A stretch of 64,000 bases of DNA, from the NCBI GenBank assembly GCA_031417395.1, contig JANOVM010000024.1, positions 1,491 to 65,490 of the forward strand, written 5' to 3'. The translations under genes were made by a program, and so were the position numbers. The stretch is from Bacteroidota bacterium (GTDB lineage Bacteria; Bacteroidota; Bacteroidia; AKYH767-A; 2013-40CM-41-45). Positions 1 to 64,000 of the stretch are shown here, piece after piece; positions within the stretch are counted from its first letter, which is position 1, and the number at the start of each line of letters is the position of its first letter. The notes below the pieces were generated by a model. That model was not told the origin of the DNA, did not search any database, and saw only the letters and a program-made list of their open reading frames with translations.

Positions 1-1
1 A

Positions 2-2884
2 GATAAAGTCTATTCACTTGGACAGCTTCCCGGCGCTGAAAAAGATCTGGATATTTACTTGTTGGACAATGCAGGTCATAGGCTCTTTGGATTCAATCGA
101 AATAATATTGGAGAAGACCCTATTGAAGTTTTACCTTTTCTTGTGCAGGGAAATACAACTGCAAACATAGTTATTACAGCTCCGCTTGGTACTCCTTCCA
201 TCCGCTTTAAATATGTTGTATTCCGTGGAGATCTTACCATTAACGAACATGTTTCGGGATCATCTACTATAGTTGGACAAGCGAATGCAGCAGGTGCTAT
301 GGCTGTGGGTGCAGCACTTTATTCTAATACACCTGCTTTTGGTGTTAATCCTCCTGAATTAGCTTCTTTTTCTTCCGGAGGCGGGGCATTTGTAGAAGGA
401 GGAGTTAGAACCAAGCCTGATTTTGTTGCTCCTAATGGAGTAAACACCACGGTGAATTTCGGAAGTCAGAATATTGATGGTGATGCTTTCCCCAACTTTT
501 TTGGAACTTCCTGTGCGGCTCCTCATGCAGGCGGCATTGGTACACTTATCATTTCCGCAAAAAAGAAATATTATCAAAATGGAATTCATCCGGATAGTCT
601 TAGAAATCTTTTAAGAAATACAGCACTAGACATGGGTCAGGCTGGATTTGATAGTAGTTCAGGTTTTGGATTTTTACGTGCAGATACAGCCCTGCAAACC
701 TTTGTTGCTCCCAGACCTCTCATTAATCAGTTAATACAAGATCCTCTTAAAATACCGGGTAAGCTTCCTTTTACAGCAACTCTTATAGGAAAATATTTTG
801 TTCCCACTTCAACTGTTTATTTAAGAGGTGTTGCTGTACCAACTACCTATGTTAATTCCTCAACAATAACGACATCTATTCCTATTTTTACCGGAAATCC
901 TCCTGTACAGGTTTATAACCCACCACTTTCACCTCTTAATAATGATGGAGGTTTTTCTGATCCGAAATTTTTTCTTGAAAATACCAGAAAGAAAATTACG
1001 GTTACAGCAGATTCAAAAACCAAAAAATATGGAGAAAAAAATTCCGTCTTGACACTGACTATTCTTGTCGATAATATTCCTTATCAAAATACCGTTTATT
1101 CCTTGCAGGATCTTGGACTGACAAATATTACTATCACAACCCAGGTCAACGATACAAGTATAATCGGTTTATATTTGATTAGACCTTCAATAGCTCCCCT
1201 GAACCCTACTATTCCCGCTCAGGCAAGTTTGTTAGAACAATTTACCTATGAATTTAAGGATGGAATTTTTTCCATCAATAAGATGCCTATTACAATTTCT
1301 CCAAGGGATACAACACTTACCTATGGTGATAAAATTAAGGACCTTCATTTTAATTATGTTTACAATGATGCAAATATTGATATAAGTATAAAAGCAGCAT
1401 TTCTTAATTCTATTAAAAATACACATCTTTCTTCAATGGACACGGCTTTAGTAGTTGTCGATAAATATGAATTGATCAATGGCAGAGGTGTGTTGAATTC
1501 GGATTTATCTGGCCTTGGAGTGCTTGTAACTGAAAGATCCATTGTTAATGGCAAGGGAGTTTTAAACAGGCCTGTTTTTGGTAATTCATTTTCCTATGAT
1601 ACAACAATTGCAATTGACGTTTCTCCAAAATCAATTTTTGATTATCAGGTTTCTCCCGATACTGCCCAGCTCGTAAATGGAAGAGGTGTACTGAATGGAA
1701 GAGGTGTGTTAAACGGAAGAGGTGTATTGAATGGAAGAGGTGTGTTGAATGGACGAGGTGTATTGAATGGAAGAGGTGTATTGAATTCCATAACAATTAA
1801 CGACAGTACAAATGGTAATGTAATAATGGTAATTGACACTACTGATATTATTATTGCATCAAACGATTCAATATTTTTCAAATCGGCAAACCTTATTACC
1901 GGCTTTCATGCAGGATTACAAACTATCGTCCCTGCTGCATTTTTATCCGGAAATTTCGATATCACCTATGGCTTGGGTACTTTAACTATTCTTCCTGCTC
2001 CACTTACATTAATAGCGAGAGACACATCTGTATACCAAAATTCACCTCTGAATTTAACTTCTGATTTGTCGGGTTTTCAATACAATGATTCAGTAAATTT
2101 CACGTTTGCTTCAGGCCCTACCTACATAGTAAAGGATAATCTCAATAATACTATAAATCAAAATAATATTCCTATAGGCACATTTTCCATTCAACCCAAT
2201 GCTGTCCTGAACGCTGATCCGAATTATTCTTTGATTAAAGTAAATGGTAGTTTGATTGTTAAGCCAAGGCTTACCCTTAACACAAAGATTTTCATTGAGG
2301 GATTTTATTCCGGCAATGGTCTTATGGACAACAGCGGGCAAGGTGGCTGTTTATTTCTGCATGGTACTACTGCAAATGCAAATGATGTTGATACAGTATT
2401 TATCAGCCTTGTTAGTCCGGTGTCATTTGAATTGGCCGATTCCCAGGCAGTAATTTTAAAAACTAATGGAAATACCATTGCAAGTATTGGCGGAAAGGTT
2501 GTATCAGGAAATGGATACTATATTAAAATCAACCATAGGAACTCCATTGAATCGTGGAGCTCAAATCTTGTTACTATTGGAGCGGTTACTAATTATGATT
2601 TTACAGTAAATCAATTTAATGCTTATGGTGGCAACATGATTGAAACCTATGATCAAATGGGATGGGCTATCTTTAGCGGAGATATTTCAGATCCGAATTT
2701 TGGAGTGGGTTTTCAAGATGGAATAATAGAGTCACAGGATTATTCGGATATGGAAAATGCTGTTTATCTAACAAGTATTGGTTACCTTCCTGAGGATATA
2801 ACAGGTGATAATATTGTTGAATCGTCAGATTATTCTATTATGGAAAATGCCGTGTATTATACCAGAGCCATTTTGCGTCCCTGA
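2..2884 (+). CDS. Secreted subtilisin-like (S8) serine protease with IPT/TIG and MBG-like Ig domains, an NGRGVL repeat and a dockerin-like C-terminal domain (5' end outside window)
   Basis: The frame is open from base 2 (DKVYSLGQLPG...). Catalytic Ser motif FFGTSCAAPH and the KPDFVAP S8 motif are present. TADSKTKKYGE and DTTLTYGD are MBG-like. The C-terminus has GDISD...DGIIESQDY / DITGDNIVESSDY EF-hand/dockerin-like repeats. Confidence 0.85.
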   Translation, partial: DKVYSLGQLPGAEKDLDIYLLDNAGHRLFGFNRNNIGEDPIEVLPFLVQGNTTANIVITAPLGTPSIRFKYVVFRGDLTINEHVSGSSTIVGQANAAGAMAVGAALYSNTPAFGVNPPELASFSSGGGAFVEGGVRTKPDFVAPNGVNTTVNFGSQNIDGDAFPNFFGTSCAAPHAGGIGTLIISAKKKYYQNGIHPDSLRNLLRNTALDMGQAGFDSSSGFGFLRADTALQTFVAPRPLINQLIQDPLKIPGKLPFTATLIGKYFVPTSTVYLRGVAVPTTYVNSSTITTSIPIFTGNPPVQVYNPPLSPLNNDGGFSDPKFFLENTRKKITVTADSKTKKYGEKNSVLTLTILVDNIPYQNTVYSLQDLGLTNITITTQVNDTSIIGLYLIRPSIAPLNPTIPAQASLLEQFTYEFKDGIFSINKMPITISPRDTTLTYGDKIKDLHFNYVYNDANIDISIKAAFLNSIKNTHLSSMDTALVVVDKYELINGRGVLNSDLSGLGVLVTERSIVNGKGVLNRPVFGNSFSYDTTIAIDVSPKSIFDYQVSPDTAQLVNGRGVLNGRGVLNGRGVLNGRGVLNGRGVLNGRGVLNSITINDSTNGNVIMVIDTTDIIIASNDSIFFKSANLITGFHAGLQTIVPAAFLSGNFDITYGLGTLTILPAPLTLIARDTSVYQNSPLNLTSDLSGFQYNDSVNFTFASGPTYIVKDNLNNTINQNNIPIGTFSIQPNAVLNADPNYSLIKVNGSLIVKPRLTLNTKIFIEGFYSGNGLMDNSGQGGCLFLHGTTANANDVDTVFISLVSPVSFELADSQAVILKTNGNTIASIGGKVVSGNGYYIKINHRNSIESWSSNLVTIGAVTNYDFTVNQFNAYGGNMIETYDQMGWAIFSGDISDPNFGVGFQDGIIESQDYSDMENAVYLTSIGYLPEDITGDNIVESSDYSIMENAVYYTRAILRP
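1676..1783 (+). repeat. Six tandem 18-bp coding repeats (AAYGGAMGAGGTGTRYTR) encoding (NGRGVL)6
   Basis: Read directly. The copies differ only at synonymous positions. Two further dispersed copies (NGRGVLN, NGKGVLN) lie at ~1478 and ~1547. Confidence 0.95.
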
Positions 2885-2885
2885 T

Positions 2886-3476
2886 TTAAAAATCATTGTT
2901 CTTAATCTTAATCAGGTTTTCTTCTTTTTTACTATTTCTTAAATTATTCGCAGTTTTAGTAAAATATTTATGTGATTCTAGAAATTTTATCTGCATTTTT
3001 TTCCATTCATTCTCATCGTTCAGTAATCCAAAATACTTGAATTCTTTAAAAACATTTTGAGAAATTGGAAAATAATCATCCCTGCCCAGGTAATCCAGAT
3101 CTGCATCGCAGATTATCTGACCGAGTTTATCTTTCGGTTTTTGGGGAACCTGGGTCGCAAGTATCAATTCACATATTTTTTCAATTGCTTCTGCTTTAAT
3201 CCCTTCAGAAGAGAGTATTTTTCGGGCAATTGAACAGCTTTTTTGTTCATGGTTTTCCCTGGAATGGATGTATCCCATGTCGTGAAATACGGCTGCGGTT
3301 TTTAATAATAACATTTCATCCAAACTTACATTTTCTCCTTTTGCGATTTGCTCAGCAGCATGCAATACATCCAGCGTATGTTCATAGCTGTGATAAGAAA
3401 GCTCAGGAGGAAGCTCCTGCTTTAGTATATCCAGCATCCTGCTTTGTATATCCAAAAGTATTTGATGGGATGTCAT
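2886..3476 (-). CDS. HD-superfamily metal-dependent phosphohydrolase (PDE-like)
   Basis: YHSYEHT...FHDMG...HE...CDADLDYLG motifs. Confidence 0.85.
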   Translation of the reverse strand: MTSHQILLDIQSRMLDILKQELPPELSYHSYEHTLDVLHAAEQIAKGENVSLDEMLLLKTAAVFHDMGYIHSRENHEQKSCSIARKILSSEGIKAEAIEKICELILATQVPQKPKDKLGQIICDADLDYLGRDDYFPISQNVFKEFKYFGLLNDENEWKKMQIKFLESHKYFTKTANNLRNSKKEENLIKIKNNDF

Positions 3477-3527
3477 TTGTCAAATTTAAAATTAATATAT
3501 TTACATTTTCAATTTTGGAAAAAAAAT

Positions 3528-4835
3528 ATGTCAGACCAGCAGATTCCTTTTGAATTTATTGTTTCCGTACTAAAGCAGGTCGAAATATTTAGAAATATTC
3601 CCCTGGAAGTTGTCAAGGAATTGGGAAAAAAAATGCTCATATCCAACCTGGATGCTGATGAGAGCATCATTAAACAGGGCGATAAAGGAAGCAGTATGTA
3701 TGTTATCCTTAAAGGGCAGGTAAAGGTTCATGATAAAGAATATTCAATTGCCAATTTACCGGAGGGCAGTTTTTTTGGAGAATTTTCTCTACTGGATGAT
3801 GAACCCAGGTCCTTATCTGTTACTACGATTGATCCCTCTATAATAGGTAATATATTACAGGTAGACTTCTATTCGATTATAAATAAGTACCCTGAAATCA
3901 CACGGGATATTATTAAAGTCATGCTGAAAAGATTAAGAAATCAAAATCAGCAGATTATAGGTCAGTTAAGACAGAAGCAGATGGAATTGGAGCAGCTTGT
4001 TAAAGAAAGAACTAGCGATCTGCGAAAAAAGAATATTGACCTTGAAAAAACTCTGAACGAATTGAAGAGAACCCAGGAGCAGCTTGTCCAACAGGAAAAA
4101 CTGGCTTCCCTTGGACAAATCACTGCGGGAATTGCTCATGAAATCCAGAACCCTCTTAATTTTATTAATAATTTTTCTTCTTTATCGAAGGAGCTAGCCG
4201 ATGAAATTATTATTGAAAAGGACAATGAAGAGCAATTGGATATTATTTCTGACTTGAAATTTAACCTTTCCAGAATTGAAGACCATGGTAAAAGAGCAGA
4301 TGGAATTGTCAAAGCAATGCTTCTTCATAGTCAGTCTACAAAAGGCGAAAAACAACCCTCTGACATTTGTTCTTTGTGCGAGCAATCCCTAAATCTTGCT
4401 TTCAACAGTCTGGATGGAACTATGAAGAATCTCAACTTCCTTGTAACTAAAAATTATGAAGATAATATTCCGCAGGTTAAAGTAATTCCACAGGAATTAT
4501 GCCGTGTTTTGATTAACTTAATTAACAATGCGTATTATTCCATCAATGAGAAGATGAAAAAAACAGTTACTTCATATTCCCCTTCTCTGATTCTGGAAGT
4601 TAAAAATAAAAGTGGTTCGGTGTGGATTACCGTTCGCGATAATGGCACAGGAATTCCTGATACGAATAAGAAGAGAATTTTTCAACCGTTTTTTACTACA
4701 AAACCTACCGGACAAGGTACCGGTCTCGGATTAAGTTCCGGTAATGAAATCGTAAAGCTTCATGGCGGAGAAATGAAATTCGACAGCCGTGAAAATGAAT
4801 ATGCTGAATTTTCGATTCGTTTGCCATTGAACTAA
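3528..4835 (+). CDS. Cyclic-nucleotide-binding domain / coiled-coil / histidine kinase (cytoplasmic sensor kinase)
   Basis: cNMP-binding motif GSFFGEFSLL..EPRS; H-box AGIAHEIQNPL; N, G1, F and G2 boxes (NLINNA, DNGTG, FQPFFTTK, GTGLGL). The ATG at 3528 is preferred because the 3444 start overlaps the divergent HD gene. Confidence 0.9.
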   Translation: MSDQQIPFEFIVSVLKQVEIFRNIPLEVVKELGKKMLISNLDADESIIKQGDKGSSMYVILKGQVKVHDKEYSIANLPEGSFFGEFSLLDDEPRSLSVTTIDPSIIGNILQVDFYSIINKYPEITRDIIKVMLKRLRNQNQQIIGQLRQKQMELEQLVKERTSDLRKKNIDLEKTLNELKRTQEQLVQQEKLASLGQITAGIAHEIQNPLNFINNFSSLSKELADEIIIEKDNEEQLDIISDLKFNLSRIEDHGKRADGIVKAMLLHSQSTKGEKQPSDICSLCEQSLNLAFNSLDGTMKNLNFLVTKNYEDNIPQVKVIPQELCRVLINLINNAYYSINEKMKKTVTSYSPSLILEVKNKSGSVWITVRDNGTGIPDTNKKRIFQPFFTTKPTGQGTGLGLSSGNEIVKLHGGEMKFDSRENEYAEFSIRLPLN

Positions 4836-5085
4836 TTTTTAACTGTGAGATTTTATTTATTTTCATTTACTCCGTTTGCTTTTTTTACAAAATGATCCAA
4901 TCCCTTACAGTTACTCTGTTAGTTAGTAACTCAAAATTGCTTGTATCGTATTCAAGTAAATAAATAATGCCCATTTTTATTTATTTCTGTAAAGTGTCAT
5001 TTAATTTATTTTAAATGATTTCAGATGTATTTGTAAAGGTACTAAGTGAATTGTGGAAATATTTCGATTTTAATTTTAAGATGCT

Positions 5086-8000
5086 ATGAATAATAAAAAC
5101 AAGATTAATACTAATCTGCCTTTGCCGTACAATGAAAAGGAAAGGTTAGAGGCGCTAAAGAGTTATAACATTCTCGATACCCTGCCGGAATCTGTACTTG
5201 ATTCAATAACAAAACTGGCATCAAATATTTGTAAAACGCCAATTGCCTTGATAAGCCTTATAGATGAAAACCGCCAATGGTTTAAATCAAATATTGGACT
5301 GAAGGTTAGTGAAACTCCTCGCGATATTTCTTTTTGTCAATATGCTATAATGAATGACATAGTTTATGAAGTTAAGGACGCTACTAAAAACAAATTATTT
5401 GTAAATAATCCCTTGGTAACTCACGACCCCAAAATAAGATTTTATGCCGGGGCACCCTTAACGGATCCGGATGGAAATAACCTGGGAACTCTGTGTGTAA
5501 TAAATACTGTCCCCGGCCAACTTACGGATGAACAAAAAGAATCCCTGCAATTACTGGCTAATTCAGTAGTTGCTCATGTGCGTTTGCAAAAAAATAATGC
5601 TGAGTTAAAAGAGTCGAAAAGAGTGCTGAGAAACTTTTTTGACTTGTCGCCTGATTTTATGTGTACAGCTTCTGCAGAAGGTTTCTTTTTGAACATAAAC
5701 CAGAGCTTTACACGAAAGCTTGGTTATTCCAAAGAGGAATTGTTAAATAAATCTTTTTTTCATTTTATTCATCCTGACGATTTTCAAAATACATTAAATG
5801 AATTGAAGAATCTTAAAAATGGGGAATCCACAATTGAATTTGAAAATAGATATAGAAAAAATGATGGATCTTATATTTGGGTAAGCTGGAACGCCTCACC
5901 GGATAAGGTCAATGGTTTAATTTATGCAACAGCAAGAGATGTAACAGAGCAAAAAAATGCTCAGGTAATTATTGGAAAAAGTGAGGAGTCTTTAAACAGA
6001 GCCCAAAGTATTGCAAAAATTGGCAGCTGGGAGTTTAACCTTTCCACTTTTGATTTAACATGGTCAAAGGAACATTACAAAATATTTGAACTGGAAGAAA
6101 TGCCATCGGATAAACTTTATGAAGCATACAAAAATAAAATTCATCCCGACGATATTCCACAACTTGATTTGAATGTAAAGAATGCCATAGAAAAAGGAGA
6201 AGGTTTTACCTATGAGCACAGAGTAATTTGCAAAAATGGTACTATCAAGTATGTTGTAGGGATTGGCGAGGCTTGTATGGATGAACATGGGAAACCTGTT
6301 ATTCTTAGAGGAACAGTACAGGATATTACGGAACGTGTATTGTCTGAACAAAAAATCAAAGAAAGCGAAGAGTCTCTTAATAATGCTCAGCAAATTTCAA
6401 AAACCGGCAGCTGGGAATTCAATCTTGAAAACAATGAATTGAAATGGTCAAAAGAGCTATACAGAATTTTTGAAATGGAAGAGGCTCCGGCGGCTGATTT
6501 ATTTGAATTATGCAGAAAGAAAATATATCCTGAAGATATTGCCTTGCTCGATAAAGCAATAAGTTTTGCCATCGAAAATGGTGAAGCAATGAACCTGGAG
6601 CATCGGATAGTAAGCTACGATGGAAGTATTAAACATTTGCTTGGAATTGGAAAAGTATACAAAAACGAAAAAGGCAAATCGATTTTGCTTCGCGGAACGG
6701 TTCAGGATGTTACTGAAAGTAAAAGAATAGAAAGAGAATTAATTCGTTCCAAGGAATTAGCAGAACAGGCTGTAATAGCAAAAAATTCTTTCCTGGCTAA
6801 TATGAGTCATGAAATACGAACTCCCATGAATGCTATCATAGGTTTCACGGATTTACTTGGCCAAACTAGGCTGGATAATGTGCAAAACGAATTTGTTGAA
6901 TCTGTAAGGAATGCCGGTGAAAACCTTTTGTCAATAATTAACGACATTCTCGACTTTTCAAAAATTGAATCCGGTAAGCTTTCTATTGAAGAACAGCCTT
7001 TCAAAATTCGTGAAACGTTTAAGAATATACATAAATTATTAAAGGTAAAGGCCGATGAAAAACAATTACAATTTGTTTTGAATATTGATAAGGATGTTCC
7101 GGATGTTGTTTGCGGCGACTGTGTGCGTTTAACTCAGATCATGATAAATCTTGCCGGAAATTCTATTAAGTTCACGGAATCAGGATGCATTAGTATTAAT
7201 GTTACTAAATCAGGTAGAGGCGATTCTGTAAAAAACATAAATTTTTCTGTAAAGGACACAGGTATTGGTATTCCTGAGGATAAACTTGAAACCATTTTTG
7301 AAAGGTTTACTCAGGTTAATAATGAGACACATAGAAAATATGGTGGCACTGGCTTAGGACTAAGTATTTCCAAAAGCCTTGTTGAACTAATGGGAGGCAC
7401 ATTAAAAGTTACCTCAGCAATTAACAGAGGATCGGAATTTTCATTTGGACTTAAATTTCAAACAGCAGAAGAAGCGAATTTATATACTAAAAGTAAAGAA
7501 GTTGTCGTTAGAAAACACCTGGGTCATTCTGCCATTCTTGTTTTTGAAGACAATATGCTAAATCAACGACTTGTAAAAAATGTATTAAACAATTTTGGTT
7601 TCGAAGTAGAACTTGCTTCCAATGGAAAAGCAGGATTAGAGTGTTTGATGAAGAGTAGTTATGATGTTATATTAATGGATCTTCAAATGCCTGATCTGGA
7701 CGGTTACATGGTTACCGATGCCATTAGAAATGACTTGAAAATTAAAACCCCAATTATAGCTATGACTGCCCATTCAATGTCCGGTGAAAGAGAGAAATGC
7801 CTGTCTTATGGCATGAATGATTATCTCTCCAAACCATTCAAACAGGAAGAATTGTTCCAAAAAATTTCTGATTTATTATTTAAAATTTCTGAACTTATTG
7901 AAATTGACAATTACGATGGTGGTCATTCGATAAAAAAATCTTACAATCTAGATTATTTAAGAGAGTTATCAGCCGGAAATAAAGGATTTGAAAAGGAGAT

Positions 8001-8283
8001 GATAGAAATATTTATTAGCAAAGTATCTACAGATATTGAATTACTCTCCTTGGCTTTAGATAGAAAAGATTATAAAGCTGTTAAAGATCAGGCACATGAG
8101 TTAATATCATCATTGCCTATAGCCGGATTGACAGATTTGGAACCATCTTTAAAAGAAGTCGAAATTGAAGCGGGCAAAAAAATAATAAATAAAGAAACAT
8201 ATTTAAAGTTCGAAAAAATTAAGGTAAGATTAAATGAATGCTTCCCGGAGCTTAAAAAGGTATTGATTGAAGAGTATAATTAA
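5086..8283 (+). CDS. Hybrid sensor histidine kinase GAF-PAS-PAS-PAS-HisKA-HATPase-REC-HPt
   Basis: GAF (ERLEAL..YNILDT, RFYAGAPL); three PAS/PAC domains; FLANMSHEIRTPMN; GGTGLGLSI; REC (LMDLQMPDLDG, KPF); HPt-like C-terminus (QAHEL). Confidence 0.93.
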   Translation: MNNKNKINTNLPLPYNEKERLEALKSYNILDTLPESVLDSITKLASNICKTPIALISLIDENRQWFKSNIGLKVSETPRDISFCQYAIMNDIVYEVKDATKNKLFVNNPLVTHDPKIRFYAGAPLTDPDGNNLGTLCVINTVPGQLTDEQKESLQLLANSVVAHVRLQKNNAELKESKRVLRNFFDLSPDFMCTASAEGFFLNINQSFTRKLGYSKEELLNKSFFHFIHPDDFQNTLNELKNLKNGESTIEFENRYRKNDGSYIWVSWNASPDKVNGLIYATARDVTEQKNAQVIIGKSEESLNRAQSIAKIGSWEFNLSTFDLTWSKEHYKIFELEEMPSDKLYEAYKNKIHPDDIPQLDLNVKNAIEKGEGFTYEHRVICKNGTIKYVVGIGEACMDEHGKPVILRGTVQDITERVLSEQKIKESEESLNNAQQISKTGSWEFNLENNELKWSKELYRIFEMEEAPAADLFELCRKKIYPEDIALLDKAISFAIENGEAMNLEHRIVSYDGSIKHLLGIGKVYKNEKGKSILLRGTVQDVTESKRIERELIRSKELAEQAVIAKNSFLANMSHEIRTPMNAIIGFTDLLGQTRLDNVQNEFVESVRNAGENLLSIINDILDFSKIESGKLSIEEQPFKIRETFKNIHKLLKVKADEKQLQFVLNIDKDVPDVVCGDCVRLTQIMINLAGNSIKFTESGCISINVTKSGRGDSVKNINFSVKDTGIGIPEDKLETIFERFTQVNNETHRKYGGTGLGLSISKSLVELMGGTLKVTSAINRGSEFSFGLKFQTAEEANLYTKSKEVVVRKHLGHSAILVFEDNMLNQRLVKNVLNNFGFEVELASNGKAGLECLMKSSYDVILMDLQMPDLDGYMVTDAIRNDLKIKTPIIAMTAHSMSGEREKCLSYGMNDYLSKPFKQEELFQKISDLLFKISELIEIDNYDGGHSIKKSYNLDYLRELSAGNKGFEKEMIEIFISKVSTDIELLSLALDRKDYKAVKDQAHELISSLPIAGLTDLEPSLKEVEIEAGKKIINKETYLKFEKIKVRLNECFPELKKVLIEEYN

Positions 8284-8291
8284 TTAAAAAA

Positions 8292-8999
8292 ATGGATTCA
8301 GAAAAATATATGAAGTGCATTATTGTTGATGATAATATTCTTGCATTAAAAGCAACGGAACAGTTTGTGCAAAAGGTTGATTATCTAACCTTGGCCGGTA
8401 CATTCGGTAATCCCGTCAGCGCTCTTTCCTTTATTTCTCAAAATAAGGTTGATCTTGTATTTTTAGATGTTGAAATGCCTGAAATGAACGGCATTGAATT
8501 TCTTAAATCTCTTAAACATCCTGCTCCTCAAATTATCCTGACTACCACCCATAAAGACTATGCTCCGGAAGCGTTTGAGCATAATGTGACCGATTATCTT
8601 GTTAAGCCTATTGTTCACTCACGTTTCATGAACTCAGTTTCAAAAGCTAAAATGGTATTTGATAATCAAAGAAGGGACTTTGTAGATAGTGAAGCCGCTT
8701 TTATTAAAAAGGGCAGCTCTATAATTAAAGTAAATAAATCGGATGTCCTCTGGATTGAAAGTCTGGGCGATTACGTTACTCTGAATACAGAAAGTGAAAA
8801 ACATGTCGTGCATTCAACCATGCAGGAGATTATGGAAAAATTTCCGGAAAAGGATTTTATTCGTGTTCATCGTTCTTTCATTATAAGGATTAATAAGATC
8901 GAAAATATCGAAGATGATCTTATTCATTATGGCAAACAACTGATTCCAATTGGAAAAACATACAGACAAGAAGTTTTTAAACGACTAAATTTACTTTAA
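8292..8999 (+). CDS. LytTR-family response regulator
   Basis: REC (VDD, FLDVEMP, YLVKP) plus the LytTR motif FIRVHRSFII. Confidence 0.95.
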   Translation: MDSEKYMKCIIVDDNILALKATEQFVQKVDYLTLAGTFGNPVSALSFISQNKVDLVFLDVEMPEMNGIEFLKSLKHPAPQIILTTTHKDYAPEAFEHNVTDYLVKPIVHSRFMNSVSKAKMVFDNQRRDFVDSEAAFIKKGSSIIKVNKSDVLWIESLGDYVTLNTESEKHVVHSTMQEIMEKFPEKDFIRVHRSFIIRINKIENIEDDLIHYGKQLIPIGKTYRQEVFKRLNLL

Positions 9000-9053
9000 T
9001 AGTTTTATTGTTTTCGGCTGGAAAGCAATTATTGGTGAATTATTTATAAATTA

Positions 9054-9083
9054 AAGAATGCACGAACTTGTTCGTGCATTCTT
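9054..9083 (+). terminator. Perfect inverted repeat after the LytTR gene, likely terminator
   Basis: AAGAATGCACGAA-CTTG-TTCGTGCATTCTT. Confidence 0.75.
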
Positions 9084-9200
9084 CATTTAGTCCTGTTTCA
9101 TATTTTTTATGATGAAAATTCAGTATAGTATTCATTAATTGATTATTTTCTAATTTATACGACATATATATCTGGAAATCAATATTATATAATCATTTTT

Positions 9201-9251
9201 TTTACCGACGATTTGCCCCCCTTTATCGAAGTAAATGCTCTCTTTAACGAA
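9201..9251 (+). promoter_or_regulatory. Putative LytTR operator: three 9-bp direct repeats with 21-bp period
   Basis: TTTACCGAC (9201), TTTATCGAA (9222), TTTAACGAA (9243). The 9+12 bp architecture is typical of LytTR sites, and the LytTR gene is adjacent. Confidence 0.7.
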
Positions 9252-9301
9252 TTTATATTATGGGCTATGGTTACGGTCGTAAACTAGCATAAAATTAAAT
9301 A

Positions 9302-11983
9302 ATGAAAATGGTCATCGGTTCAGAAATTATTATAAAGCGAAATTTCTTTAATGCTCTTCACAGCTTTCTTCTAAGTTCTTTAACTGTATTCTTTTTATCA
9401 GCCTTTATAAGTAATGATATTTTGGCTGCAACAGATTACAGATCTATAAATTCAGGAAACTGGAATAGTACTAGCACCTGGGAGTCATTCAACGGTACAA
9501 GTTGGGTTGCTGCTTCATCAACTCCTACAAATAGTAATGGTGTAATATCAATTCGGACCGGAAATACAGTAACGGTAAGCGCAAATGTAACAGCGGATGA
9601 AATAACTATTGATGCAGGAGGTACACTGACAATTTCCTCGGGTAAGACTCTTACAGTCGCAAACAATACATCCGGAGTTGATCTTACTGTAAACGGTACC
9701 TTGACAATTTTTGGTACAATGACAAATCAGGGAAGTTCATCAACAATTATCTCAGGATTGGTAATATTAAAATCCGGCGGAACAAACAACTATGCCGGTA
9801 GTTCAAATATAACCATAAATTCAGGCGGAAGATATTGCAGTGAAGATAATGGCTTCACTACTTCTGCAAACATTTGGGTCATAAATTCCGGAGGTGTGTA
9901 TCAGCATAATGTCGATGGTGGAAGTATTCCTCAGGCTACCTGGAATACCAATTCATCTTGTGAAGTAACAGGTATTGTAAGTACTAAGCCGGGAAACTTA
10001 GATCAATCATTTTATAATTTTACATGGAATTCAACCGGCCAGACTTCTGTAGAAAACCTGAGTGGTAAATTAGAAAATATTTCGGGTGATTTTTATTGCA
10101 TCTCTACCGGAACAGGTAAAATACGATTAAGTCAAATTGAAAATTATACCATGAATATAGGCGGTAATTATTACCATCAGGGTGGAACTCTATTTGCAAC
10201 AACAAAATCGACTTCGTGTTTTATTAATATCTCAGGAAACTTTATTCAAACAAGTGGTACCTTCGCCGGAACAGATGTTAACCAGTATAGCGGTCAGGGT
10301 AGCCCTGAAATGAATGTATATGGCGATTTTTCCATTTCATCAGGCACTTTTGATATGAGTCAATATACAAGCAATACTTCTAATAATGGAATAATGAATC
10401 TCAATCTCTTTGGCAATTTAATACAATCCGGAGGGACAATTACTGAAACAGCCACAAATACTGGAGAAGGAAATATATACTTTGCTAAAACCGGCATTCA
10501 ATATTTTACAAAAACCGGTGGAAACATAAACAACCTGGTACATTGTTTAATTAATAGTGGTTCAACCGTTGAAATGGGCACCAGTATATTCACGGGTTCA
10601 GGTAATTTCACGCTTTTAAGTGGAGGTGGATTAAATATGGGTTCTGCCGATGGAATTACAGCTTCCGCCTCAATTGGAAATGTGCAGGCAACCGGAACCC
10701 GCTCATATAGTTCAGGTGCTAATTATACATACAATGGAACAGTTGCACAGGTTACCGGAAACGGTTTACCTTCAACAATACAAAACCTTACCATTAATAA
10801 TTCAGCCGGTGTTGCATTAACTTCTAATGTATCCGTTAGTGGAACATTATTTCTTACCTCAGGAAATGTAACAACTTCAACAAATACACTCATTCTGGGT
10901 ACTTCAACAGCAACGCTTGGCAGTTTGTCAAGAACATCGGGTCATATTGTTGGAGCATTTAAGAGATGGATCGCTGCTGCTGCCACAAGTAATATATTAT
11001 TTCCTGTTGGAACAACAACCGATTATAAAAGTATTAATTATAGTTTTACAACTGCTCCTTCTTCCGGAGGTTCTATTACTGTTACATTTGATAATAGTTT
11101 TTTAGGTGCTAAACAATTGAATTTGATAGATGGAACTGATACCATTCAAAATGCCGGCATGGGTTTATGGAACACTTCTTCAGCGAATGGCTTAAGCGGA
11201 GGTGTTTTTAATATCGATTTAACTGCAACAAATTTGCCGGGTGTATCTAACTATACGGCTTTACGACTAATTTCAAGAACTAATTCTTCATCATATTGGA
11301 GTACCCAGGGAAGTCATAGTGCAGCGACAGGCTCCAATTCCACACCAATTGTTCACCGTACAGGTCTAACTTCACTTGTGCAGTTTGGAGTTGGTTCTCC
11401 GGCAGCAAATACACTTCCCATTCAACTGGTAAGTTTTAAAGCTATTGTTGATGGAGATAAAGTTGGGTTAAGCTGGACAACATCATCGGAAATTAACAAT
11501 GAATATTTTACTGTTGAAAGATCATCCGATGGAATTCATTTTGAAGAATTACTTCGTAAATCGGGTGCAGGTAACAGCACAATAACAATAAATTATTATG
11601 ATTTTGATAATAATCCTTTGCCGGGTTACAATTATTACAGACTGGGACAAACTGATTTTGATGGTAAAGGCACGTTCTCGACTATTAGAGTTGTAAACTA
11701 TACACAACATAAAGTGGAAGCACAATCTTTATGTATTGTAAATGTTGGGCCGAATCCTTTCAACGATAATCTGAAAATTAATGTTAAAAGTAATTTGGAA
11801 GAAAAAGCTGAAGTAAGAATCTTTGATATTAATTCCCGATTGATCTATTCCGAAAAAATAAATGTTTTACCGGGTGAAAACACTTTTCAAATTAATATTG
11901 AAAATAATTATTTACCGGGTGTTTATTTCTTCAATCTGATTCATAGTGGGTTTACGAACTCAATAAAATTGATTAGACAATAA
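9302..11983 (+). CDS. T9SS-secreted G/S/T/N-rich beta-solenoid-like surface protein with type A CTD
   Basis: Signal peptide; DYRSINSGNW..TW N-terminal motif; LPIQLVSF..WTTSSEINN Ig domain; PNPF...GVYF...KLIRQ CTD. Confidence 0.85.
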   Translation: MKMVIGSEIIIKRNFFNALHSFLLSSLTVFFLSAFISNDILAATDYRSINSGNWNSTSTWESFNGTSWVAASSTPTNSNGVISIRTGNTVTVSANVTADEITIDAGGTLTISSGKTLTVANNTSGVDLTVNGTLTIFGTMTNQGSSSTIISGLVILKSGGTNNYAGSSNITINSGGRYCSEDNGFTTSANIWVINSGGVYQHNVDGGSIPQATWNTNSSCEVTGIVSTKPGNLDQSFYNFTWNSTGQTSVENLSGKLENISGDFYCISTGTGKIRLSQIENYTMNIGGNYYHQGGTLFATTKSTSCFINISGNFIQTSGTFAGTDVNQYSGQGSPEMNVYGDFSISSGTFDMSQYTSNTSNNGIMNLNLFGNLIQSGGTITETATNTGEGNIYFAKTGIQYFTKTGGNINNLVHCLINSGSTVEMGTSIFTGSGNFTLLSGGGLNMGSADGITASASIGNVQATGTRSYSSGANYTYNGTVAQVTGNGLPSTIQNLTINNSAGVALTSNVSVSGTLFLTSGNVTTSTNTLILGTSTATLGSLSRTSGHIVGAFKRWIAAAATSNILFPVGTTTDYKSINYSFTTAPSSGGSITVTFDNSFLGAKQLNLIDGTDTIQNAGMGLWNTSSANGLSGGVFNIDLTATNLPGVSNYTALRLISRTNSSSYWSTQGSHSAATGSNSTPIVHRTGLTSLVQFGVGSPAANTLPIQLVSFKAIVDGDKVGLSWTTSSEINNEYFTVERSSDGIHFEELLRKSGAGNSTITINYYDFDNNPLPGYNYYRLGQTDFDGKGTFSTIRVVNYTQHKVEAQSLCIVNVGPNPFNDNLKINVKSNLEEKAEVRIFDINSRLIYSEKINVLPGENTFQINIENNYLPGVYFFNLIHSGFTNSIKLIRQ

Positions 11984-12491
11984 ATAATTTCCATTGCATT
12001 AATATAATTATAATAACAAATAATAAAATTTCTATTTACAATCTTAGCTCATTATTTATGATAATTATATTTCTTTTATTAAAAATATCACTCGTAGTTT
12101 TAGTTTTACGAATTGAAATTCTTTCTCAAAAAAGGGTTTTAAAAACATACTCCGGAAAATTGAAATGAGGCAACGATGAAAATGGATTCTATTGATGCTA
12201 TTTTGAAAAATCAATTTCTTATTTTGCTTGATTTAACAGCTTTTTTTTGATATTGTAATAAGTAAGAAATACGTTACTTTCATATTTTTTTAAAATAGTA
12301 AGATAAATTCAATTAGAAAAACGCTCGTTCTTGCATTAGTAAATTAATTTCAAAAGTTCTGTTTTAAGAATTCAGACTTATTTTTCTCTTATAAATGGAT
12401 GTTTTGTTGAAGGTTACATAGATTGGTATCCTGAATTTAGCAAATTTTTATTTAAGATCTTACAGATACAGACTTTTTTCCTATTTGTTTC

Positions 12492-12521
12492 AACACTGCA
12501 AAATGATAATAGTATAAGAAA
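12492..12521 (+). promoter_or_regulatory. Putative ECF-sigma promoter, copy 1
   Basis: AACA-N14-TAGTATAAGAAA; the same elements and spacing recur at 14875-14904. Confidence 0.55.
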
Positions 12522-12555
12522 AGGTTATAATGAATACTGTTAAAGATTAACAAAA

Positions 12556-14565
12556 ATGAAACAAAGAAAATCCAGAATTGCTTTACTCACCAATTTGAAA
12601 ATGACTTTCAGATTACGGTTGATTTTACCTGTAGTTTCTATAGGACTTTTAGTGTACTTTTTTCTTTATTTTAATGTGGGAACTCCGAAAATAGCTAAAG
12701 CAGGAACTGAATCACTTTCTTCAGGTTCCTATATTATAAACATGGGAGTATCCCCTCAAACATACAATAACGGTTTGAAGCCTTATGGTATGGTGTATGA
12801 TTTGATGGTAAATTATAAAGTTCCGGTGAAATGGATTATAGACCCTACTAAATCAAAAGATGGTACTGATTTTATTTATTCCGGTACATCCTATAAAGGA
12901 GGACCATTTATTATACCCGCTGAATATATTAATTCAACCATTACCGGCAGAATATCTTATTGGGCATCTCAGGGAGTTTCCGGTTTATATACAACAACTG
13001 CTATTAGCGTTCCGGTTTATGCAACACTAACAAATTTTCCACGCATAATAATCGATACAGTTTCAAAAAACGAAAACATTATTACCAATTACTTTGGTAA
13101 TGCTTTAATTCCTTCAAGTGCTTATACTAAAGGCTCTCCATCATTTCTTACTCTGTGTCATGATTTATGGATTAATCCCCACGGCGATCCTAACTGGACT
13201 ACTCATGGTTATCTTTATGACCTGGTAACAGTGGCGAAGAGCTTTGTTTGGATTCAATGCCACGCTGTAAGTGTGACAGAGGGTATTGCTAATTCGTCTT
13301 CTCCATTTCAGAAACTTAATTTTTTAACTACTAACGGACTTAAGTGTTATAGTAATAGTAAATGTGGTTCAGGAGTTACAGAAACGCATACAGGAAATTC
13401 TTCGGCACCTTATACCCTTTTTTATCCTACTGATCCCGTAATGCAATTTATTGGGACTATGGATGGTGCTTGTAGTGGCGGATCAGAAAAATGGTTTCAG
13501 CCCCAATCAACCGGAAGCTGGAGAAGTACAACGAAAAGACTGGTTACTACTGCAACAGGAACGTCTCCCAATGAAGGTGTACTAATGGTATACGGTCCTG
13601 CCTATGGTGATACAACTAATGGATATGTTATGTATGAAGGTGGACATAACATCGACGGTAATGGAACTACCGCTGAAAAGGTTTCCGCGCAAAGAGCTTT
13701 TTTTAATTTCGTTTTACTTGCCGGAACTAAAAAGCAATTGGCTATCGACAATGTTGTGACACCATCTACTATTTACTCTCAGGAATCAAAGGCAGTATCA
13801 TTAAGTGTTTCCGGTGGTACTCCCGGTTATACGTTTACCTGGAGCTGTTCCCTGGGAGGGACATTTACTAATAATCGTAATGCTTCCACAACATTTAGGG
13901 CACCTACAGTAAATGTTACTACTTCAGGTGTCATAACATGTACTGTTGTTGATAATTGCTCGAGACAAAATTTCATTTCTCGCCCTATTACAATATATTC
14001 AACACTGCCAATTTCTTTGAAATCATTTTATGGTAAATTTAAAGAGGATAAAGTAGAACTCAACTGGATTGTAGCGTCAGAGGTGAATAACGATTACTTT
14101 TCCCTGGAACGTAGTTTTGATGGAGTTAATTATACCGAAATCGGAAGGGTTGCCGGGTCTAAGAACAGTGTGACAGATAAAAGATATGATTTTATTGATT
14201 ATTCACCCGGTGACAATAAAAATTATTACCGTTTAAAACAAACCGATTTTGATGGGAATTCAAAAACGTTTGATCCGATTTTTATTAAAGGGTATAGTTT
14301 TGGAAATAAAAAGAGTAAAACGGTTTACCTTCCAAACCCATTTACGGATAAGTTTGACATTGATTATTATTCTGACATATCAACTACCATTGATTTCACG
14401 CTGATGGATCGCTCCGGAAATATTGTCCGTAAACAATCTATTGTTTGTAAGCAGGGATTAAATAATTTTCAATTCAATGACCTGACTGATCTTTCGCAAG
14501 GTATTTATTATGCTGTTTTTAACCGGAACGAAGAGAGAGAAATAATAAGGTTGTTAAAGTACTAA
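12556..14565 (+). CDS. T9SS-secreted protein with long basic/hydrophobic leader, unknown N-terminal domain, PKD-like domain and type A CTD
   Basis: LPISLKSF..WIVASEVNN..YYRLKQTDFDG Ig domain; PNPF..GIYY CTD. Confidence 0.82.
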   Translation: MKQRKSRIALLTNLKMTFRLRLILPVVSIGLLVYFFLYFNVGTPKIAKAGTESLSSGSYIINMGVSPQTYNNGLKPYGMVYDLMVNYKVPVKWIIDPTKSKDGTDFIYSGTSYKGGPFIIPAEYINSTITGRISYWASQGVSGLYTTTAISVPVYATLTNFPRIIIDTVSKNENIITNYFGNALIPSSAYTKGSPSFLTLCHDLWINPHGDPNWTTHGYLYDLVTVAKSFVWIQCHAVSVTEGIANSSSPFQKLNFLTTNGLKCYSNSKCGSGVTETHTGNSSAPYTLFYPTDPVMQFIGTMDGACSGGSEKWFQPQSTGSWRSTTKRLVTTATGTSPNEGVLMVYGPAYGDTTNGYVMYEGGHNIDGNGTTAEKVSAQRAFFNFVLLAGTKKQLAIDNVVTPSTIYSQESKAVSLSVSGGTPGYTFTWSCSLGGTFTNNRNASTTFRAPTVNVTTSGVITCTVVDNCSRQNFISRPITIYSTLPISLKSFYGKFKEDKVELNWIVASEVNNDYFSLERSFDGVNYTEIGRVAGSKNSVTDKRYDFIDYSPGDNKNYYRLKQTDFDGNSKTFDPIFIKGYSFGNKKSKTVYLPNPFTDKFDIDYYSDISTTIDFTLMDRSGNIVRKQSIVCKQGLNNFQFNDLTDLSQGIYYAVFNRNEEREIIRLLKY

Positions 14566-14709
14566 AACTTTCTGTTGTATTCCTTTAAAGGCATTGATGT
14601 AATCTTCTGCCTAAAAAACATTACAATTTACTTTTCTTATTTGTTTTAATAAGACAGATATTTTTTCTCATGGTATATAAAATATGACGAAAATATTTCA
14701 ATAATTAGT

Positions 14710-14842
14710 TAATTCTTACAATGTAGTATTAGTTGAATATGCGTCAGATGGTCATTCTTATTTGACTTTGTATAATTCTGAATTAATAGTCAATAATTCT
14801 GTTAAGCCTTTGATTAATTCTCTTTCAATTTTCACAAAATCT
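14710..14842 (+). promoter_or_regulatory. 21-bp-phased TAATTCT repeat array upstream of the small ORF
   Basis: TAATTCT at 14710, 14773, 14794 and 14815; TCATTCT at 14752; AAAATCT at 14836. All lie in the same 21-bp register. Confidence 0.55.
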
Positions 14843-14874
14843 TACTTTTTGCCGATTTCTCGCTTTTATATTTA

Positions 14875-14904
14875 AACAACACAAAGTATTGGTAGTATAA
14901 GAAA
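14875..14904 (+). promoter_or_regulatory. Putative ECF-sigma promoter, copy 2
   Basis: AACA-N14-TAGTATAAGAAA. Confidence 0.55.
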
Positions 14905-14968
14905 GTAATGTAATCTGTGATAGAATTAAAACACAGGCAATGTTTCCATTAATTCAAAACTTAATCAT

Positions 14969-15160
14969 ATGCGTTTAAAGCAAACACAAAGAGTCAGACA
15001 AACCCAACAATATAGAATGGTGTTGAGGAATTTTTTTGTAATGGTTTCTTCTGTAATTGTATTAACTTCTCTTGCTTTGGTTATGCTTATTACCGCCGGT
15101 AATAATACCCGGTCATTAGCTGCTCAGACTAAAATATTGGTTGACAATAAAAGCAAATAA
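14969..15160 (+). CDS. Small single-pass membrane / signal-peptide-like protein (63 aa)
   Basis: Basic N-terminus, one hydrophobic helix, an SLA-A cleavage-like site, and its own promoter-like motif. Confidence 0.55.
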   Translation: MRLKQTQRVRQTQQYRMVLRNFFVMVSSVIVLTSLALVMLITAGNNTRSLAAQTKILVDNKSK

Positions 15161-15225
15161 TAATGAATTTTAAGAAAGCTGAAGTGAAAACATTACATCA
15201 GTCAAAATTATTTGAATTTATGTAA

Positions 15226-16527
15226 ATGAAATCAAATAGGAAATACTTTAAGAATTTCTTATTAAAACATTCGCTTGTTTTAAGCGTACGGTACGTTTTT
15301 CAAATCACAACAATTCTTCTATATAATTTTTCTTCATCATTCGCTTTTGTAAACGGCGATTTTCGATCTTCTGTCAGTGGTAATTGGAATGATCCTTCAC
15401 ACTGGGAGGTTTACAAGGACTCGCTTTGGGTTACAGCTTCAGATTTCCCAACCTATAAGGATGGAGAAATTACAATTCGCCCGGGAAATTATATAAACGT
15501 TAATGAAAATGTTTGTATTGATCAGTTAAGAATTTCCGGCGGTGGACAACTTCAAATTAATGAGTCAAAAGTGCTCTGCGTTAAAAATGGCAATGGTGCA
15601 GATTTGTATGTCGAAGGAACATTATTTATTAATGGCACACTTTCAGGTATCAATTCTTCAGAAATAGTTATTTCCGGTATGGTTTTAGTCAAACCTATCG
15701 GAAGGAATATCTTTGAAAGTGGCAGCCAACTTTCAATTGTTGAAAATGGCTTAATTCATTATATGGATAAATGGGACGAAGACATTTCCTTTTCCTCAAT
15801 TATTTTCCGGCAGTCTAATACAGTTTTTACTCCTGATAACTTTGTAACTGACGTTTCAAATGATTTGCTTGTAATGAATGCTGATGATAATTTAATCAGC
15901 TTTTCTTCTATGGAAGAGGTAAATATTAATGACAGAAATGATTCAACGATTGATAATGTATTTTGTAATTGTTCTGATTTTACAGTTAAATTAGTAGACT
16001 TAGTAATCGAATTAAACTGGAAAATAGATTCGAAATGCAAGAGCGACCAGTGTGTACTTGAACGTAGTTCAGATGGTGTTCATTTTTTTGAAATAAATGC
16101 ATCCATAAAAATGGATTTTCAATCTGATCTTAAAGTATATAAATCAATTGATATTAACCCGGTAGCAGGAAATAATTTTTACAGGATTAAGTTTTCTAAA
16201 AACGAAAATGAAAATTACTATTCTGATGTAGAGGTTATAAATTTTAAACCGGCTTCTGAATACGGTGATGAGTTGAAAATTGTATCTTTATTGGAGAACC
16301 CATTTACCAGAAATTTTGAACTTGATTTTGTTGTTCCCGAAGGAGGGGAGGTGGATCTTGCATTACTTAACTCATCCGGTAAAAGAGTTTGTTATGATAA
16401 AATAAATGTATCTAATGGTTTAAATTCCTATGAATTTTTTAAAAAGCTTGGTCGTAAAAACGGAATATCTTTTGTTACCATTTCAAGGGATGATCAAATG
16501 GTACTTGAACGGGTTCTGAAATATTGA
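15226..16527 (+). CDS. Shortened, diverged paralogue of the 9302 protein with degenerate T9SS CTD
   Basis: DFRSSVSGNW..W..W vs DYRSINSGNW..W..W; DLYVEGTL vs DLTVNGTL; ERSSDGVHF vs ERSSDGIHF; ENPF CTD start. Confidence 0.75.
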   Translation: MKSNRKYFKNFLLKHSLVLSVRYVFQITTILLYNFSSSFAFVNGDFRSSVSGNWNDPSHWEVYKDSLWVTASDFPTYKDGEITIRPGNYINVNENVCIDQLRISGGGQLQINESKVLCVKNGNGADLYVEGTLFINGTLSGINSSEIVISGMVLVKPIGRNIFESGSQLSIVENGLIHYMDKWDEDISFSSIIFRQSNTVFTPDNFVTDVSNDLLVMNADDNLISFSSMEEVNINDRNDSTIDNVFCNCSDFTVKLVDLVIELNWKIDSKCKSDQCVLERSSDGVHFFEINASIKMDFQSDLKVYKSIDINPVAGNNFYRIKFSKNENENYYSDVEVINFKPASEYGDELKIVSLLENPFTRNFELDFVVPEGGEVDLALLNSSGKRVCYDKINVSNGLNSYEFFKKLGRKNGISFVTISRDDQMVLERVLKY

Positions 16528-16685
16528 ATTTTTACCATTACAATATTTGTTCAGATTGTGCAGCAATCAACAAAGAATGAAATTTAGATATTTTTCTAAT
16601 TTATTGAATTCTTTATTGAGTCAATGAAATTTTAATATCATATTTTGATTTTTATTGAAGACATTTTATAATTTAGCGTCTGTCA

Positions 16686-18023
16686 ATGAAAACCTTTGCA
16701 ATTGTCGATATTGAAACAACAGGTTCTTATGCCGGTGCTAATTCCATTACGGAAATTGCTATCGTCCTTCATAATGGACAAAAGGTAATTGATTCATTTC
16801 AATCACTGGTTAATCCTGAAACTTTTATTTCTCCTTACATTTCACGCTTAACAGGTATTACCAATGCAATGCTTGCTGATGCTCCTCGTTTTCACGAAAT
16901 TGCCAAGAAAATCTGGACGTTAACGGAAGGGGCAACATTCGTAGCTCACTCTGTTAATTTTGATTACTCATTCATTCGTGAAGCCTTTAAAAGCCTGGGG
17001 GCTGATTTTAAAAGGCCTAAACTTTGTACTGTGCGTTTAAGCAGAAAAATATTTCCCGGCCATTCTTCCTATAGTCTCGGCAGCATTTGCACAAGTCTTG
17101 GCATTGAAATTAAAAACCGCCACCGTGCCATGGGTGACGCTGAAGCAACTGTTAAACTATTTGAATTATGTTTGCAGAACGATACTACCGACTATCTGAA
17201 AAAATCCCTAAACCGCAACTCCAGAGAGGCTCTTTTACCGCCCAATCTTCCTGCCGATGTTTTTAACCACCTTCCTGAAAAAACCGGAGTTTATTATTTT
17301 CATAATGACAAAGGCGATATTATTTATGTAGGCAAAGCTATTAACATAAAGAAAAGAATTCTTTCTCACTTTTCCGGAAAAGGCCCAAGTCGTTTAGCTT
17401 TTATTTCATCCATTGCAAATATAACTCATACAATCTGCGGAACAGAGTTAATTGCTCTATTACTTGAATCAAATGAAATTAAGCGATTGTACCCGATTTA
17501 CAATCAGGCTCAGAAGTTTGAGCGTAATAATTATATACTTACCGATTATATTGATCAGCGCGGCATTCATCACCTGGTTTTTGCCAGGAATAATAAGCAG
17601 CTAAAACCCATAACCCATTTCAGAAGCTTTGATGCTGCCCGGGAATTTATTTTTGGTCTAATTAAGGATTATCATCTTTGCCCGCGCTATTGCGGTATAC
17701 AGTCAAGTTCGGGACCATGCCTTGATTTTGGAATGGGAAAGTGTAAAGGAATTTGCGCCGGCAAAGAAAGTGTCGATGAATACAATAAGCGTGTTAAAGC
17801 TGCTATCCGTAAAATAAATAAGAAACTTCAAACAAATATTATTATTGGTGAGGGAAGAAGCATGAACGAGAAATCAGTTGTACTGATTGAACAAGGAGTA
17901 TATAAAGGATTTGGATATTTTGCCGAAAATCTTGAAGTAGATTCATTGGAAAAGGCAAAGGAAATTATAGATCCTTTTAAACATAATCCTGATGTGCAGC
18001 GCATCCTCGACAGATGGGTTTAA
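16686..18023 (+). CDS. DEDDh 3'-5' exonuclease (DnaQ-like) fused to a GIY-YIG (UvrC/Cho-like) nuclease
   Basis: VDIETTG, AHSVNFD and HRAMGDA Exo motifs; GVYYF..IIYVGKA..R GIY-YIG; Cys cluster. Confidence 0.9.
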   Translation: MKTFAIVDIETTGSYAGANSITEIAIVLHNGQKVIDSFQSLVNPETFISPYISRLTGITNAMLADAPRFHEIAKKIWTLTEGATFVAHSVNFDYSFIREAFKSLGADFKRPKLCTVRLSRKIFPGHSSYSLGSICTSLGIEIKNRHRAMGDAEATVKLFELCLQNDTTDYLKKSLNRNSREALLPPNLPADVFNHLPEKTGVYYFHNDKGDIIYVGKAINIKKRILSHFSGKGPSRLAFISSIANITHTICGTELIALLLESNEIKRLYPIYNQAQKFERNNYILTDYIDQRGIHHLVFARNNKQLKPITHFRSFDAAREFIFGLIKDYHLCPRYCGIQSSSGPCLDFGMGKCKGICAGKESVDEYNKRVKAAIRKINKKLQTNIIIGEGRSMNEKSVVLIEQGVYKGFGYFAENLEVDSLEKAKEIIDPFKHNPDVQRILDRWV

Positions 18024-18068
18024 TAAAACAAGAGAAATCTTAAAAAACAATCAAGGGATTTTCTAACA

Positions 18069-19538
18069 TTAATTTTGCCTGTAAATTTCAAAAGCTTTAT
18101 TCTCCCAAATATTTTCATAATGTTCTTTGTGAATTCTTAAAAGATTCTCCAGCCCCGAATCTTTTAAATTGGAACCTGAATTGTTTTTAGGAGCGACTAG
18201 ATAAATTGATTTATAATGTTGAAACTGGTCAAAAGTCTTTTCCGGCGATTGATCCCTGATTGTATATAAAACTTTCCTGCCTGTATATAAAGAAAATGCT
18301 CTTGCTCTGCAAAAAACAAAAATGGAATTTGATGGCAGCGTTTTTATAAAGGTAAACATTTCCCGGGATGTTTCCTTTTGTGGCCCGTCTTCAATTTCTT
18401 TTTGATGATTTAAGATGTTCCAAACCGGACTCGCACACGCCAGTATCATTAGAAGGTAGATTGAAGTTAAAATTAAATTAGTTTTTCTTCCTAATGGGGT
18501 AAAAACAAATTTTAAAAAATATCCCAAATAAAAAATAAACAAGGGTAATATTGGCAGTAAAAATCTGGCACCACCGTCGCCATAAGGATAAAAAAGTATA
18601 ACCGCTAAATAAATTGGAAATACATATTCGGATAATGAGCCGGATTGAATACTTTTTATAAGCCAGCCGCATAAAGCAAGGAGTATCCAAACTGCCGGTA
18701 TCCACGTACCGAAAAAGGGAAAAATATATTGAGAAACTGAATAATAGAGTGTAATGTTTTTTAGGAAAAGTAAATCATGTGTTTGAAAGGAATTAAAATA
18801 AAAGCTCGCCAAATGGCCAGGACCAATAGGGAATAATAGTTTATTTAGAAGTATAAAAAGCAGAAAGGCGAGTGCTATTGATAAGATTAACCGGAATAAA
18901 TTGTTTTGCCGGTTATTGTTTTTTAGCATTTGATTTAAACCATAAAAAACAAAACCGATAATTGCTGCAAAGCCGGCAAGTCTTAGTGAAATTAGAAAAG
19001 CGAGAAGGATAGCAGTAACTATTAATGCATATTTCTTTTTATAATGAACAGACTCTGCCCATACAAATAATAACATCAATATACACGTAAATGGGATTTC
19101 AGATAAAATCTGTTTCTTTAATTCAAGTATTTGGAAGTTGTAACAGAAAATTAAGGCTAGAAAAACAGAAAAGATAAGTGAAGTTTTCTTTCTGAAGTAT
19201 TCGAAACAAATTATTCCTGTAATAAAGAGTGCAAATGAAAAAAAGACACAATAAGCTTGAATATCCAGTTTTGCAAAATAGTAAACCGGGGCAATTAATA
19301 AAGGAAGTCCGATGGGATATGCTGCTATAGCATAAGCAGGAGTGTTTGAATCAAACAATAAGCCATTTTCAGTCTGGGGCTTTTTTTCAATAATATTTTT
19401 TGCCTGAATAAGATATTGTGCGAAGTCATCTCCCCAATCGTGCGAGTCTTTTACATTGATGAAAAATAAAGGTAATAGAAGTAAAGCAAGAAGAATTCTG
19501 TACTTCTTTACATTTGTCTTAGCCTTTATCATAATCAA
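18069..19538 (-). CDS. Polytopic GT-C fold (ArnT/PMT-like) glycosyltransferase
   Basis: DWGDDFAQY after TM1, YPIGLPL, LSEIPF, RFLLP; many TM helices. Confidence 0.7.
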   Translation of the reverse strand: MIMIKAKTNVKKYRILLALLLLPLFFINVKDSHDWGDDFAQYLIQAKNIIEKKPQTENGLLFDSNTPAYAIAAYPIGLPLLIAPVYYFAKLDIQAYCVFFSFALFITGIICFEYFRKKTSLIFSVFLALIFCYNFQILELKKQILSEIPFTCILMLLFVWAESVHYKKKYALIVTAILLAFLISLRLAGFAAIIGFVFYGLNQMLKNNNRQNNLFRLILSIALAFLLFILLNKLLFPIGPGHLASFYFNSFQTHDLLFLKNITLYYSVSQYIFPFFGTWIPAVWILLALCGWLIKSIQSGSLSEYVFPIYLAVILFYPYGDGGARFLLPILPLFIFYLGYFLKFVFTPLGRKTNLILTSIYLLMILACASPVWNILNHQKEIEDGPQKETSREMFTFIKTLPSNSIFVFCRARAFSLYTGRKVLYTIRDQSPEKTFDQFQHYKSIYLVAPKNNSGSNLKDSGLENLLRIHKEHYENIWENKAFEIYRQN

Positions 19539-20961
19539 TCCCTTGCTTCAAAAGTAAGGATTTAGTTCTGATCGCATAAAATGCCATATACAAAAAGCAT
19601 ACAACTCCTACCAGATAAGACCATTGAATTCCTAAATATGCATCCGATGCAAGTATACCCTGAAGCAAGCTGATTATACCACCACCCATAATCATCATAA
19701 TAAGAAGTCCTGCTCCTTCATTGGTATGTTTTCCCAATCCCGCAATAGCCAGTGTGAATATGCATGGCCATAAGGTACTGCAGAATAAGCCCACACTTAT
19801 AAATGCATACACACTAATCAACCCTTCTGTTAACATGCCTGTGAAGAGTGCAATGATTCCAAGTGTTGAAAATATCAATAGCTGTCGGGCAGGGTTTCCT
19901 TTACTCATATAATCTGCCGCTATTAATACAATAATTACCAATGGGTATTTGTAAAAAGGCTCTATGTTATGTCCTGCAAGGAGATTGACTCCAAGAAAGA
20001 AACCAAAAGCCAGGAAAGGCATAATTAAGGTGAATATTTTTTTTGAACCTTCACTTATGTTGAGTATCCCTACCGATGAAGTCCAGCGGCCTATCATTAA
20101 ACTTGCCCAGAACAAGCTAATGTACGGAGCAACCTGCTCTGTGCTTGTATTTAAATGTTGCCGCATGTATTCAGGAAGATTACTGGCAGTAGAAACTTCC
20201 ACTCCTACGTAAACGAATATCGCTATCATTCCAAGGATTAACTGCGGATAACTAAAAACACTTTTCCTGTCTTTGCCCGTAACATCATTCGTTTCTCCGG
20301 ACGCATTGACTTCTATTTTATCCGGAATGGATGAAAATTTAAAGATGATTGCGAATACAATAAATGCAGCTCCCAGAATAAGGTAAGGTGTTTTAACACC
20401 GGAAATACTTCCCATGTGTACACTCGAGGAATCAATCGTGCCGAATATCGCAAGACTAACAAGTAAAGGACCAATGGTTGTACCTATATTATTTATACCG
20501 CCGGCCAGACTTAATCTTTGGGAGCCTTTCTTTGGGTTTCCAAGTACAATAGTTAGCGGATTTGCCGCTATCTGCTGTAGAGAAAATCCCAGTCCAACTA
20601 TGAACAACCCTGTAATCATCAACGGAAAGGATGCTGATTCAGCAGCGGGATAAAACAATAATGTTCCCAGAGCAGAAAGACATAAACCTCCTGCTATTCC
20701 GTTTTTATAGCCAATTCTGTTTAGTAAATCTCCGCCTGAATAGCGGGAAATCAAATAGTATATTACCGAACCTACTGTATAGGCGACATAAAAAGCAAAT
20801 GAAATCATCTGCGATTGCCATTGAAGGAGATTTAGTTTTTCCTTAAAAACAGGAATTAAAATATCATTACTGGCTGCAACAAATCCCCAAAAGAAGAATA
20901 TGGAGATTAGTGTAGGCAATGCCATGCGACCGGCAGAGGTATAGGTTTTTGTCATAGTCAT
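19519..20961 (-). CDS. MFS sugar transporter, FucP/GluP (FHS) family
   Basis: FFFWGF, IGYKNGI, QIAANP, FVYVGVEV motifs. Confidence 0.9.
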   Translation of the reverse strand: MTMTKTYTSAGRMALPTLISIFFFWGFVAASNDILIPVFKEKLNLLQWQSQMISFAFYVAYTVGSVIYYLISRYSGGDLLNRIGYKNGIAGGLCLSALGTLLFYPAAESASFPLMITGLFIVGLGFSLQQIAANPLTIVLGNPKKGSQRLSLAGGINNIGTTIGPLLVSLAIFGTIDSSSVHMGSISGVKTPYLILGAAFIVFAIIFKFSSIPDKIEVNASGETNDVTGKDRKSVFSYPQLILGMIAIFVYVGVEVSTASNLPEYMRQHLNTSTEQVAPYISLFWASLMIGRWTSSVGILNISEGSKKIFTLIMPFLAFGFFLGVNLLAGHNIEPFYKYPLVIIVLIAADYMSKGNPARQLLIFSTLGIIALFTGMLTEGLISVYAFISVGLFCSTLWPCIFTLAIAGLGKHTNEGAGLLIMMIMGGGIISLLQGILASDAYLGIQWSYLVGVVCFLYMAFYAIRTKSLLLKQGIDYDKG

Positions 20962-21127
20962 TCTTTAGAATCTGAAATGTATATTCTTTTTAGTAAAGGT
21001 TAATGCTCCAAAGAAAAATGTTATTAAAGAAGAATGTTTATTAATATCTTTTTTGAAACGGGATTCGGTTTTTTTCAATATAAAGGATTATTTACCTTTC
21101 TGCCTCTTAATTAATAAATAACCTTAT

Positions 21128-21982
21128 ATGATTCTAATAATCGACAGCGGCTCAACGAAAGCAGATTGGATTTTTACCGATGGAAAGACAAAAAAACTAT
21201 TTACCTCTCCGGGAATGAATCCCTACTTCCTTAAGGAAGATGAGATTGTTCGGATGATAAAGAAAAATATTACAGGAATTAATTTTAAATCAATAGCAAA
21301 AGTTTACTTCTATGGTGCCGGTTGTTCCAGCAAAGAACTAAACGATGTTGTATCCAGGGCTTTCAAAAGAGTTTTTACGGCAGCAAAAGTTACCATCGAT
21401 CACGATATCCTTGGCGCTGTGCTCGCTACATGCGGAAAGGAAGAAGGAATTTCCTGCATCATCGGCACCGGATGCAATTCAGTATATTTCGACGGAAAAA
21501 AAATTGAAAAAAATAATTATGGTCTTGGCTATATCCTTGCTGACGAAGGTTCCGGTTCATGGCTCGGTAAAAAGCTTGTTACGCATTACTTGTATGGCTT
21601 ACTTCCTGAAAAATTGTCTGAGCAATTCAAAAAGAAATACCGTCTGACAAAAGATAAAATTGTCACCAATGTTTATAACAAACCTTTGGCAAATTCCTGG
21701 CTTGCTTCTTTGGCGCCTTTCCTTGTAGAAAACAAAGATAACTTTTGGGTAAAAAATACAGTTTTAACAGGCTTTGAGGAGTTCGTGAAGCTCTATATAA
21801 TGAATTACCCAAAATATCAGAAGGTCCCTGTTCATTTTGTAGGCAGCATTTCTTATCTATTCGTTGATTTGCTCGATGAAATTTTAGAAGCCCAAAATAT
21901 TACTAAAGGAATTGTAATTAAAAAACCAATTGATGGTCTGGTTTCCTACATTTCAAAAAAAGAATTTAGTACTAAATACTAA
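21128..21982 (+). CDS. BadF/BadG-type sugar kinase (N-acetylglucosamine kinase-like)
   Basis: DSGSTKADW, FYGAGC, IIGTG, LGYILADEGSG. Confidence 0.88.
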   Translation: MILIIDSGSTKADWIFTDGKTKKLFTSPGMNPYFLKEDEIVRMIKKNITGINFKSIAKVYFYGAGCSSKELNDVVSRAFKRVFTAAKVTIDHDILGAVLATCGKEEGISCIIGTGCNSVYFDGKKIEKNNYGLGYILADEGSGSWLGKKLVTHYLYGLLPEKLSEQFKKKYRLTKDKIVTNVYNKPLANSWLASLAPFLVENKDNFWVKNTVLTGFEEFVKLYIMNYPKYQKVPVHFVGSISYLFVDLLDEILEAQNITKGIVIKKPIDGLVSYISKKEFSTKY

Positions 21983-21986
21983 GTAC

Positions 21987-22736
21987 TTATTTAAAGTATC
22001 TTAACTCAAATTCTTTTCCGTCAAAAACACCATAAGAGAAATAACGTATCCAATCTCCAAGATTGATATACCTACTTTTCCCATTGATTGGAAAATCGAG
22101 TGGCAAATGTCTGTGTCCAAATATTAAATAGTCGAAATGTTTCTTTTGAAGAAGTTCTTTCGAATGGATAATCAGCCATTCTTTTTCCTCTCCTAAAAAT
22201 TTTTCATCCGATATGCCTGTTGCTACACGACTCTTTTTAGAAAAATATTCTGCTATACCTATTCCTGCATTTGGATGCAGCCGGGCAAACATCCATTGAC
22301 TTATTTTACTTGAAAAAACTTTTTTAATGAATTTATATCCATGATCGCCCGGCCCTAAGCCATCGCCATGGCCAATGTAAAATTGTTTGCCGTTGTATTC
22401 TTTTTCTATGGGTTCTCTGTAGATTTTTACATTTAACTCTTTAGACAAGTAGTCAAATGTCCACATATCATGATTCCCTGTAAAATAATGTACTATAATT
22501 CCCTTATCAGTTAGTTCAGCAATTTTACCGAGAAGACGCACGTAGCCACGCGGCACAACTGTTTTATATTCAAACCAGAAATCAAATACATCGCCCAAGA
22601 GATAAATCTCTTCCGCATCTGATTTTATTTCGTCAAGCCATTTTACTACTTTTTTTTCCCTGGCCAGACTGCTTTCATAATCCGGTACTCCCAGGTGAAA
22701 GTCTGAAGCAAAATAAATTTTTTTCCCCGGATTCAT
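21987..22736 (-). CDS. lpxH: UDP-2,3-diacylglucosamine diphosphatase (calcineurin-like metallophosphoesterase)
   Basis: SDFHLG, LGDVFDFWFE, GNHD, HGD, GHRH, NLGDW. Confidence 0.82.
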   Translation of the reverse strand: MNPGKKIYFASDFHLGVPDYESSLAREKKVVKWLDEIKSDAEEIYLLGDVFDFWFEYKTVVPRGYVRLLGKIAELTDKGIIVHYFTGNHDMWTFDYLSKELNVKIYREPIEKEYNGKQFYIGHGDGLGPGDHGYKFIKKVFSSKISQWMFARLHPNAGIGIAEYFSKKSRVATGISDEKFLGEEKEWLIIHSKELLQKKHFDYLIFGHRHLPLDFPINGKSRYINLGDWIRYFSYGVFDGKEFELRYFK

Positions 22737-25700
22737 TATTCGTTCATTGATTTAATAAAGTCGAGCGGATTCAGCATGTTTAAATGCAATTCAAAACGTA
22801 AAAGATCTTTTTTGCCCAGATCCTGACCTTCTACGGCATTCTTAATGTCTTTTGAATATGCAAATGGATAATAGATCACAAAAATATCTTTTATTATCGG
22901 TATGTCAACACCGGCCTCCCAGGAATATTTTCCAAATTCTCCCTGACTGTCTGAATTGTCAAAAGTTCCAACATTAAGAAATAGTCTGATTGGCAATAAA
23001 CCCGGTAGTGTAGTATTTATATTTATACCGAACATGTATTCTTGCGCAAGCCTGTAAAAAGATGTCGGTGTCTTAAATCCTGCATAATCTTCCGTAAATT
23101 GTTTGGAAGTAATTCCGGTTTCTTCTGTTCTGCCTATAAATACTTCATCAAAGAGATAATCTCTTTCTCCGGCTCGTCCGCTTAGACTCATTCTATAATC
23201 TGTAATTGATTTTTTAGAATAATTTAAATATCCGCCAAAGAATCTAAAGTTCATCCCTTTATCCTTTTTATCGTAACAAATAAATTTTTTCAATTCAAGA
23301 GTTGCAGTAAATAATTCTTTGTTTCCTGTTATTGTTATTTTTTCTAATGATTTTTCAAGTGGATTGTTGTTTATCCTTTTATATTCTCCCTGAAAAAAAT
23401 GCATGTTCAGCTTTGACAGGCTGTAGTTATAGATATAAGGGATTTCTTTGCTGATAAAGACATCTTGAAGCGTAATTGTATTTTTAAAATGATTTTGAGC
23501 ATCGCTTTGCTTCAGGGAAAAGGTGATTTGATTGTTTAGTTTTAGAAAATGATTGGTGTGTGAATATGTAAAGTCTGCATTTGAATATTCATCATGTAAA
23601 TATGCATATCTGCTAATACCGGAGTGTAATGTAATTCTGAAAAATTTTGAATCATAAGGATATATATGAAAACTAACATCACCGCCCCCTGCAAGGTCTT
23701 TTGTTCCTGTTCCGTAAAGCGGCATTAATCTATATTCAAATTTATTTTCATGTACAGAAATATTATAAATGATTATTCCGGGTAAAAACTTATTATAGTT
23801 ATTCCAACCGAGTACCGGTATATAAAAAAATTGTGTACGCTTTGGATTTTCTAAACGCCAGCCAAAGGACATCTGCGGCTTTTCCATGCTGCGGAAAAAT
23901 CCGGTGGTTCGTAGTGTATTATCTTTTTCATACAATTCAGGCAGACGTTCTTCATTGTCAATTCGAAATTCTTTACACTCTGAGCAGGGAAGGATCGTAT
24001 CCTTCGAACCCGGGAAGCCTTCCATCCAGAATGTATTAATGGCTTTACCATTGCTTATTTCACTGATGGGTATTGGTCCTGCAATCCTTCCTGTGTTTTT
24101 AATGCTGAGTTTAATGTTATTTGAACCTTGAAGCCTTGAACATGTAAGACGATAATTTAATTTATTTGAACTTCCTAAAAGTCCCTGAAAAAACCAATCC
24201 AATTTTTTTCCGCTTGTTTCCTCAACAATATTACGGAAATCCTCGGGTTGAGGGTGTCTGAATTTCCAGCGATCAAAATAAATTTGCATACTTCGATCAA
24301 ACAAGGAATCTCCCAAATAGTATTTTAAGTAATCTAAACTTATCGATGATTTATAATATGCATTACCGTGGTAATTTTTTATACCTAGTTTTTCTGAACT
24401 CAGATCGGGCGCTTGATCTAGGTTCATTCTTGCATTCGTTAAGTATTTATAATATTGAATTTTTCTGTGATTTATTTTTTTCATAGAGAGCCCGGGAATT
24501 CCGGAAAATTCAGATACTTCAAGCTGTTGAGTTGAGTCATTTACATAATGTGTATATATATATCTTGTTTCGAAGAAATTATTAATCCCTTCGTCCATCC
24601 AGGGATGCTTTCTTTCATTGCTTCCAAGTATTCCATAAAACCAGCTATGGCCAACTTCATGAACAAGTGTCACTTCAAGTTCAAAAGGATCGCCGTAATT
24701 TCCAATGGCAGTTGACATTGGATACTCCATGCCATTTCCCATTGCATTGCCAACGTCTATTGCCGAAAATTCATCGTATGGATATTCGCCAAGCCATTCG
24801 GAAAAATAATTCAATGAATTGGAAATAATTTCCGGCGATTTTAACCAGTATGAAGCTTCTTTATTATTAAAGAAGGACCATGTAATTACAGGCTTCCCGC
24901 TTTTCAGTGTAATTTTGTTTTTTAATACATGCCAGCGCTTGTCTGCAAACCATGCAAAATCATGAACATTTCGCTGAGAGAAATGAATAGTTTTTAAAGT
25001 AGAAGAGGAGGGAGGTGATAAATCTTCATCAGGAAAAACAGATATTGTTCGAGTCACTGAATCATTTGTTTCCAGCCTTTTGATTTCATCTGCTGCATTC
25101 ATCCTGATTCCTGTTGCTGCAAGAACATAATTTTCCGGCAAAGTAATATAAACATCGAAGGATCCAAATTCACTGTAATACTCTCCCTGATCGAGGTACG
25201 AAAAATAATTCCAGCCATTCTTGTCAAATACAGCCGGTTTGGGATACCATTGTGTAATATAATAGGATTGTTTGTTGTGTCCTAGCCGGGAAATAAATGA
25301 CGCAGGAATTTTTATTCGAAAGGGTGTAGTTATGGTAATGCTATCGCCCGGCGCCAATGGTTTAAGTAATGTTAACTTGCAAACATCTGAAGTGTCTTTT
25401 AATACGTTCCAACTAATTCTTTCTCCATTAATGTGGAAGTCCAGAGAGTCAATGTTGCCGAGGTCTTCCGGATTTGCATTAAGCATTCTGTCATCACCAC
25501 TTTTAAAAATTTCCCGTGCCAATGCAGTATTTACATTTTGATATGCTGCCGGCCAAATGTGAAAGTATAGTTCTTTCAGTGTTGTGGATGAGTTGTTTGT
25601 GTAAACGATGCTTTCATCTGCAGTAAGAATGTGTTTTTTATCGTCTAGTTTTACATGGATGGTATATTTTACATCCTGCTGAAAATAATTACCTCGACTT

Positions 25701-25780
25701 ATAAAAGGAAATAAAAGCATTGCCAATAGACACAGAGTTCCTGATAGTCTATTGGTCGGGTATAAAATTAACTTTTTCAA
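22736..25780 (-). CDS. M1-family zinc aminopeptidase with C-terminal beta-rich (possibly barrel) extension
   Basis: GMEYP and HEVGH-x18-E (WMDEG) motifs; signal peptide. Confidence 0.88.
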   Translation of the reverse strand: MKKLILYPTNRLSGTLCLLAMLLFPFISRGNYFQQDVKYTIHVKLDDKKHILTADESIVYTNNSSTTLKELYFHIWPAAYQNVNTALAREIFKSGDDRMLNANPEDLGNIDSLDFHINGERISWNVLKDTSDVCKLTLLKPLAPGDSITITTPFRIKIPASFISRLGHNKQSYYITQWYPKPAVFDKNGWNYFSYLDQGEYYSEFGSFDVYITLPENYVLAATGIRMNAADEIKRLETNDSVTRTISVFPDEDLSPPSSSTLKTIHFSQRNVHDFAWFADKRWHVLKNKITLKSGKPVITWSFFNNKEASYWLKSPEIISNSLNYFSEWLGEYPYDEFSAIDVGNAMGNGMEYPMSTAIGNYGDPFELEVTLVHEVGHSWFYGILGSNERKHPWMDEGINNFFETRYIYTHYVNDSTQQLEVSEFSGIPGLSMKKINHRKIQYYKYLTNARMNLDQAPDLSSEKLGIKNYHGNAYYKSSISLDYLKYYLGDSLFDRSMQIYFDRWKFRHPQPEDFRNIVEETSGKKLDWFFQGLLGSSNKLNYRLTCSRLQGSNNIKLSIKNTGRIAGPIPISEISNGKAINTFWMEGFPGSKDTILPCSECKEFRIDNEERLPELYEKDNTLRTTGFFRSMEKPQMSFGWRLENPKRTQFFYIPVLGWNNYNKFLPGIIIYNISVHENKFEYRLMPLYGTGTKDLAGGGDVSFHIYPYDSKFFRITLHSGISRYAYLHDEYSNADFTYSHTNHFLKLNNQITFSLKQSDAQNHFKNTITLQDVFISKEIPYIYNYSLSKLNMHFFQGEYKRINNNPLEKSLEKITITGNKELFTATLELKKFICYDKKDKGMNFRFFGGYLNYSKKSITDYRMSLSGRAGERDYLFDEVFIGRTEETGITSKQFTEDYAGFKTPTSFYRLAQEYMFGININTTLPGLLPIRLFLNVGTFDNSDSQGEFGKYSWEAGVDIPIIKDIFVIYYPFAYSKDIKNAVEGQDLGKKDLLRFELHLNMLNPLDFIKSMNE

Positions 25781-25782
25781 AA

Positions 25783-26904
25783 TCAGGATTTTCTCATTAG
25801 TGCTTCATTGACTTTAATTTCAATTTCTTCACTTCGAAGTCCTTTGGCAATGATTTTACCTTCCGTGTCAATTAATACATTGTAAGGTATAGATTCAATA
25901 TGGAAATCCTTTACAACAGTACTTTCCCATCTTCTTAAATCACTTACTTGCGGCCAGGTAATTTTATCTTTTTCAATGGCATTTTTCCATGCAGCTGTAT
26001 TTTCATCAAGTGATACTCCGAAGATTTCAAAATTATTTCCTTTTAATCTTTTGTAAATTTCAACAAGTGCGGGATTTTCTCTCCTGCAGGGCGCACACCA
26101 GCTGGCCCAGAAATCTATTAAAACAACTTTTCCCTTCAGAGAAGCAAGCGATAAAGGTTTTCCTTCCGGCGAATTTAATGTTATATCCGGACACTGACTA
26201 CCGGCCGGCAAATTATTCAATTCAACCAATAACAGTTCATAGTCTTTTACATATACGTTATCGGGAAAAGCTTTTTTTAAGGAGTCTTTTAAAGAATTGA
26301 GTAAACTCATTTCAGAATATTGGTTAATAAATTTCGTAGCAGAAAGCGAAACGATTGATTGCATGTTGTTTTTGATAAAATCTTTCGAGTATTTTTCAAT
26401 TGCAATTGAATAAGCGGTTTGCAGCTGTTGTCCTATAGAATCTTTCTTTTCAGGAAATTGTGCTCTCAACGATTCATAATTTTGACTCAATGAATCGTTT
26501 AATTTTTTTTCAAATGACCTTAGTTCCTTTATAAGTTGCGAATCTTTCGACCCATTTACCTCATAATTTGATTCAAAATTCGCTGCACTACCGTTTACTT
26601 CAACTGTTTCATTTTCTCTTAATACTAAGTAAATAATATTTGTCGCATCTGCCCGTAAAACGTAATAGTCAGGCGACTTCGCCGGATTTTTTAACGCAAA
26701 ACTTCCGTCATTAGATGATTCAACAGAATCGATTGTTGCATAGCCGGCTTCCGTAATCTTCTGAAGATAAATCCACGACTTTTCCGCATTTTTTATTCTG
26801 CCATAAATCATGTTTTTTCTCTCCACTTTCTGACAGGAAACAAATAATACTAAAGCAACAAATAATGTAATATTTCTCACAGCTATCTTATTAATGAATC
26901 TCAT
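25783..26904 (-). CDS. TlpA-family thiol-disulfide oxidoreductase lipoprotein (DUF4369-like N-domain)
   Basis: Lipobox FVSC; DFWASWCAPCR. Confidence 0.92.
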   Translation of the reverse strand: MRFINKIAVRNITLFVALVLFVSCQKVERKNMIYGRIKNAEKSWIYLQKITEAGYATIDSVESSNDGSFALKNPAKSPDYYVLRADATNIIYLVLRENETVEVNGSAANFESNYEVNGSKDSQLIKELRSFEKKLNDSLSQNYESLRAQFPEKKDSIGQQLQTAYSIAIEKYSKDFIKNNMQSIVSLSATKFINQYSEMSLLNSLKDSLKKAFPDNVYVKDYELLLVELNNLPAGSQCPDITLNSPEGKPLSLASLKGKVVLIDFWASWCAPCRRENPALVEIYKRLKGNNFEIFGVSLDENTAAWKNAIEKDKITWPQVSDLRRWESTVVKDFHIESIPYNVLIDTEGKIIAKGLRSEEIEIKVNEALMRKS

Positions 26905-26935
26905 AAAATTTATTTTGTTTAAGTACTAAGTATTA

Positions 26936-28306
26936 CTACCTAACCACGACCTTCTTCAAAACCACTCTGTCTTTCATTAAAATCCTTACGGAATAAATTC
27001 CCGGTTTTAGTGTTGAAACATCCAGTGTTGTATTTACTTCCTGAATAACTTTTTCTAAACAAAGTTGTCCAGTTGAATTGATGAATTCCAGTTTAGCATT
27101 GCTAATACCTTCTGTTCGCAGAATGCCTGATGTAGGATTCGGGTAAATTTTTAATAGGTTTTCTTTTGTAGAAGTTATATTTGTTATTCCTGATATATCA
27201 AGACAAAAGAGTCCGGATTGCATGTCGCTAACCAAAAGTGTTCCACTGGGCAGATACGGATAAGCGGCCCAGGCTCCTGCATACGGAGGCCAGGGGTAAG
27301 TGCCCGGAGGATTGGCAGGATAGGTGTCAAAGTATCCCATTAGAACCGGTGTTGAAGCATTTGAAACATTGTAGATATATACTCCATCCTGATAAGCTGC
27401 AATAATTAAGAGGCTGTCCAGTAAATATGGATTGTGTGGTGTATTGCCTATATTGGTGTGAAAGGTATCAATCAAAGCAGGGCTGGAAATATTGGATACG
27501 TCAACTACTTTTATAGGTCTGCCATCGGGAACCTCTTCGCAAACATACAGCGTAGTAAAATCAGGGGAAAGGCAGCTGCTATGATTATAAATGTTTGAAG
27601 CATCCTGAAGCGATCCTAACAAATTAAAAGAATTGCTTACTGAATCATATTTGAATATTTGTAAGCCATCGTATCCACACGAAGCATAAACTGTATCGTT
27701 AGAAACAAACATGTCGTGAACAGCGCTGATAAAGGGATAATCCTGATTAAGTTCCCGTAAAAGTGCCGGATGCGATGGATTAGCCAGCGAGTATACACTC
27801 ATGGATGTAGTATTTGTTAATGTTTTGACTGAAGCCACATAAAGTTTGTTGCCATCCACAAAAAGCGTGTGAGCACGTTCAAAAATATTTGTGCTGTCGT
27901 GAATTACATGAACAGAATCGGGGAGGTAGGACAAGTCTGCAATCTGAAAACTATTGCTTCCCGCATCATCGCTTATTATGTAAAGGTAGTTTTGAAATGT
28001 TTTATATTCATGCCAGATACAGTCTGTCTGGCGATGAGGTATGTAATCGCTCAAGACAGGATTGGTTGGATTGGTTACATTAACAATATACGTTCCTGCA
28101 GTTGAACCGATAATGCCATACTCGTCTCCGGTTGCGGTATCTACCCATCCCCAGCACGATTGATACTTAATTCCATAGGTAAATTCTGCTGCTACAGCCG
28201 GATCAGAATAACTTCCCAGGTAATTAATATTCTGATGTTGGAATTGTGATTTTGCACTGATAGTTACAAGAATCAAAATGAAACTTAAGATAATTTTATT
28301 CGACAT
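26936..28306 (-). CDS. Choice-of-anchor B / LVIVD-repeat propeller protein with T9SS CTD
   Basis: WHEYKT, RAHTL, VHD, YNHS, PHN, GAW..YPYLPSG; YPNP CTD. Confidence 0.85.
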   Translation of the reverse strand: MSNKIILSFILILVTISAKSQFQHQNINYLGSYSDPAVAAEFTYGIKYQSCWGWVDTATGDEYGIIGSTAGTYIVNVTNPTNPVLSDYIPHRQTDCIWHEYKTFQNYLYIISDDAGSNSFQIADLSYLPDSVHVIHDSTNIFERAHTLFVDGNKLYVASVKTLTNTTSMSVYSLANPSHPALLRELNQDYPFISAVHDMFVSNDTVYASCGYDGLQIFKYDSVSNSFNLLGSLQDASNIYNHSSCLSPDFTTLYVCEEVPDGRPIKVVDVSNISSPALIDTFHTNIGNTPHNPYLLDSLLIIAAYQDGVYIYNVSNASTPVLMGYFDTYPANPPGTYPWPPYAGAWAAYPYLPSGTLLVSDMQSGLFCLDISGITNITSTKENLLKIYPNPTSGILRTEGISNAKLEFINSTGQLCLEKVIQEVNTTLDVSTLKPGIYSVRILMKDRVVLKKVVVR

Positions 28307-28314
28307 GGATTAAA

Positions 28315-29133
28315 TTATTTGGAATAAGTGCGAATGAGTTCTTTAATAATGTTTGTCATCTTGCCTTCAGCAGCTGTAGCAACTTTTAAAACTTCTTCAT
28401 GACTTACCTTCTGAGCTTCATCAAATCCTCCAAGGTCTGTTACAATGGATAATGCAAAACAAGGAATGTCCTGATGACGGCCAACTATTACTTCAGGAAC
28501 AGTGGACATGCCGACGAGATCAGCGCCGACAGTGCGAATGTAGCGGTACTCAGCGGGAGTTTCAAAACAAGGCCCTGAAACACCTGCATATACTCCCGTA
28601 TGAAATCTATACCCAAAAGATTTGGCTATTTCACTTGCTTTTTCTACCATCGATTTATCATAGGGCTCACTCATATCCGGAAAACGCGGACCAAGTTCAT
28701 CAAAGTTTTTTCCTATCAAAGGATTCGAAGGCATGAGGTTAATGTGATCGTTAATGATAACAACATCGCCAATCTGATAAGCAGGATTCATGCCTCCACT
28801 GGCATTAGAAAGAATAAGTCGTTTTACTCCGAGTGCAATCATTACACGAATGGGGAATGTTACTTCCTGCATGGAATACCCTTCGTAATAATGAAAGCGG
28901 CCCTGCAAAGCGACAACATTTTTACCGCCAAGTTTACCAAATATTAAATTTCCGCCGTGGCCTTTTACAGTAGAAACAGGGAAGCCCGGAATGGATGTAT
29001 AGGGCAGGGAATGAGCAATTTCAATTTCCTTTACAAGTCCGCCTAATCCTGAACCTAAAACGATACCGTATTCAGGTATATCAGTTATTTTTTCTCGTAA
29101 GTATTCTACTGTTTGTTTGATTCTTTCTAACAT
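28315..29133 (-). CDS. punA: Purine-nucleoside phosphorylase (trimeric family 2)
   Basis: LGSGLG, STVKGHGG, QGRFHYYEG, GPCFETPAE, VGMSTVPE. Confidence 0.95.
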   Translation of the reverse strand: MLERIKQTVEYLREKITDIPEYGIVLGSGLGGLVKEIEIAHSLPYTSIPGFPVSTVKGHGGNLIFGKLGGKNVVALQGRFHYYEGYSMQEVTFPIRVMIALGVKRLILSNASGGMNPAYQIGDVVIINDHINLMPSNPLIGKNFDELGPRFPDMSEPYDKSMVEKASEIAKSFGYRFHTGVYAGVSGPCFETPAEYRYIRTVGADLVGMSTVPEVIVGRHQDIPCFALSIVTDLGGFDEAQKVSHEEVLKVATAAEGKMTNIIKELIRTYSK

Positions 29134-30184
29134 AATCTTTAGTTATTTGTTTAAATATTTCTTCATCCTGATGAAAAGCAATTTCAATCGGAAGGAAGAA
29201 CAAAGGAAGTTTTTGAATTGTGATGTCAATATCGGGATTTTTTAATCTCATCATGTCCTTTTCTGTAGTAACTATGATTTTATTTGCACTGGCAATATTA
29301 TCAAATGTTTGTTTAATTGTGAGTACGTCTTTTTTATGGAATTCATGATGATCATTAAAAACTAAAATTTCAAGTTTATCGGTAAACCTTCTTAAATATT
29401 CTATCAATCCTGAAGGATTCGCTATTCCTGCTAATAGTAAAATAGTAAAACTTTTTTCCCGGTAGTATTCCAGCCCCATTTGCATGGAATTGTGATTGCC
29501 AAATACTCTGGCCAATTCTCCGTATTTTATATAGGTAAAGAATAAAGGCTTTTCCGTTATTAATCGGATATATTCTGTTATTTTCTTTCGCTCAACCGGA
29601 GCCAAAATAGAAGGTGATTTACTGATTAGAACAATATCGGCTCTTTTTGCTGACGACCAGGGTTCGCGTTTATTTCCTGCCGGGAGCAAAAAATCCTTGT
29701 TGAATATAGAATCAAATTCTATTAATAATATATTAATTCCGGGAACGATTCGTCTGTGTTGAAATGCATCATCCAATAGAATTACCTGGGGTTGTTTTTC
29801 CCTTTTTAATAAATTCGTAACCGCTTCCGCTCTGTCTTCAGAAACACAAACCATCACTTTTTTAAATTTGGTAAGGTATTGCATTGGCTCGTCACCAATC
29901 AAATGTGTATTGGCAGGAAGTTCTGCCAAAATATATCCTTTTGATTTACGTCCGTATCCTCTGCTTATGGTTGCTGCCTGGTATTCATCCTGAAACAATT
30001 TTATTAGATATTCAATATGCGGAGTTTTTCCCGACCCCCCCGTTGTTAAATTACCAATGCTAATAATCGGTACTCCAAAAGAAGTGGATTCTATACGTCC
30101 GGAATCGTATAAGTAATTTCTGATCCGAATAACTAAACCATAAAAAAATGAAAAAGGCAGTAGAATTCTGCGCCATGTCTGCAT
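29081..30184 (-). CDS. lpxK: Tetraacyldisaccharide 4'-kinase
   Basis: SIGNLTTGGSGKTP, SRGYGR, GDEP, LDDAFQH, TTEKD. Confidence 0.96.
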   Translation of the reverse strand: MQTWRRILLPFSFFYGLVIRIRNYLYDSGRIESTSFGVPIISIGNLTTGGSGKTPHIEYLIKLFQDEYQAATISRGYGRKSKGYILAELPANTHLIGDEPMQYLTKFKKVMVCVSEDRAEAVTNLLKREKQPQVILLDDAFQHRRIVPGINILLIEFDSIFNKDFLLPAGNKREPWSSAKRADIVLISKSPSILAPVERKKITEYIRLITEKPLFFTYIKYGELARVFGNHNSMQMGLEYYREKSFTILLLAGIANPSGLIEYLRRFTDKLEILVFNDHHEFHKKDVLTIKQTFDNIASANKIIVTTEKDMMRLKNPDIDITIQKLPLFFLPIEIAFHQDEEIFKQITKDYVRKNQTNSRILTRKNN

Positions 30185-30353
30185 CGTGGCAAATTACAAA
30201 ATCAAACGAACAACTTTAGCCGGAATTTGTCATTATTATATGTATTTTTATGTTCTACTCTTTAACAATCAATTATATGACTGTGAATGGTTGGTTTTGA
30301 AATGAGTAAGGATTGTGATTTTTTTGTAGTATTGATCATTCAAAAAACAAATT

Positions 30354-31451
30354 ATGATTCGAATAAAAAACATTGCTGATTATCTGGAAAGTATTGCTCC
30401 GCTTTCTTATCAGGAATCTTATGATAATTCCGGCTTAATTACCGGAAACCCTGATACTGAAGTGAAAGGCGTATTAATCTGCCTGGATAGTACTGAAGCC
30501 GTTATTCACGAAGCAATTCAAACCGGCTGTAATTTGGTAATAGCCCATCATCCAATTATTTTTTCAGGACTAAAAAAAATTACCGGTAAAAATTACGTTG
30601 AAAGAACCATCCTTTTAGCTATTAAAAATGACATAGCTATTTATGCAATTCATACCAACCTGGATAATGTTACTAACGGAGTAAATAAAATGATTGGAGA
30701 TAAACTAGGGCTTATTAACCTGCAAATTTTATCTCCAAAATCTTCTTTGCTCAGAAAACTTGTCACTTTTTGTCCATTGGAAGATGCTCCCGGAGTTAGG
30801 GATGCCCTCTTTCAAGCAGGGGCGGGAAATATTGGCAATTATGATGAATGCAGTTTTAATATGGAGGGACAGGGTACTTATAGAGGAAATGAAGTTTCCA
30901 ATCCCACAAAAGGGAAAAAGGGCGAAAGGCATCTTGAAAATGAAATCAGAATTGAAACAATCTTTGAATATCATAAACAAAATACAATTTTAAAAGCATT
31001 GATAAAGAGCCATCCATATGAAGAAGTAGCCTACGATATCTTCCCTTTGTTAAATGAATTTCGCCAAATTGGCTCTGGAATGGTTGGGGAACTGCCTGAA
31101 AATCAATCAGAAATGAGCTTTTTAAAACATGTAAAGGAAACCATGAAAGCGGGTATTATCAGGCATACTTCTTTACTTAGTAAACCGGTTAAGAAAGTTG
31201 CAATTTGCGGAGGATCAGGTAGTTTTCTCATAAATGAAGCCATTTTTTCAGGTGCTCAGGTTTTTATTACTGCTGATTATAAGTACCATCAATTCTTTGA
31301 TTCGGAAGAAAAAATAGTGATAGCCGATATTGGCCATTATGAAAGCGAACAATTCACAAAAGACCTGATAAAAACGCTTATTCTTGAAAAATTTTCTACC
31401 TTTGCCGTCCGATTAACGGAAGTGAACACAAATCCCGTTCACTACATGTAA
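30354..31451 (+). CDS. Nif3-like dinuclear metal centre protein (YqfO type with PII-like insert)
   Basis: YDNSGL, HHP, HTNLD, HPYEEVAYD, GHYESE. Confidence 0.95.
   Translation: MIRIKNIADYLESIAPLSYQESYDNSGLITGNPDTEVKGVLICLDSTEAVIHEAIQTGCNLVIAHHPIIFSGLKKITGKNYVERTILLAIKNDIAIYAIHTNLDNVTNGVNKMIGDKLGLINLQILSPKSSLLRKLVTFCPLEDAPGVRDALFQAGAGNIGNYDECSFNMEGQGTYRGNEVSNPTKGKKGERHLENEIRIETIFEYHKQNTILKALIKSHPYEEVAYDIFPLLNEFRQIGSGMVGELPENQSEMSFLKHVKETMKAGIIRHTSLLSKPVKKVAICGGSGSFLINEAIFSGAQVFITADYKYHQFFDSEEKIVIADIGHYESEQFTKDLIKTLILEKFSTFAVRLTEVNTNPVHYM
31397..31404 (+). promoter_or_regulatory. Bacteroidota -7 promoter element inside the Nif3 3' end, likely driving the Zn-ribbon gene
   Basis: TACCTTTG matches TAnnTTTG. 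Confidence 0.5.
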
Positions 31452-31492
31452 TTAACTGGCTGTACCCACTATATAAAAGCAAAATATAAAAT

Positions 31493-32560
31493 ATGGCGAG
31501 CGCTTCAACAAAGACAAAAAAAACGGAAAAGACTCCAGATAAGTCTACTACTAAATCTGCTAAAGAAAAAACGCCAGTGAAGACTACAACAAAGTCAGCT
31601 TCTTCAACAGTCCAAGAAGAAACAACAATAATGAATAACGAAGCGATTGCTTCCTCTGAAAATACAACTAATACACCCGACGTGACTTTATCTAAAATTG
31701 CCAAAGTAAAGCTTAAAGCAAAAGAACCAATTACTTTTAAACCCAGGAAGATTGAGAAAATTATTGATGTCAACAGGCTTGAAAAAAAGCTTGAAGAAAT
31801 CATGTCCAAGGACCATACTGAATTTTCAGTCGAGGAAAAATTAAAGGCCCTGTTTGTTCTTCAGGAAATTGATTCAAATATCGATAAGATCAGAACCATC
31901 CGTGGTGAATTACCAATGGAAGTTATAGACCTTGAAGATGAAATTATTGGTTTGACTACCCGCCTTGACAACATGCGCGAAGAAGCTACTAATTTGGATG
32001 ATCAGATTAATAAAAAGAAACAATCTGTTAAAGACGCTAAAGAGCAGATTAAAAAATATGAAAGCCAGCAATCGAAAGTAAAAAATAACAGAGAGTTTGA
32101 TTCCCTCAATAAGGAAATTGAATTTCAAAATCTCGAAATTCAGCTTGCTGAAAAGCGTACAAAAGAATATGCTAATGAAGTTATTACTAAACAGCTGATT
32201 CTTGAAGAAACTCAAGCTGTTCTCGACGAGAGAAATGCTGTATTAAACCTGAAAAAAACAGAATTAGAAAACATTATTGAAGAGACTAAAAAGGAAGAGG
32301 ATCAGCTGCATAAAATTTCGGCCAAAGCGCGCACAATAATTGACGATAGGTTGCTTTCTGCTTATACACGTGTTCGTTCCAATGCCCGTAACGGACTTGG
32401 ATTAGTTGCCATTCAACGTGATGCCTGCGGAGGTTGTTTTAATAAAATCCCGCCACAGCGCCAACTTGATATTCGTCAGCATAAAAAAGTTATCGTTTGC
32501 GAACATTGCGGAAGAATTCTTGTTGATCCAAAAATTGCAGACGAAGATGTTGCAGAATAA
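31493..32560 (+). CDS. Coiled-coil C4 zinc-ribbon protein (CT398/DUF164-like) with K/T-rich N-terminal extension
   Basis: CGGC...CEHCGRIL; long coiled coil; usual position downstream of Nif3. Confidence 0.9.
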   Translation: MASASTKTKKTEKTPDKSTTKSAKEKTPVKTTTKSASSTVQEETTIMNNEAIASSENTTNTPDVTLSKIAKVKLKAKEPITFKPRKIEKIIDVNRLEKKLEEIMSKDHTEFSVEEKLKALFVLQEIDSNIDKIRTIRGELPMEVIDLEDEIIGLTTRLDNMREEATNLDDQINKKKQSVKDAKEQIKKYESQQSKVKNNREFDSLNKEIEFQNLEIQLAEKRTKEYANEVITKQLILEETQAVLDERNAVLNLKKTELENIIEETKKEEDQLHKISAKARTIIDDRLLSAYTRVRSNARNGLGLVAIQRDACGGCFNKIPPQRQLDIRQHKKVIVCEHCGRILVDPKIADEDVAE

Positions 32561-32584
32561 TTCTGTTAAAAATAAAAATTAGGT

Positions 32585-32614
32585 AAAAGGGTCCCGCAAC
32601 GGACCCTTTTTTTT
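32585..32614 (+). terminator. Intrinsic terminator
   Basis: AAAAGGGTCC-CGCAAC-GGACCCTTTTTTTT. Confidence 0.85.
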
Positions 32615-32617
32615 CAA

Positions 32618-34111
32618 ATGAAAAAAATTCTCTTATCAGTATTTTTTTTTCTCAATGTACTGCCATCAGCTTCTGCTTTTTATGAATTCGACAAAAAACT
32701 TGAAAAAGCAAACCGGCTAATTTTTACTCTTGATTTTACAGGTGCCAAAAAATTAATTGAAGAAGAAAGACTTGAAAAACCAGGCAATTACCTGGGCCTT
32801 TTATATCTTAACTACATTGATTTCCTTAAAGCTTTTATTTCTGAAGACAAAAGCGATTTTGATTTACTGAACAAGAATTCTGATCTCCGGCTTGATGAAT
32901 TGGCAAAGCATAAAGAAAATACTTTATCGCCCTTTCATTTATATGTACAGTCGGAAATCCATATTCAGCAGGCTATCGTTGGAATTAAATTTGAAGAATA
33001 TATACAGGCTGCAAAAGAAATAAAGAGGGCATATGCGCTCATAGAAAAAAATGAAATCGCTTATCCTACCTTTTTATTAAATAAAAAAGTATCCGGATTC
33101 CTGCAAGTTGTTATCGGTTCAGTCCCTTCCCGATTTCAATGGATTGTAAAAATTGCCGGCATGAAAGGATCGATCAATAACGGTTTGCATGACCTCAAAG
33201 ATGTTTATCAATTGTGCAATCTGACGGAATTTCAAAGTTATCGTACAGAAGTCCTTTTTTATCTTGGAACAATTTATTCAGCGTTTTCTCTTAAAGACGA
33301 TGCTAATGATATACTTCAGGCTATGTTTCCGCTTGCTTATCGTAACCAATTAATCGGCTATGTTTGCTCCAATATGCTGATGAAGCAAGGTAAAACCGAT
33401 AATGCTATTGCTGTACTTGATAGCTGCATTAAAAATCGTTCAGCCTATCCGGTTGTATTTCTTTATTACAAAAGGGGACTTGCCCGTTTGAGAAATCTGG
33501 ATCTGAATTCTTCTGAAGATTTTGAATATTATCTAAAGAATTACAAAGGACGAAATAGTATTAAATCGGCTTATCAGAAATTATCCTGGATTGCCCTTCT
33601 AAAGGGTGATACAGTGAATTATAAAAATCAACTTGAATCCTGCCTGACTAAAGGAGCTGCTTTTTTGGACGAAGACAAAGAAGCAGCCTATGAAGCTGCT
33701 TCAGGAGAAGTTGTTAATGTTTATCTATTGCGGTCACGCCTGCTTTTTGATGGAGGCTATTATAAGAAAGCATTATCAGAAATAACCGGACATAAAATTT
33801 CAGATTTCAAACATTTTCATGAGCAACTTGAAATTACCTATCGTTTGGGCCGTATCATGCAAATGACCGGGCAAACAGAAAAAGCAGCGGAATATTACAA
33901 GATTACTTTAAAGAATGGAACAACTTCTTCATACCATTTTGCAGCCAACAGCGCCCTAATGCTTGGAACTATTGCTGAAGAAAAAAAAGATTTTAAAACG
34001 GCAGGTGAATATTATAAAAAATGCCTTGCACTTTCCTACGATCGCTATAAAAACAGCATCGATCAAAAAGCTAAGGCAGGACTGGAACGTATTCACGACC
34101 AGGCAAAGTGA
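32618..34111 (+). CDS. Exported TPR-repeat protein
   Basis: Signal peptide (PSASA-F); helical TPR-like repeats; RLLFDGGYY motif. Confidence 0.75.
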   Translation: MKKILLSVFFFLNVLPSASAFYEFDKKLEKANRLIFTLDFTGAKKLIEEERLEKPGNYLGLLYLNYIDFLKAFISEDKSDFDLLNKNSDLRLDELAKHKENTLSPFHLYVQSEIHIQQAIVGIKFEEYIQAAKEIKRAYALIEKNEIAYPTFLLNKKVSGFLQVVIGSVPSRFQWIVKIAGMKGSINNGLHDLKDVYQLCNLTEFQSYRTEVLFYLGTIYSAFSLKDDANDILQAMFPLAYRNQLIGYVCSNMLMKQGKTDNAIAVLDSCIKNRSAYPVVFLYYKRGLARLRNLDLNSSEDFEYYLKNYKGRNSIKSAYQKLSWIALLKGDTVNYKNQLESCLTKGAAFLDEDKEAAYEAASGEVVNVYLLRSRLLFDGGYYKKALSEITGHKISDFKHFHEQLEITYRLGRIMQMTGQTEKAAEYYKITLKNGTTSSYHFAANSALMLGTIAEEKKDFKTAGEYYKKCLALSYDRYKNSIDQKAKAGLERIHDQAK

Positions 34112-34117
34112 GGTTGC

Positions 34118-35578
34118 TTAGAATTTTACGCCTATTGTCACAGTGAAATTGTGATCGATCACTCTTGATTTAACTCCTGGCACAGCTTCATTATTGAGTG
34201 TATATGGTTGAAAATACTCATCGCTTAGCGTGTATGCATAACCGAGATCAAAGAATAATCCGTTTTCTCTATAACCGATTCCTCCTGAAATTCCTTTTCG
34301 GGAGAAATCCGAACTTCCTGTTCTGTATCTGTCAACTAATGGCGAAGATGTCATTGAAGCACCTCCGCGAAAGCTAAGATTCTGATAGATCCATTCTGTG
34401 CCAACTCTAAATGTATGCACACCTGTATATTTTTTCCTTATATAATTATTTACATCGGCAAAAGAAGTTCCGCTTTCATTAAATCTCGATTCGCCGTAAT
34501 CGCTGAATTCATAATCGGCACTAACAAGTCCCATTTTACCGAAAATAATTGCAAGGCTTCCTATTGCTTTAAAGGGTGTGGTCAGATTATAGTCAAAAGT
34601 TCCATTGGCTTCATCGGTGAATGATGTTACTGAACCAGTATCTAATGTTGAGATTAGTTTGTTGTTGTATTCATCGTGTAATTCATACCAGGTCGGTGTG
34701 TGAATGGCAACGCCCATCCTAAAGATGTCATTGGGTTTGAATATGATTCCGAATTTAAGATCAACACCGGTTCCTCGTGTTGTTAAATCCATCTGTTGTT
34801 TGAAACGATTGAAATAAGATATCTGAGTGTCCGGGTCCAATTCTTCGTAGGTAGTTGATTCAATGTAACGCAGGCTTTTGAGTCCAAGTGTACCGCCCAG
34901 ATAAAATTTATTGGAATAATTTCCTCCGAAAGTAAAAACTGTTTCACCTATTGCGCCTCTCGATTCAAAGGAACGACGCTGAATTTCCCCGCCTGAAGGA
35001 ATTACACCCAGGTAATGATTTCCGAGATCGGGATTAATAAGATAGGTATTGTATGCCTGTAATTCAAAGAAAGGATCCAGGTTGTCGGGGTTTGTTCCAT
35101 TCGCTTGTTCAGCAAAATGATCAAGCAAAGAGTTTCCGGAATTAATGCCTTCATAAAAACTTCTATTATGAAAGTTATCCAGTCTGTTATAACCTATTCC
35201 GAAATTCCAGCTTTTCCAGCCCGGTTTATCAACATTCTTTGATATTGTATTGGTATAAATTAGTCCGATGTTTCCGATGTTAAAATTATACTTCCTTTCT
35301 TCGAATTCTCCACCCAAAAAATTTGATGTTGTAGTAGAAGAATAGATTGATGGAGTAAAAGTAAATTCAGAAGAACGGAAAATGCCAATTCCTGCCGGGT
35401 TATATGACAAACCTGTTATGTCACCGCCAAGCGCGCCAAATGCCCCCGACATAGCCGTGAATCGTGCAGTTCCTGTAATTGAACTTCCGGAATAACGCAA
35501 AGCGTCAACGTCCGTTTGTGCATTTGTTAATGTTACACTCAGTACTAGTAAAAATGGGAGGAGGAGTTTTGTTTTCAT
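34118..35578 (-). CDS. OmpP1/FadL-like outer-membrane beta-barrel transporter
   Basis: GTARFTAMSGAFGALGGD..NPAG N-terminus; terminal GVKF. Confidence 0.85.
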   Translation of the reverse strand: MKTKLLLPFLLVLSVTLTNAQTDVDALRYSGSSITGTARFTAMSGAFGALGGDITGLSYNPAGIGIFRSSEFTFTPSIYSSTTTSNFLGGEFEERKYNFNIGNIGLIYTNTISKNVDKPGWKSWNFGIGYNRLDNFHNRSFYEGINSGNSLLDHFAEQANGTNPDNLDPFFELQAYNTYLINPDLGNHYLGVIPSGGEIQRRSFESRGAIGETVFTFGGNYSNKFYLGGTLGLKSLRYIESTTYEELDPDTQISYFNRFKQQMDLTTRGTGVDLKFGIIFKPNDIFRMGVAIHTPTWYELHDEYNNKLISTLDTGSVTSFTDEANGTFDYNLTTPFKAIGSLAIIFGKMGLVSADYEFSDYGESRFNESGTSFADVNNYIRKKYTGVHTFRVGTEWIYQNLSFRGGASMTSSPLVDRYRTGSSDFSRKGISGGIGYRENGLFFDLGYAYTLSDEYFQPYTLNNEAVPGVKSRVIDHNFTVTIGVKF

Positions 35579-35587
35579 AGTTGGTTT

Positions 35588-35636
35588 AAAAAAGCCCGCA
35601 TGCTATTTTAGTATTTTCTAAATTAAACATGCGGGT
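35588..35636 (-). terminator. Hairpin with U-tract between the lipoprotein and barrel genes
   Basis: Minus strand CCCGCATG..TTTAG-loop-CTAAA..CATGCGGG-C-TTTTTT. Confidence 0.55.
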
Positions 35637-35684
35637 GTTACACATTGGGGTTATTATAAAAATTCTATTATTTAAAACGGATGA

Positions 35685-37364
35685 TTATCTCCTTCTTCCG
35701 CCGTTATTATTATTTTTTTGTTCTGAGGGACGGGAAGGTTCTGAATTACGTTGAGGAGCAGGCTGAGATTCTGATTTATATTGTTTAGGCTCATTCCTTG
35801 GTTGAAATACAGGGGTTTTGTTTTCGCTGCGGGAAGGAGTTGTCGAGAAATCAGATTCGTCCTTCTGTATAATATTTTCACGTTGTATGTTTTCGTTTTT
35901 CTGCATCAACATCTGACGATCGTTACTTTTTTGACGGTTGTCATTAGGGACAATATTATTACGTTCCTGTTTTTCGAAGTTTGGTTTTACATATTCAGGT
36001 TTAGCCGAAGGGCGGGAATTATTATTGTTTCTCTCTATTGATCGGTTATCGTCAGAATTCGGTGCAGGATTATTGAAACGAGGTGTTGGACTCGGATTTT
36101 TAATGTTATTGTTGTCACGACCACCTGAATTCAAATTACGATTGTCAATGGCAGGTTCCTGACGTGTTCCCAGGTTTGTTGGAGTTCTCATATCATTATT
36201 CCTTTTTCCATCGTTGTTATTGTCTTGGATGATTGTGCGTCCGTCAGTTCTGTTGTCTTTATTGATAGTACGACCATCATTATTCTGTTGATTTTTTATC
36301 GAAGAATTATCCTGACGAATAGAATTGCTGTTTTTGCCGGAGTTATCTTTCATGTCTGAATTGATTCTTGAATTCTGCGGTGTAGATTGTCTGATGTCTT
36401 TATCTTTTATGCTACCGGCACGTTCGATCCTTTCATCAGAACTGTTTGCATTGCTTTTTGAAATTCGTCCTTCAGAAATTGCTCGTTCATATTTAACACT
36501 CATTGGAGCTAACTCACTTTTTCTTTGAGAACTGGATCTTGGACTATTGCTGCTGGTTGATCCGCGTGGACCATAATAATGACTGGTTGCATCGTAAGAA
36601 TTGTAATAGTATGGGTTGGGATTGTTGCCATAATATCCATCGTTGTAACCATTCCAGTAGCCGTTGTTGTAACCATCGTTGTATCCATGACCATAACCAT
36701 GACCATAACCGGGACTAAAACCATGATAGTATGGATAAGCGCCACCGTAAGGACTGTAACCGTAGTTTCCATAACCCAATCCAACAGACCAGCCACCGCC
36801 GTAACAAAATGGCTGATAATAATAGTAAGAAGGAGCCCACCAGTTATAACCCAAATAAATGCTTACTCCCCAGTTAATGGGGTTATAGTCATACCAGTAT
36901 GAATTAGTATAAAATGGATCATAATATCCATAACCGTAAGCCGGAGTATAAAAGCGGCGAATACGGGAAGAGTATTCGTAATCGTAATTATCGTCGTAAT
37001 AGTTGTTGGTAATGTAGGTGTTTCCTTTAGAGTCAGAGTACTGACCGGAAGAACCATTTGAATTGCCTGAATTATCGTAGGACTGATTTTGTCCGGAATA
37101 ATCAGAAGACTGGCTTTGTCCGGAACTTTCTTTGTATTGACTTTGACCGGAATTATCCTGATTATAATTGCTGTTATTGTTACTGTAATTATCAGAAGGA
37201 GCAGGGGCCGGTGCTGGTGCCGCAGGCTGAATTTGCTGTGCCTGTTTATCTTTTGATGAATAGTATACATCATCTGCGCCTGTATTACCGGCGTGATAAG
37301 TGGAAGAGCAGGAAAATGCTATTAGCATTCCGGTGATTCCTAGTAAGTAGTTGACCTTTTTCAT
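35685..37364 (-). CDS. Low-complexity Y/G/N/R-rich lipoprotein (partner of the OmpP1-like barrel)
   Basis: ATG 37364 gives MKKVNYLL..AFSC lipobox; DDVYYS and YSSRIRRF motifs; disordered tail. Confidence 0.8.
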   Translation of the reverse strand: MKKVNYLLGITGMLIAFSCSSTYHAGNTGADDVYYSSKDKQAQQIQPAAPAPAPAPSDNYSNNNSNYNQDNSGQSQYKESSGQSQSSDYSGQNQSYDNSGNSNGSSGQYSDSKGNTYITNNYYDDNYDYEYSSRIRRFYTPAYGYGYYDPFYTNSYWYDYNPINWGVSIYLGYNWWAPSYYYYQPFCYGGGWSVGLGYGNYGYSPYGGAYPYYHGFSPGYGHGYGHGYNDGYNNGYWNGYNDGYYGNNPNPYYYNSYDATSHYYGPRGSTSSNSPRSSSQRKSELAPMSVKYERAISEGRISKSNANSSDERIERAGSIKDKDIRQSTPQNSRINSDMKDNSGKNSNSIRQDNSSIKNQQNNDGRTINKDNRTDGRTIIQDNNNDGKRNNDMRTPTNLGTRQEPAIDNRNLNSGGRDNNNIKNPSPTPRFNNPAPNSDDNRSIERNNNNSRPSAKPEYVKPNFEKQERNNIVPNDNRQKSNDRQMLMQKNENIQRENIIQKDESDFSTTPSRSENKTPVFQPRNEPKQYKSESQPAPQRNSEPSRPSEQKNNNNGGRRR

Positions 37365-37475
37365 TTTTTCCCTTTTTTCTAATTTAACTAATGCGAAATT
37401 AAGTAGGTTTAACGTTTCCGTATATTTATTTTTACTTTTGTTTCCCATTTTACAAACACCATACCAATCATTCAA

Positions 37476-38945
37476 ATGAGTAAAGAATTACCTAAAAGAT
37501 CAGAGAATTATTCCCAATGGTATCAGGATTTAGTTATAAAGGCTGATTTGGCCGAGAATTCAGCCGTTAGAGGCTGCATGGTCATAAAACCCTATGGTTA
37601 TGCTATTTGGGAGAAAATGCAGGCAATCCTGGACAAGATGTTTAAGGATACAGGCCATGTTAATGCTTATTTTCCTCTTTTTATACCAAAATCGTTCTTT
37701 TCAAAAGAAGCTTCTCACGTTGAAGGTTTTGCCAAAGAATGTGCCATTGTAACCCATTATAGGCTTAAAAATGATGCTGATGGTAATATCGTTGTAGATG
37801 AGGATGCCAAATTGGAAGAAGAGCTTATTATTCGTCCTACTTCTGAAACTATAATCTGGAATACCTATAGGGGGTGGATTCAATCGTATCGCGATCTTCC
37901 ATTATTGATTAATCAATGGGCAAACGTAGTAAGGTGGGAGATGCGCACGCGACTTTTCCTGAGGACTGCTGAGTTTCTCTGGCAGGAGGGACATACAGCG
38001 CATGCCACATCTGAAGAAGCAATTATTGAAACACGTAAGATGCTTGATGTCTATGCAACCTTTGCTGAAAATATTTTAGCTATACCTGTTATTAAAGGAG
38101 TAAAGACAGCAAATGAAAGATTTGCCGGAGCGCTTGATACCTATTGTATTGAAGCATTGATGCAGGATGGTAAAGCTTTGCAGGCCGGTACATCGCATTT
38201 CCTCGGACAGAATTTTGCCAAAGCTTTTGATGTAAAGTTTACGGGTAAAGACGGAAAACAGGATTTTGTATGGGCAACATCCTGGGGTGTTTCAACGCGT
38301 TTAATGGGTGCATTAGTCATGGCGCATAGCGACGACGAAGGACTTGTTTTACCTCCTATGCTTGCACCTATTCAGGTTGTAATAGTTCCTATTTATAAAA
38401 CAGAAGCAGAGAAGCAGGCTATTTCATCAGTGGCAGAAAAAATAATGGCTGATCTGAAATCGAAAAACATTTCTGTAAAATTCGATGACAGAGATACACA
38501 CAAGCCCGGATGGAAATTTGCCGAATATGAATTGAAAGGCATACCTGTCCGTATAGCCATTGGTCCCAGAGATATTGAAAATGGAACTGTTGAAGTAGCG
38601 CGAAGAGATACCAAAGAAAAATCTGTTATTCAGATTACAGACCTTCATTTAAAAATTGAACATTTACTGGATCAGATTCAGGATAATATATACAGAAAAG
38701 CAATTAATTTCAGAGAAGAGAATACACATAAAGCGGATACCTACGAAGAGTTTAAAACAAAGCTTGATGCCGGAGGATTTATTTATGCTCATTGGGATGG
38801 AACAACAGAAACTGAATTGAAGATAAAGGAAGAGACCAAAGCAACCATCCGTTGCATTCCTTTGAATAATAAAGCGGAGGAAGGCAAATGTATTTATTCA
38901 GGCACCCCATCCACTCAGAGAGTTATTTTTGCAAGAGCGTATTAA
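37476..38945 (+). CDS. proS: Proline--tRNA ligase (archaeal/eukaryotic type)
   Basis: [49 protein letters not shown] end. Confidence 0.98.
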
Positions 38946-38948
38946 GCA

Positions 38949-39638
38949 ATGGATGAAGCGGCAAACCAGGCAATACTAAAGCAATTAGAGGAGAAGGTGC
39001 TTCTAAAGGCAGAGGTTTTTAATAAAACCAAGTCTGTATTTGACAATTTAAAAAAAATGTTGAAGCTTATGTCCGCTGAGCTGAAACAGAAAGTTAAAAA
39101 TTTCAGCAAAGAGAACTTAATAGATTATATAGAAACCAGCGACCACGAAATACATTTTACACTTGCCGATGAGACGTTGGTCTTTGTAATGCATTCTAAT
39201 ATATTCACCTTTGATCACACACATGAAATCTGGAAAAACAGTTATGTAGAGAAAGAGCCCAACAATTCTTATTGCGGAAAAATTTTCATTTACAATTTTC
39301 TAACAGACAGTTTCCGGTTTAACAGAACCAACGATGTGGGTTATGTAATAGCCAGAATTTTTATTAATAAGGATGGCCATTATTTTGTTGAAGGCAAAAA
39401 GCAGCTTGGTTATTTATATAATGATTTTGCCACGGAAGTGCTCAACGAAGAAAACCTTTCTAAAATTCTGAACAATGCAATCAAATATAGTCTCGAATTT
39501 GATTCATTTACTCCTCCTTTTGAAAGCCTCAATGAGATTTCAGTAGGGGCTGTAATTGAAGCCGGGGTACAGGCTAGGATTTCGACTGGTAAGAGGCTTG
39601 GGTTTGAATTTACGAATGAGAATAAGCTTATTACCTAA
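38949..39638 (+). CDS. Conserved hypothetical protein
   Basis: 229-aa ORF 3 bp after proS with typical composition. Confidence 0.7.
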   Translation: MDEAANQAILKQLEEKVLLKAEVFNKTKSVFDNLKKMLKLMSAELKQKVKNFSKENLIDYIETSDHEIHFTLADETLVFVMHSNIFTFDHTHEIWKNSYVEKEPNNSYCGKIFIYNFLTDSFRFNRTNDVGYVIARIFINKDGHYFVEGKKQLGYLYNDFATEVLNEENLSKILNNAIKYSLEFDSFTPPFESLNEISVGAVIEAGVQARISTGKRLGFEFTNENKLIT

Positions 39639-39725
39639 TAAACGTAATAATTTTGGTACTCTACACTTATACTTTGCTAATTTTTAAAGGAATATAGATT
39701 TTAACCATTGCGAGGTTACTTTTTC

Positions 39726-39755
39726 TTTGTTATTTTTTTAAAAAACCTATCTTTG
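39726..39755 (+). promoter_or_regulatory. Housekeeping sigma promoter of tRNA-Glu
   Basis: TTTG (-33, 39726) - 18 nt - TATCTTTG (-7, 39748). Confidence 0.8.
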
Positions 39756-39773
39756 CGCTCCTTAAACAAAAAA

Positions 39774-39845
39774 GGCCCGTTCGTCTAGGGGTTAGGACAT
39801 CTCCCTTTCACGGAGGAAACGCGGGTTCGATTCCCGCACGGGCTA
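39774..39845 (+). tRNA. tRNA-Glu (TTC)
   Basis: GGCCCGT/ACGGGCT acceptor stem, anticodon loop CTTTCAC, T-loop GGTTCGATTCC; CCA not encoded. Confidence 0.97.
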
Positions 39846-39880
39846 CTAAACCCTATTTTTAGAAGCATTTAAACCAAGTC

Positions 39881-39903
39881 AAACCGCTCAAAACGAGCGG
39901 TTT
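39881..39903 (+). terminator. Hairpin terminator downstream of the tRNA, supplied by the element
   Basis: AAACCGCTC-AAAAC-GAGCGGTTT followed by a T-rich run. Confidence 0.7.
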
Positions 39904-39947
39904 TCTTGTTTTTAGTAAGTTCATGTTTTCCCTTGTTATCACATTAA

Positions 39948-39969
39948 TTGTTACTTGGTTGTTACTTAT
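39948..39969 (+). repeat. Integrase arm-type sites (left)
   Basis: TTGTTACTtgGTTGTTACTTAT, 20/22 identical to 46166-46187; inverted AGTAACAA at 40083. Confidence 0.75.
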
Positions 39970-40102
39970 GATAGAAAAGTAAGTATGTTTGTGATAACAA
40001 AATCCAACCAAAAGAAAGAAAGGGAAAAGATACGTGAAAGCCAAATCAACAGAGGGAAATCAAGTATTAGTATTAATAACGGAGTAACAAAAAAAGCAAC
40101 TT

Positions 40103-41179
40103 ATGAGTGTCACTTTAAGAAGGAAAAAAAACAGTGATGGAAGTACTTCTCAGTACTTAGACATCTACCATAACAGTCAAAGAACCTATGAGTTTCTAGC
40201 AGATTGTAAGCTATTCAAGCCGTCCTCGCCACTTGACAGGAAAGATAACCGTGATCGTGTAGAGCTTGCAGAAAGAATCAGAATGAAGCGAGAGCAGCAA
40301 ATTCAGAGCGATGAATATGACATATCACCGGCCTTCAAAATTGGGATTGATTTTATAAAGCTATTCGATAATTACTTGGAACGCTACACTAAAAAAGATA
40401 AACGAATTGTATCTGCATGTTTAAAGCAATTCAAAGATTACATGGTGGAGGAGGGACATAAGAAACTTACTACAAAACAGATCAACGGGAAAGTTGTTAA
40501 TCAATTCAAGGAACACTTAGAAAAAACTCTTAATGGTGAAACTCCTGCGAATTACTTCAAAAAATTTAAACGGGTTTTAAAAACTGCAATGATAGATAAG
40601 AATATTTCAGCATCATTAGCACTTGAAATAAATGACATCAGTATAAAATCTGAAACTGGAATAAAAAAGGATATTCTGACTTATGAGGAAATACAAGATC
40701 TTGCCTCGACACAAATGACAAACAAAGAAGTAAAGCGAGCTTTTCTTTTTTCGTGCTTCACAGGGTTAAGATTTTGTGATATAATTAATCTAAAGTGGAG
40801 GCATGTACAGGGCAAGACTCTGAACCTCGTACAACAAAAAACACAGGTTGCAGTATCAATAAATCTAAATAAGACGGCATTAAACTTATTAGGTGAGAAA
40901 CAGGACGCAAATAAATTTGTTTTCAATTTACCCTCACATACTGCATGTATTAAAGGAATTAAGAAATGGTGTACAAACGCAGGTATCACAAAAAAAATAA
41001 CGTGGCATTGTGCAAGACATTCTTTTGCAACAGGAATTATTTTTTATGGAAGCGATGTAAAAAACGCTAGTGCATTACTCGGACATAAATCACTTGCATA
41101 CACCGATAGATATTTGAGAGTAGTAGATTCATTGAAGGAGAAAGCAGTTGAGAATCTACCGGAATTGAATTTATTATAA
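40103..41179 (+). CDS. Tyrosine recombinase / integrase (Bacteroidota Arm-DNA-bind_5 / SAM-like type)
   Basis: YLDIY N-terminus; FSCFTGLRFCD (R), QKT (K), HCARHSFAT (HxxR), LLGH, TDRY (Y). Confidence 0.97.
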   Translation: MSVTLRRKKNSDGSTSQYLDIYHNSQRTYEFLADCKLFKPSSPLDRKDNRDRVELAERIRMKREQQIQSDEYDISPAFKIGIDFIKLFDNYLERYTKKDKRIVSACLKQFKDYMVEEGHKKLTTKQINGKVVNQFKEHLEKTLNGETPANYFKKFKRVLKTAMIDKNISASLALEINDISIKSETGIKKDILTYEEIQDLASTQMTNKEVKRAFLFSCFTGLRFCDIINLKWRHVQGKTLNLVQQKTQVAVSINLNKTALNLLGEKQDANKFVFNLPSHTACIKGIKKWCTNAGITKKITWHCARHSFATGIIFYGSDVKNASALLGHKSLAYTDRYLRVVDSLKEKAVENLPELNLL

Positions 41180-41190
41180 CCTGTTAAACT

Positions 41191-42078
41191 ATGGCTATGA
41201 AGAAAACAGAAGACAAAACAGACGAGTTAAAAACCCCTGAACAGTGGATGACAACAGAATCACCATCGGAGCTAGAGAAAAGTATTCAAAGTTGCGAAAC
41301 AGCGATGCGAATTATAAATAGAAGTATTGAAATAGCAGGAGGAAAAGGAATACCTATAAGTCAAGGCTATCTTATAGAAAATCAAGCGAGAGTTGATATT
41401 TACTTTATCAATCTTGAGAAAGCATTTCTAACCGGCCTTGAAGATGATAGCATAACTCCAAAGGGTAATTGGTTTAATCAATTCGAAATGATTGCTGTGA
41501 ACGGAATTGATAAAGGGACAGAGAGAAAAAATAGTCCATTTGAAAAAAATGAATTAACGGAATATATCATCAGTAAATTTACTTCACTGAAAAACACAAT
41601 TGCAAGTTGTAGGAAAATCCATACTGAGAACATTAGGCGTAACAAAAACAATGCTCCATTATCGCAGGACAAAAACAATGTATCATATAATCTGATTGAA
41701 TTGAATTATACTCCAGTACAACAGGTAGAAATAATACAATTTTTATTTGATGAACTCAATCAAAAATTGTTTAATACTAGCTATGAGATATTTGTAAGGC
41801 ATTTTATTGAAGGTGAATCAATATTAGAAAAAATAATATGGATTGGAACTGAGCAACAAATTAAAGCGCTATTCAAATGGTTAGATGAAAAACAGATTAT
41901 CATAACTACTGATATAAATATTTTAATCAAGAATCATTTTGTCAATAAAAAGAGAAGGGAATTTAAGTGTAAACAACTTAGTGTTGTTTTGAGCAAAAGC
42001 GATTATAGTTTTGATAATCTGAAAATAATACCTCCTCTTACTAAAAAGTTAGAAAAGTTAGTGCTAACTTTTAACTAA
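41191..42078 (+). CDS. Hypothetical protein with C-terminal RteC-like domain, probable element regulator
   Basis: IIWIGTEQQIKALFKWL resembles the W-x-G-(S/T/N)...L..L motif of RteC-like C-termini; it lies between int and xis. Confidence 0.55.
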   Translation: MAMKKTEDKTDELKTPEQWMTTESPSELEKSIQSCETAMRIINRSIEIAGGKGIPISQGYLIENQARVDIYFINLEKAFLTGLEDDSITPKGNWFNQFEMIAVNGIDKGTERKNSPFEKNELTEYIISKFTSLKNTIASCRKIHTENIRRNKNNAPLSQDKNNVSYNLIELNYTPVQQVEIIQFLFDELNQKLFNTSYEIFVRHFIEGESILEKIIWIGTEQQIKALFKWLDEKQIIITTDINILIKNHFVNKKRREFKCKQLSVVLSKSDYSFDNLKIIPPLTKKLEKLVLTFN

Positions 42079-42130
42079 CCTACACTAACCCCATTTCCTA
42101 TTCTTATTTACTTTTTTTGCACTTGCTAAC
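42044..42130. promoter_or_regulatory. GTTAG/CTAAC operator-like array upstream of xis
   Basis: GTTAG at 42048 and 42057; CTAAC at 42064, 42075, 42085 and 42126; core palindrome AAAAGTTAG-TG-CTAACTTTT. Confidence 0.55.
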
Positions 42131-42144
42131 TAAAACTTAAAGCA

Positions 42145-42447
42145 ATGGTGGAAAAAGAAATTTTACAAGAACTCCACAGTATTAAAACAATACTGTCAGA
42201 GCAAAACATAAATAGAAAAGACGTGCTCAATTTTAATGAAGCCGTGAAATTTATTGATGTTTCTTCCTCATATCTGTATAAACTTACATCCTCTGGGAAG
42301 ATACCTCACTACAAGCCACAGGGCAAGAAAATTTTTTTCAGTCGTGTAGAATTGGAAGCATGGCTTTTAACTAACCCCGTAACTTCATCAGATGCAATTG
42401 AAATAAAAGCATCTACTCATGTGGCATTAAATGGTGATAGAAAATGA
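42145..42447 (+). CDS. Excisionase / HTH_17 (MerR-like) DNA-binding protein
   Basis: VLNFNEAVKFIDVSSSYLYKLTS.GKIPHYKPQGKKIFFSR.ELEAWL. Confidence 0.92.
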   Translation: MVEKEILQELHSIKTILSEQNINRKDVLNFNEAVKFIDVSSSYLYKLTSSGKIPHYKPQGKKIFFSRVELEAWLLTNPVTSSDAIEIKASTHVALNGDRK

Positions 42448-42530
42448 ACCCATTTCAAAAAATAAGGGGTGCGGTTTCCCGCGTCCCCTTTTGTCCTAAA
42501 ACGATTACAGGGCTAACTGCAAACGTTTGA
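42444..42530 (+). CDS. 28-aa leader peptide translationally coupled between xis and the rep-like gene
   Basis: MNPFQKIRGAVSRVPFCPKTITGLTANV*. Its ATG overlaps the xis stop (ATGA) and its TGA overlaps the next gene's TTG start (TTGA). Confidence 0.5.
   Translation: MNPFQKIRGAVSRVPFCPKTITGLTANV
42457..42513 (-). ncRNA. Putative counter-transcribed antisense RNA (ctRNA)
   Basis: Minus-strand -7-like AACGTTTG (42520-42527), then AAGGGG-AC-GCGG-GAAA-CCGC-A-CCCCTT-ATTTTTT hairpin and U-tract. Confidence 0.5.
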
Positions 42531-43207
42531 GTAAAGATACTAAGTATTTTACTTTCCCCATTGGAATGTTAACCAATGCACAGGCAGATATATCAAAAGT
42601 CTGTGAGAGCATTATTGATTATTCGTTATTCATGCACGCGAAAAAATTAGAACACGGTACACAGATAAAAAAAATCAAAGAAGCTGCTAATTTCTATGGT
42701 TATACTTTGGGCAATCTAAGGAAAACTATTAATGAAGGCGAAAATATTCTAAGTAAGAACTTCAAAGTAGTTACGAGTATTAACAAAGATACTATTGAAG
42801 ATTTCCGAATGAACCATAAAACACCGTTTGAAATTATAGTCTTTATATCGTTTTGCGCCCTTCGGAGTATCATCGGAAAGAAACCATACTGTAAGCTCGA
42901 AAACAAGTTTCTACTCTCACGGATGGCAGGATTTGAAAAGAGCGTATCAATTCAGGAGCTACCGGGATCAATACGATCTTATGCAAATGAATACCAAATG
43001 CGAAAAATAAAAAAAGAACTTATCAATCATTGGGGACTTAAACACTATTCACGGTTCACCCGTGGGTTTTATGTATCGTTTACAATGCCAAAGGTTGAAC
43101 TAATTTTCCATGCAGAGAAAAAACGAAAAAAATATCTTGAAAAAGAGAAATCAAATGAACAAAAAGAAGCACTCAAAAAAGTCATGTTGCAATTATACGG
43201 ATCGTAA
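42527..43207 (+). CDS. Hypothetical basic protein, putative replication initiator
   Basis: TTG start, K-rich, no recognised motif. The function is inferred from the upstream ctRNA/leader and downstream iteron-like repeats. Confidence 0.5.
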   Translation: MSKDTKYFTFPIGMLTNAQADISKVCESIIDYSLFMHAKKLEHGTQIKKIKEAANFYGYTLGNLRKTINEGENILSKNFKVVTSINKDTIEDFRMNHKTPFEIIVFISFCALRSIIGKKPYCKLENKFLLSRMAGFEKSVSIQELPGSIRSYANEYQMRKIKKELINHWGLKHYSRFTRGFYVSFTMPKVELIFHAEKKRKKYLEKEKSNEQKEALKKVMLQLYGS

Positions 43208-43212
43208 CCATA

Positions 43213-43449
43213 ACACGACCTATAAAAGGAAAAGAAGTGGATTGTAGTAATGAATCAATACTGAGTTGATATTAATTTCAAAAAGTACACGACCTATAAA
43301 AAGATATTGTAGTAAGATACTGTAAACAGAAATTCTAATAAGATACTTTAAAAAGAAAATATAAAAGTGTGTTCTCTTTTTATTTTTTTTTTCAAAAAAA
43401 AGAGAAAATAAAAAAAAACGTCGCGGGTTGTTGTTTGATACTAACCCGC
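43213..43449. other. Putative origin of replication (iterons, AT-rich tract, hairpin)
   Basis: ACACGACCTATAAAA x2 (43213, 43287); ATTGTAGTAA x2 (43241, 43306); TAAGATACT x2 (43313, 43339); poly-T/poly-A tract ~43371-43418; GCGGGTT...AACCCGC hairpin. Confidence 0.55.
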
Positions 43450-43503
43450 TACTCTTAATACCGGAGTTAAAAAAACTCTGTAAATTACAGGTAGAAAACA
43501 GAG

Positions 43504-43833
43504 ATGAAATATAAAGAAGGAAGTAGTGGTAATCCAAACGGCCGGCCAAAAGGATCGAAGAATAAGGTTGGGAGCGATCTTCGAGAAAGAATTATAAATT
43601 TTCTTTCCAATGAATTTGAAAATGTTCAAAACGATTTTCAGAAACTCAAACCCCATGAACGGATTCGTTTGTATTGTGATCTCTTACAATATGGCTTACC
43701 GAAACTTCAAGCAATGACATTAGATGCAGATATAACAAGTAATGAGGAAATAAATCTGCCTAGGCAAGTAATATTCAATAATCCACATTGCACCTGTTCA
43801 GCTTCTGTTTTAAGGGGAGATCAAAAAGAGTAG
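43504..43833 (+). CDS. DUF5681-family protein (terminase small subunit-like N-terminus)
   Basis: KEGSSGNPNGRPKGSKNK signature followed by a helical domain ending in YGLPKL. Confidence 0.75.
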   Translation: MKYKEGSSGNPNGRPKGSKNKVGSDLRERIINFLSNEFENVQNDFQKLKPHERIRLYCDLLQYGLPKLQAMTLDADITSNEEINLPRQVIFNNPHCTCSASVLRGDQKE

Positions 43834-43893
43834 GCTAAAAATTTTGTAGGTGAATAGGTTATTAAATTTTTTATACATTTGTTTCTGATATAA

Positions 43894-44052
43894 AAATATA
43901 GGCGTACTTATACTGCTACCGAATCAGCAACATTTTAATGCAGTTATACACAAGTCTAAGAATCGCTTCACGTTACGGCGTGGGGTTTTCTTATTTGTGT
44001 ATTCGCTCGTTGCTGAGCGTGGTAGCGATAAGTTTAGCTCCACGTCTTATTT
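43894..44052 (+). ncRNA. Long rod-like structured RNA leader
   Basis: Nested helices GGCGT/ACGTC, ACTTAT/ATAAGT, TGCTACC/GGTAGCG, TCAGCAAC/GTTGCTGA, ATACACAAGT/ATTTGTGTAT, TAAGAA/TTCTTA, GCTTCACG/CGTGGGGT; promoter TACATTTG at 43874. Confidence 0.65.
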
Positions 44053-44094
44053 TAACAAATCCGCTAGGGGCTTTGCGGATGCAACACAAAACCC

Positions 44095-44634
44095 ATGAAA
44101 AAAATTATGCTTTTATCAATGTTCATTTTAATCGTTTTATGTTCTGCATTTTCTCAGTGTACAACGAAGACAGACCCATATACCAAAACGGTATCAACCG
44201 TCTCAAAAGCAGTTAGATTTTACTATGAAAATGAAATTGCGTTTGGAAAATTTACAAGCCCTCCTGATTCAATCCATGAAACCACCACCGATCTTTATAT
44301 TGTTTTTTTTTATCACAAGAAGAGTGGAATACATTCAATCGTAGTTAGAGAGGGTGGAGAATTTAATATCATGCTGAAGGATAGTTCCATTATTAAAGGG
44401 TATTCGACTGAGTTAACTGTAGGAGAAACCAAAAGCACCTATATGTTTAACAAAAATCAATACGATACTTATATAAACTGTTCCTACTCTTTCAAAAAGG
44501 AAGATTTGCAGAAACTCTTAGCCTCTGAATTAATTGGTTTCAGATGTTATTTTGCAGATGACATATTTGATGGAAAAGTTAAACCAAAATTTAAAGAATC
44601 AGTTCTGAATGCACTAAAATGTATTGTAGATTAA
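44095..44634 (+). CDS. Exported hypothetical protein (element cargo)
   Basis: Signal peptide ending SAFS-QC; KTDPYT motif; terminal LKCI (possible N-to-C disulfide). Confidence 0.75.
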   Translation: MKKIMLLSMFILIVLCSAFSQCTTKTDPYTKTVSTVSKAVRFYYENEIAFGKFTSPPDSIHETTTDLYIVFFYHKKSGIHSIVVREGGEFNIMLKDSSIIKGYSTELTVGETKSTYMFNKNQYDTYINCSYSFKKEDLQKLLASELIGFRCYFADDIFDGKVKPKFKESVLNALKCIVD

Positions 44635-44755
44635 TCTAACGTTGCATCAATAGCTCAATCCTCCGCTTCATCACATAATAAATATTTACGCCCGCTTTTT
44701 GGCCACGCATGTAAAAGACAAAGAAGAAAATGACATCACTTAAATAATAAATAAA

Positions 44756-45922
44756 ATGAAAAAAATAATTACACTTTTAATTTTACTTTATTCATTTGTG
44801 AATATTGTAAATGCAGATAGTTGGACACAGAAATCTAACATAGGAGGAAGATACGGTGCAGTTGGTTTTTCTATTGGATCAAAAGGATATATCGGTACAG
44901 GATACAATAATAATTTTTTGAAAGATTTTTGGGAGTGGGATCAATCAACAAATGTATGGACACAAAAGGCGGACTTTGGAGGGATTCCTAGAGATGGTGC
45001 GGTTGGTTTTTCTATTGGAGCAAAAGGATATATTGGAGTTGGACATGACAGCTCTTCAAATTATCAAGATTTTTGGGAGTGGGATCAATCAACAAATGTA
45101 TGGACACAAAAGGCGGACTTTGGAGGAGGCATAAGATGGAATCCTAGAGGATTTTCAATAGGAACCAAAGGATATATTGGAACGGGTGAAGATAGCCTTT
45201 ATAGACAAGATTTTTGGGAGTGGGATCAATCAACAAATGTATGGACACAGAAAACCGCCTTTGGAGGGATAGCAAGAAGTGTAGACGTAGCTTTTTCGAT
45301 CGGTACAAAAGGGTATATAGGAACCGGATGGAATGGTGTTACTTGCATTCAGGATTTTTGGGAATGGAATCAATCAACTAATGTATGGACTCAGAAGGCT
45401 GACTTTGGTGGAGGATTAAGGAGAGAGGCCGTTGGTTTTTCAATCGGTACAAAAGGGTATATAGGAACCGGATGGAATGGTGTTATTTATAAACTTGATT
45501 TTTGGGAGTGGGATCAATCAACAAATGTATGGATACAGAAGGCTGACTTTGGTGGGGTAGCTAGAACAAGTGCAGTTGGTTTTTCAATCGGTACAAAAGG
45601 GTATATCGGTACAGGATACAATGTCTTAAATGATTTCTGGGAATGGAATTCAACTACAACAAGTATGAATGAAGTGATAGAACAAAATGAAGTTTCTGTT
45701 TATCCTAATCCAGTAAATGATTTTCTAAATATTCACATTTCAAAAAATAAGTTGAATGAGGAACTTATAATTATTGATATGTCAGGCAAAGAGGTTTACA
45801 AGAAAATGATTAGTGGACTTGATAATAGAATTGATATTTCCAAATTGAGTAATGGAATTTATATTTATCAGTTAAGAAATATTAATGAGAAGTTTCAAGG
45901 AAAATTTTTGATTGAGAAATAA
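44756..45922 (+). CDS. Six-bladed Kelch-like beta-propeller with T9SS type A CTD (element cargo)
   Basis: Six ~48-aa repeats (FSIGTKGYIGTG..DFWEW.QSTNVWTQKADFGG); YPNP..GIY..KFLIEK CTD. Confidence 0.92.
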   Translation: MKKIITLLILLYSFVNIVNADSWTQKSNIGGRYGAVGFSIGSKGYIGTGYNNNFLKDFWEWDQSTNVWTQKADFGGIPRDGAVGFSIGAKGYIGVGHDSSSNYQDFWEWDQSTNVWTQKADFGGGIRWNPRGFSIGTKGYIGTGEDSLYRQDFWEWDQSTNVWTQKTAFGGIARSVDVAFSIGTKGYIGTGWNGVTCIQDFWEWNQSTNVWTQKADFGGGLRREAVGFSIGTKGYIGTGWNGVIYKLDFWEWDQSTNVWIQKADFGGVARTSAVGFSIGTKGYIGTGYNVLNDFWEWNSTTTSMNEVIEQNEVSVYPNPVNDFLNIHISKNKLNEELIIIDMSGKEVYKKMISGLDNRIDISKLSNGIYIYQLRNINEKFQGKFLIEK

Positions 45923-46165
45923 AACTTTAACATTGAAATAAGATTCATTTTTAGTAGTAAGAAAACTAAAATTGGGTTGAATTTGATTTAAACAGTTTAT
46001 TAAGGAATCTATAACTCTAACCTCCGCTTTGATGAATTATGCGAGAGGTATCGCGAGGCCAAGCGTAGAGAAAGGCAGACATAGTTTTGAGACTGAAAAA
46101 TGAATTATGACACCAGTACGAGGGACAAAATAATTAAAGGTTAAAATCAGGGGAAATTGAATCTT

Positions 46166-46187
46166 TTGTTACTCTGTTGTTACTTAT
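46166..46187 (+). repeat. Integrase arm-type sites (right)
   Basis: TTGTTACTctGTTGTTACTTAT, about 60 bp inside attR. Confidence 0.75.
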
Positions 46188-46246
46188 AACCCAGTTTATT
46201 ATTATAATTAATTGATAAATAGTTGATTATGGGCTAGTATTGATAG

Positions 46247-46259
46247 CCGCACGGGCTAC
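46247..46259 (+). repeat. attR core (duplicated tRNA-Glu 3' end)
   Basis: CCGCACGGGCTAC identical to 39834-39846. Confidence 0.93.
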
Positions 46260-46277
46260 GGAAAACAGTTTGAGTGT

Positions 46278-46314
46278 GGAGTTTGGGTGCGATGAGAGCG
46301 CTCAAACTCCTTTT
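46278..46314 (+). terminator. Hairpin plus T-run just outside attR (probable pre-insertion tRNA terminator)
   Basis: GGAGTTTGGGTGC-GATGAGA-GCGCTCAAACTCC-TTTT with G-U pairs. Confidence 0.6.
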
Positions 46315-46546
46315 CGTTTTTATGAACTCCCAGACAACGCATTCAAACTCAAACTTTCAGGCTCAAAACTCTAATCTCAAGCCCTTACGAATCAAGTACT
46401 GCATTGTGGCGGAGCACTATTATGCTTGTTCGTTTTTTTTTAACTAAAGCAGGATTTTAACTCAATAGGCATCACTGTGATACATGAAACGTTTCATGAA
46501 GTTTTTAGCCATTATTGCTGAACGAAAAGCAGAAATGATATTTCAA

Positions 46547-48046
46547 TTAGTTTTCAGGAAAATAAATATCAAACGTTGCGCCTTTCTTTAACTCGCTTGT
46601 TGCAATGATAATGCCGCTGTGATTCTCAACTATTTTTTTTACGATGGCAAGTCCGATGCCAGTGCCTCCATATACTTCTTTGCCGTGAAGTTTTTGAAAC
46701 ACTTCAAAAATCCGTTCGCTGAAATGAGATTCAAAGCCAATGCCGTTATCTTTGACGGTTATATGGCAATAATCTTTTTCAGGTGAAAGTTTTTCGCTAA
46801 TTAATTTATTGCCTTTTACTATGCCGCTCTTTATAATGATGTGTGAGTGTATGTCGGGCTGTGAAAATTTAAGGGCATTGCTTATAAGGTTGTACATAAG
46901 CTGGCGAAACTGAAAAGCGATTATGTTGGCAGTGCCGAGTTCAGTGGCTTCGATGGTGGCGTGCTTTTCCTGGATGGTATCCTTTAGTTCGGATTTTACT
47001 TCTTCTACAATTATTTTTAGGTCTGTCTTTTCAAACTTGAGCTCAGTAGTGGCAATGCGGGAGAAGGCAAGTAAATCGTCAATGAGTTGTTGCATTCTTC
47101 CGGCTGCTAATTGCATCCGCTGAAAATTATATTTGCCATTGTCAGTCAGCGTTTCTTTTTCCAATAAGATAGTTGCAAAGGTTTGTATTTTGCGCAATGG
47201 CTCCTGCAAATCATGACTCGATATATAGGTGAATGCAAGCAATTCTTTATTAGCAATAATTAACTCAGCGGCACGTTTTCCCTTCTCTTCGTTTTGGAAG
47301 GCAAGTTCTTTGTTAGCTATGATTAATTCTGCTGCCCGTTTTTCTTTTTCTTCGTTTTGAAAAGCAAGTTCTTTGTTGGCAATGCCTAACTCTGCCGCTC
47401 TTTTTTCTTTTTCCTCGTTTTGAAAGGCAAGTTCTTTATTGGCAATTCCCAGCTCTGCTGCCCGTTTTTCTTTTTCTTCGTTTTGAAAGGCAAGTTCTTT
47501 GTTGGCAATGATTAATTCTTCTGCCCGTTTTTCTTTCTCCTTGTTTTGAAAGATAAGTTCTTTGTTGGCAATGCCCAGCTCTGCTGCACGCTTTTCTTTC
47601 TCCGCATTTTGAAAGATAAGTTCTTTGTTGGCAATGCCCAGTTCTGCTGCACGCTTTTCTTTCTCTATGTTTTGAAAAACAAGTTCTTTATTGGCAATGC
47701 TTAACTCTGCTGCCCGCTTCCCTTTTTCTTCGTCTTCGAAGACAAGTTCTTTGTTGGCAATGCCTAGCTCTGCGGCACGTTTTCCCTTTTCTTCATCCTG
47801 AAAGGCAAGTTCTATGTTGGCAATGCCCAACTCTGCTGCACGTTTTCCCTTTTCCTCGTCCTGAAAGGCAAGCTCTATGTTGGCAATGCCTAACTCAGCT
47901 GCTCGTTTCACTTTCTCTTCTTTCTGAAAGACAAGTTCTTTGCGGGCAATAATTAACTCTGCTAAAAGCTTTTCATATTCTTCTTTTTGAAAAGCAAGTT
48001 CTGCGCGAACAATAGTTACCTCATCTGTATTCTTTGTTTTAATCAT
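46547..48046 (-). CDS. Cytoplasmic histidine kinase (phytochrome/Cph1-like HisKA-HATPase) whose N-terminal half is a 21-aa coiled-coil repeat array
   Basis: SHDLQEPLRK H-box, NLISNALKF, DNGIGF, GTGIGLAI. Confidence 0.92.
   Translation of the reverse strand: MIKTKNTDEVTIVRAELAFQKEEYEKLLAELIIARKELVFQKEEKVKRAAELGIANIELAFQDEEKGKRAAELGIANIELAFQDEEKGKRAAELGIANKELVFEDEEKGKRAAELSIANKELVFQNIEKEKRAAELGIANKELIFQNAEKEKRAAELGIANKELIFQNKEKEKRAEELIIANKELAFQNEEKEKRAAELGIANKELAFQNEEKEKRAAELGIANKELAFQNEEKEKRAAELIIANKELAFQNEEKGKRAAELIIANKELLAFTYISSHDLQEPLRKIQTFATILLEKETLTDNGKYNFQRMQLAAGRMQQLIDDLLAFSRIATTELKFEKTDLKIIVEEVKSELKDTIQEKHATIEATELGTANIIAFQFRQLMYNLISNALKFSQPDIHSHIIIKSGIVKGNKLISEKLSPEKDYCHITVKDNGIGFESHFSERIFEVFQKLHGKEVYGGTGIGLAIVKKIVENHSGIIIATSELKKGATFDIYFPEN
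47261..48016 (-). repeat. 12 tandem 63-bp coding repeats (consensus xIANKELAFQNEEKEKRAAEL)
   Basis: Counted directly in the protein and the DNA. Confidence 0.95.
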
Positions 48047-48084
48047 TTGCTGGTCTGATTATGGTGTTTGGTTTAATTTATCCT

Positions 48085-48588
48085 CTAATCAATTGAACTG
48101 TTTTGTACTGTGAGCACAAACCTTTCCCTCGCCGGTTGTGAAATATTTCCTTTCTTATCATAGGGCAGTTCTTGCATAATAAGCGCAAGCGTTTGTTGAA
48201 TTACTTTTTTGAATATTAAAAATTCAGGGGGCTTGCGAATAAAGTAGTGAGCACCATTATTGTAAAGCAGGTTCACTACCTCCTTTTCATAGGACGTGGA
48301 GAACATTATGACAGGAAAGTGCTTCAGTTTACTGTTGAGTTTCATTTCCATTAAACATTCCTTGCCGTTTTTGCGTGGCATATTGATGTCAAGGAAAAGC
48401 ACATCAGGAAGTAAAGGAGAAAAATTTTGCTCCCTAACTTCCTGGGTCAGGTAATGCATGAGTTGTTCCCCGTCATTCACGGTAGTAAGCTTCGTAGGCA
48501 TAAGTAATTCTTCGACTGCTTCTTTAAAAAAGAGGCAATCGTCCGTGTCGTCATCGGCAAGCAATATATTTAGTTGTTTTAGGTTCAA
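48085..48588 (-). CDS. Single-domain response regulator (Rcp1-like)
   Basis: LLADDDTDD, FLDINMPRKNG, FST, RKP. Confidence 0.9.
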   Translation of the reverse strand: MNLKQLNILLADDDTDDCLFFKEAVEELLMPTKLTTVNDGEQLMHYLTQEVREQNFSPLLPDVLFLDINMPRKNGKECLMEMKLNSKLKHFPVIMFSTSYEKEVVNLLYNNGAHYFIRKPPEFLIFKKVIQQTLALIMQELPYDKKGNISQPARERFVLTVQNSSID

Positions 48589-48821
48589 GCGTTAAGGAAG
48601 TATTTTAACGGGCCGTGTGAAAATATTTTATCTACAGCAATAGGGAGTGCATGATGAAGTATTTGTTTGAGCTGCTCAAAATCATTGGGCTTGTGAATAT
48701 AAACATGTGCTCCGCTTTTGAAGAGCATGTTTATAGTATCCCACGATTTGGAGGTGGAGAACATAACTACAGGAATGTCTTTTAGTTTTTCATTTTTAAG
48801 TGTACTAATCAAGAATTTCAC
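48585..48821 (-). pseudogene. N-terminally deleted receiver domain remnant
   Basis: Only the C-terminal half of a REC domain is present (NEKLKDIPVVMFSTS..YIHKP), starting a few bases after the upstream stop. The acidic pocket and phospho-Asp are missing. Confidence 0.7.
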
Positions 48822-49260
48822 CTTTATCTGTCAGAGGATCTTTTTTCTGCAGTTTTATTATCACCTTATAAATAATCTGCTTAAACTGTTCAAAATTACT
48901 GGGCTTGCGGATATATTCTTCTGCTCCGATCCATGTGAGCGTATTCGCCAAGCCTTGTTCTAAGCTAATACCCTTTCCAAATGATATGGTAAATACAATA
49001 ACAGGAAGATTTTTAAGTGTTTCGTTTTCTTTTATTTCGGTTAAACATTCGAAACCTGTTTTGCGGGGCATATTCAGGTCGAGAAAAAGAACATCAGGGA
49101 GATTTGCTGAATTTTTATCCAGGTATTTCATCAGTTCTTCTCCATCATGCACGGTAGTAAGGTGCGTGTCAAGTTGCAATTCTTCCAATGCTTTTTTAAA
49201 AAAAATGCAATCGTCAGTATCGTCATCGGCAAGCAGGACGTTAAAAAGTTTTGAATTCAC
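48805..49260 (-). CDS. Single-domain response regulator (Rcp1-like)
   Basis: LLADDDTDD, FLDLNMPRKTG, YIRKP; GTG start. Confidence 0.88.
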   Translation of the reverse strand: MNSKLFNVLLADDDTDDCIFFKKALEELQLDTHLTTVHDGEELMKYLDKNSANLPDVLFLDLNMPRKTGFECLTEIKENETLKNLPVIVFTISFGKGISLEQGLANTLTWIGAEEYIRKPSNFEQFKQIIYKVIIKLQKKDPLTDKGEILD

Positions 49261-49409
49261 TTTATAAATTTAGTATTTAAGAGTATGTTTAAACCTCATA
49301 TTAACTCTTTCACAGTCATGAAATCGACCGGAAATAATAATACACTCTTCAGCTTAGGGTAAATTAGATTTTACGTTCTACAAGTAACTCATCTTTGGAT
49401 TCTAATTTG

Positions 49410-49438
49410 CTACATAACTATTAAAATAAGTTACATAA
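49410..49438 (-). promoter_or_regulatory. 21-bp-spaced direct repeat upstream of the REC-REC-REC-HK operon
   Basis: Minus strand TTATGTAA-N13-TTATGTAG. Confidence 0.45.
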
Positions 49439-49626
49439 TTCACACATTTGTCAATACATCTCCAACTGTCGAAGCAGCATTCATACAACATGAAGATTAA
49501 GAAATGTGACCCAATAGGATGGAACTGTAAGTACTGACTGGATTTGAAATGTTGGAAAAAAATTTGCAGAGTGAAACCAGTTCTTGATGTATCCTGCTGT
49601 GAAGAATTTCCTTTGATTTAATAATT

Positions 49627-50121
49627 CTATTTATTGGACTGAATATTTTCAAGTTTTAAGATGTACTGATAGCATATGTAAAGCGGAATTATTCCCAAAA
49701 CGCCAAAAGAACAATCTATTATCCTCCAATAAAATGGAATGTGCCTGATTGGTCCGCATAGGAGGGCAAGAGGAATAACCATGAGACAAGCATACATTCC
49801 GAATTGTATTACCCAGATATTTCTTACCGGGTCTTTCAGGGGGCCGATGAAAGCAACAGCAATTACCAGGTGAGCGAAAGCAAGCCAATCGGTTCCATAG
49901 GACATATAAGGGTATTTGGTATTGGTTTCTTTAATCGCTTCATAGACACTGCTGATCCATGAACTAATAAACGTTGGCGCATTTTTAGTTAAATCGGTAA
50001 GAATAGATAATTCCCACTCTAAGGGAAAAGCAGTTATTCCACTAAGCGAGAGGAAGACAATAAATAAGATAATTAATATTTTAATTTTTCTGCGGAGTTG
50101 ACTTTCTTCCGGTAATTTCAT
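49627..50121 (-). CDS. Conserved 4-TM membrane protein of unknown function
   Basis: SGITAFPL, YGTDWLAFAH, DPVRNIW, DCSFG. Confidence 0.75.
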   Translation of the reverse strand: MKLPEESQLRRKIKILIILFIVFLSLSGITAFPLEWELSILTDLTKNAPTFISSWISSVYEAIKETNTKYPYMSYGTDWLAFAHLVIAVAFIGPLKDPVRNIWVIQFGMYACLMVIPLALLCGPIRHIPFYWRIIDCSFGVLGIIPLYICYQYILKLENIQSNK

Positions 50122-50173
50122 AAGTGAAGATATTTATTTATATTAGAGGTCAATTAACCTAAACTAAATTAAT

Positions 50174-53044
50174 ATGAAAATAGCATTACTAAATCGTTTG
50201 AAGTATCTTTTTATTTTGATTTTTCTAACAAATAGTTTGTTTGCTCAAAGCCAGAAATACTATAGAATTCAACTAACTCTGTCACCCTCGGAATTTCGAA
50301 GTTTAATGCAGGCAGGAATGGATATTGATCACTTCCAATATCAAAATGATATTCTTATTGCAGATGTATCCGAAGCAGATATTCAATTAATAAAACAAAG
50401 AAGGATTAATATAAAATACCTGATAAAGGACATAGGAAAAAATATTAATCGATACAATAGAAAGATTGATAGGAAAGCGGCAAGAAGTGGAACATCCTTG
50501 TCATTAGCTGTACCTACACCCTCTAATTTTGGCACAGGAGGAAGTTACGGTCCTGCGGGAAGTGTAACGCGTCATTTTACATTTCAAGAAATGCAAAATG
50601 AATTAGATGAAATGCGCACTCTTTTTCCAAATTTGATTACCGTTAAATCAAGTTTAGGGACAACAGATCAGGGGCGCCCGCTTTTAATGGTTCGCATTAG
50701 TGACAATGCTGATGTAGATGAAAACGAACCGGAGATTTTTCTAAATGCCGTGCATCATGCCCGTGAGCCTATAAGTATGACGCAATTAATTTTCTTTATG
50801 TGGCATTTACTTGAAAACTATGCTTCGAATAAGGAGATTCAAACATTGGTTAATAGTACTGAACTATATATTGTGCCTTGTGTAAATCCCGATGGTTATG
50901 TTTATAATGCAACAAACAATAACACCGGCGGTGGAATGTGGCGAAAAAACAGGCATGACAACGGCAACGGTTCCTTTGGTGTTGATAATAACAGGAATTA
51001 CAGTTATGGCTGGGGACTTAACAATGGATCATCAACTTCAACAAGCTCGGATACGTACCGGGGAACGGCACCTTTTTCAGAAGTAGAGAATATTGCAATT
51101 AGGAATTTTTGTAATTCACGAAGTTTTGTATCAGAATTTAATTGTCATTCTTATGGAAACTACTGTATATATCCTTACTCTTATGTCGGAGTAAATAATA
51201 ATCCGGAGATTCCATTATTTACCCAGTTATCTTCCTTTCTCACTTCTGACAATGGTTTTACCTATGGAAATTCTTCTGCAACAGTAAATTATATTGCAAG
51301 CGGTGTTGCGGAAGATTGGGCTTATGGTGAACAAACCACAAAGGGGAAAATGTATGGATTTACACCGGAAGTAGGAGCAGGAACAGATGGATTTTATCCT
51401 GCGTCTTCTCGTATTCTCCCGCTATGCAATTCCATGGTTGAGATGAATAAGAATTTAATGAAGGTTTCAACAGCATATGGTGATGTTTCTACTTCAGCAC
51501 CTTCCGTAATATCGGGATTAAGCGGCTCTATTCCTTTCAGTTTAAAACATTATGGTATTTATCCTGCCTCGTATATAGTTTCTCTTACGCCAATTTCAAC
51601 CTTTGTTTCCTATGTAGATGCTCCCAAAAACATTTCCGGCTCAACAATTTTTCAAATTCAAAACGATGTATTTAATTTTTCTATAGACCCATTAACACCT
51701 ATAGGAAGTGCAATTCTTTTTGAAGTAGGCACAGACAATGGTTATTGTGTCATGAGGGATACTATTTCAATGACTTATACCTGTGCGTCTCCCGGAGGTA
51801 CTTCTACAACAGGAATAACAACTAATTCTGCCAATATAAGCTGGAACGGTATTTCCGGAGTGACTGATTATTATATTTCTTCAAAACTTGCTTCTTCCTC
51901 AATATGGGATGCCGATGTTTTGGTTTCGGGCAGTACTTCAGCAATACTTTCATTATTATTACCTAATACTGCATATAATTGGAGGGTTCGCGAAATAAAC
52001 TGTGCAACATATTCAGCCATACAAAGTTTTACCACGCAGCAGGTTTGTGGTGTTCCATCACCGACAGCTTCATCTGTTACATCAAGTGGGTTTACATTGA
52101 GCTGGCCTATAATTTCAAGTGCAACAACTTATGATGTTAGGATAAGACAACAGGGAACGATTACATGGACAACATCAACTGTTTCTGTTAACGTCCAGTC
52201 GTATTCCGGTTTATTATCTAATACTGTTTATGAATTTGAGGTAAATGCAACCTGTCCCTCCGGAACCAGCTCATTTTCTTTAACTCAAACGGTTTCTACT
52301 TTAATAATTCCAACGACAGTTTATTGTAATTCAAATGGAAATAATGCTACAAAAGAATGGATCGATTTTATTCAATTGGGTTCTATTGCCAGAACTTCAG
52401 GATCAGAGCCGGGAGGATATAAAAATACTGGCTTAACAGCAAATTTAGTTCGGGGGAGTGCTTACACACTTACATACAGTACAGGCTTCAGTTCAACCAT
52501 TCGAAAAGAATACTGGAGAGTTTATATTGATTACAATGGCGACGGAGATTTCACGGATGCAGGTGAATCAATATTAAATACTTCTAAAACAGGAAGTGGG
52601 AATTTCACAGGTGTATTTACGGTTCCTGCAACTGCTTCATTGACAACAACCCGCATGCGAGTAAAAATGAGCCGTAATTCAATTTCTTCTTCATGCGGAT
52701 CATTTTCAAGCGGAGAGGTTGAGGATTATACTATTGTTGTTTCTGCTCCTCCCATTGCTTTTTCAAAGAATGTCGTGAACGAATTAAATGGAGCATCTGA
52801 TTCATGGAAAATTGATGTGGTACCAAATCCAATTAAAGATGAAATAAATATTTCATTAAGTGATACCTATAGCCAAAATACTGATATAACTTTATTCGAT
52901 GTTAATGGCAGGATAATTTTGAGTCATTCATTAAGTAAAAATGATTTAAATTATCAACTCAATGTTCCTGACCTTGCAAATGGAATGTATTTCTTGTTGT
53001 TTCAAAATGGAGATTTGAAGAAGACTATTAAAATTATTAAATAA
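50174..53044 (+). CDS. M14 zinc carboxypeptidase (carboxypeptidase T-like) with FN3 x2, GEVED and T9SS CTD
   Basis: HHARE, NPDGY, WRKNR, GVDNNRNY, HSY, TPEVG; GEVEDY; PNP CTD. Confidence 0.93.
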   Translation: MKIALLNRLKYLFILIFLTNSLFAQSQKYYRIQLTLSPSEFRSLMQAGMDIDHFQYQNDILIADVSEADIQLIKQRRINIKYLIKDIGKNINRYNRKIDRKAARSGTSLSLAVPTPSNFGTGGSYGPAGSVTRHFTFQEMQNELDEMRTLFPNLITVKSSLGTTDQGRPLLMVRISDNADVDENEPEIFLNAVHHAREPISMTQLIFFMWHLLENYASNKEIQTLVNSTELYIVPCVNPDGYVYNATNNNTGGGMWRKNRHDNGNGSFGVDNNRNYSYGWGLNNGSSTSTSSDTYRGTAPFSEVENIAIRNFCNSRSFVSEFNCHSYGNYCIYPYSYVGVNNNPEIPLFTQLSSFLTSDNGFTYGNSSATVNYIASGVAEDWAYGEQTTKGKMYGFTPEVGAGTDGFYPASSRILPLCNSMVEMNKNLMKVSTAYGDVSTSAPSVISGLSGSIPFSLKHYGIYPASYIVSLTPISTFVSYVDAPKNISGSTIFQIQNDVFNFSIDPLTPIGSAILFEVGTDNGYCVMRDTISMTYTCASPGGTSTTGITTNSANISWNGISGVTDYYISSKLASSSIWDADVLVSGSTSAILSLLLPNTAYNWRVREINCATYSAIQSFTTQQVCGVPSPTASSVTSSGFTLSWPIISSATTYDVRIRQQGTITWTTSTVSVNVQSYSGLLSNTVYEFEVNATCPSGTSSFSLTQTVSTLIIPTTVYCNSNGNNATKEWIDFIQLGSIARTSGSEPGGYKNTGLTANLVRGSAYTLTYSTGFSSTIRKEYWRVYIDYNGDGDFTDAGESILNTSKTGSGNFTGVFTVPATASLTTTRMRVKMSRNSISSSCGSFSSGEVEDYTIVVSAPPIAFSKNVVNELNGASDSWKIDVVPNPIKDEINISLSDTYSQNTDITLFDVNGRIILSHSLSKNDLNYQLNVPDLANGMYFLLFQNGDLKKTIKIIK

Positions 53045-53063
53045 AAATTGCATGCGAATTGTT

Positions 53064-53094
53064 AAAAAAGGGACAGTTAATCTGTCCTTTTTTT
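53064..53094 (+). terminator. Intrinsic (bidirectional) terminator
   Basis: AAAAAAGGGACAG-TTAAT-CTGTCCTTTTTTT. Confidence 0.85.
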
Positions 53095-53176
53095 GTGAAG
53101 AAATTTTGGGCAACAACAATAAATAATATTTTAAAACATTGAATATCAATTATATAAAAATAATTTATTTATAATG

Positions 53177-53270
53177 TGTACTATATTTCCATCATTAATA
53201 TAAAAAAATTATATTTGTGATGGAAATATCCATCAAATAAATATTTTCAATTTGATGGATATTTACATCA
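53177..53270 (+). promoter_or_regulatory. hipBA promoter with 18-bp palindromic operators
   Basis: TGATGGAAATATCCATCA (53218), TGATGGATATTTACATCA (53253), half-site ending TTTCCATCA (53194); -7 TATATTTG at 53210. Confidence 0.75.
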
Positions 53271-53295
53271 TTAATTACGTATTAGACTATTAATA

Positions 53296-53646
53296 ATGGA
53301 AAAAGACAACAAAAATTGGTATGGAATGAGTGATTCTGTCGTTCTGGAAGTATTTGGGAATTTCATTCAACAAAATCGTTTGATGCAGAATAAAACTCAG
53401 CAGGAGGTATCGAAAGCTGCAGGAATCAATAGGTCTACCATGGTCCAAATCGAAAATGGTGGAGGTGGAACCTTGCGTTCCTTTATTCAGATATTAAGAG
53501 CACTGGAGCAATTGCATTTGCTAAAACATTTTGAAGTGGTGCAGCAGATTAGTCCGCTGCAATTAGCAAAGATGGAAATGAATAAAAGAAAAAGAGCAAG
53601 CAGCAAAAAGGGGAGTGCTAACGATAAACCATCAAGCGACTGGTAA
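53296..53646 (+). CDS. hipB: XRE-family HTH antitoxin (HipB-like)
   Basis: TQQEVSKAAGINRSTMVQIENG HTH; stop overlaps the hipA start. Confidence 0.85.
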   Translation: MEKDNKNWYGMSDSVVLEVFGNFIQQNRLMQNKTQQEVSKAAGINRSTMVQIENGGGGTLRSFIQILRALEQLHLLKHFEVVQQISPLQLAKMEMNKRKRASSKKGSANDKPSSDW

Positions 53647-54938
53647 TGATTACTACTGCTTTCATCAATTTATGGAATAAGCGTGTTGGAGCAATTGCAT
53701 GGGATAGAAATACCGGTATTTCTTCGTTTGAATATGCTCCTTCATTTCTATCAAACAATTGGGATATTGCTCCTTTGAAAATGCCTATTGCTGGAGCTGA
53801 AAAAAGAATTTTTTCTTTTCGGGAATTAAGAGACAGTACAACGTTTAAGGGTTTACCGGGATTGCTTGCCGATGTATTGCCGGATAAATACGGCAATGCA
53901 ATGATTAATGCCTGGCTATCAAAAAATGGAAGGCCTGCTGATAGTCTTAACCCCGTCGAACTACTTTGCTTTATAGGTAAGCGGGGAATGGGTGCTTTAG
54001 AATTCGAGCCTGTAGAGCCATCTGTTAAAAATTCAGCTTCAAAAATTGAGCTGGATGGTTTGGTTCATATAGCCGGTGAAATTCTTGCAGGCCGACAAGA
54101 TTTTAATACAAACTTTTCTGATGCCGATGAAAACGCTCTGCTTGATATTTTAAAAATCGGTACCTCTGCCGGAGGCGCAAGGGCAAAAGCAATCATAACA
54201 TACAATACCGCTACAAAGGAAATTCGATCGGGACAAGCAGATGCTCCCAAAGGATTCTCGCATTGGCTTATTAAATTTGATGGTGTTGCAGATCAGCAAT
54301 TAGGTACAACGAACGGTTACGGCAGGGTTGAAATGGCATATTCCCTAATGGCTAAGGAAGCACAAATTGAAATGTCAGAGTGCATGCTTCTTGAAGAAAA
54401 TAACAGAGCTCATTTTATGACCAAACGTTTTGACAGGGAGCATGGTATTGGTAAACTTCATGTACAGAGCTTTTGTGCTATTGCGCATTATGATTTCAAT
54501 GATGTTAGTTCATATAGCTATGAACAATTGTTTGAAACCATGAGAATGATCCATCTCCCTTATACCGATGCCGAACAATTATACAGAAGAATGGTATTTA
54601 ATGTAATGGCCAGAAATTGTGACGATCACACCAAGAATTTTGCTTTCAAAATGGACAAAACGGGCAAGTGGAGGTTAGCGCCTGCATTTGATGTTTGTCA
54701 TTCGTATCGTCCGGGAAGCGCATGGGTAAGTCAGCAGTCTTTAAGCATTAATAACAAACGGCAGGGTATAAGCCGAGAAGATTTACTCTCTGTAGCAAAA
54801 AAAATGAATATAAAGAAAGCATCTGCAATAATTGATCAGGTAAGGGAAGCTGTTAATAAATGGAGTTATTTTGCTTCTCTTACCCATGTGAAGGAGGATT
54901 TAAAAAAAGCAGTGGAAAAAACACTTTTACTTTTATAA
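53646..54938 (+). CDS. hipA: HipA-family Ser/Thr kinase toxin
   Basis: HipA N-terminal domain (LPDKYG); SAGGARAK P-loop; WLIKFD; KRFDR; NCDDHTKNF; LAPAFD. Confidence 0.95.
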   Translation: MITTAFINLWNKRVGAIAWDRNTGISSFEYAPSFLSNNWDIAPLKMPIAGAEKRIFSFRELRDSTTFKGLPGLLADVLPDKYGNAMINAWLSKNGRPADSLNPVELLCFIGKRGMGALEFEPVEPSVKNSASKIELDGLVHIAGEILAGRQDFNTNFSDADENALLDILKIGTSAGGARAKAIITYNTATKEIRSGQADAPKGFSHWLIKFDGVADQQLGTTNGYGRVEMAYSLMAKEAQIEMSECMLLEENNRAHFMTKRFDREHGIGKLHVQSFCAIAHYDFNDVSSYSYEQLFETMRMIHLPYTDAEQLYRRMVFNVMARNCDDHTKNFAFKMDKTGKWRLAPAFDVCHSYRPGSAWVSQQSLSINNKRQGISREDLLSVAKKMNIKKASAIIDQVREAVNKWSYFASLTHVKEDLKKAVEKTLLLL

Positions 54939-54988
54939 ACAATAAATTTTGTCTATAATTATGCTTTTAATATTTTACTTTTGAATTA

Positions 54989-55801
54989 ATGAATTGGCGT
55001 TTATTTAACATGATATCTGTTGAAGGTTGGTCTAGTGCCAATAATGCAAAGAGAACAGAATTGGTTTTTGAATTCCGTAATAAAAGTTACGGTGCTTATT
55101 TATTAAGAAAAAAATATACCAGGCGGCTATTAATTGCTTTTGTCATTACATGTTTTGGGACCGGAATATTATTCTCGGTTCCATTATTGATTTATTATTT
55201 TAATAAAACAAATAATGAACTAAAATTAAAAATGGAGGACAGCATTTTGCTTGAAGAACCGCCGCCTATTGATAAAAATGCTGCACCACTGCCGCCTGTT
55301 ATTCCGCCTCCGCCTGTGCAGCAAACAATAAAATTTACTCCTCCAAAAATTGTGAAGGATGAAGAAGTTGTCGATCCTCCTCCCACACAAGAAGAAACAA
55401 AAGATGTTCAGGTAAGTACGCAAACACAGGACGGAGACAAAGATTTTATTGACCTGCCGCCTGACCCTTCAATAAATAACGATGACGATAAAGTATTTTC
55501 AATTGTGGAGGAAAATCCATCTTTTCCGGGTGGAGAAAGTAAATTGATGGAGTATCTTTCAAAAATAAAATATCCTGTGATTGCCAGAGAAGAACAAATC
55601 TCAGGATGGGTTGTTGTTTCATTCATCGTTGATAAAACAGGAAAAATCAAAGATGCGAAGGTTTTGAAAGGAATAGGAGGCGGATGCAATGAAGAGGCCT
55701 TAAAAAAAATAATGTCAATGCCTGATTGGATTCCAGGGCGTCAAAATGGACGTAATGTAATGGTCAGAACAGTTTTAAGAGTTAATTTTACCCTTAATTA
55801 A
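54989..55801 (+). CDS. tonB: Energy transducer TonB
   Basis: VFE.RNK.YGAY.LR N-terminus, TM helix, Pro-rich linker, PSFPGG / YP.IA / EEA C-domain. Confidence 0.9.
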   Translation: MNWRLFNMISVEGWSSANNAKRTELVFEFRNKSYGAYLLRKKYTRRLLIAFVITCFGTGILFSVPLLIYYFNKTNNELKLKMEDSILLEEPPPIDKNAAPLPPVIPPPPVQQTIKFTPPKIVKDEEVVDPPPTQEETKDVQVSTQTQDGDKDFIDLPPDPSINNDDDKVFSIVEENPSFPGGESKLMEYLSKIKYPVIAREEQISGWVVVSFIVDKTGKIKDAKVLKGIGGGCNEEALKKIMSMPDWIPGRQNGRNVMVRTVLRVNFTLN

Positions 55802-55811
55802 TTTTTTTATT

Positions 55812-56444
55812 ATGGCTAAAAAAGACAAACGTATTGATGAGTACATTGCAAAAGCTCAACCTTTCGCAAAACCGATATTAAAGCATCTTCGTAAATTAAT
55901 TCACTCCGCTTGTCCTGAAGTTGAAGAGACAATTAAATGGAGTTTTGCTTGCTTCGAATATAAAGGACCTTTATGCAGTTTTGCAGCTTTTAAACAACAT
56001 TGTGCATTTGGATTCTGGAAATCCGCATTGCTTAATGATCCTAAAAAGGTACTTCAGGAAAGGGCTAATAAAGGAGGGGAAGCAATGGGAAATTTGGGAA
56101 AAATTAAATCCCTGGAAGATCTTCCTGCTGATGCGGTAATTATTAATTTAATTAAACAGGCCCAAAAACTCAATGATGACGGCATTAAACTTCCGCCAGG
56201 GAATAAAGTAAGCGAAAAAGAAAAGAAAGAACTTGAAGTTCCTAAAGAACTAGTATCTGCTTTGAAAAAAAATAAAAAAGCAAAAGAAACATTTGAAGCA
56301 TTTTCTTATTCACATAAAAAGGAATATGTGGAATGGATACAAGAAGCAAAGACGGAGGTTACCAGAAACAAACGAATTACCACTGCCATTGAAATGCTTG
56401 AAAATGGTAAATCCCGCAATTGGAAGTATGAGAAGAAAAAATAA
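55812..56444 (+). CDS. YdeI/OmpD-associated family protein (DUF1801 + OmdA)
   Basis: EETIKW, FKQHCAFGFW, SHKKEYVEWI.EAK..TR.KRI. Confidence 0.88.
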   Translation: MAKKDKRIDEYIAKAQPFAKPILKHLRKLIHSACPEVEETIKWSFACFEYKGPLCSFAAFKQHCAFGFWKSALLNDPKKVLQERANKGGEAMGNLGKIKSLEDLPADAVIINLIKQAQKLNDDGIKLPPGNKVSEKEKKELEVPKELVSALKKNKKAKETFEAFSYSHKKEYVEWIQEAKTEVTRNKRITTAIEMLENGKSRNWKYEKKK

Positions 56445-56492
56445 ACTTCTTTTTTAATTCTGACTATGTTTTAATAACTAATAATTGAAATT

Positions 56493-57968
56493 ATGAACCA
56501 GGCTATAGAAACCAAACACCGGCAGATTTTATATAAAATTGCTCACCGTGCAATGATTGAAAGAGGTCTTTTGCCTGATTTTTCAAGTGAAGTTATTAAT
56601 GAAATGGAAAAAATTCCCGGTCCTGCCAAGAGGGGGAATACTGCTATACGTAATCAAAGAAAACTTCTTTGGTGTTCTATTGATAATGATGATTCCAGGG
56701 ATCTTGATCAGTTGACCACTGCTGAAGCAATGGATAATGGTTTTGTGAAAATATTTATTGCCATAGCTGATGTAGACGCATTAGTAAAAAAAATGTCAGC
56801 TATTGACAAACATGCCGGCCACAATACAACTTCAGTTTATACTTCGGGAGGAATATTCCCCATGCTTCCTGAAAAATTATCTACTAATTATACAAGTCTT
56901 AATTTAAATTCTGAACGTCTTTCAATAGTTGTTGAAATGATTATTGATTCAGATGGAGCATTGAAAAGTTATGATATTTATCGATCGCTAGTTTTCAATT
57001 ATGCCAAGTTGGCATACAATAGTGTTGCGCAATGGTTAGAGGGTAAGGGTCCAATGCCTGAAGCCATGGCATCTGTAAAAGGTCTTGCTGAGAATATTCG
57101 GATTCAGAAAACAATATCAGAAAAAATGAGGACACTCCGTTATCTTCATGGAGCTCTGGACCTTGAAACTATAGAAGCTAATTTTATTTTTTCCGGTGAT
57201 TCGCTTCAAAGTATTGAAGCGCAAAAGGGAAATGAAGCAAAAGAAATTATTCAGGATTTTATGATTGCTGCCAACGGAGCAACAGCGCGATTTTTAGAAG
57301 ATAAGAAAATTCCTTCTATCAGAAGAGTAGTTCGAACACCTAAAAGATGGGATAGGATTGTTGAAGTTGCAGCAGAACATAAATTTAAACTTCCGATTCA
57401 ACCTGATTCAAAAGAACTCGATAAATTTTTGACATATGCCAGAGCGAATTTCACCGAAAGCTTCCCCGATATTTCTCTAGCCATTATTAAATTATTGGGT
57501 TCCGGTGAATATGTTATAGAACTTCCCGGTGCAGATTCGGGCGGGCATTTCGGTTTAGCTGTTAAGGATTATTCGCATTCAACAGCTCCCAATCGTCGTT
57601 ACCCTGATCTGGTAACGCAACGATTATTAAAAGCAGCCATATCCGGAAACAGTCAACCTTATTCTGTTGAAGACCTGCAGGAATTGGCTGTTCATTGCAC
57701 GGAACTAGAAGATGCAGCCCGAAAGGTGGAGCGACAGGTTCAGAAGTCTGCAGCTGCTATGTTGCTTGAATCCAGAATAGGAGAACAGTTTGATGCTATT
57801 GTTACCGGAGTGTCTGATAAAGGAACCTGGGTTCGTTTACTTAATCCTCCTGTTGAAGGCAGGCTTATGCATGGATTGGAAGGAATCGATATTGGAAACA
57901 AGATCAGGGTTCAATTGATGGATACAAATGTTGAAAAGGGGTTTATTGATTTTAAGAGAATTGGTTAA
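56493..57968 (+). CDS. Short RNB-domain (RNase II/R-family) 3'-5' exoribonuclease with C-terminal S1-like domain
   Basis: SIDNDDSRDLDQ, AIADV, TSVY, FMIAAN, HFGLA, YSHSTAPNRRYPDL. Confidence 0.9.
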   Translation: MNQAIETKHRQILYKIAHRAMIERGLLPDFSSEVINEMEKIPGPAKRGNTAIRNQRKLLWCSIDNDDSRDLDQLTTAEAMDNGFVKIFIAIADVDALVKKMSAIDKHAGHNTTSVYTSGGIFPMLPEKLSTNYTSLNLNSERLSIVVEMIIDSDGALKSYDIYRSLVFNYAKLAYNSVAQWLEGKGPMPEAMASVKGLAENIRIQKTISEKMRTLRYLHGALDLETIEANFIFSGDSLQSIEAQKGNEAKEIIQDFMIAANGATARFLEDKKIPSIRRVVRTPKRWDRIVEVAAEHKFKLPIQPDSKELDKFLTYARANFTESFPDISLAIIKLLGSGEYVIELPGADSGGHFGLAVKDYSHSTAPNRRYPDLVTQRLLKAAISGNSQPYSVEDLQELAVHCTELEDAARKVERQVQKSAAAMLLESRIGEQFDAIVTGVSDKGTWVRLLNPPVEGRLMHGLEGIDIGNKIRVQLMDTNVEKGFIDFKRIG

Positions 57969-58177
57969 AATTATTCTCATTTGAATAAATTTAATAAGTA
58001 GCTTTAAGTATTTTCTATAATTAACCGGGAATTAATTTTTGATGTTAACCAACTAAATAGCTCAATTAGCCAAATGGCGGACAGTTTTGTTGTTTTTTTT
58101 AGTTAAATTTAAGGATTATATTAACTAATTTTGCCATTCTATTTTCCTGCAATAGTTATGGGGAGTTACACTTATCA

Positions 58178-60475
58178 ATGAAAATTTATTTTAAATATTT
58201 TTTTGCAATTTATTTTTTTTGCTTTACTCATGTTCTGTATAGTCAAACGTATAACATGGCATCAGGGACAATTACAACTTGTTCGGGTACTTTTTATGAT
58301 CAGGGTGGCGCAGGGAACTATGCAAATAATTTAAATGTTACGGAAACATTTTGTGCAACGGCAGGAAGTTGCCTTTCGATGAACTTCACTTCCTTTCGTA
58401 CACAGGGAGGAAACGATGTTTTAACGATTTACGATGGCCCAAATGCAGCATCGCCAATTATTGGAGCCTTCTCCGGAACAACTTCTCCCGGTGTGGTTAC
58501 AGCCAGTACAGGATGCCTGACCTTTGTTTTTGTTTCTAATGGCTCAACGGTAAGAGCCGGCTGGCAAGCCACTATTAACTGCAGCGCTTGTGCAACAAAT
58601 TACATCTTAAACAATAACACTACTGTTAATACTTGTACCGGTTTGTTTTACGATAGCGGGGGAAGTGCAGGAAACTACGGTACCACTGATAATTATACTA
58701 AGACATTTTGTTCTTCCAATGGAAAATGTATTCAGATGGAATTTACTTCTTTCAATACAAAAGCCGGAGACATTCTTTCTGTTTATAATGGTCCTACCAC
58801 AGCATCAGCATTAATTGGAGCATTTTCAGGAACAACTCTTCCTCCTGTATTGTTATCATCAACCGGTTGCCTTACTGTTCAGTTTATTTCTAATGGGAAT
58901 GCCCAAGTTTCTTCCGGATGGCAGGCAATTATTACCTGTGAAACTTGTCCTACTGTGCCGGGTGCTGCAAATTATACTCATCCTATAACAGGTTTGCAGA
59001 ATTCTTACGTTGGAGTGAATATGGTAAATACATGCGGAGGTACATACACTGATAACGGAGGAACAGCATCTAATTATTCCAATGGAATTAATAATATTTA
59101 CCGTACTTTTTGTCCATCGCAAGCAGGAAAATGTTTGCGTGCGAACTTTTGGAGTTTAGATGTTGAAACAACCTTTGATAACCTTACCATATTAAATGGT
59201 CCGACACAGAACAGTCCGCAGTTTGGTGCAGGATCATCCTGGAGTGGAACAGCGTCTTCTTATGCAGCTGCAATGGGAGCAGGAATAGGGCCGTATACAT
59301 CAACAGATCAAAGCGGTTGTTTAACATTCAGATTTTCATCTGACAATTCCATTAACCAATCCGGATGGGTGGTAACGTTTGATTGCATTTCATGTGCGAA
59401 TGGACCCAATGGAACTGATAATAACGATTGCCAAAAATTCGTACCTATTTGTTCTAACCAGGGATTTACCGATGCAAGTACAGGACCCGGAATAGTTTCA
59501 GAAGGGGGTGGAGGCTGTGTGCTGAGTGAGAATTTCAGTAATTGGTATAAAATTGTCATTCAGGCAAGTGGTACCCTTGGTTTAAATATTGTTCCAAATG
59601 TTGCGGCTGACGATTATGATTTTGCACTTTATCAGTCAGCCTCGTGTGCATCTTTGGGAACACCTGTTAGATGTTCTTATGCATCGAATACCGGAACGAC
59701 GGGAATGGACAATGCTTTGAATCTTTCTACGAATACGGCAATTTGTGGAACTCCAAATAATGGTTCAGATCTAAGTGAAGATGTTTGTGGTAATGGCTGG
59801 GTAAATTCAATCAATGTTACAGCAGGACAAGTTTATTATTTATTGGTGAATAAATGGACACCCGGTGGCAGTGGATTTACATTGAATTGGGTTTTGACAG
59901 GAGGCGCTTCTCTAAATTGTTCAATTCTTCCAATTGAATTATTGAGTTTTGATGCTGAACCATCAGGCAAGGTTGTAGAATTAATTTGGGAAACAGCTTC
60001 AGAAATTAATAATAAATATTTTATAGTAGAGAAAAGCGAAGACTCAGAAAATTTCACTCCTGTACAAATTCTTGATGGTGCGGGTAATAGTACCACTTTA
60101 AGAACGTATAAAACCATTGATTCAGAACCCTACGAAGGTATTTCGTATTACAGATTAAAACAGATTGATTTTGACGGGCAATTTACCTATTCGGAAACCA
60201 GAGCAGTGCGGTTTAATAAAAATCAGAACAGTTTATTGTTAATGCCAAATCCTGCACAGAAAGAAGTACAGATTTATTTTTCCATTGGCGAATTACCATC
60301 GGCAATAATAGCTTTGTATGACATGGATGGAAGGGAAGTCCTTCGTAAAAATATTAGAGCAATTTCGGGCATTAACCAATTTCCACTGGATATCAGTTTA
60401 CTTGACAAAGGAATTTATATTCTATCGGTAAGCAATGAAATGCAGTCGATGAAAACAAGGTTGATTGTTCAATAA
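58178..60475 (+). CDS. T9SS-secreted protein with three CUB domains and a Cys-rich region
   Basis: CSGTFYD.GG..NY, D.LTIYDGP, GCLTF.F.S..GW repeated three times; LPIELLSF Ig domain; PNP CTD. Confidence 0.9.
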   Translation: MKIYFKYFFAIYFFCFTHVLYSQTYNMASGTITTCSGTFYDQGGAGNYANNLNVTETFCATAGSCLSMNFTSFRTQGGNDVLTIYDGPNAASPIIGAFSGTTSPGVVTASTGCLTFVFVSNGSTVRAGWQATINCSACATNYILNNNTTVNTCTGLFYDSGGSAGNYGTTDNYTKTFCSSNGKCIQMEFTSFNTKAGDILSVYNGPTTASALIGAFSGTTLPPVLLSSTGCLTVQFISNGNAQVSSGWQAIITCETCPTVPGAANYTHPITGLQNSYVGVNMVNTCGGTYTDNGGTASNYSNGINNIYRTFCPSQAGKCLRANFWSLDVETTFDNLTILNGPTQNSPQFGAGSSWSGTASSYAAAMGAGIGPYTSTDQSGCLTFRFSSDNSINQSGWVVTFDCISCANGPNGTDNNDCQKFVPICSNQGFTDASTGPGIVSEGGGGCVLSENFSNWYKIVIQASGTLGLNIVPNVAADDYDFALYQSASCASLGTPVRCSYASNTGTTGMDNALNLSTNTAICGTPNNGSDLSEDVCGNGWVNSINVTAGQVYYLLVNKWTPGGSGFTLNWVLTGGASLNCSILPIELLSFDAEPSGKVVELIWETASEINNKYFIVEKSEDSENFTPVQILDGAGNSTTLRTYKTIDSEPYEGISYYRLKQIDFDGQFTYSETRAVRFNKNQNSLLLMPNPAQKEVQIYFSIGELPSAIIALYDMDGREVLRKNIRAISGINQFPLDISLLDKGIYILSVSNEMQSMKTRLIVQ

Positions 60476-60484
60476 CAAAAGTTA

Positions 60485-61021
60485 TTATTCAACAATAAAC
60501 TTTCCCCGCATCATAGAATAATGTCCCGGGTAGCTGCAAATAAATTCATACGTCCCTTTTTCCGGTGCAGGAAACGTTATTGTTGTTGATTTACCCGGAG
60601 GAGCAATGCTAGTTGCCACATAAACTTCTTTAGTTTTTGGAACATAATTTTCAGCCACTCCTGCTTTTAAACCCTTTGCAGCAACACTATCGGCAGCGCC
60701 TAAGTCAATCAAAACAAAGTTGTGCTGCATGGAAGCATCCGTGGCTTCATTCACAAGAGTAAGTTTGACCGTGCATCCTGATTTAACTTTGATTTCAGTA
60801 AGGTTGAATTTCATTTCGGCCATATTGTTTCCTTTGGCAAGCAGGTTTATTTCTGTTACCGGTGCAGAAGGGTCAATCTTTGAAGCATCGTACGTTGATT
60901 CAGTCATTAGTGACGAAGAAGGGTTTTCAACAGGAGCTTCTTTTTTCTGTTCCGGCTGATTACAGGAAGTCAGAGGATAGAGACCAATTAAGGTTAATAG
61001 TATTGCAATTAAGTTTTTCAT
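60485..61021 (-). CDS. Azurin/auracyanin-like blue copper lipoprotein
   Basis: Lipobox LTSC; type-1 Cu ligands HNFVL...CSYPGHYSMM. Confidence 0.92.
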   Translation of the reverse strand: MKNLIAILLTLIGLYPLTSCNQPEQKKEAPVENPSSSLMTESTYDASKIDPSAPVTEINLLAKGNNMAEMKFNLTEIKVKSGCTVKLTLVNEATDASMQHNFVLIDLGAADSVAAKGLKAGVAENYVPKTKEVYVATSIAPPGKSTTITFPAPEKGTYEFICSYPGHYSMMRGKFIVE

Positions 61022-61234
61022 TTTTATTTAAATTTGGTATGGATTAATTAATTAACTTTTATTTAAAGGAGATTAAAGAGTGATTATAAATTTATAAGTT
61101 TTGCATTAAAGGTAGTGTTTTCAAAGGACTTAATTATAAATCGTTTTTAAAAAGGTAATATGAAATGATGAGAAGTTTGATTATTTGTAAAGCGAAACTT
61201 TTCCACTACATTTGATTCTTAAATAAATTATTGC

Positions 61235-62494
61235 ATGGCTAATCTGGCATTGTTTATAAAAGTAATGACGGCATTAATCGTCATTATTGTAATGGCTCAG
61301 TTTATTGGCAGACTTATAAGATATATTGGTCAGCCAGCCGTTGTGGGTGAGATGATTGCCGGCGTTCTTTTGGGGCCTACTGTATTTGGGTTTTTCGCTC
61401 CTGAAATTTCTGCTTTTGTTTTTCCAAAGGAAATTATGCCTACACTTTTTATTATAAGCAATCTTGGACTTTCTATATATATGTTTCTTGTCGGGGCCGA
61501 ATTGGACTTAAGCTTATTTACCCGGAAGACACTGAAAGATGCAACAGCATTGTCAATTGCTGCTATAGTAGTTCCGTTTATTTTTGGCGGTGTATCAGCA
61601 TTGATTTTCAACGATGAAATCAATAAAATGCATATTGATAAAATTTCATTGTTTATTTTTTTAGGTACGGCTTTGGCAATTACTGCTTTTCCCATGTTGG
61701 CCCGGATATTACAGGAAAGAAATCTGATGAACTCCCGTTTGGGTGTTTTATCAATGCTGTCTGCAAGTATTCAAGATGTAATAAGCTGGATTTTTCTTGG
61801 TGTAGTAACAATCATGTGTACTACTAAGGAGTATTCAGGAATACTAGTAATGATTATCGGTGTTGCAGTATTTATATTCCTGATTTTTTATATTGTTCGT
61901 CCTATGTTGGATAAGATTGCTGCTAAGGTTCATTCATTTGTTGATCTGACTCCACTACGATTTGGTATTGTATTCCTATTGCTATTGGTTTCTGCATTAA
62001 TAACAGATAGTCTTGGATTGTATTCCGTTTTCGGCGGCTTTATTTTAGGATTGGCATTGCCGCGTAAAGGATTCTTTATAGAAGCAATTTCCATGAGAAT
62101 AAAGGATCTTACTGTTATTGTGCTGCTGCCTGTGTTTTTTACTTTTTCAGGATTAAATACAAACATTCTTAAACTGGGTAGTATAAGTTTAATTATTCCC
62201 ACATTGGGCATTCTGCTTTTCTCTTTTGCAAGCAAATATTTCAGCTGTATGTTTACCATGCGCTTTGTCAGCAAATTTAGCTGGAGAGAATCGTCTGCTA
62301 TGGGAGCACTTATTAATTCGCGTGGTTTGATGGAATTAATTATTGCCAACATTGGTTTGTCGTACGGTTTAATTGACGGAGATTTATATTCAATTTTAGT
62401 ACTGGTAGCTGTTTGTTCTACACTTGCTGCACTTCCCCTTTACTCAATTTCTATGGGAAAGCAGGAGCAAAGTATTGCTGCAATTAAAGTTTAG
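61235..62494 (+). CDS. CPA2-family cation/H+ antiporter (no KTN domain)
   Basis: QPAVVGEMIAGVLLGP, ITAFPMLARIL, NSRGLMEL; -7 TACATTTG at 61207. Confidence 0.9.
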   Translation: MANLALFIKVMTALIVIIVMAQFIGRLIRYIGQPAVVGEMIAGVLLGPTVFGFFAPEISAFVFPKEIMPTLFIISNLGLSIYMFLVGAELDLSLFTRKTLKDATALSIAAIVVPFIFGGVSALIFNDEINKMHIDKISLFIFLGTALAITAFPMLARILQERNLMNSRLGVLSMLSASIQDVISWIFLGVVTIMCTTKEYSGILVMIIGVAVFIFLIFYIVRPMLDKIAAKVHSFVDLTPLRFGIVFLLLLVSALITDSLGLYSVFGGFILGLALPRKGFFIEAISMRIKDLTVIVLLPVFFTFSGLNTNILKLGSISLIIPTLGILLFSFASKYFSCMFTMRFVSKFSWRESSAMGALINSRGLMELIIANIGLSYGLIDGDLYSILVLVAVCSTLAALPLYSISMGKQEQSIAAIKV

Positions 62495-63597
62495 GATTTA
62501 AGATCTGAAATTGAAGTCCAGGCATTTTGTGCAAATAAATCCCAATTGAATTTTTTCAAATGCTTTTTCATACCATCCCCTAAGACATTGCGTATGGATG
62601 GATCATTGGAAGTCGTTAGCATGTGTTTTGAAAGTGCTTCAGGATCGTTAGCGTTGAAATAGTATGTTATTTCCCCGCCTGCTTCATGCAAACTCGAATT
62701 GTCGGATGTAATTACCGGTGTTCCGCAACTCATGGATTCAACAATAGGTAAACCGAATCCTTCGTATAAAGATGGATAAATTAAAGCCGTTGCCTGAGAG
62801 TAGAGTGGAGGCAGGTCTGCACTATCGACAAAGCCTGTACAAATAATGTGGTCTTTATAGGGATGAATTTTCAATGCATGGAGAAAGGACTCCGATTTCC
62901 AGCCAATACCTCCGGCAATAACGAGCGTAAATGGCTTTTTGTTTGTCTGCATGAAGACTCGGAAAGCATCCAGTAATACCAATAAATTTTTTCTTGGTTC
63001 AATGGTGCCGACAAAAATAAAATAAGGAGTATTGATATTATGTTTTTCTAATGTCTGCCTATTGATTGTAGGTTTAAAAATATCACTGATTCCCGGATAA
63101 ATTCGTTTTACTTTGCCGGCATTTTGCGGATAGACTTTTCCAATATCTTTTGCAGTATTATCGGAATTGGCAATTATAAGATCAGCTTTGTCGAGGATTT
63201 TTCTAAGAAAGATTTTTTGTAGAATCTGGCTATGCCATCTGTGTAATTTTGGAAATAGTATAGGAGTCAGATCGTGAATGATGGTAATTCGCTTGATGTG
63301 TTTAGAGAGGTTAAAGGGGCCAAAGTGAGCAGGCTCTAAAACAGCATCTATTTTCTTAAAATAAATGATTAATGGTACAAGTATGAATAAACGAATCGAA
63401 GCAAAACCTATAGGTAATCGTGAATTCCAAATTGAAATTTGTTCAGTTCCTGTTAAAGCTGTGTCTTTTTTTTCGCGGATGAGAATAATTTCATGCCCCG
63501 GATTGTTTCGTATCATTGCATCTACCATCTCTTTTGTAAAAACATGAATACCTGCATGCTGATTGTCTATGGGGTCCGCTAAGATGGCTAAACGCAT
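62491..63597 (-). CDS. Glycosyltransferase family 4 (WbpY/mannosyltransferase-like)
   Basis: IHDLTP, VGTIEPRKNL, YPSLYEGFGLPIVESMSCG. Confidence 0.93.
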   Translation of the reverse strand: MRLAILADPIDNQHAGIHVFTKEMVDAMIRNNPGHEIILIREKKDTALTGTEQISIWNSRLPIGFASIRLFILVPLIIYFKKIDAVLEPAHFGPFNLSKHIKRITIIHDLTPILFPKLHRWHSQILQKIFLRKILDKADLIIANSDNTAKDIGKVYPQNAGKVKRIYPGISDIFKPTINRQTLEKHNINTPYFIFVGTIEPRKNLLVLLDAFRVFMQTNKKPFTLVIAGGIGWKSESFLHALKIHPYKDHIICTGFVDSADLPPLYSQATALIYPSLYEGFGLPIVESMSCGTPVITSDNSSLHEAGGEITYYFNANDPEALSKHMLTTSNDPSIRNVLGDGMKKHLKKFNWDLFAQNAWTSISDLKS

Positions 63598-63600
63598 GCT

Positions 63601-64000
63601 TCAATTATTTTTTATTATTCCTTCATAAACTTTCAAGGTATCGTAAATGCATTTTCTCCAGCTGAATTCGAAAGAGCGGTGAAGTGATTTTTGGGCATAG
63701 TGTTCCCGTAACTCTTTATCAAAATAGATTTTTTGCATTTGTTCTTTGATGTTGTTTACATTGTCAGCCATTGCAGGAAGTCCGGCTTCACCAATTACTT
63801 CTTTTAGGGAACTGTTGTTGCCATAAATAACTGGAGTCCGACACCGCATTGCTTCTAATGGCGGCAAGCCGAAGCCTTCATAAAATGAAACGTAACAAAG
63901 TGCAACTGCTTCTGAATAAAGTATGGGTAAATCGTTGTCGTCAACGTAGTCTGTAAAAATTATCCGTGGATTATCCAGATGTAGCTCTACATTCAAATGT
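63601..64000 (-). CDS. Glycosyltransferase family 4 (C-terminal part; 5' end outside window)
   Basis: [18 protein letters not shown]. Confidence 0.9.

Follow-up and report, generated by a model that had tools for sequence, protein, structure and literature searches.

A probable portable control cassette with a predicted counter-transcribed RNA between xis and a replication-type gene in a small integrated Bacteroidota element

Our analysis of a 64,000-nt stretch of Bacteroidota DNA (the window) suggests that the 87-base xis-rep stretch of a small integrated element is probably a portable control cassette, in which a predicted antisense RNA of 71 nt would block the translation of rep. The sequence feature is real and widespread, and it probably reflects a regulatory antisense RNA, judging from the comparison of related loci. 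An earlier sequence-only reading of this DNA had proposed that a replication gene is preceded by a coupled ORF and an antisense RNA. The core of that idea is well supported comparatively; the promoter and the RNA length that it proposed did not stand, and the placement of the RNA differs from that of CopA.

The cassette lies in a 6.4-kb element that is integrated at a tRNA-Glu(TTC) gene (39774 to 39846, plus strand) and bounded by a 13-bp att repeat, with attL formed by the last 13 nt of the tRNA gene (39834 to 39846) and attR (46247 to 46259, plus strand) by a direct repeat of its 3' end. No integrase followed the tRNA-Glu end in any of the five same-genus loci examined (0.7 to 1.5 kb each). 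After the tRNA gene, all on the plus strand, come a tyrosine integrase (40103 to 41179; Pfam Phage_integrase, Phage_int_SAM_5 and Arm-DNA-bind_5), a 295-aa ORF with no family match (41191 to 42078), an xis-like HTH_17 protein (42145 to 42447; PF12728, E 7.8e-12; TIGR01764), the 28-codon ORF, the 226-aa ORF, a DUF5681 protein (43504 to 43833; PF18932, E 1.4e-7), which we take to resemble small terminases, and two cargo genes. The slot of the 295-aa ORF is occupied by an RteC-like gene in G009, a genome of the same genus. Phage-inducible chromosomal islands are under 15 kb in size, and the element described here is likewise att-flanked and carries int, xis, rep and a candidate ori. It also shares with these islands the order int, xis, rep, ori, terS-like gene and cargo (excerpts of PMC6092414) but differs in having no primase or divergent repressor and no known helper phage. 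The word 'Bacteroidetes' does not occur in PMC6092414, and the regulators treated in its excerpts are proteins.

Several further features of the window were recorded. Its T9SS-type genes, together with the named relatives of its genes, point to a Bacteroidota origin. A 36-nt inverted repeat (75% complementary; 40067 to 40102 and 46154 to 46189) lies near both ends of the element and possibly represents integrase arm-type sites. One cargo gene (44756 to 45922) encodes a Kelch-repeat protein with a T9SS sorting domain, and similar sequence occurs on other contigs of the genome. A histidine-kinase-like ORF (46547 to 48046, minus strand) with about 12 tandem 21-aa repeats (63-nt period) is adjoined by several receiver-domain-like ORFs, all assigned by eye, and an HTH_3 gene overlaps a HipA-like kinase gene at 53296 to 54938 as a HipBA-type toxin-antitoxin pair.

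The gene that follows the cassette encodes a 226-aa winged-helix protein, likely a replication initiator, from a TTG start (42527 to 43207, plus strand). This weak start had been noted earlier and is supported by our data, given that the conserved family residues Y7 and P11 precede the internal Met14; the database call starts at Met14 and would lose these nearly invariant residues. The protein belongs to no Pfam or NCBIfam family and had no match in plasmids or phages, and its similarity to a phage 'replication initiator' was weak (E 9e-3). Among 50% cluster representatives it has 697 relatives, one of which bears the UniRef name 'Initiator Replication protein'. Its predicted model (pLDDT 93) gave winged-helix matches at residues 97 to 186 (best Z 7.9), of a generic winged helix, and a Foldseek comparison with the PDB returned E values of 0.12 or more, with weak initiator matches. 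By sequence, neither rep profile (winged-helix or Rep_trans) matched solved structures at E below 0.3. Just downstream lies an iteron-like direct-repeat tract that is a candidate origin (43211 to 43350, plus strand; a 13-mer at 43215 and 43289, an 8-mer three times), and repeats of at least 11 nt are present behind rep in 43 of 53 family loci, compared to 2 of 53 control stretches inside rep. In G009 the same slot is held by a rolling-circle-type initiator, and at locus L059 a BT4734-like N-terminal domain is fused to a winged-helix rep-like domain in a protein of 555 aa that begins 4 nt after the xis stop and is apparently the same protein as P0051. From this circumstantial evidence we infer an initiator function for the 226-aa protein. 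A separate hairpin inside the gene (43047 to 43067) is terminator-like on both strands.

A leader ORF of 28 codons (42444 to 42530, plus strand) bridges xis and rep with a 4-nt overlap at each end, namely, an ATGA overlap with the xis stop (42447) and a TTGA overlap with the TTG start at 42527, all as the sequence-only reading had described. In related loci the coupling geometry is kept, and the peptide is not conserved beyond close relatives. Our survey covered the winged-helix family (family A; 137 loci including the window, forming 101 clusters at 80% identity), of which 64 loci had a complete rep start and an xis no more than 1.5 kb away, and the Rep_trans family (48 loci, 39 of them usable and 32 after dereplication), for a total of 96 loci tested; 13 family loci lie in IMG/VR contigs. 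A start codon is found near the xis stop in 87 of the 96 loci, with the exact 4-nt overlap in 25 of these, and the ORF after xis also ends at the rep start in 29. This ORF ranges from 8 to several hundred codons and varies widely in sequence. Double-coupled leaders occur in 6 of the 12 loci with 55- to 150-nt gaps, compared to 1.55 expected, and in 4 of 10 versus 1.07 expected when the window and G009 are left out (P of about 0.005, a value that overstates the case because the loci are related and not independent). About ten loci have no leader, and rep directly follows xis. A type I toxin-antitoxin reading of the leader was rejected, as inspection by eye revealed no hydrophobic stretch in it. 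Longer ORFs between xis and rep (L020:3453-3995, L037:3447-3995, L058:2429-2965 and L044:3700-3996) form recurring unnamed families of about 100 aa and 160 to 190 aa; none of the 10 such sequences searched reached the Pfam cutoff, and one had weak HTH matches.

On the opposite strand, the predicted counter-transcribed RNA is about 71 nt long (42527 to 42457) and folds into two hairpins (-25.6 kcal/mol, z -3.16). An RNA of about 55 to 60 nt had been suggested earlier; we predict a longer one because a better promoter box sits at 42539 to 42532, and the 5' hairpin had been missed. This 5' hairpin (42500 to 42527, minus strand) has a 6-nt loop starting with UUAG, a YUNR pattern, and is stronger in antisense (-8.5 kcal/mol, z -4.3) than in sense (-5.1). 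Its stem is preserved despite a loop change in one sediment contig, and its complement in the mRNA pairs over the rep initiation region (42500 to 42527), including the first base of the TTG. After a linker of 9 nt follows an intrinsic terminator, composed of a hairpin with a GAAA loop and a U-tract (42457 to 42490, minus strand), which confirms the hairpin reported in the sequence-only reading (z -3.1 to -3.4). That reading had the RNA cover the leader. The RNA predicted here runs from the rep start codon to a point about 13 nt past the leader ATG; it is contained in the coding part of the leader and borders on the start of rep, whereas CopA covers the leader start. A search of Rfam at the junction gave nothing at the gathering score (the best candidate was Moco, with 23 bits versus 36 needed), and on 14 related loci Rfam returned tRNA and tmRNA only.

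The GAAA hairpin also reads as a terminator on the plus strand, a property that had gone unremarked, and it is slightly more stable in sense than in antisense (-14.5 versus -13.6). Apart from this target hairpin, no terminator-like site was called in sense ahead of rep. The G+C hairpin could then be mainly a sense-strand attenuator after xis, and read-through into rep would be set either by translation of the leader or, in the manner of pT181, by the antisense RNA. Plus-strand terminators are mildly enriched at xis junctions (13/96 versus 13/288), and the cassette's other partner is a Rep_trans initiator, as in pT181 RNAI-repC, where the counter-transcript also lies in the leader and attenuation is used (excerpts of PMC5703833). 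We consider this explanation unlikely, given that in sense the U-tract comprises only 4 U before a G and is interrupted in one low-depth sediment contig (42490 T to A, which may be an error) and that minus-strand terminators are four times as common (51/96). Moreover, the leader of pT181 is not translated, and the attenuator that its RNA induces is located beyond the antisense target (PMC5703833, same excerpts), whereas here the hairpin is the RNA's own terminator.

For the antisense promoter, a -7-like box, AACGTTTG, had been proposed, and this candidate was rejected. Sequences that differ from TAnnTTTG by one mismatch occur at 1.0% of the window's positions on each strand, so the match is at chance level, and it decays in relatives, with two mismatches at this position in G009 and in one sediment contig. 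AAnnTTTG, a variant of the same box, is depleted upstream of this genome's genes (148 versus 232 expected; 0.64), and AACGTTTG forms the first eight bases of the predicted 71-nt RNA. The likely -7 box is TATCTTTA (42532 to 42539, minus strand), inside rep codons 2 to 5; G009 and three sediment contigs have the perfect TATCTTTG at this place. The sediment comparison, in which four runs were set against positions 42300 to 42700, was informative for four contigs, which come from two samples of a single study. The contig that continues into the same rep carries T42532C, which creates a perfect minus-strand TATCTTTG, at a depth of 2.6 that makes it weak when taken alone. The other three retain parts of the cassette and then diverge: in two, a perfect box at the same offset is followed by the start of a different gene, and the third ends inside the box and has a broken AACGTTTG. 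Across 1,449 windows upstream of genes in this genome, TAnnTTTG was enriched 2.4-fold and TAnnTTTA 1.26-fold (421 versus 334), with TATCTTTA itself found 29 times versus 15. The window's box carries a G-to-A mismatch, has no TTTG -33 element at 19 to 21 nt and ranks third in 42300 to 42750 under the family matrix, where two sites inside rep score higher. Given that the -7 box occupies -12 to -5 relative to the transcription start (excerpts of PMC9723704), the RNA start was placed at about 42527, and we infer that the predicted promoter at 42539 to 42532 is of the housekeeping-sigma type.

The portability of the cassette is suggested by its copy in G009, which is 96% identical to that of the window. 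The xis to which it is joined there by an ATGA overlap is a different one that shares just 36% identity over 45 aa with the window's. The G009 leader has 34 codons and extends over the ATG of a gene for a 429-aa protein. This protein has a Rep_trans fold (4cij and 4cwe, E about 1e-6) and is no relative of the 226-aa protein in the window; of its 17 aligned relatives, two match Phage_CRI and one matches Rep_trans. A 1-nt difference turns the 34-codon leader of G009 into the 28 codons of the window, and the similarity between the two loci stops right after the box. Behind rep, the window contains a remnant of the G009-type Rep_trans C-terminal tail (43398 to 43499, plus strand; 34 codons, 65% identity to residues 394 to 427, E 3.6e-4), which points to a swap of the rep cassette. 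In the likely history, rep would have been replaced behind a retained cassette. Close copies are few: there was one strong match (G009) and four weak ones in 146 genomes of the order, no copy besides the window in 401 genomes of the phylum, and matches at chance level in phages and plasmids. In IMG/VR, the cassette pattern matched 13 times, always in unrelated coding sequence, and a longer pattern did not match. The Hymenobacter plasmid pHsw3 encodes a distant Rep_trans-type relative (20%), upstream of which no such cassette was seen by eye. At the other end of the G009 element (L159:11266-15482), restriction-endonuclease-like and HerA-like ATPase ORFs were noted by eye and are possibly defence genes.

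A swap of this kind could also have left the window's cassette as a decayed or accidental leftover, with the promoter weak or dead and the TTGA overlap a by-product of the junction. Compared to G009 and the sediment contigs, the box is imperfect only in the window, the G009 similarity ends just behind it while the tail of the old rep remains, and the single-base difference has shifted the leader length. Set against these points are the mild enrichment of TAnnTTTA and of TATCTTTA upstream of this genome's genes, the perfect box in the contig that runs into the same rep (depth 2.6) and the presence of the 28-codon stop ahead of the other rep type in two contigs. We regard decay as very improbable.

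The wider survey bears on where the RNA would act. A perfect minus-strand box is present at the xis junction of 36 of the 96 loci and a minus-strand terminator at that of 51. The two occur together, correctly ordered, in 24, compared to 5/288 random windows, 0/96 on the plus strand, 5/322 other codirectional junctions of the same loci and 1/400 host junctions (sampled from 1,793). The window itself is not one of the 24. The strict pair is missing from 72 loci, and 60 lack it even when two relaxed boxes are allowed; the 36 that then qualify have predicted RNAs of 36 to 117 nt (median near 57). In the 64 family A loci, 27 perfect boxes lie 0 to 100 nt past the xis stop, compared to about 2 to 3 per 50 nt in other parts, and the boxes do not peak where rep starts; the antisense signal is tied to xis rather than to rep. 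A codon test ruled out that the box stems from a protein motif, though 26 of 32 boxes share one frame: Lys-Asp pairs in codons 8 to 40 of the ORF that follows xis are spelled with exactly the letters of the box in 15 of 26 cases, compared to 3 of 129 elsewhere, indicating that these letters are constrained at the DNA level. Separately, family A shows a second, smaller minus-strand box peak, with bins of 8 and 7, at 500 to 550 nt ahead of the xis stop, accompanied by plus-strand boxes at -450 to -350; together they perhaps mark a divergent promoter pair upstream of xis.

The 5' end of the RNA falls within 25 nt of the rep start at only 5 of the 36 loci, the window among them, so the family as a whole does not follow a rule of direct action on rep. 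In 20 of the 36, the ORF after xis has its start covered by the RNA, and in relatives with a longer first ORF the RNA more likely blocks the start of that ORF, tap-like. One could extend this to the window and propose that the RNA is real but acts upstream, either by preventing initiation of the ORF behind xis, in strict tap logic, or by destabilizing the xis-leader mRNA, for which lambda OOP is a precedent, so that rep is affected indirectly. Such a role fits the anchoring to the xis stop, as well as the 19 of 36 loci in which the start codon of the ORF after xis is inside the RNA's terminator hairpin and the 11 more in which the RNA ends at most 20 nt downstream of that codon. In the window, however, the RNA is predicted to start at the first codon of rep and to stop about 13 nt past the leader ATG, and we judge this alternative to be quite unlikely here.

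We favor a model in which the RNA acts directly on rep. A minus-strand RNA would start at about 42527 from the promoter at 42539 to 42532 and be stopped by the hairpin at about 42457. The weak TTG start of rep likely depends on ribosomes that arrive through the overlapping leader: ribosomes finishing xis would reinitiate on the leader, melt the mRNA hairpin at 42500 to 42527 and reinitiate at the TTG. The RNA, likely via its YUNR-type 5' loop, would pair with the mRNA hairpin 11 to 16 nt before the TTG and prevent this reinitiation, and the outcome would be low rep expression while the element is integrated and a limited copy number after excision. Given that the element is integrated, as its att repeats indicate, silencing of rep would be the first job of such a switch and is no less likely to be its role than the control of copy number known from plasmids. 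According to excerpts of two papers, Bacteroidota scarcely use Shine-Dalgarno pairing, even at overlaps (PMC6728339), and initiation is tuned by structure near the start codon instead (PMC6847099 and PMC6728339). G-rich runs before the ORF after xis were accordingly rejected as Shine-Dalgarno sites and are read as terminator arms, because Bacteroidetes do not use such sites (excerpts of PMC6728339).

In its geometry the cassette is closest to pMV158 RNAII, and it likely works by antisense control of that type combined with the coupled leader. In copG-RNAII-repB, a small DNA-binding gene is followed by a short counter-transcript whose promoter lies inside the 5' end of rep and which ends in an intrinsic terminator and is complementary to the sequence just ahead of the initiation signals of rep (PMC4485353 and PMC5703833, both in excerpts); the predicted RNA at 42527 to 42457 shares each of these properties. 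The differences are that RNAII has 48 nt and one hairpin, compared to 71 nt and two hairpins here, and that the window has a leader ORF overlapping at both ends. In place of CopG and Rep_2 on a rolling-circle plasmid, we found an HTH_17 xis and a winged-helix protein on an integrated Bacteroidota element, and the initiators are unrelated.

The sequence-only reading had likened the locus to R1 CopA/tap and IncI RepY/RepZ. R1 CopA/tap-repA and IncI2 repR-repA do share a short leader ORF overlapping the rep start and an antisense RNA in the leader region (excerpts of PMC8053102). In R1, however, CopA blocks translation of the leader, whereas the RNA predicted here lies within the leader's coding part and abuts rep, and the window's leader is itself coupled to xis, unlike in R1 or IncI2. 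No Rfam, Pfam, NCBIfam or plasmid match indicated homology to CopA RNA or IncFII RepA. With the Inc RNA-repY-repZ system of IncI1 and IncB, the cassette has in common a 6-nt target loop and a hairpin over the rep start that leader translation would open. It differs in having no conserved pseudoknot partner, given that the only candidate in the window and G009 is a 6-of-7 match with 3 Watson-Crick pairs at 42549 that is absent in G009, and in belonging to a host group that scarcely uses Shine-Dalgarno pairing (PMC6728339, excerpts). The cassette is not a member of the CopA/tap or IncI families.

Antisense control of replication initiators is well known in plasmids of Proteobacteria and Firmicutes. 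For integrated elements of Bacteroidota, Rfam and literature listings that covered few subscription journals contained no description of such an RNA class. We propose, as a possibility somewhat short of even, that an undescribed class of 40- to 70-nt counter-transcribed RNAs exists in small, integrated, satellite-like Bacteroidota elements. These RNAs would be anchored to the xis stop, be portable between unrelated theta-type and rolling-circle initiators and gate coupled translation (xis, variable ORF, rep) without Shine-Dalgarno pairing, as a dormancy and incompatibility switch that replaces a protein repressor. The presence of one cassette ahead of two unrelated initiators amounts to a natural swap experiment. 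If the proposal is correct, such elements would offer a compact system in which to study antisense action and the coupling of translation in bacteria without Shine-Dalgarno initiation, Bacteroidota vectors might gain a copy-number part, and the switch would explain how small islands without an evident repressor stay quiet in the chromosome.

Follow-up and report, generated by a model that had tools for sequence, protein, structure and literature searches.

The 64,000-nt stretch of Bacteroidota DNA analyzed here (the window) carries, just 5' to a gene for a predicted exported protein, a member of an RNA family that is uncatalogued, absent from Rfam 15 and, judging from the genome sequences searched, widespread in Bacteroidia. 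Two folds of this RNA, a long rod and a stand-alone hairpin formed by the 3' half, are both conserved with compensatory changes, and both are under selection. Since the two folds use the same bases, they are mutually exclusive. We lean, with moderate confidence, towards the view that this two-fold leader RNA acts as an RNA-only, P4 CI-like negative-feedback attenuator of the gene downstream.

The RNA sits within a 6.4-kb element integrated at tRNA-Glu. The ends of the element are formed by the two copies of a repeat, D19 (39829-39846 and 46242-46259), identical at 16 of 18 nt. The features of the element, other than the RNA itself, are the following.

39829-39846 (+): attL, the 3' end of tRNA-Glu (39774-39846; ARAGORN) and left end of the element; repeat D19
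40103-41179 (+): tyrosine integrase of the element (Pfam Phage_integrase, SAM-like and Arm domains)
42145-42447 (+): HTH_17 excisionase-like gene
42527-43207 (+): probable replication initiator of 226 aa, common to a family of small Bacteroidota integrative elements
43504-43833 (+): DUF5681 gene (Pfam PF18932), the last backbone gene 5' to the RNA
44095-44634 (+): predicted exported protein of 179 aa without known family, the first gene 3' to the RNA
44756-45922 (+): Kelch-repeat protein with a T9SS sorting domain (Pfam), the second cargo gene
46242-46259 (+): attR, the partner copy of repeat D19

The 226-aa initiator-like protein, which has no Pfam, PHROG or PADLOC family, gave 46 matches, the window's own included, one relative being named 'Initiator Replication protein' (UniRef); related loci number 56. 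Elements of this family (window 39847-46241; loci L012-L069) have the initiator-like gene, behind which a DUF5681 gene and exported cargo of variable kind often lie. Just 3' of the initiator-like gene, 18-nt direct repeats (43213-43230 and 43287-43304) and an AT-rich segment (43340-43420) make up a candidate replication origin, and a 22-nt repeat inside both element ends (39948-39969 and 46166-46187) provides candidate integrase arm-binding sites. Outside the element, a histidine kinase gene (46547-48046, - strand) encodes a protein whose N-terminal part is a long series of near-identical repeats. Of 54 related-element loci collected via the rep-like protein, only one had the RNA (L026, a weak match of 18.7 bits judged true on inspection). 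Thus, the RNA appears to travel with the cargo and not with the element backbone.

The only database match of the 179-aa exported protein was its own cluster, and its neighbors in the ESM Atlas were hypothetical proteins, with Bacteroidota the commonest phylum where one was recorded. Strain variants in the 44095-44634 frame comprised 15 synonymous and 13 non-synonymous changes (15/28 synonymous). An overlapping ORF of 92 codons, passing through the RNA, was dismissed as a gene, since its 15 strain variants included 13 non-synonymous ones, one of them a stop. An antitoxin RNA, one of the roles suggested when the DNA was read from its sequence alone, found no support: this ORF lacks coding selection, and toxin-like ORFs do not recur downstream of the RNA. 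In a search for type I toxin-antitoxin arrangements, no recurring small ORF was seen among ORFs of at least 45 aa at 49 loci; shorter peptides were covered as start-stop motifs.

The rod is exceptionally stable. The segment 43894-44052 has a predicted folding energy of -56.3 kcal/mol on the + strand (z -6.5), a value reached by none of 200 dinucleotide shuffles, and is the most stable among 798 tiles of 160 nt in the window; the - strand gives -44.1 kcal/mol (z -4.4). The minimum-energy rod (43893-44053) consists of eight helices of 5-10 bp and one weak 3-bp helix, with 9 G-U pairs and most pairs having a probability above 0.9. The nested helices and the + strand preference described in the sequence-only reading are therefore real, as is the second hairpin that it placed before the ATG at 44095; the 3' end of this hairpin (44059-44080) lies 14 nt before the start codon. 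The predicted features of the RNA and its flanks are the following.

43874-43881 (+): predicted Bacteroidota-type -7 promoter box, TACATTTG, supported by enrichment in the family
43893-43973 (+): 5' arm (leader); alone, a predicted weak hairpin with the target in its loop; in the rod, paired to the whole 3' half
43924-43931 (+): upstream target ('address', seqA-like), 8-nt complement of the 3'-half loop
43965-43986 (+): apex hairpin of the rod, with six conserved pairs; it sequesters the 5' strand of the terminator-like stem and is a predicted antiterminator
43977-44046 (+): 3' half of about 70 nt with its own fold; candidate terminator and trans-acting small RNA
44047-44053 (+): U-tract directly 3' of the outer stem (6 U in 8 nt)
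44059-44080 (+): second small hairpin with a purine-rich GGRRC loop (pair probability ~0.8)
44081-44085 (+): possible second target (seqC-like), of 5 nt only and not significant in the window's member

The -7 box had also been proposed from the sequence. It is present, but by itself is weak evidence, since such boxes occur at a background of 0.55 per kb per strand in the window's genome and this one has no TTTG within 30 nt upstream; its better support comes from the family, in which a box is found at the corresponding place in 26 of 48 members, compared with 5% in shuffles. A host in Bacteroidota is indicated by this type of promoter together with the T9SS domains.

Nothing in the window reached an Rfam gathering score except tRNA, and scans by E-value gave chance-level matches only, so that the RNA remains, as first thought, without a known Rfam family. 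BTnc201 (RF04177) was rejected, as it scored 17 bits over the RNA against a cut-off of 105. DUF805 and DUF805b (RF03081, RF02914) were rejected as well: their matches in L297 adjoin the family RNA and none lies on it. The sub-threshold matches to these two models are at L297:1370-1462 (-), L297:565-597 (-) and L305:1355-1387 (-), two of the three being directly downstream of family members.

Relatives of the RNA were found by structure. BLAST-type searches with the window RNA detected no homologue in its own genome, where it is single copy, nor in 60 relatives, 400 genomes of the phylum, phages or plasmids; the matches obtained reflected generic promoter sequence or chance. In 401 genomes searched by pattern, matches stayed at the control level. 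A single-sequence model of the 3'-half fold located a true homologue in another family of the same class, and scanning metagenomes by pattern supplied a third sequence; of the 22 metagenome loci obtained, two were true, L134 being new and the other being identical to L112. Covariance modeling yielded about 50 relatives. A model built from three sequences (R3), whose matches were inspected individually, detected the RNA in 22 of 150 genomes of the class Bacteroidia (the genome used for the model included), in 17 of 146 genomes of the order (the window's own included) and in 7 of 150 genomes of the phylum, all of the latter belonging to the same class among the matches listed; these three genome samples overlap. 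The family analyses used 49 loci, or 48 once a near-duplicate (L308) was dropped, and two further members were found later. No member exceeds 53% identity to the window's copy over the full-length alignment. Pattern scans of viral contigs returned nothing or chance matches, with no confirmed member in viral contigs or phages; among the matches listed, none of 80 viral-contig loci scored with R3. One member (L331) is on a mobilizable plasmid of Chryseobacterium shandongense (NZ_CP033916.1, about 60726-60800), downstream of a gene of the lexA family oriented divergently from dinB-dnaE; this is the only carrier found in a named, cultured organism. One island (L321) has two members, at 9075-9153 (-) and 14103-14185 (+), with different addresses, one of them before a type III methyltransferase-like gene. 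In the openly accessible literature searched, there was no description of such an RNA family in Bacteroidota.

Both folds covary among the relatives. For the rod, an independent MAFFT/RNAalifold consensus of 49 sequences contained 24 pairs, 20 of which had two-sided changes. The second fold lies in the 3' half (43977-44046), which has an 11-bp outer stem, a 6-bp middle helix and a 5-bp hairpin with a variable loop at 44009-44014, and which folds without the 5' arm at -31 kcal/mol. In the alignment 92.8% of the cells of this fold are paired, compared with 81.1% in shuffles and 32-57% in slid controls. Compensatory (two-sided) changes were found in 14 of its 20 pairs among 40 distinct sequences, and the covariation score was reached by none of 500 shuffles; this test used 41 of the family matches, in an alignment fitted to the covariance model. 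The 5' arm mirrors the 3' half, though not perfectly. In most members the rod has the lower energy of the two folds, the difference commonly being 10-25 kcal/mol and, for the window's member, 17 kcal/mol (-58.2 versus -41.2 for the alternative). The rod of about 160 nt reported at the outset is genuine but is only one of two conserved folds, and the likely active species is the 3' half of about 70 nt. Across the family, G-U pairs account for 346 of the 2756 rod pairs, and 42 of 48 members have the better fold on the sense strand, both of which favor an RNA over a DNA structure. Among related strains, the RNA varied less than the next ORF in one run (X7; 2/151 versus 10/151, Fisher p 0.035), and in another (X5) the difference was not significant (p 0.19); one of the listed strain changes hits a basal pair of the rod.

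A further property of the family is the loop of the 3' half, which is unpaired (0.98) and varies in sequence between members. A perfect complement of this loop of at least 7 nt is found in a member's own leader in 42 of 48 cases, compared with 3.2% in the leaders of other members, and the longest matches form 41 distinct strings. Six of the 48 members have no 7-nt match in the leader, and one of the family (L283) has none at all. Folded alone, the 5' arm makes a weaker mirror hairpin, and the center of the target is mostly unpaired in 41 of 43 members scored. A target displayed in one loop opposite an address displayed in another has the geometry of a kissing pair, as far as the predicted structures go. 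In the 6.4-kb element of the window, the 7- and 8-nt targets occur once, in the leader.

A subset of members appears to have a second target downstream. Here a complement of at least 6 nt is seen in 9 of 48 members against 7% expected (permutation p 0.0008, in a set whose related members are not independent); it is shorter than 6 nt in the other 39, and 5 nt in the window's member. The second target is clearest before type III methyltransferase and type IIG genes, in L266, L284, L285, L276 and the second member in L321, where it is placed some 20 nt upstream of the start codon and differs in step with the loop; these five members have four different addresses. Six genomes (G022, G081, G552, G589, G596 and G628) have co-resident members, whose addresses are all different, as is also expected by chance given this many variants.

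Of the 48 members, 42 have a U-tract (at least 6 U in 8 nt) behind the stem, L273 being one without it, and 40 have a co-directional ORF that begins no more than 260 nt away. The gene that comes next is almost always on the same strand, mostly with no room for a promoter of its own. By a crude rule, 22 of the 40 co-directional ORFs are signal-peptide-like. The downstream ORFs include exported proteins, six restriction-modification genes, two TonB-dependent receptors and several T9SS or repeat proteins. Upstream neighbors include integrases, IS1595 transposases, a relaxase, VapE and AbiEii, and also housekeeping genes. Of 20 wider regions, 6 have an integrase no more than about 9 kb away, compared with 3 of 214 tiles of the window's genome, an enrichment that is indicative only, as some queries came from the same loci and one genome served as background. 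There is no mobile-element gene within about 9 kb in 11 of the 20 regions.

Two accessory features accompany some members. A start-stop or one-codon mini-ORF occurs 6-42 nt before the foot of the rod in 17 of 48, compared with 6.9% in shuffles, and a ribosome parked on it could bias the choice of fold; the short-leader member of the window has no mini-ORF of the form ATG-(0-1 codon)-stop. The mini-ORF lies behind an A-rich leader in, for example, L266, L274, L277, L295, L296, L300 and L309. A GGRRC motif is found within 60 nt downstream in 16 of 48 members (the window's and 15 others) against 7% expected, and is thus an accessory element of the family; its loop hairpin sits some 15-30 nt upstream of the start codon, in most cases that of a gene for an exported protein, and is possibly a separate translation- or export-linked motif.

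From these observations we derive the following model, in which the folds, the covariation and the address match are computed and transcription, processing, action in trans and the direction of control are inferred. The 5' arm would serve as antiterminator and the 3' half as terminator. In a cell without the RNA, the nascent transcript would form the apex hairpin and zip into the rod, hiding the terminator stem, and the cargo would be transcribed. Some transcripts would terminate at the U-tract and be processed, leaving a stable 3' half of about 70 nt as a small RNA. The free 3' half would then kiss the target loop of new transcripts and pair along the 5' arm, leaving the nascent 3' half to adopt the terminator fold; in some members, the small RNA would also cover the second target beside the start codon. 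As a result, the cargo would be expressed in a burst on entry into a new host and damped thereafter, and the variable address would stop co-resident modules from silencing each other. The entire 5' arm is complementary to the free 3' half, with a predicted duplex energy of -54.5 kcal/mol in the window's member and family means of -46 for cognate and -27 for non-cognate pairs. Cofolding of the free 3' half with the nascent transcript gives the terminator fold in the nascent RNA, with a margin of 3 kcal/mol only. It should be noted that the direction of control is inferred from predicted free energies, and folding kinetics could reverse it. A terminator with a stem of about 70 nt is longer than usual. 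Since 11 of the 20 regions are without a mobile gene, arrival in a new host cannot be the sole setting.

The covariation of the upstream target with the loop can be explained equally well by pairing in cis, and a switch that acts only in cis has a minor but real chance of being the correct explanation. The choice between rod and terminator would then be made by folding kinetics, pausing or a ribosome on the tiny upstream ORF, with the match of loop and target as an intramolecular nucleation site; the excess of mini-ORFs before the rod foot fits such a switch, although the window's member has none. A purely cis switch gives no reason for a hypervariable loop opposite a loop-displayed target, or for a co-varying second target downstream of the terminator in a subset of members. 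Reversed polarity, in which the terminated or silent fold is the default and a short RNA turns the cargo on in trans, as for IsrK, we consider unlikely. The hairpin of the 5' arm forms first and hides part of the apex strand, which could favor the terminator kinetically, and IsrK is described as trans-activating its read-through isoform in the portion of PMC4825925 that deals with it. Nevertheless, the rod is the lower-energy fold in most members by the differences given above, the loop-bearing half complements the antiterminator arm so that its binding should favor termination, and the IsrK small RNA is the 5' part of its transcript.

Slightly less probable again is a small-RNA gene whose targets lie elsewhere, in phages, sister elements or host mRNAs, with the leader as a sheath or processing aid and the downstream gene incidental. 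The strong unit that runs from promoter to U-tract is conserved far beyond its gene context, and the variable addresses resemble immunity groups, both of which would suit such a gene; against it are the single occurrence of the target, in the leader, within the element, the co-directional next gene that mostly lacks room for its own promoter, and the failure of pattern and BLAST searches to confirm a member in viral contigs or phages. That the structure is a palindrome acting as DNA (a MITE, an attC-like site or a single-strand origin), or a chance fold, is very improbable. Both strands do fold better than shuffles and the module precedes unrelated genes, but the G-U share of the rod pairs, the advantage of the sense strand, the covariation of two alternative folds, the single copy in the window's genome and an orientation fixed by promoter and U-tract all speak for an RNA.

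The attenuator reading places the family beside several known RNAs. The c4 and CI RNAs are processed by RNase P to a stable RNA of about 77-79 nt. The sequence-only reading had proposed a C4/CI-like RNA or a riboregulator of cargo; the anatomy agrees with this, as the loop is antisense to the RNA's own leader, the alternative fold looks like a terminator and 40 of 48 members precede a gene on the same strand, but membership of the C4 and CI Rfam families does not hold. The Rfam models for C4, CI and IsrK had no match at gathering score in the window or on the RNA in 20 homologue loci, and none at E-values up to 3 in 20 loci (six loci are in both sets of 20). Traits of the C4, CI and IsrK RNAs that recur here are, by sequence prediction, a structured RNA in the 5' leader of the gene thought to be controlled (the box in 26 of 48 members, the fold, and the ORF in 40 of 48) and an antisense loop with an upstream complement (42 of 48 versus 3.2%), both sides mostly unpaired. 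No phage antirepressor, kil/icd or replication operon was found downstream, where the genes are those for exported proteins, restriction-modification and TonB receptors.

As summarized in the relevant part of PMC4825925, the processed leader RNA CI of satellite phage P4 pairs with an upstream seqA and a downstream seqC and causes premature termination. The family likewise has an upstream target in most members and, apparently, a downstream one in a subset. Unlike P4 CI, it has no Rfam match, its whole 5' arm mirrors the small RNA, whose stem and U-tract look like a terminator, and it would control cargo (exported proteins, restriction-modification genes, TonB receptors) rather than phage replication genes, in hosts of the class Bacteroidia. 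The c4 RNA of P1/P7 (RF01695; c4-a1b1 motif) has antisense sequences in loops, with specificity variants that lead to heteroimmunity, according to the section of PMC12197685 on this RNA; loop antisense sequences and putative specificity variants are found in the present family also. c4 acts by blocking the translation of ant mRNA, and the c4 entry of PMC2864571 lists it for Proteobacteria and phages. Behind the RNA studied here there is no ant- or icd-like gene. IsrK, of the Salmonella prophage Gifsy-1, has short and read-through isoforms from one promoter and two alternative folds, the short form acting in trans on the long, in the account of PMC4825925. Two alternative predicted folds are common to IsrK and the family, but IsrK is a 5' part that activates translation, whereas the loop-bearing half of the family is 3' and its predicted effect is repression by termination.

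In the attenuators of pT181 and pIP501, and in CopA/CopT, loop-loop recognition flips the nascent leader into a terminator, and loop changes define specificity groups. Antisense RNAs of the pT181/pIP501 and CopA/CopT type are transcribed from the opposite strand, in the pT181/pIP501 type over the leader of rep. The family differs from pT181/pIP501 in having the antisense half in the same transcript, and the window RNA is downstream of a rep-like gene; no minus-strand TAnnTTTG, as for an opposite-strand antisense promoter, was found between 42791 and 44956. RteR of the Bacteroides element CTnDOT is a mobile-element RNA of about 90 nt with its own promoter, which acts on the tra operon by proposed premature termination (PMC3809561, in the passage on RteR); the self-complementary leader and variable address of the family are not part of RteR's description in that passage.

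On this analysis, the family appears to be an RNA of the CI/c4 kind used before cargo genes, outside the C4 and CI Rfam families. The comparative evidence for a two-state switch with a hypervariable self-address is unusually strong. Tentatively, and with somewhat less than even confidence, we suggest that it is a portable, protein-free expression timer: a cassette of about 160 nt with dozens of orthogonal addresses, placed before the cargo that an island acquires, be it restriction-modification systems, secreted and surface proteins or TonB receptors, that lets this cargo be expressed once on arrival and then turns it off through an RNA processed from its own leader, and whose resident RNAs could silence incoming elements with the same address. 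The present alignments would allow the family to be added to Rfam, and, if the attenuator reading is right, about 40 natural address variants would be at hand as orthogonal RNA regulators in a phylum for which genetic tools are scarce. If the suggestion is right, element-level immunity would exist outside phages, and the enterobacterial phage mechanism of P4 CI, P1 c4 and IsrK would have a counterpart, unrelated in sequence, in about one of every eight sampled Bacteroidia genomes, repurposed there to switch genes gained by horizontal transfer in general. It would also offer a testable answer to how type III and type IIG restriction-modification genes and surface proteins are timed in a new host.
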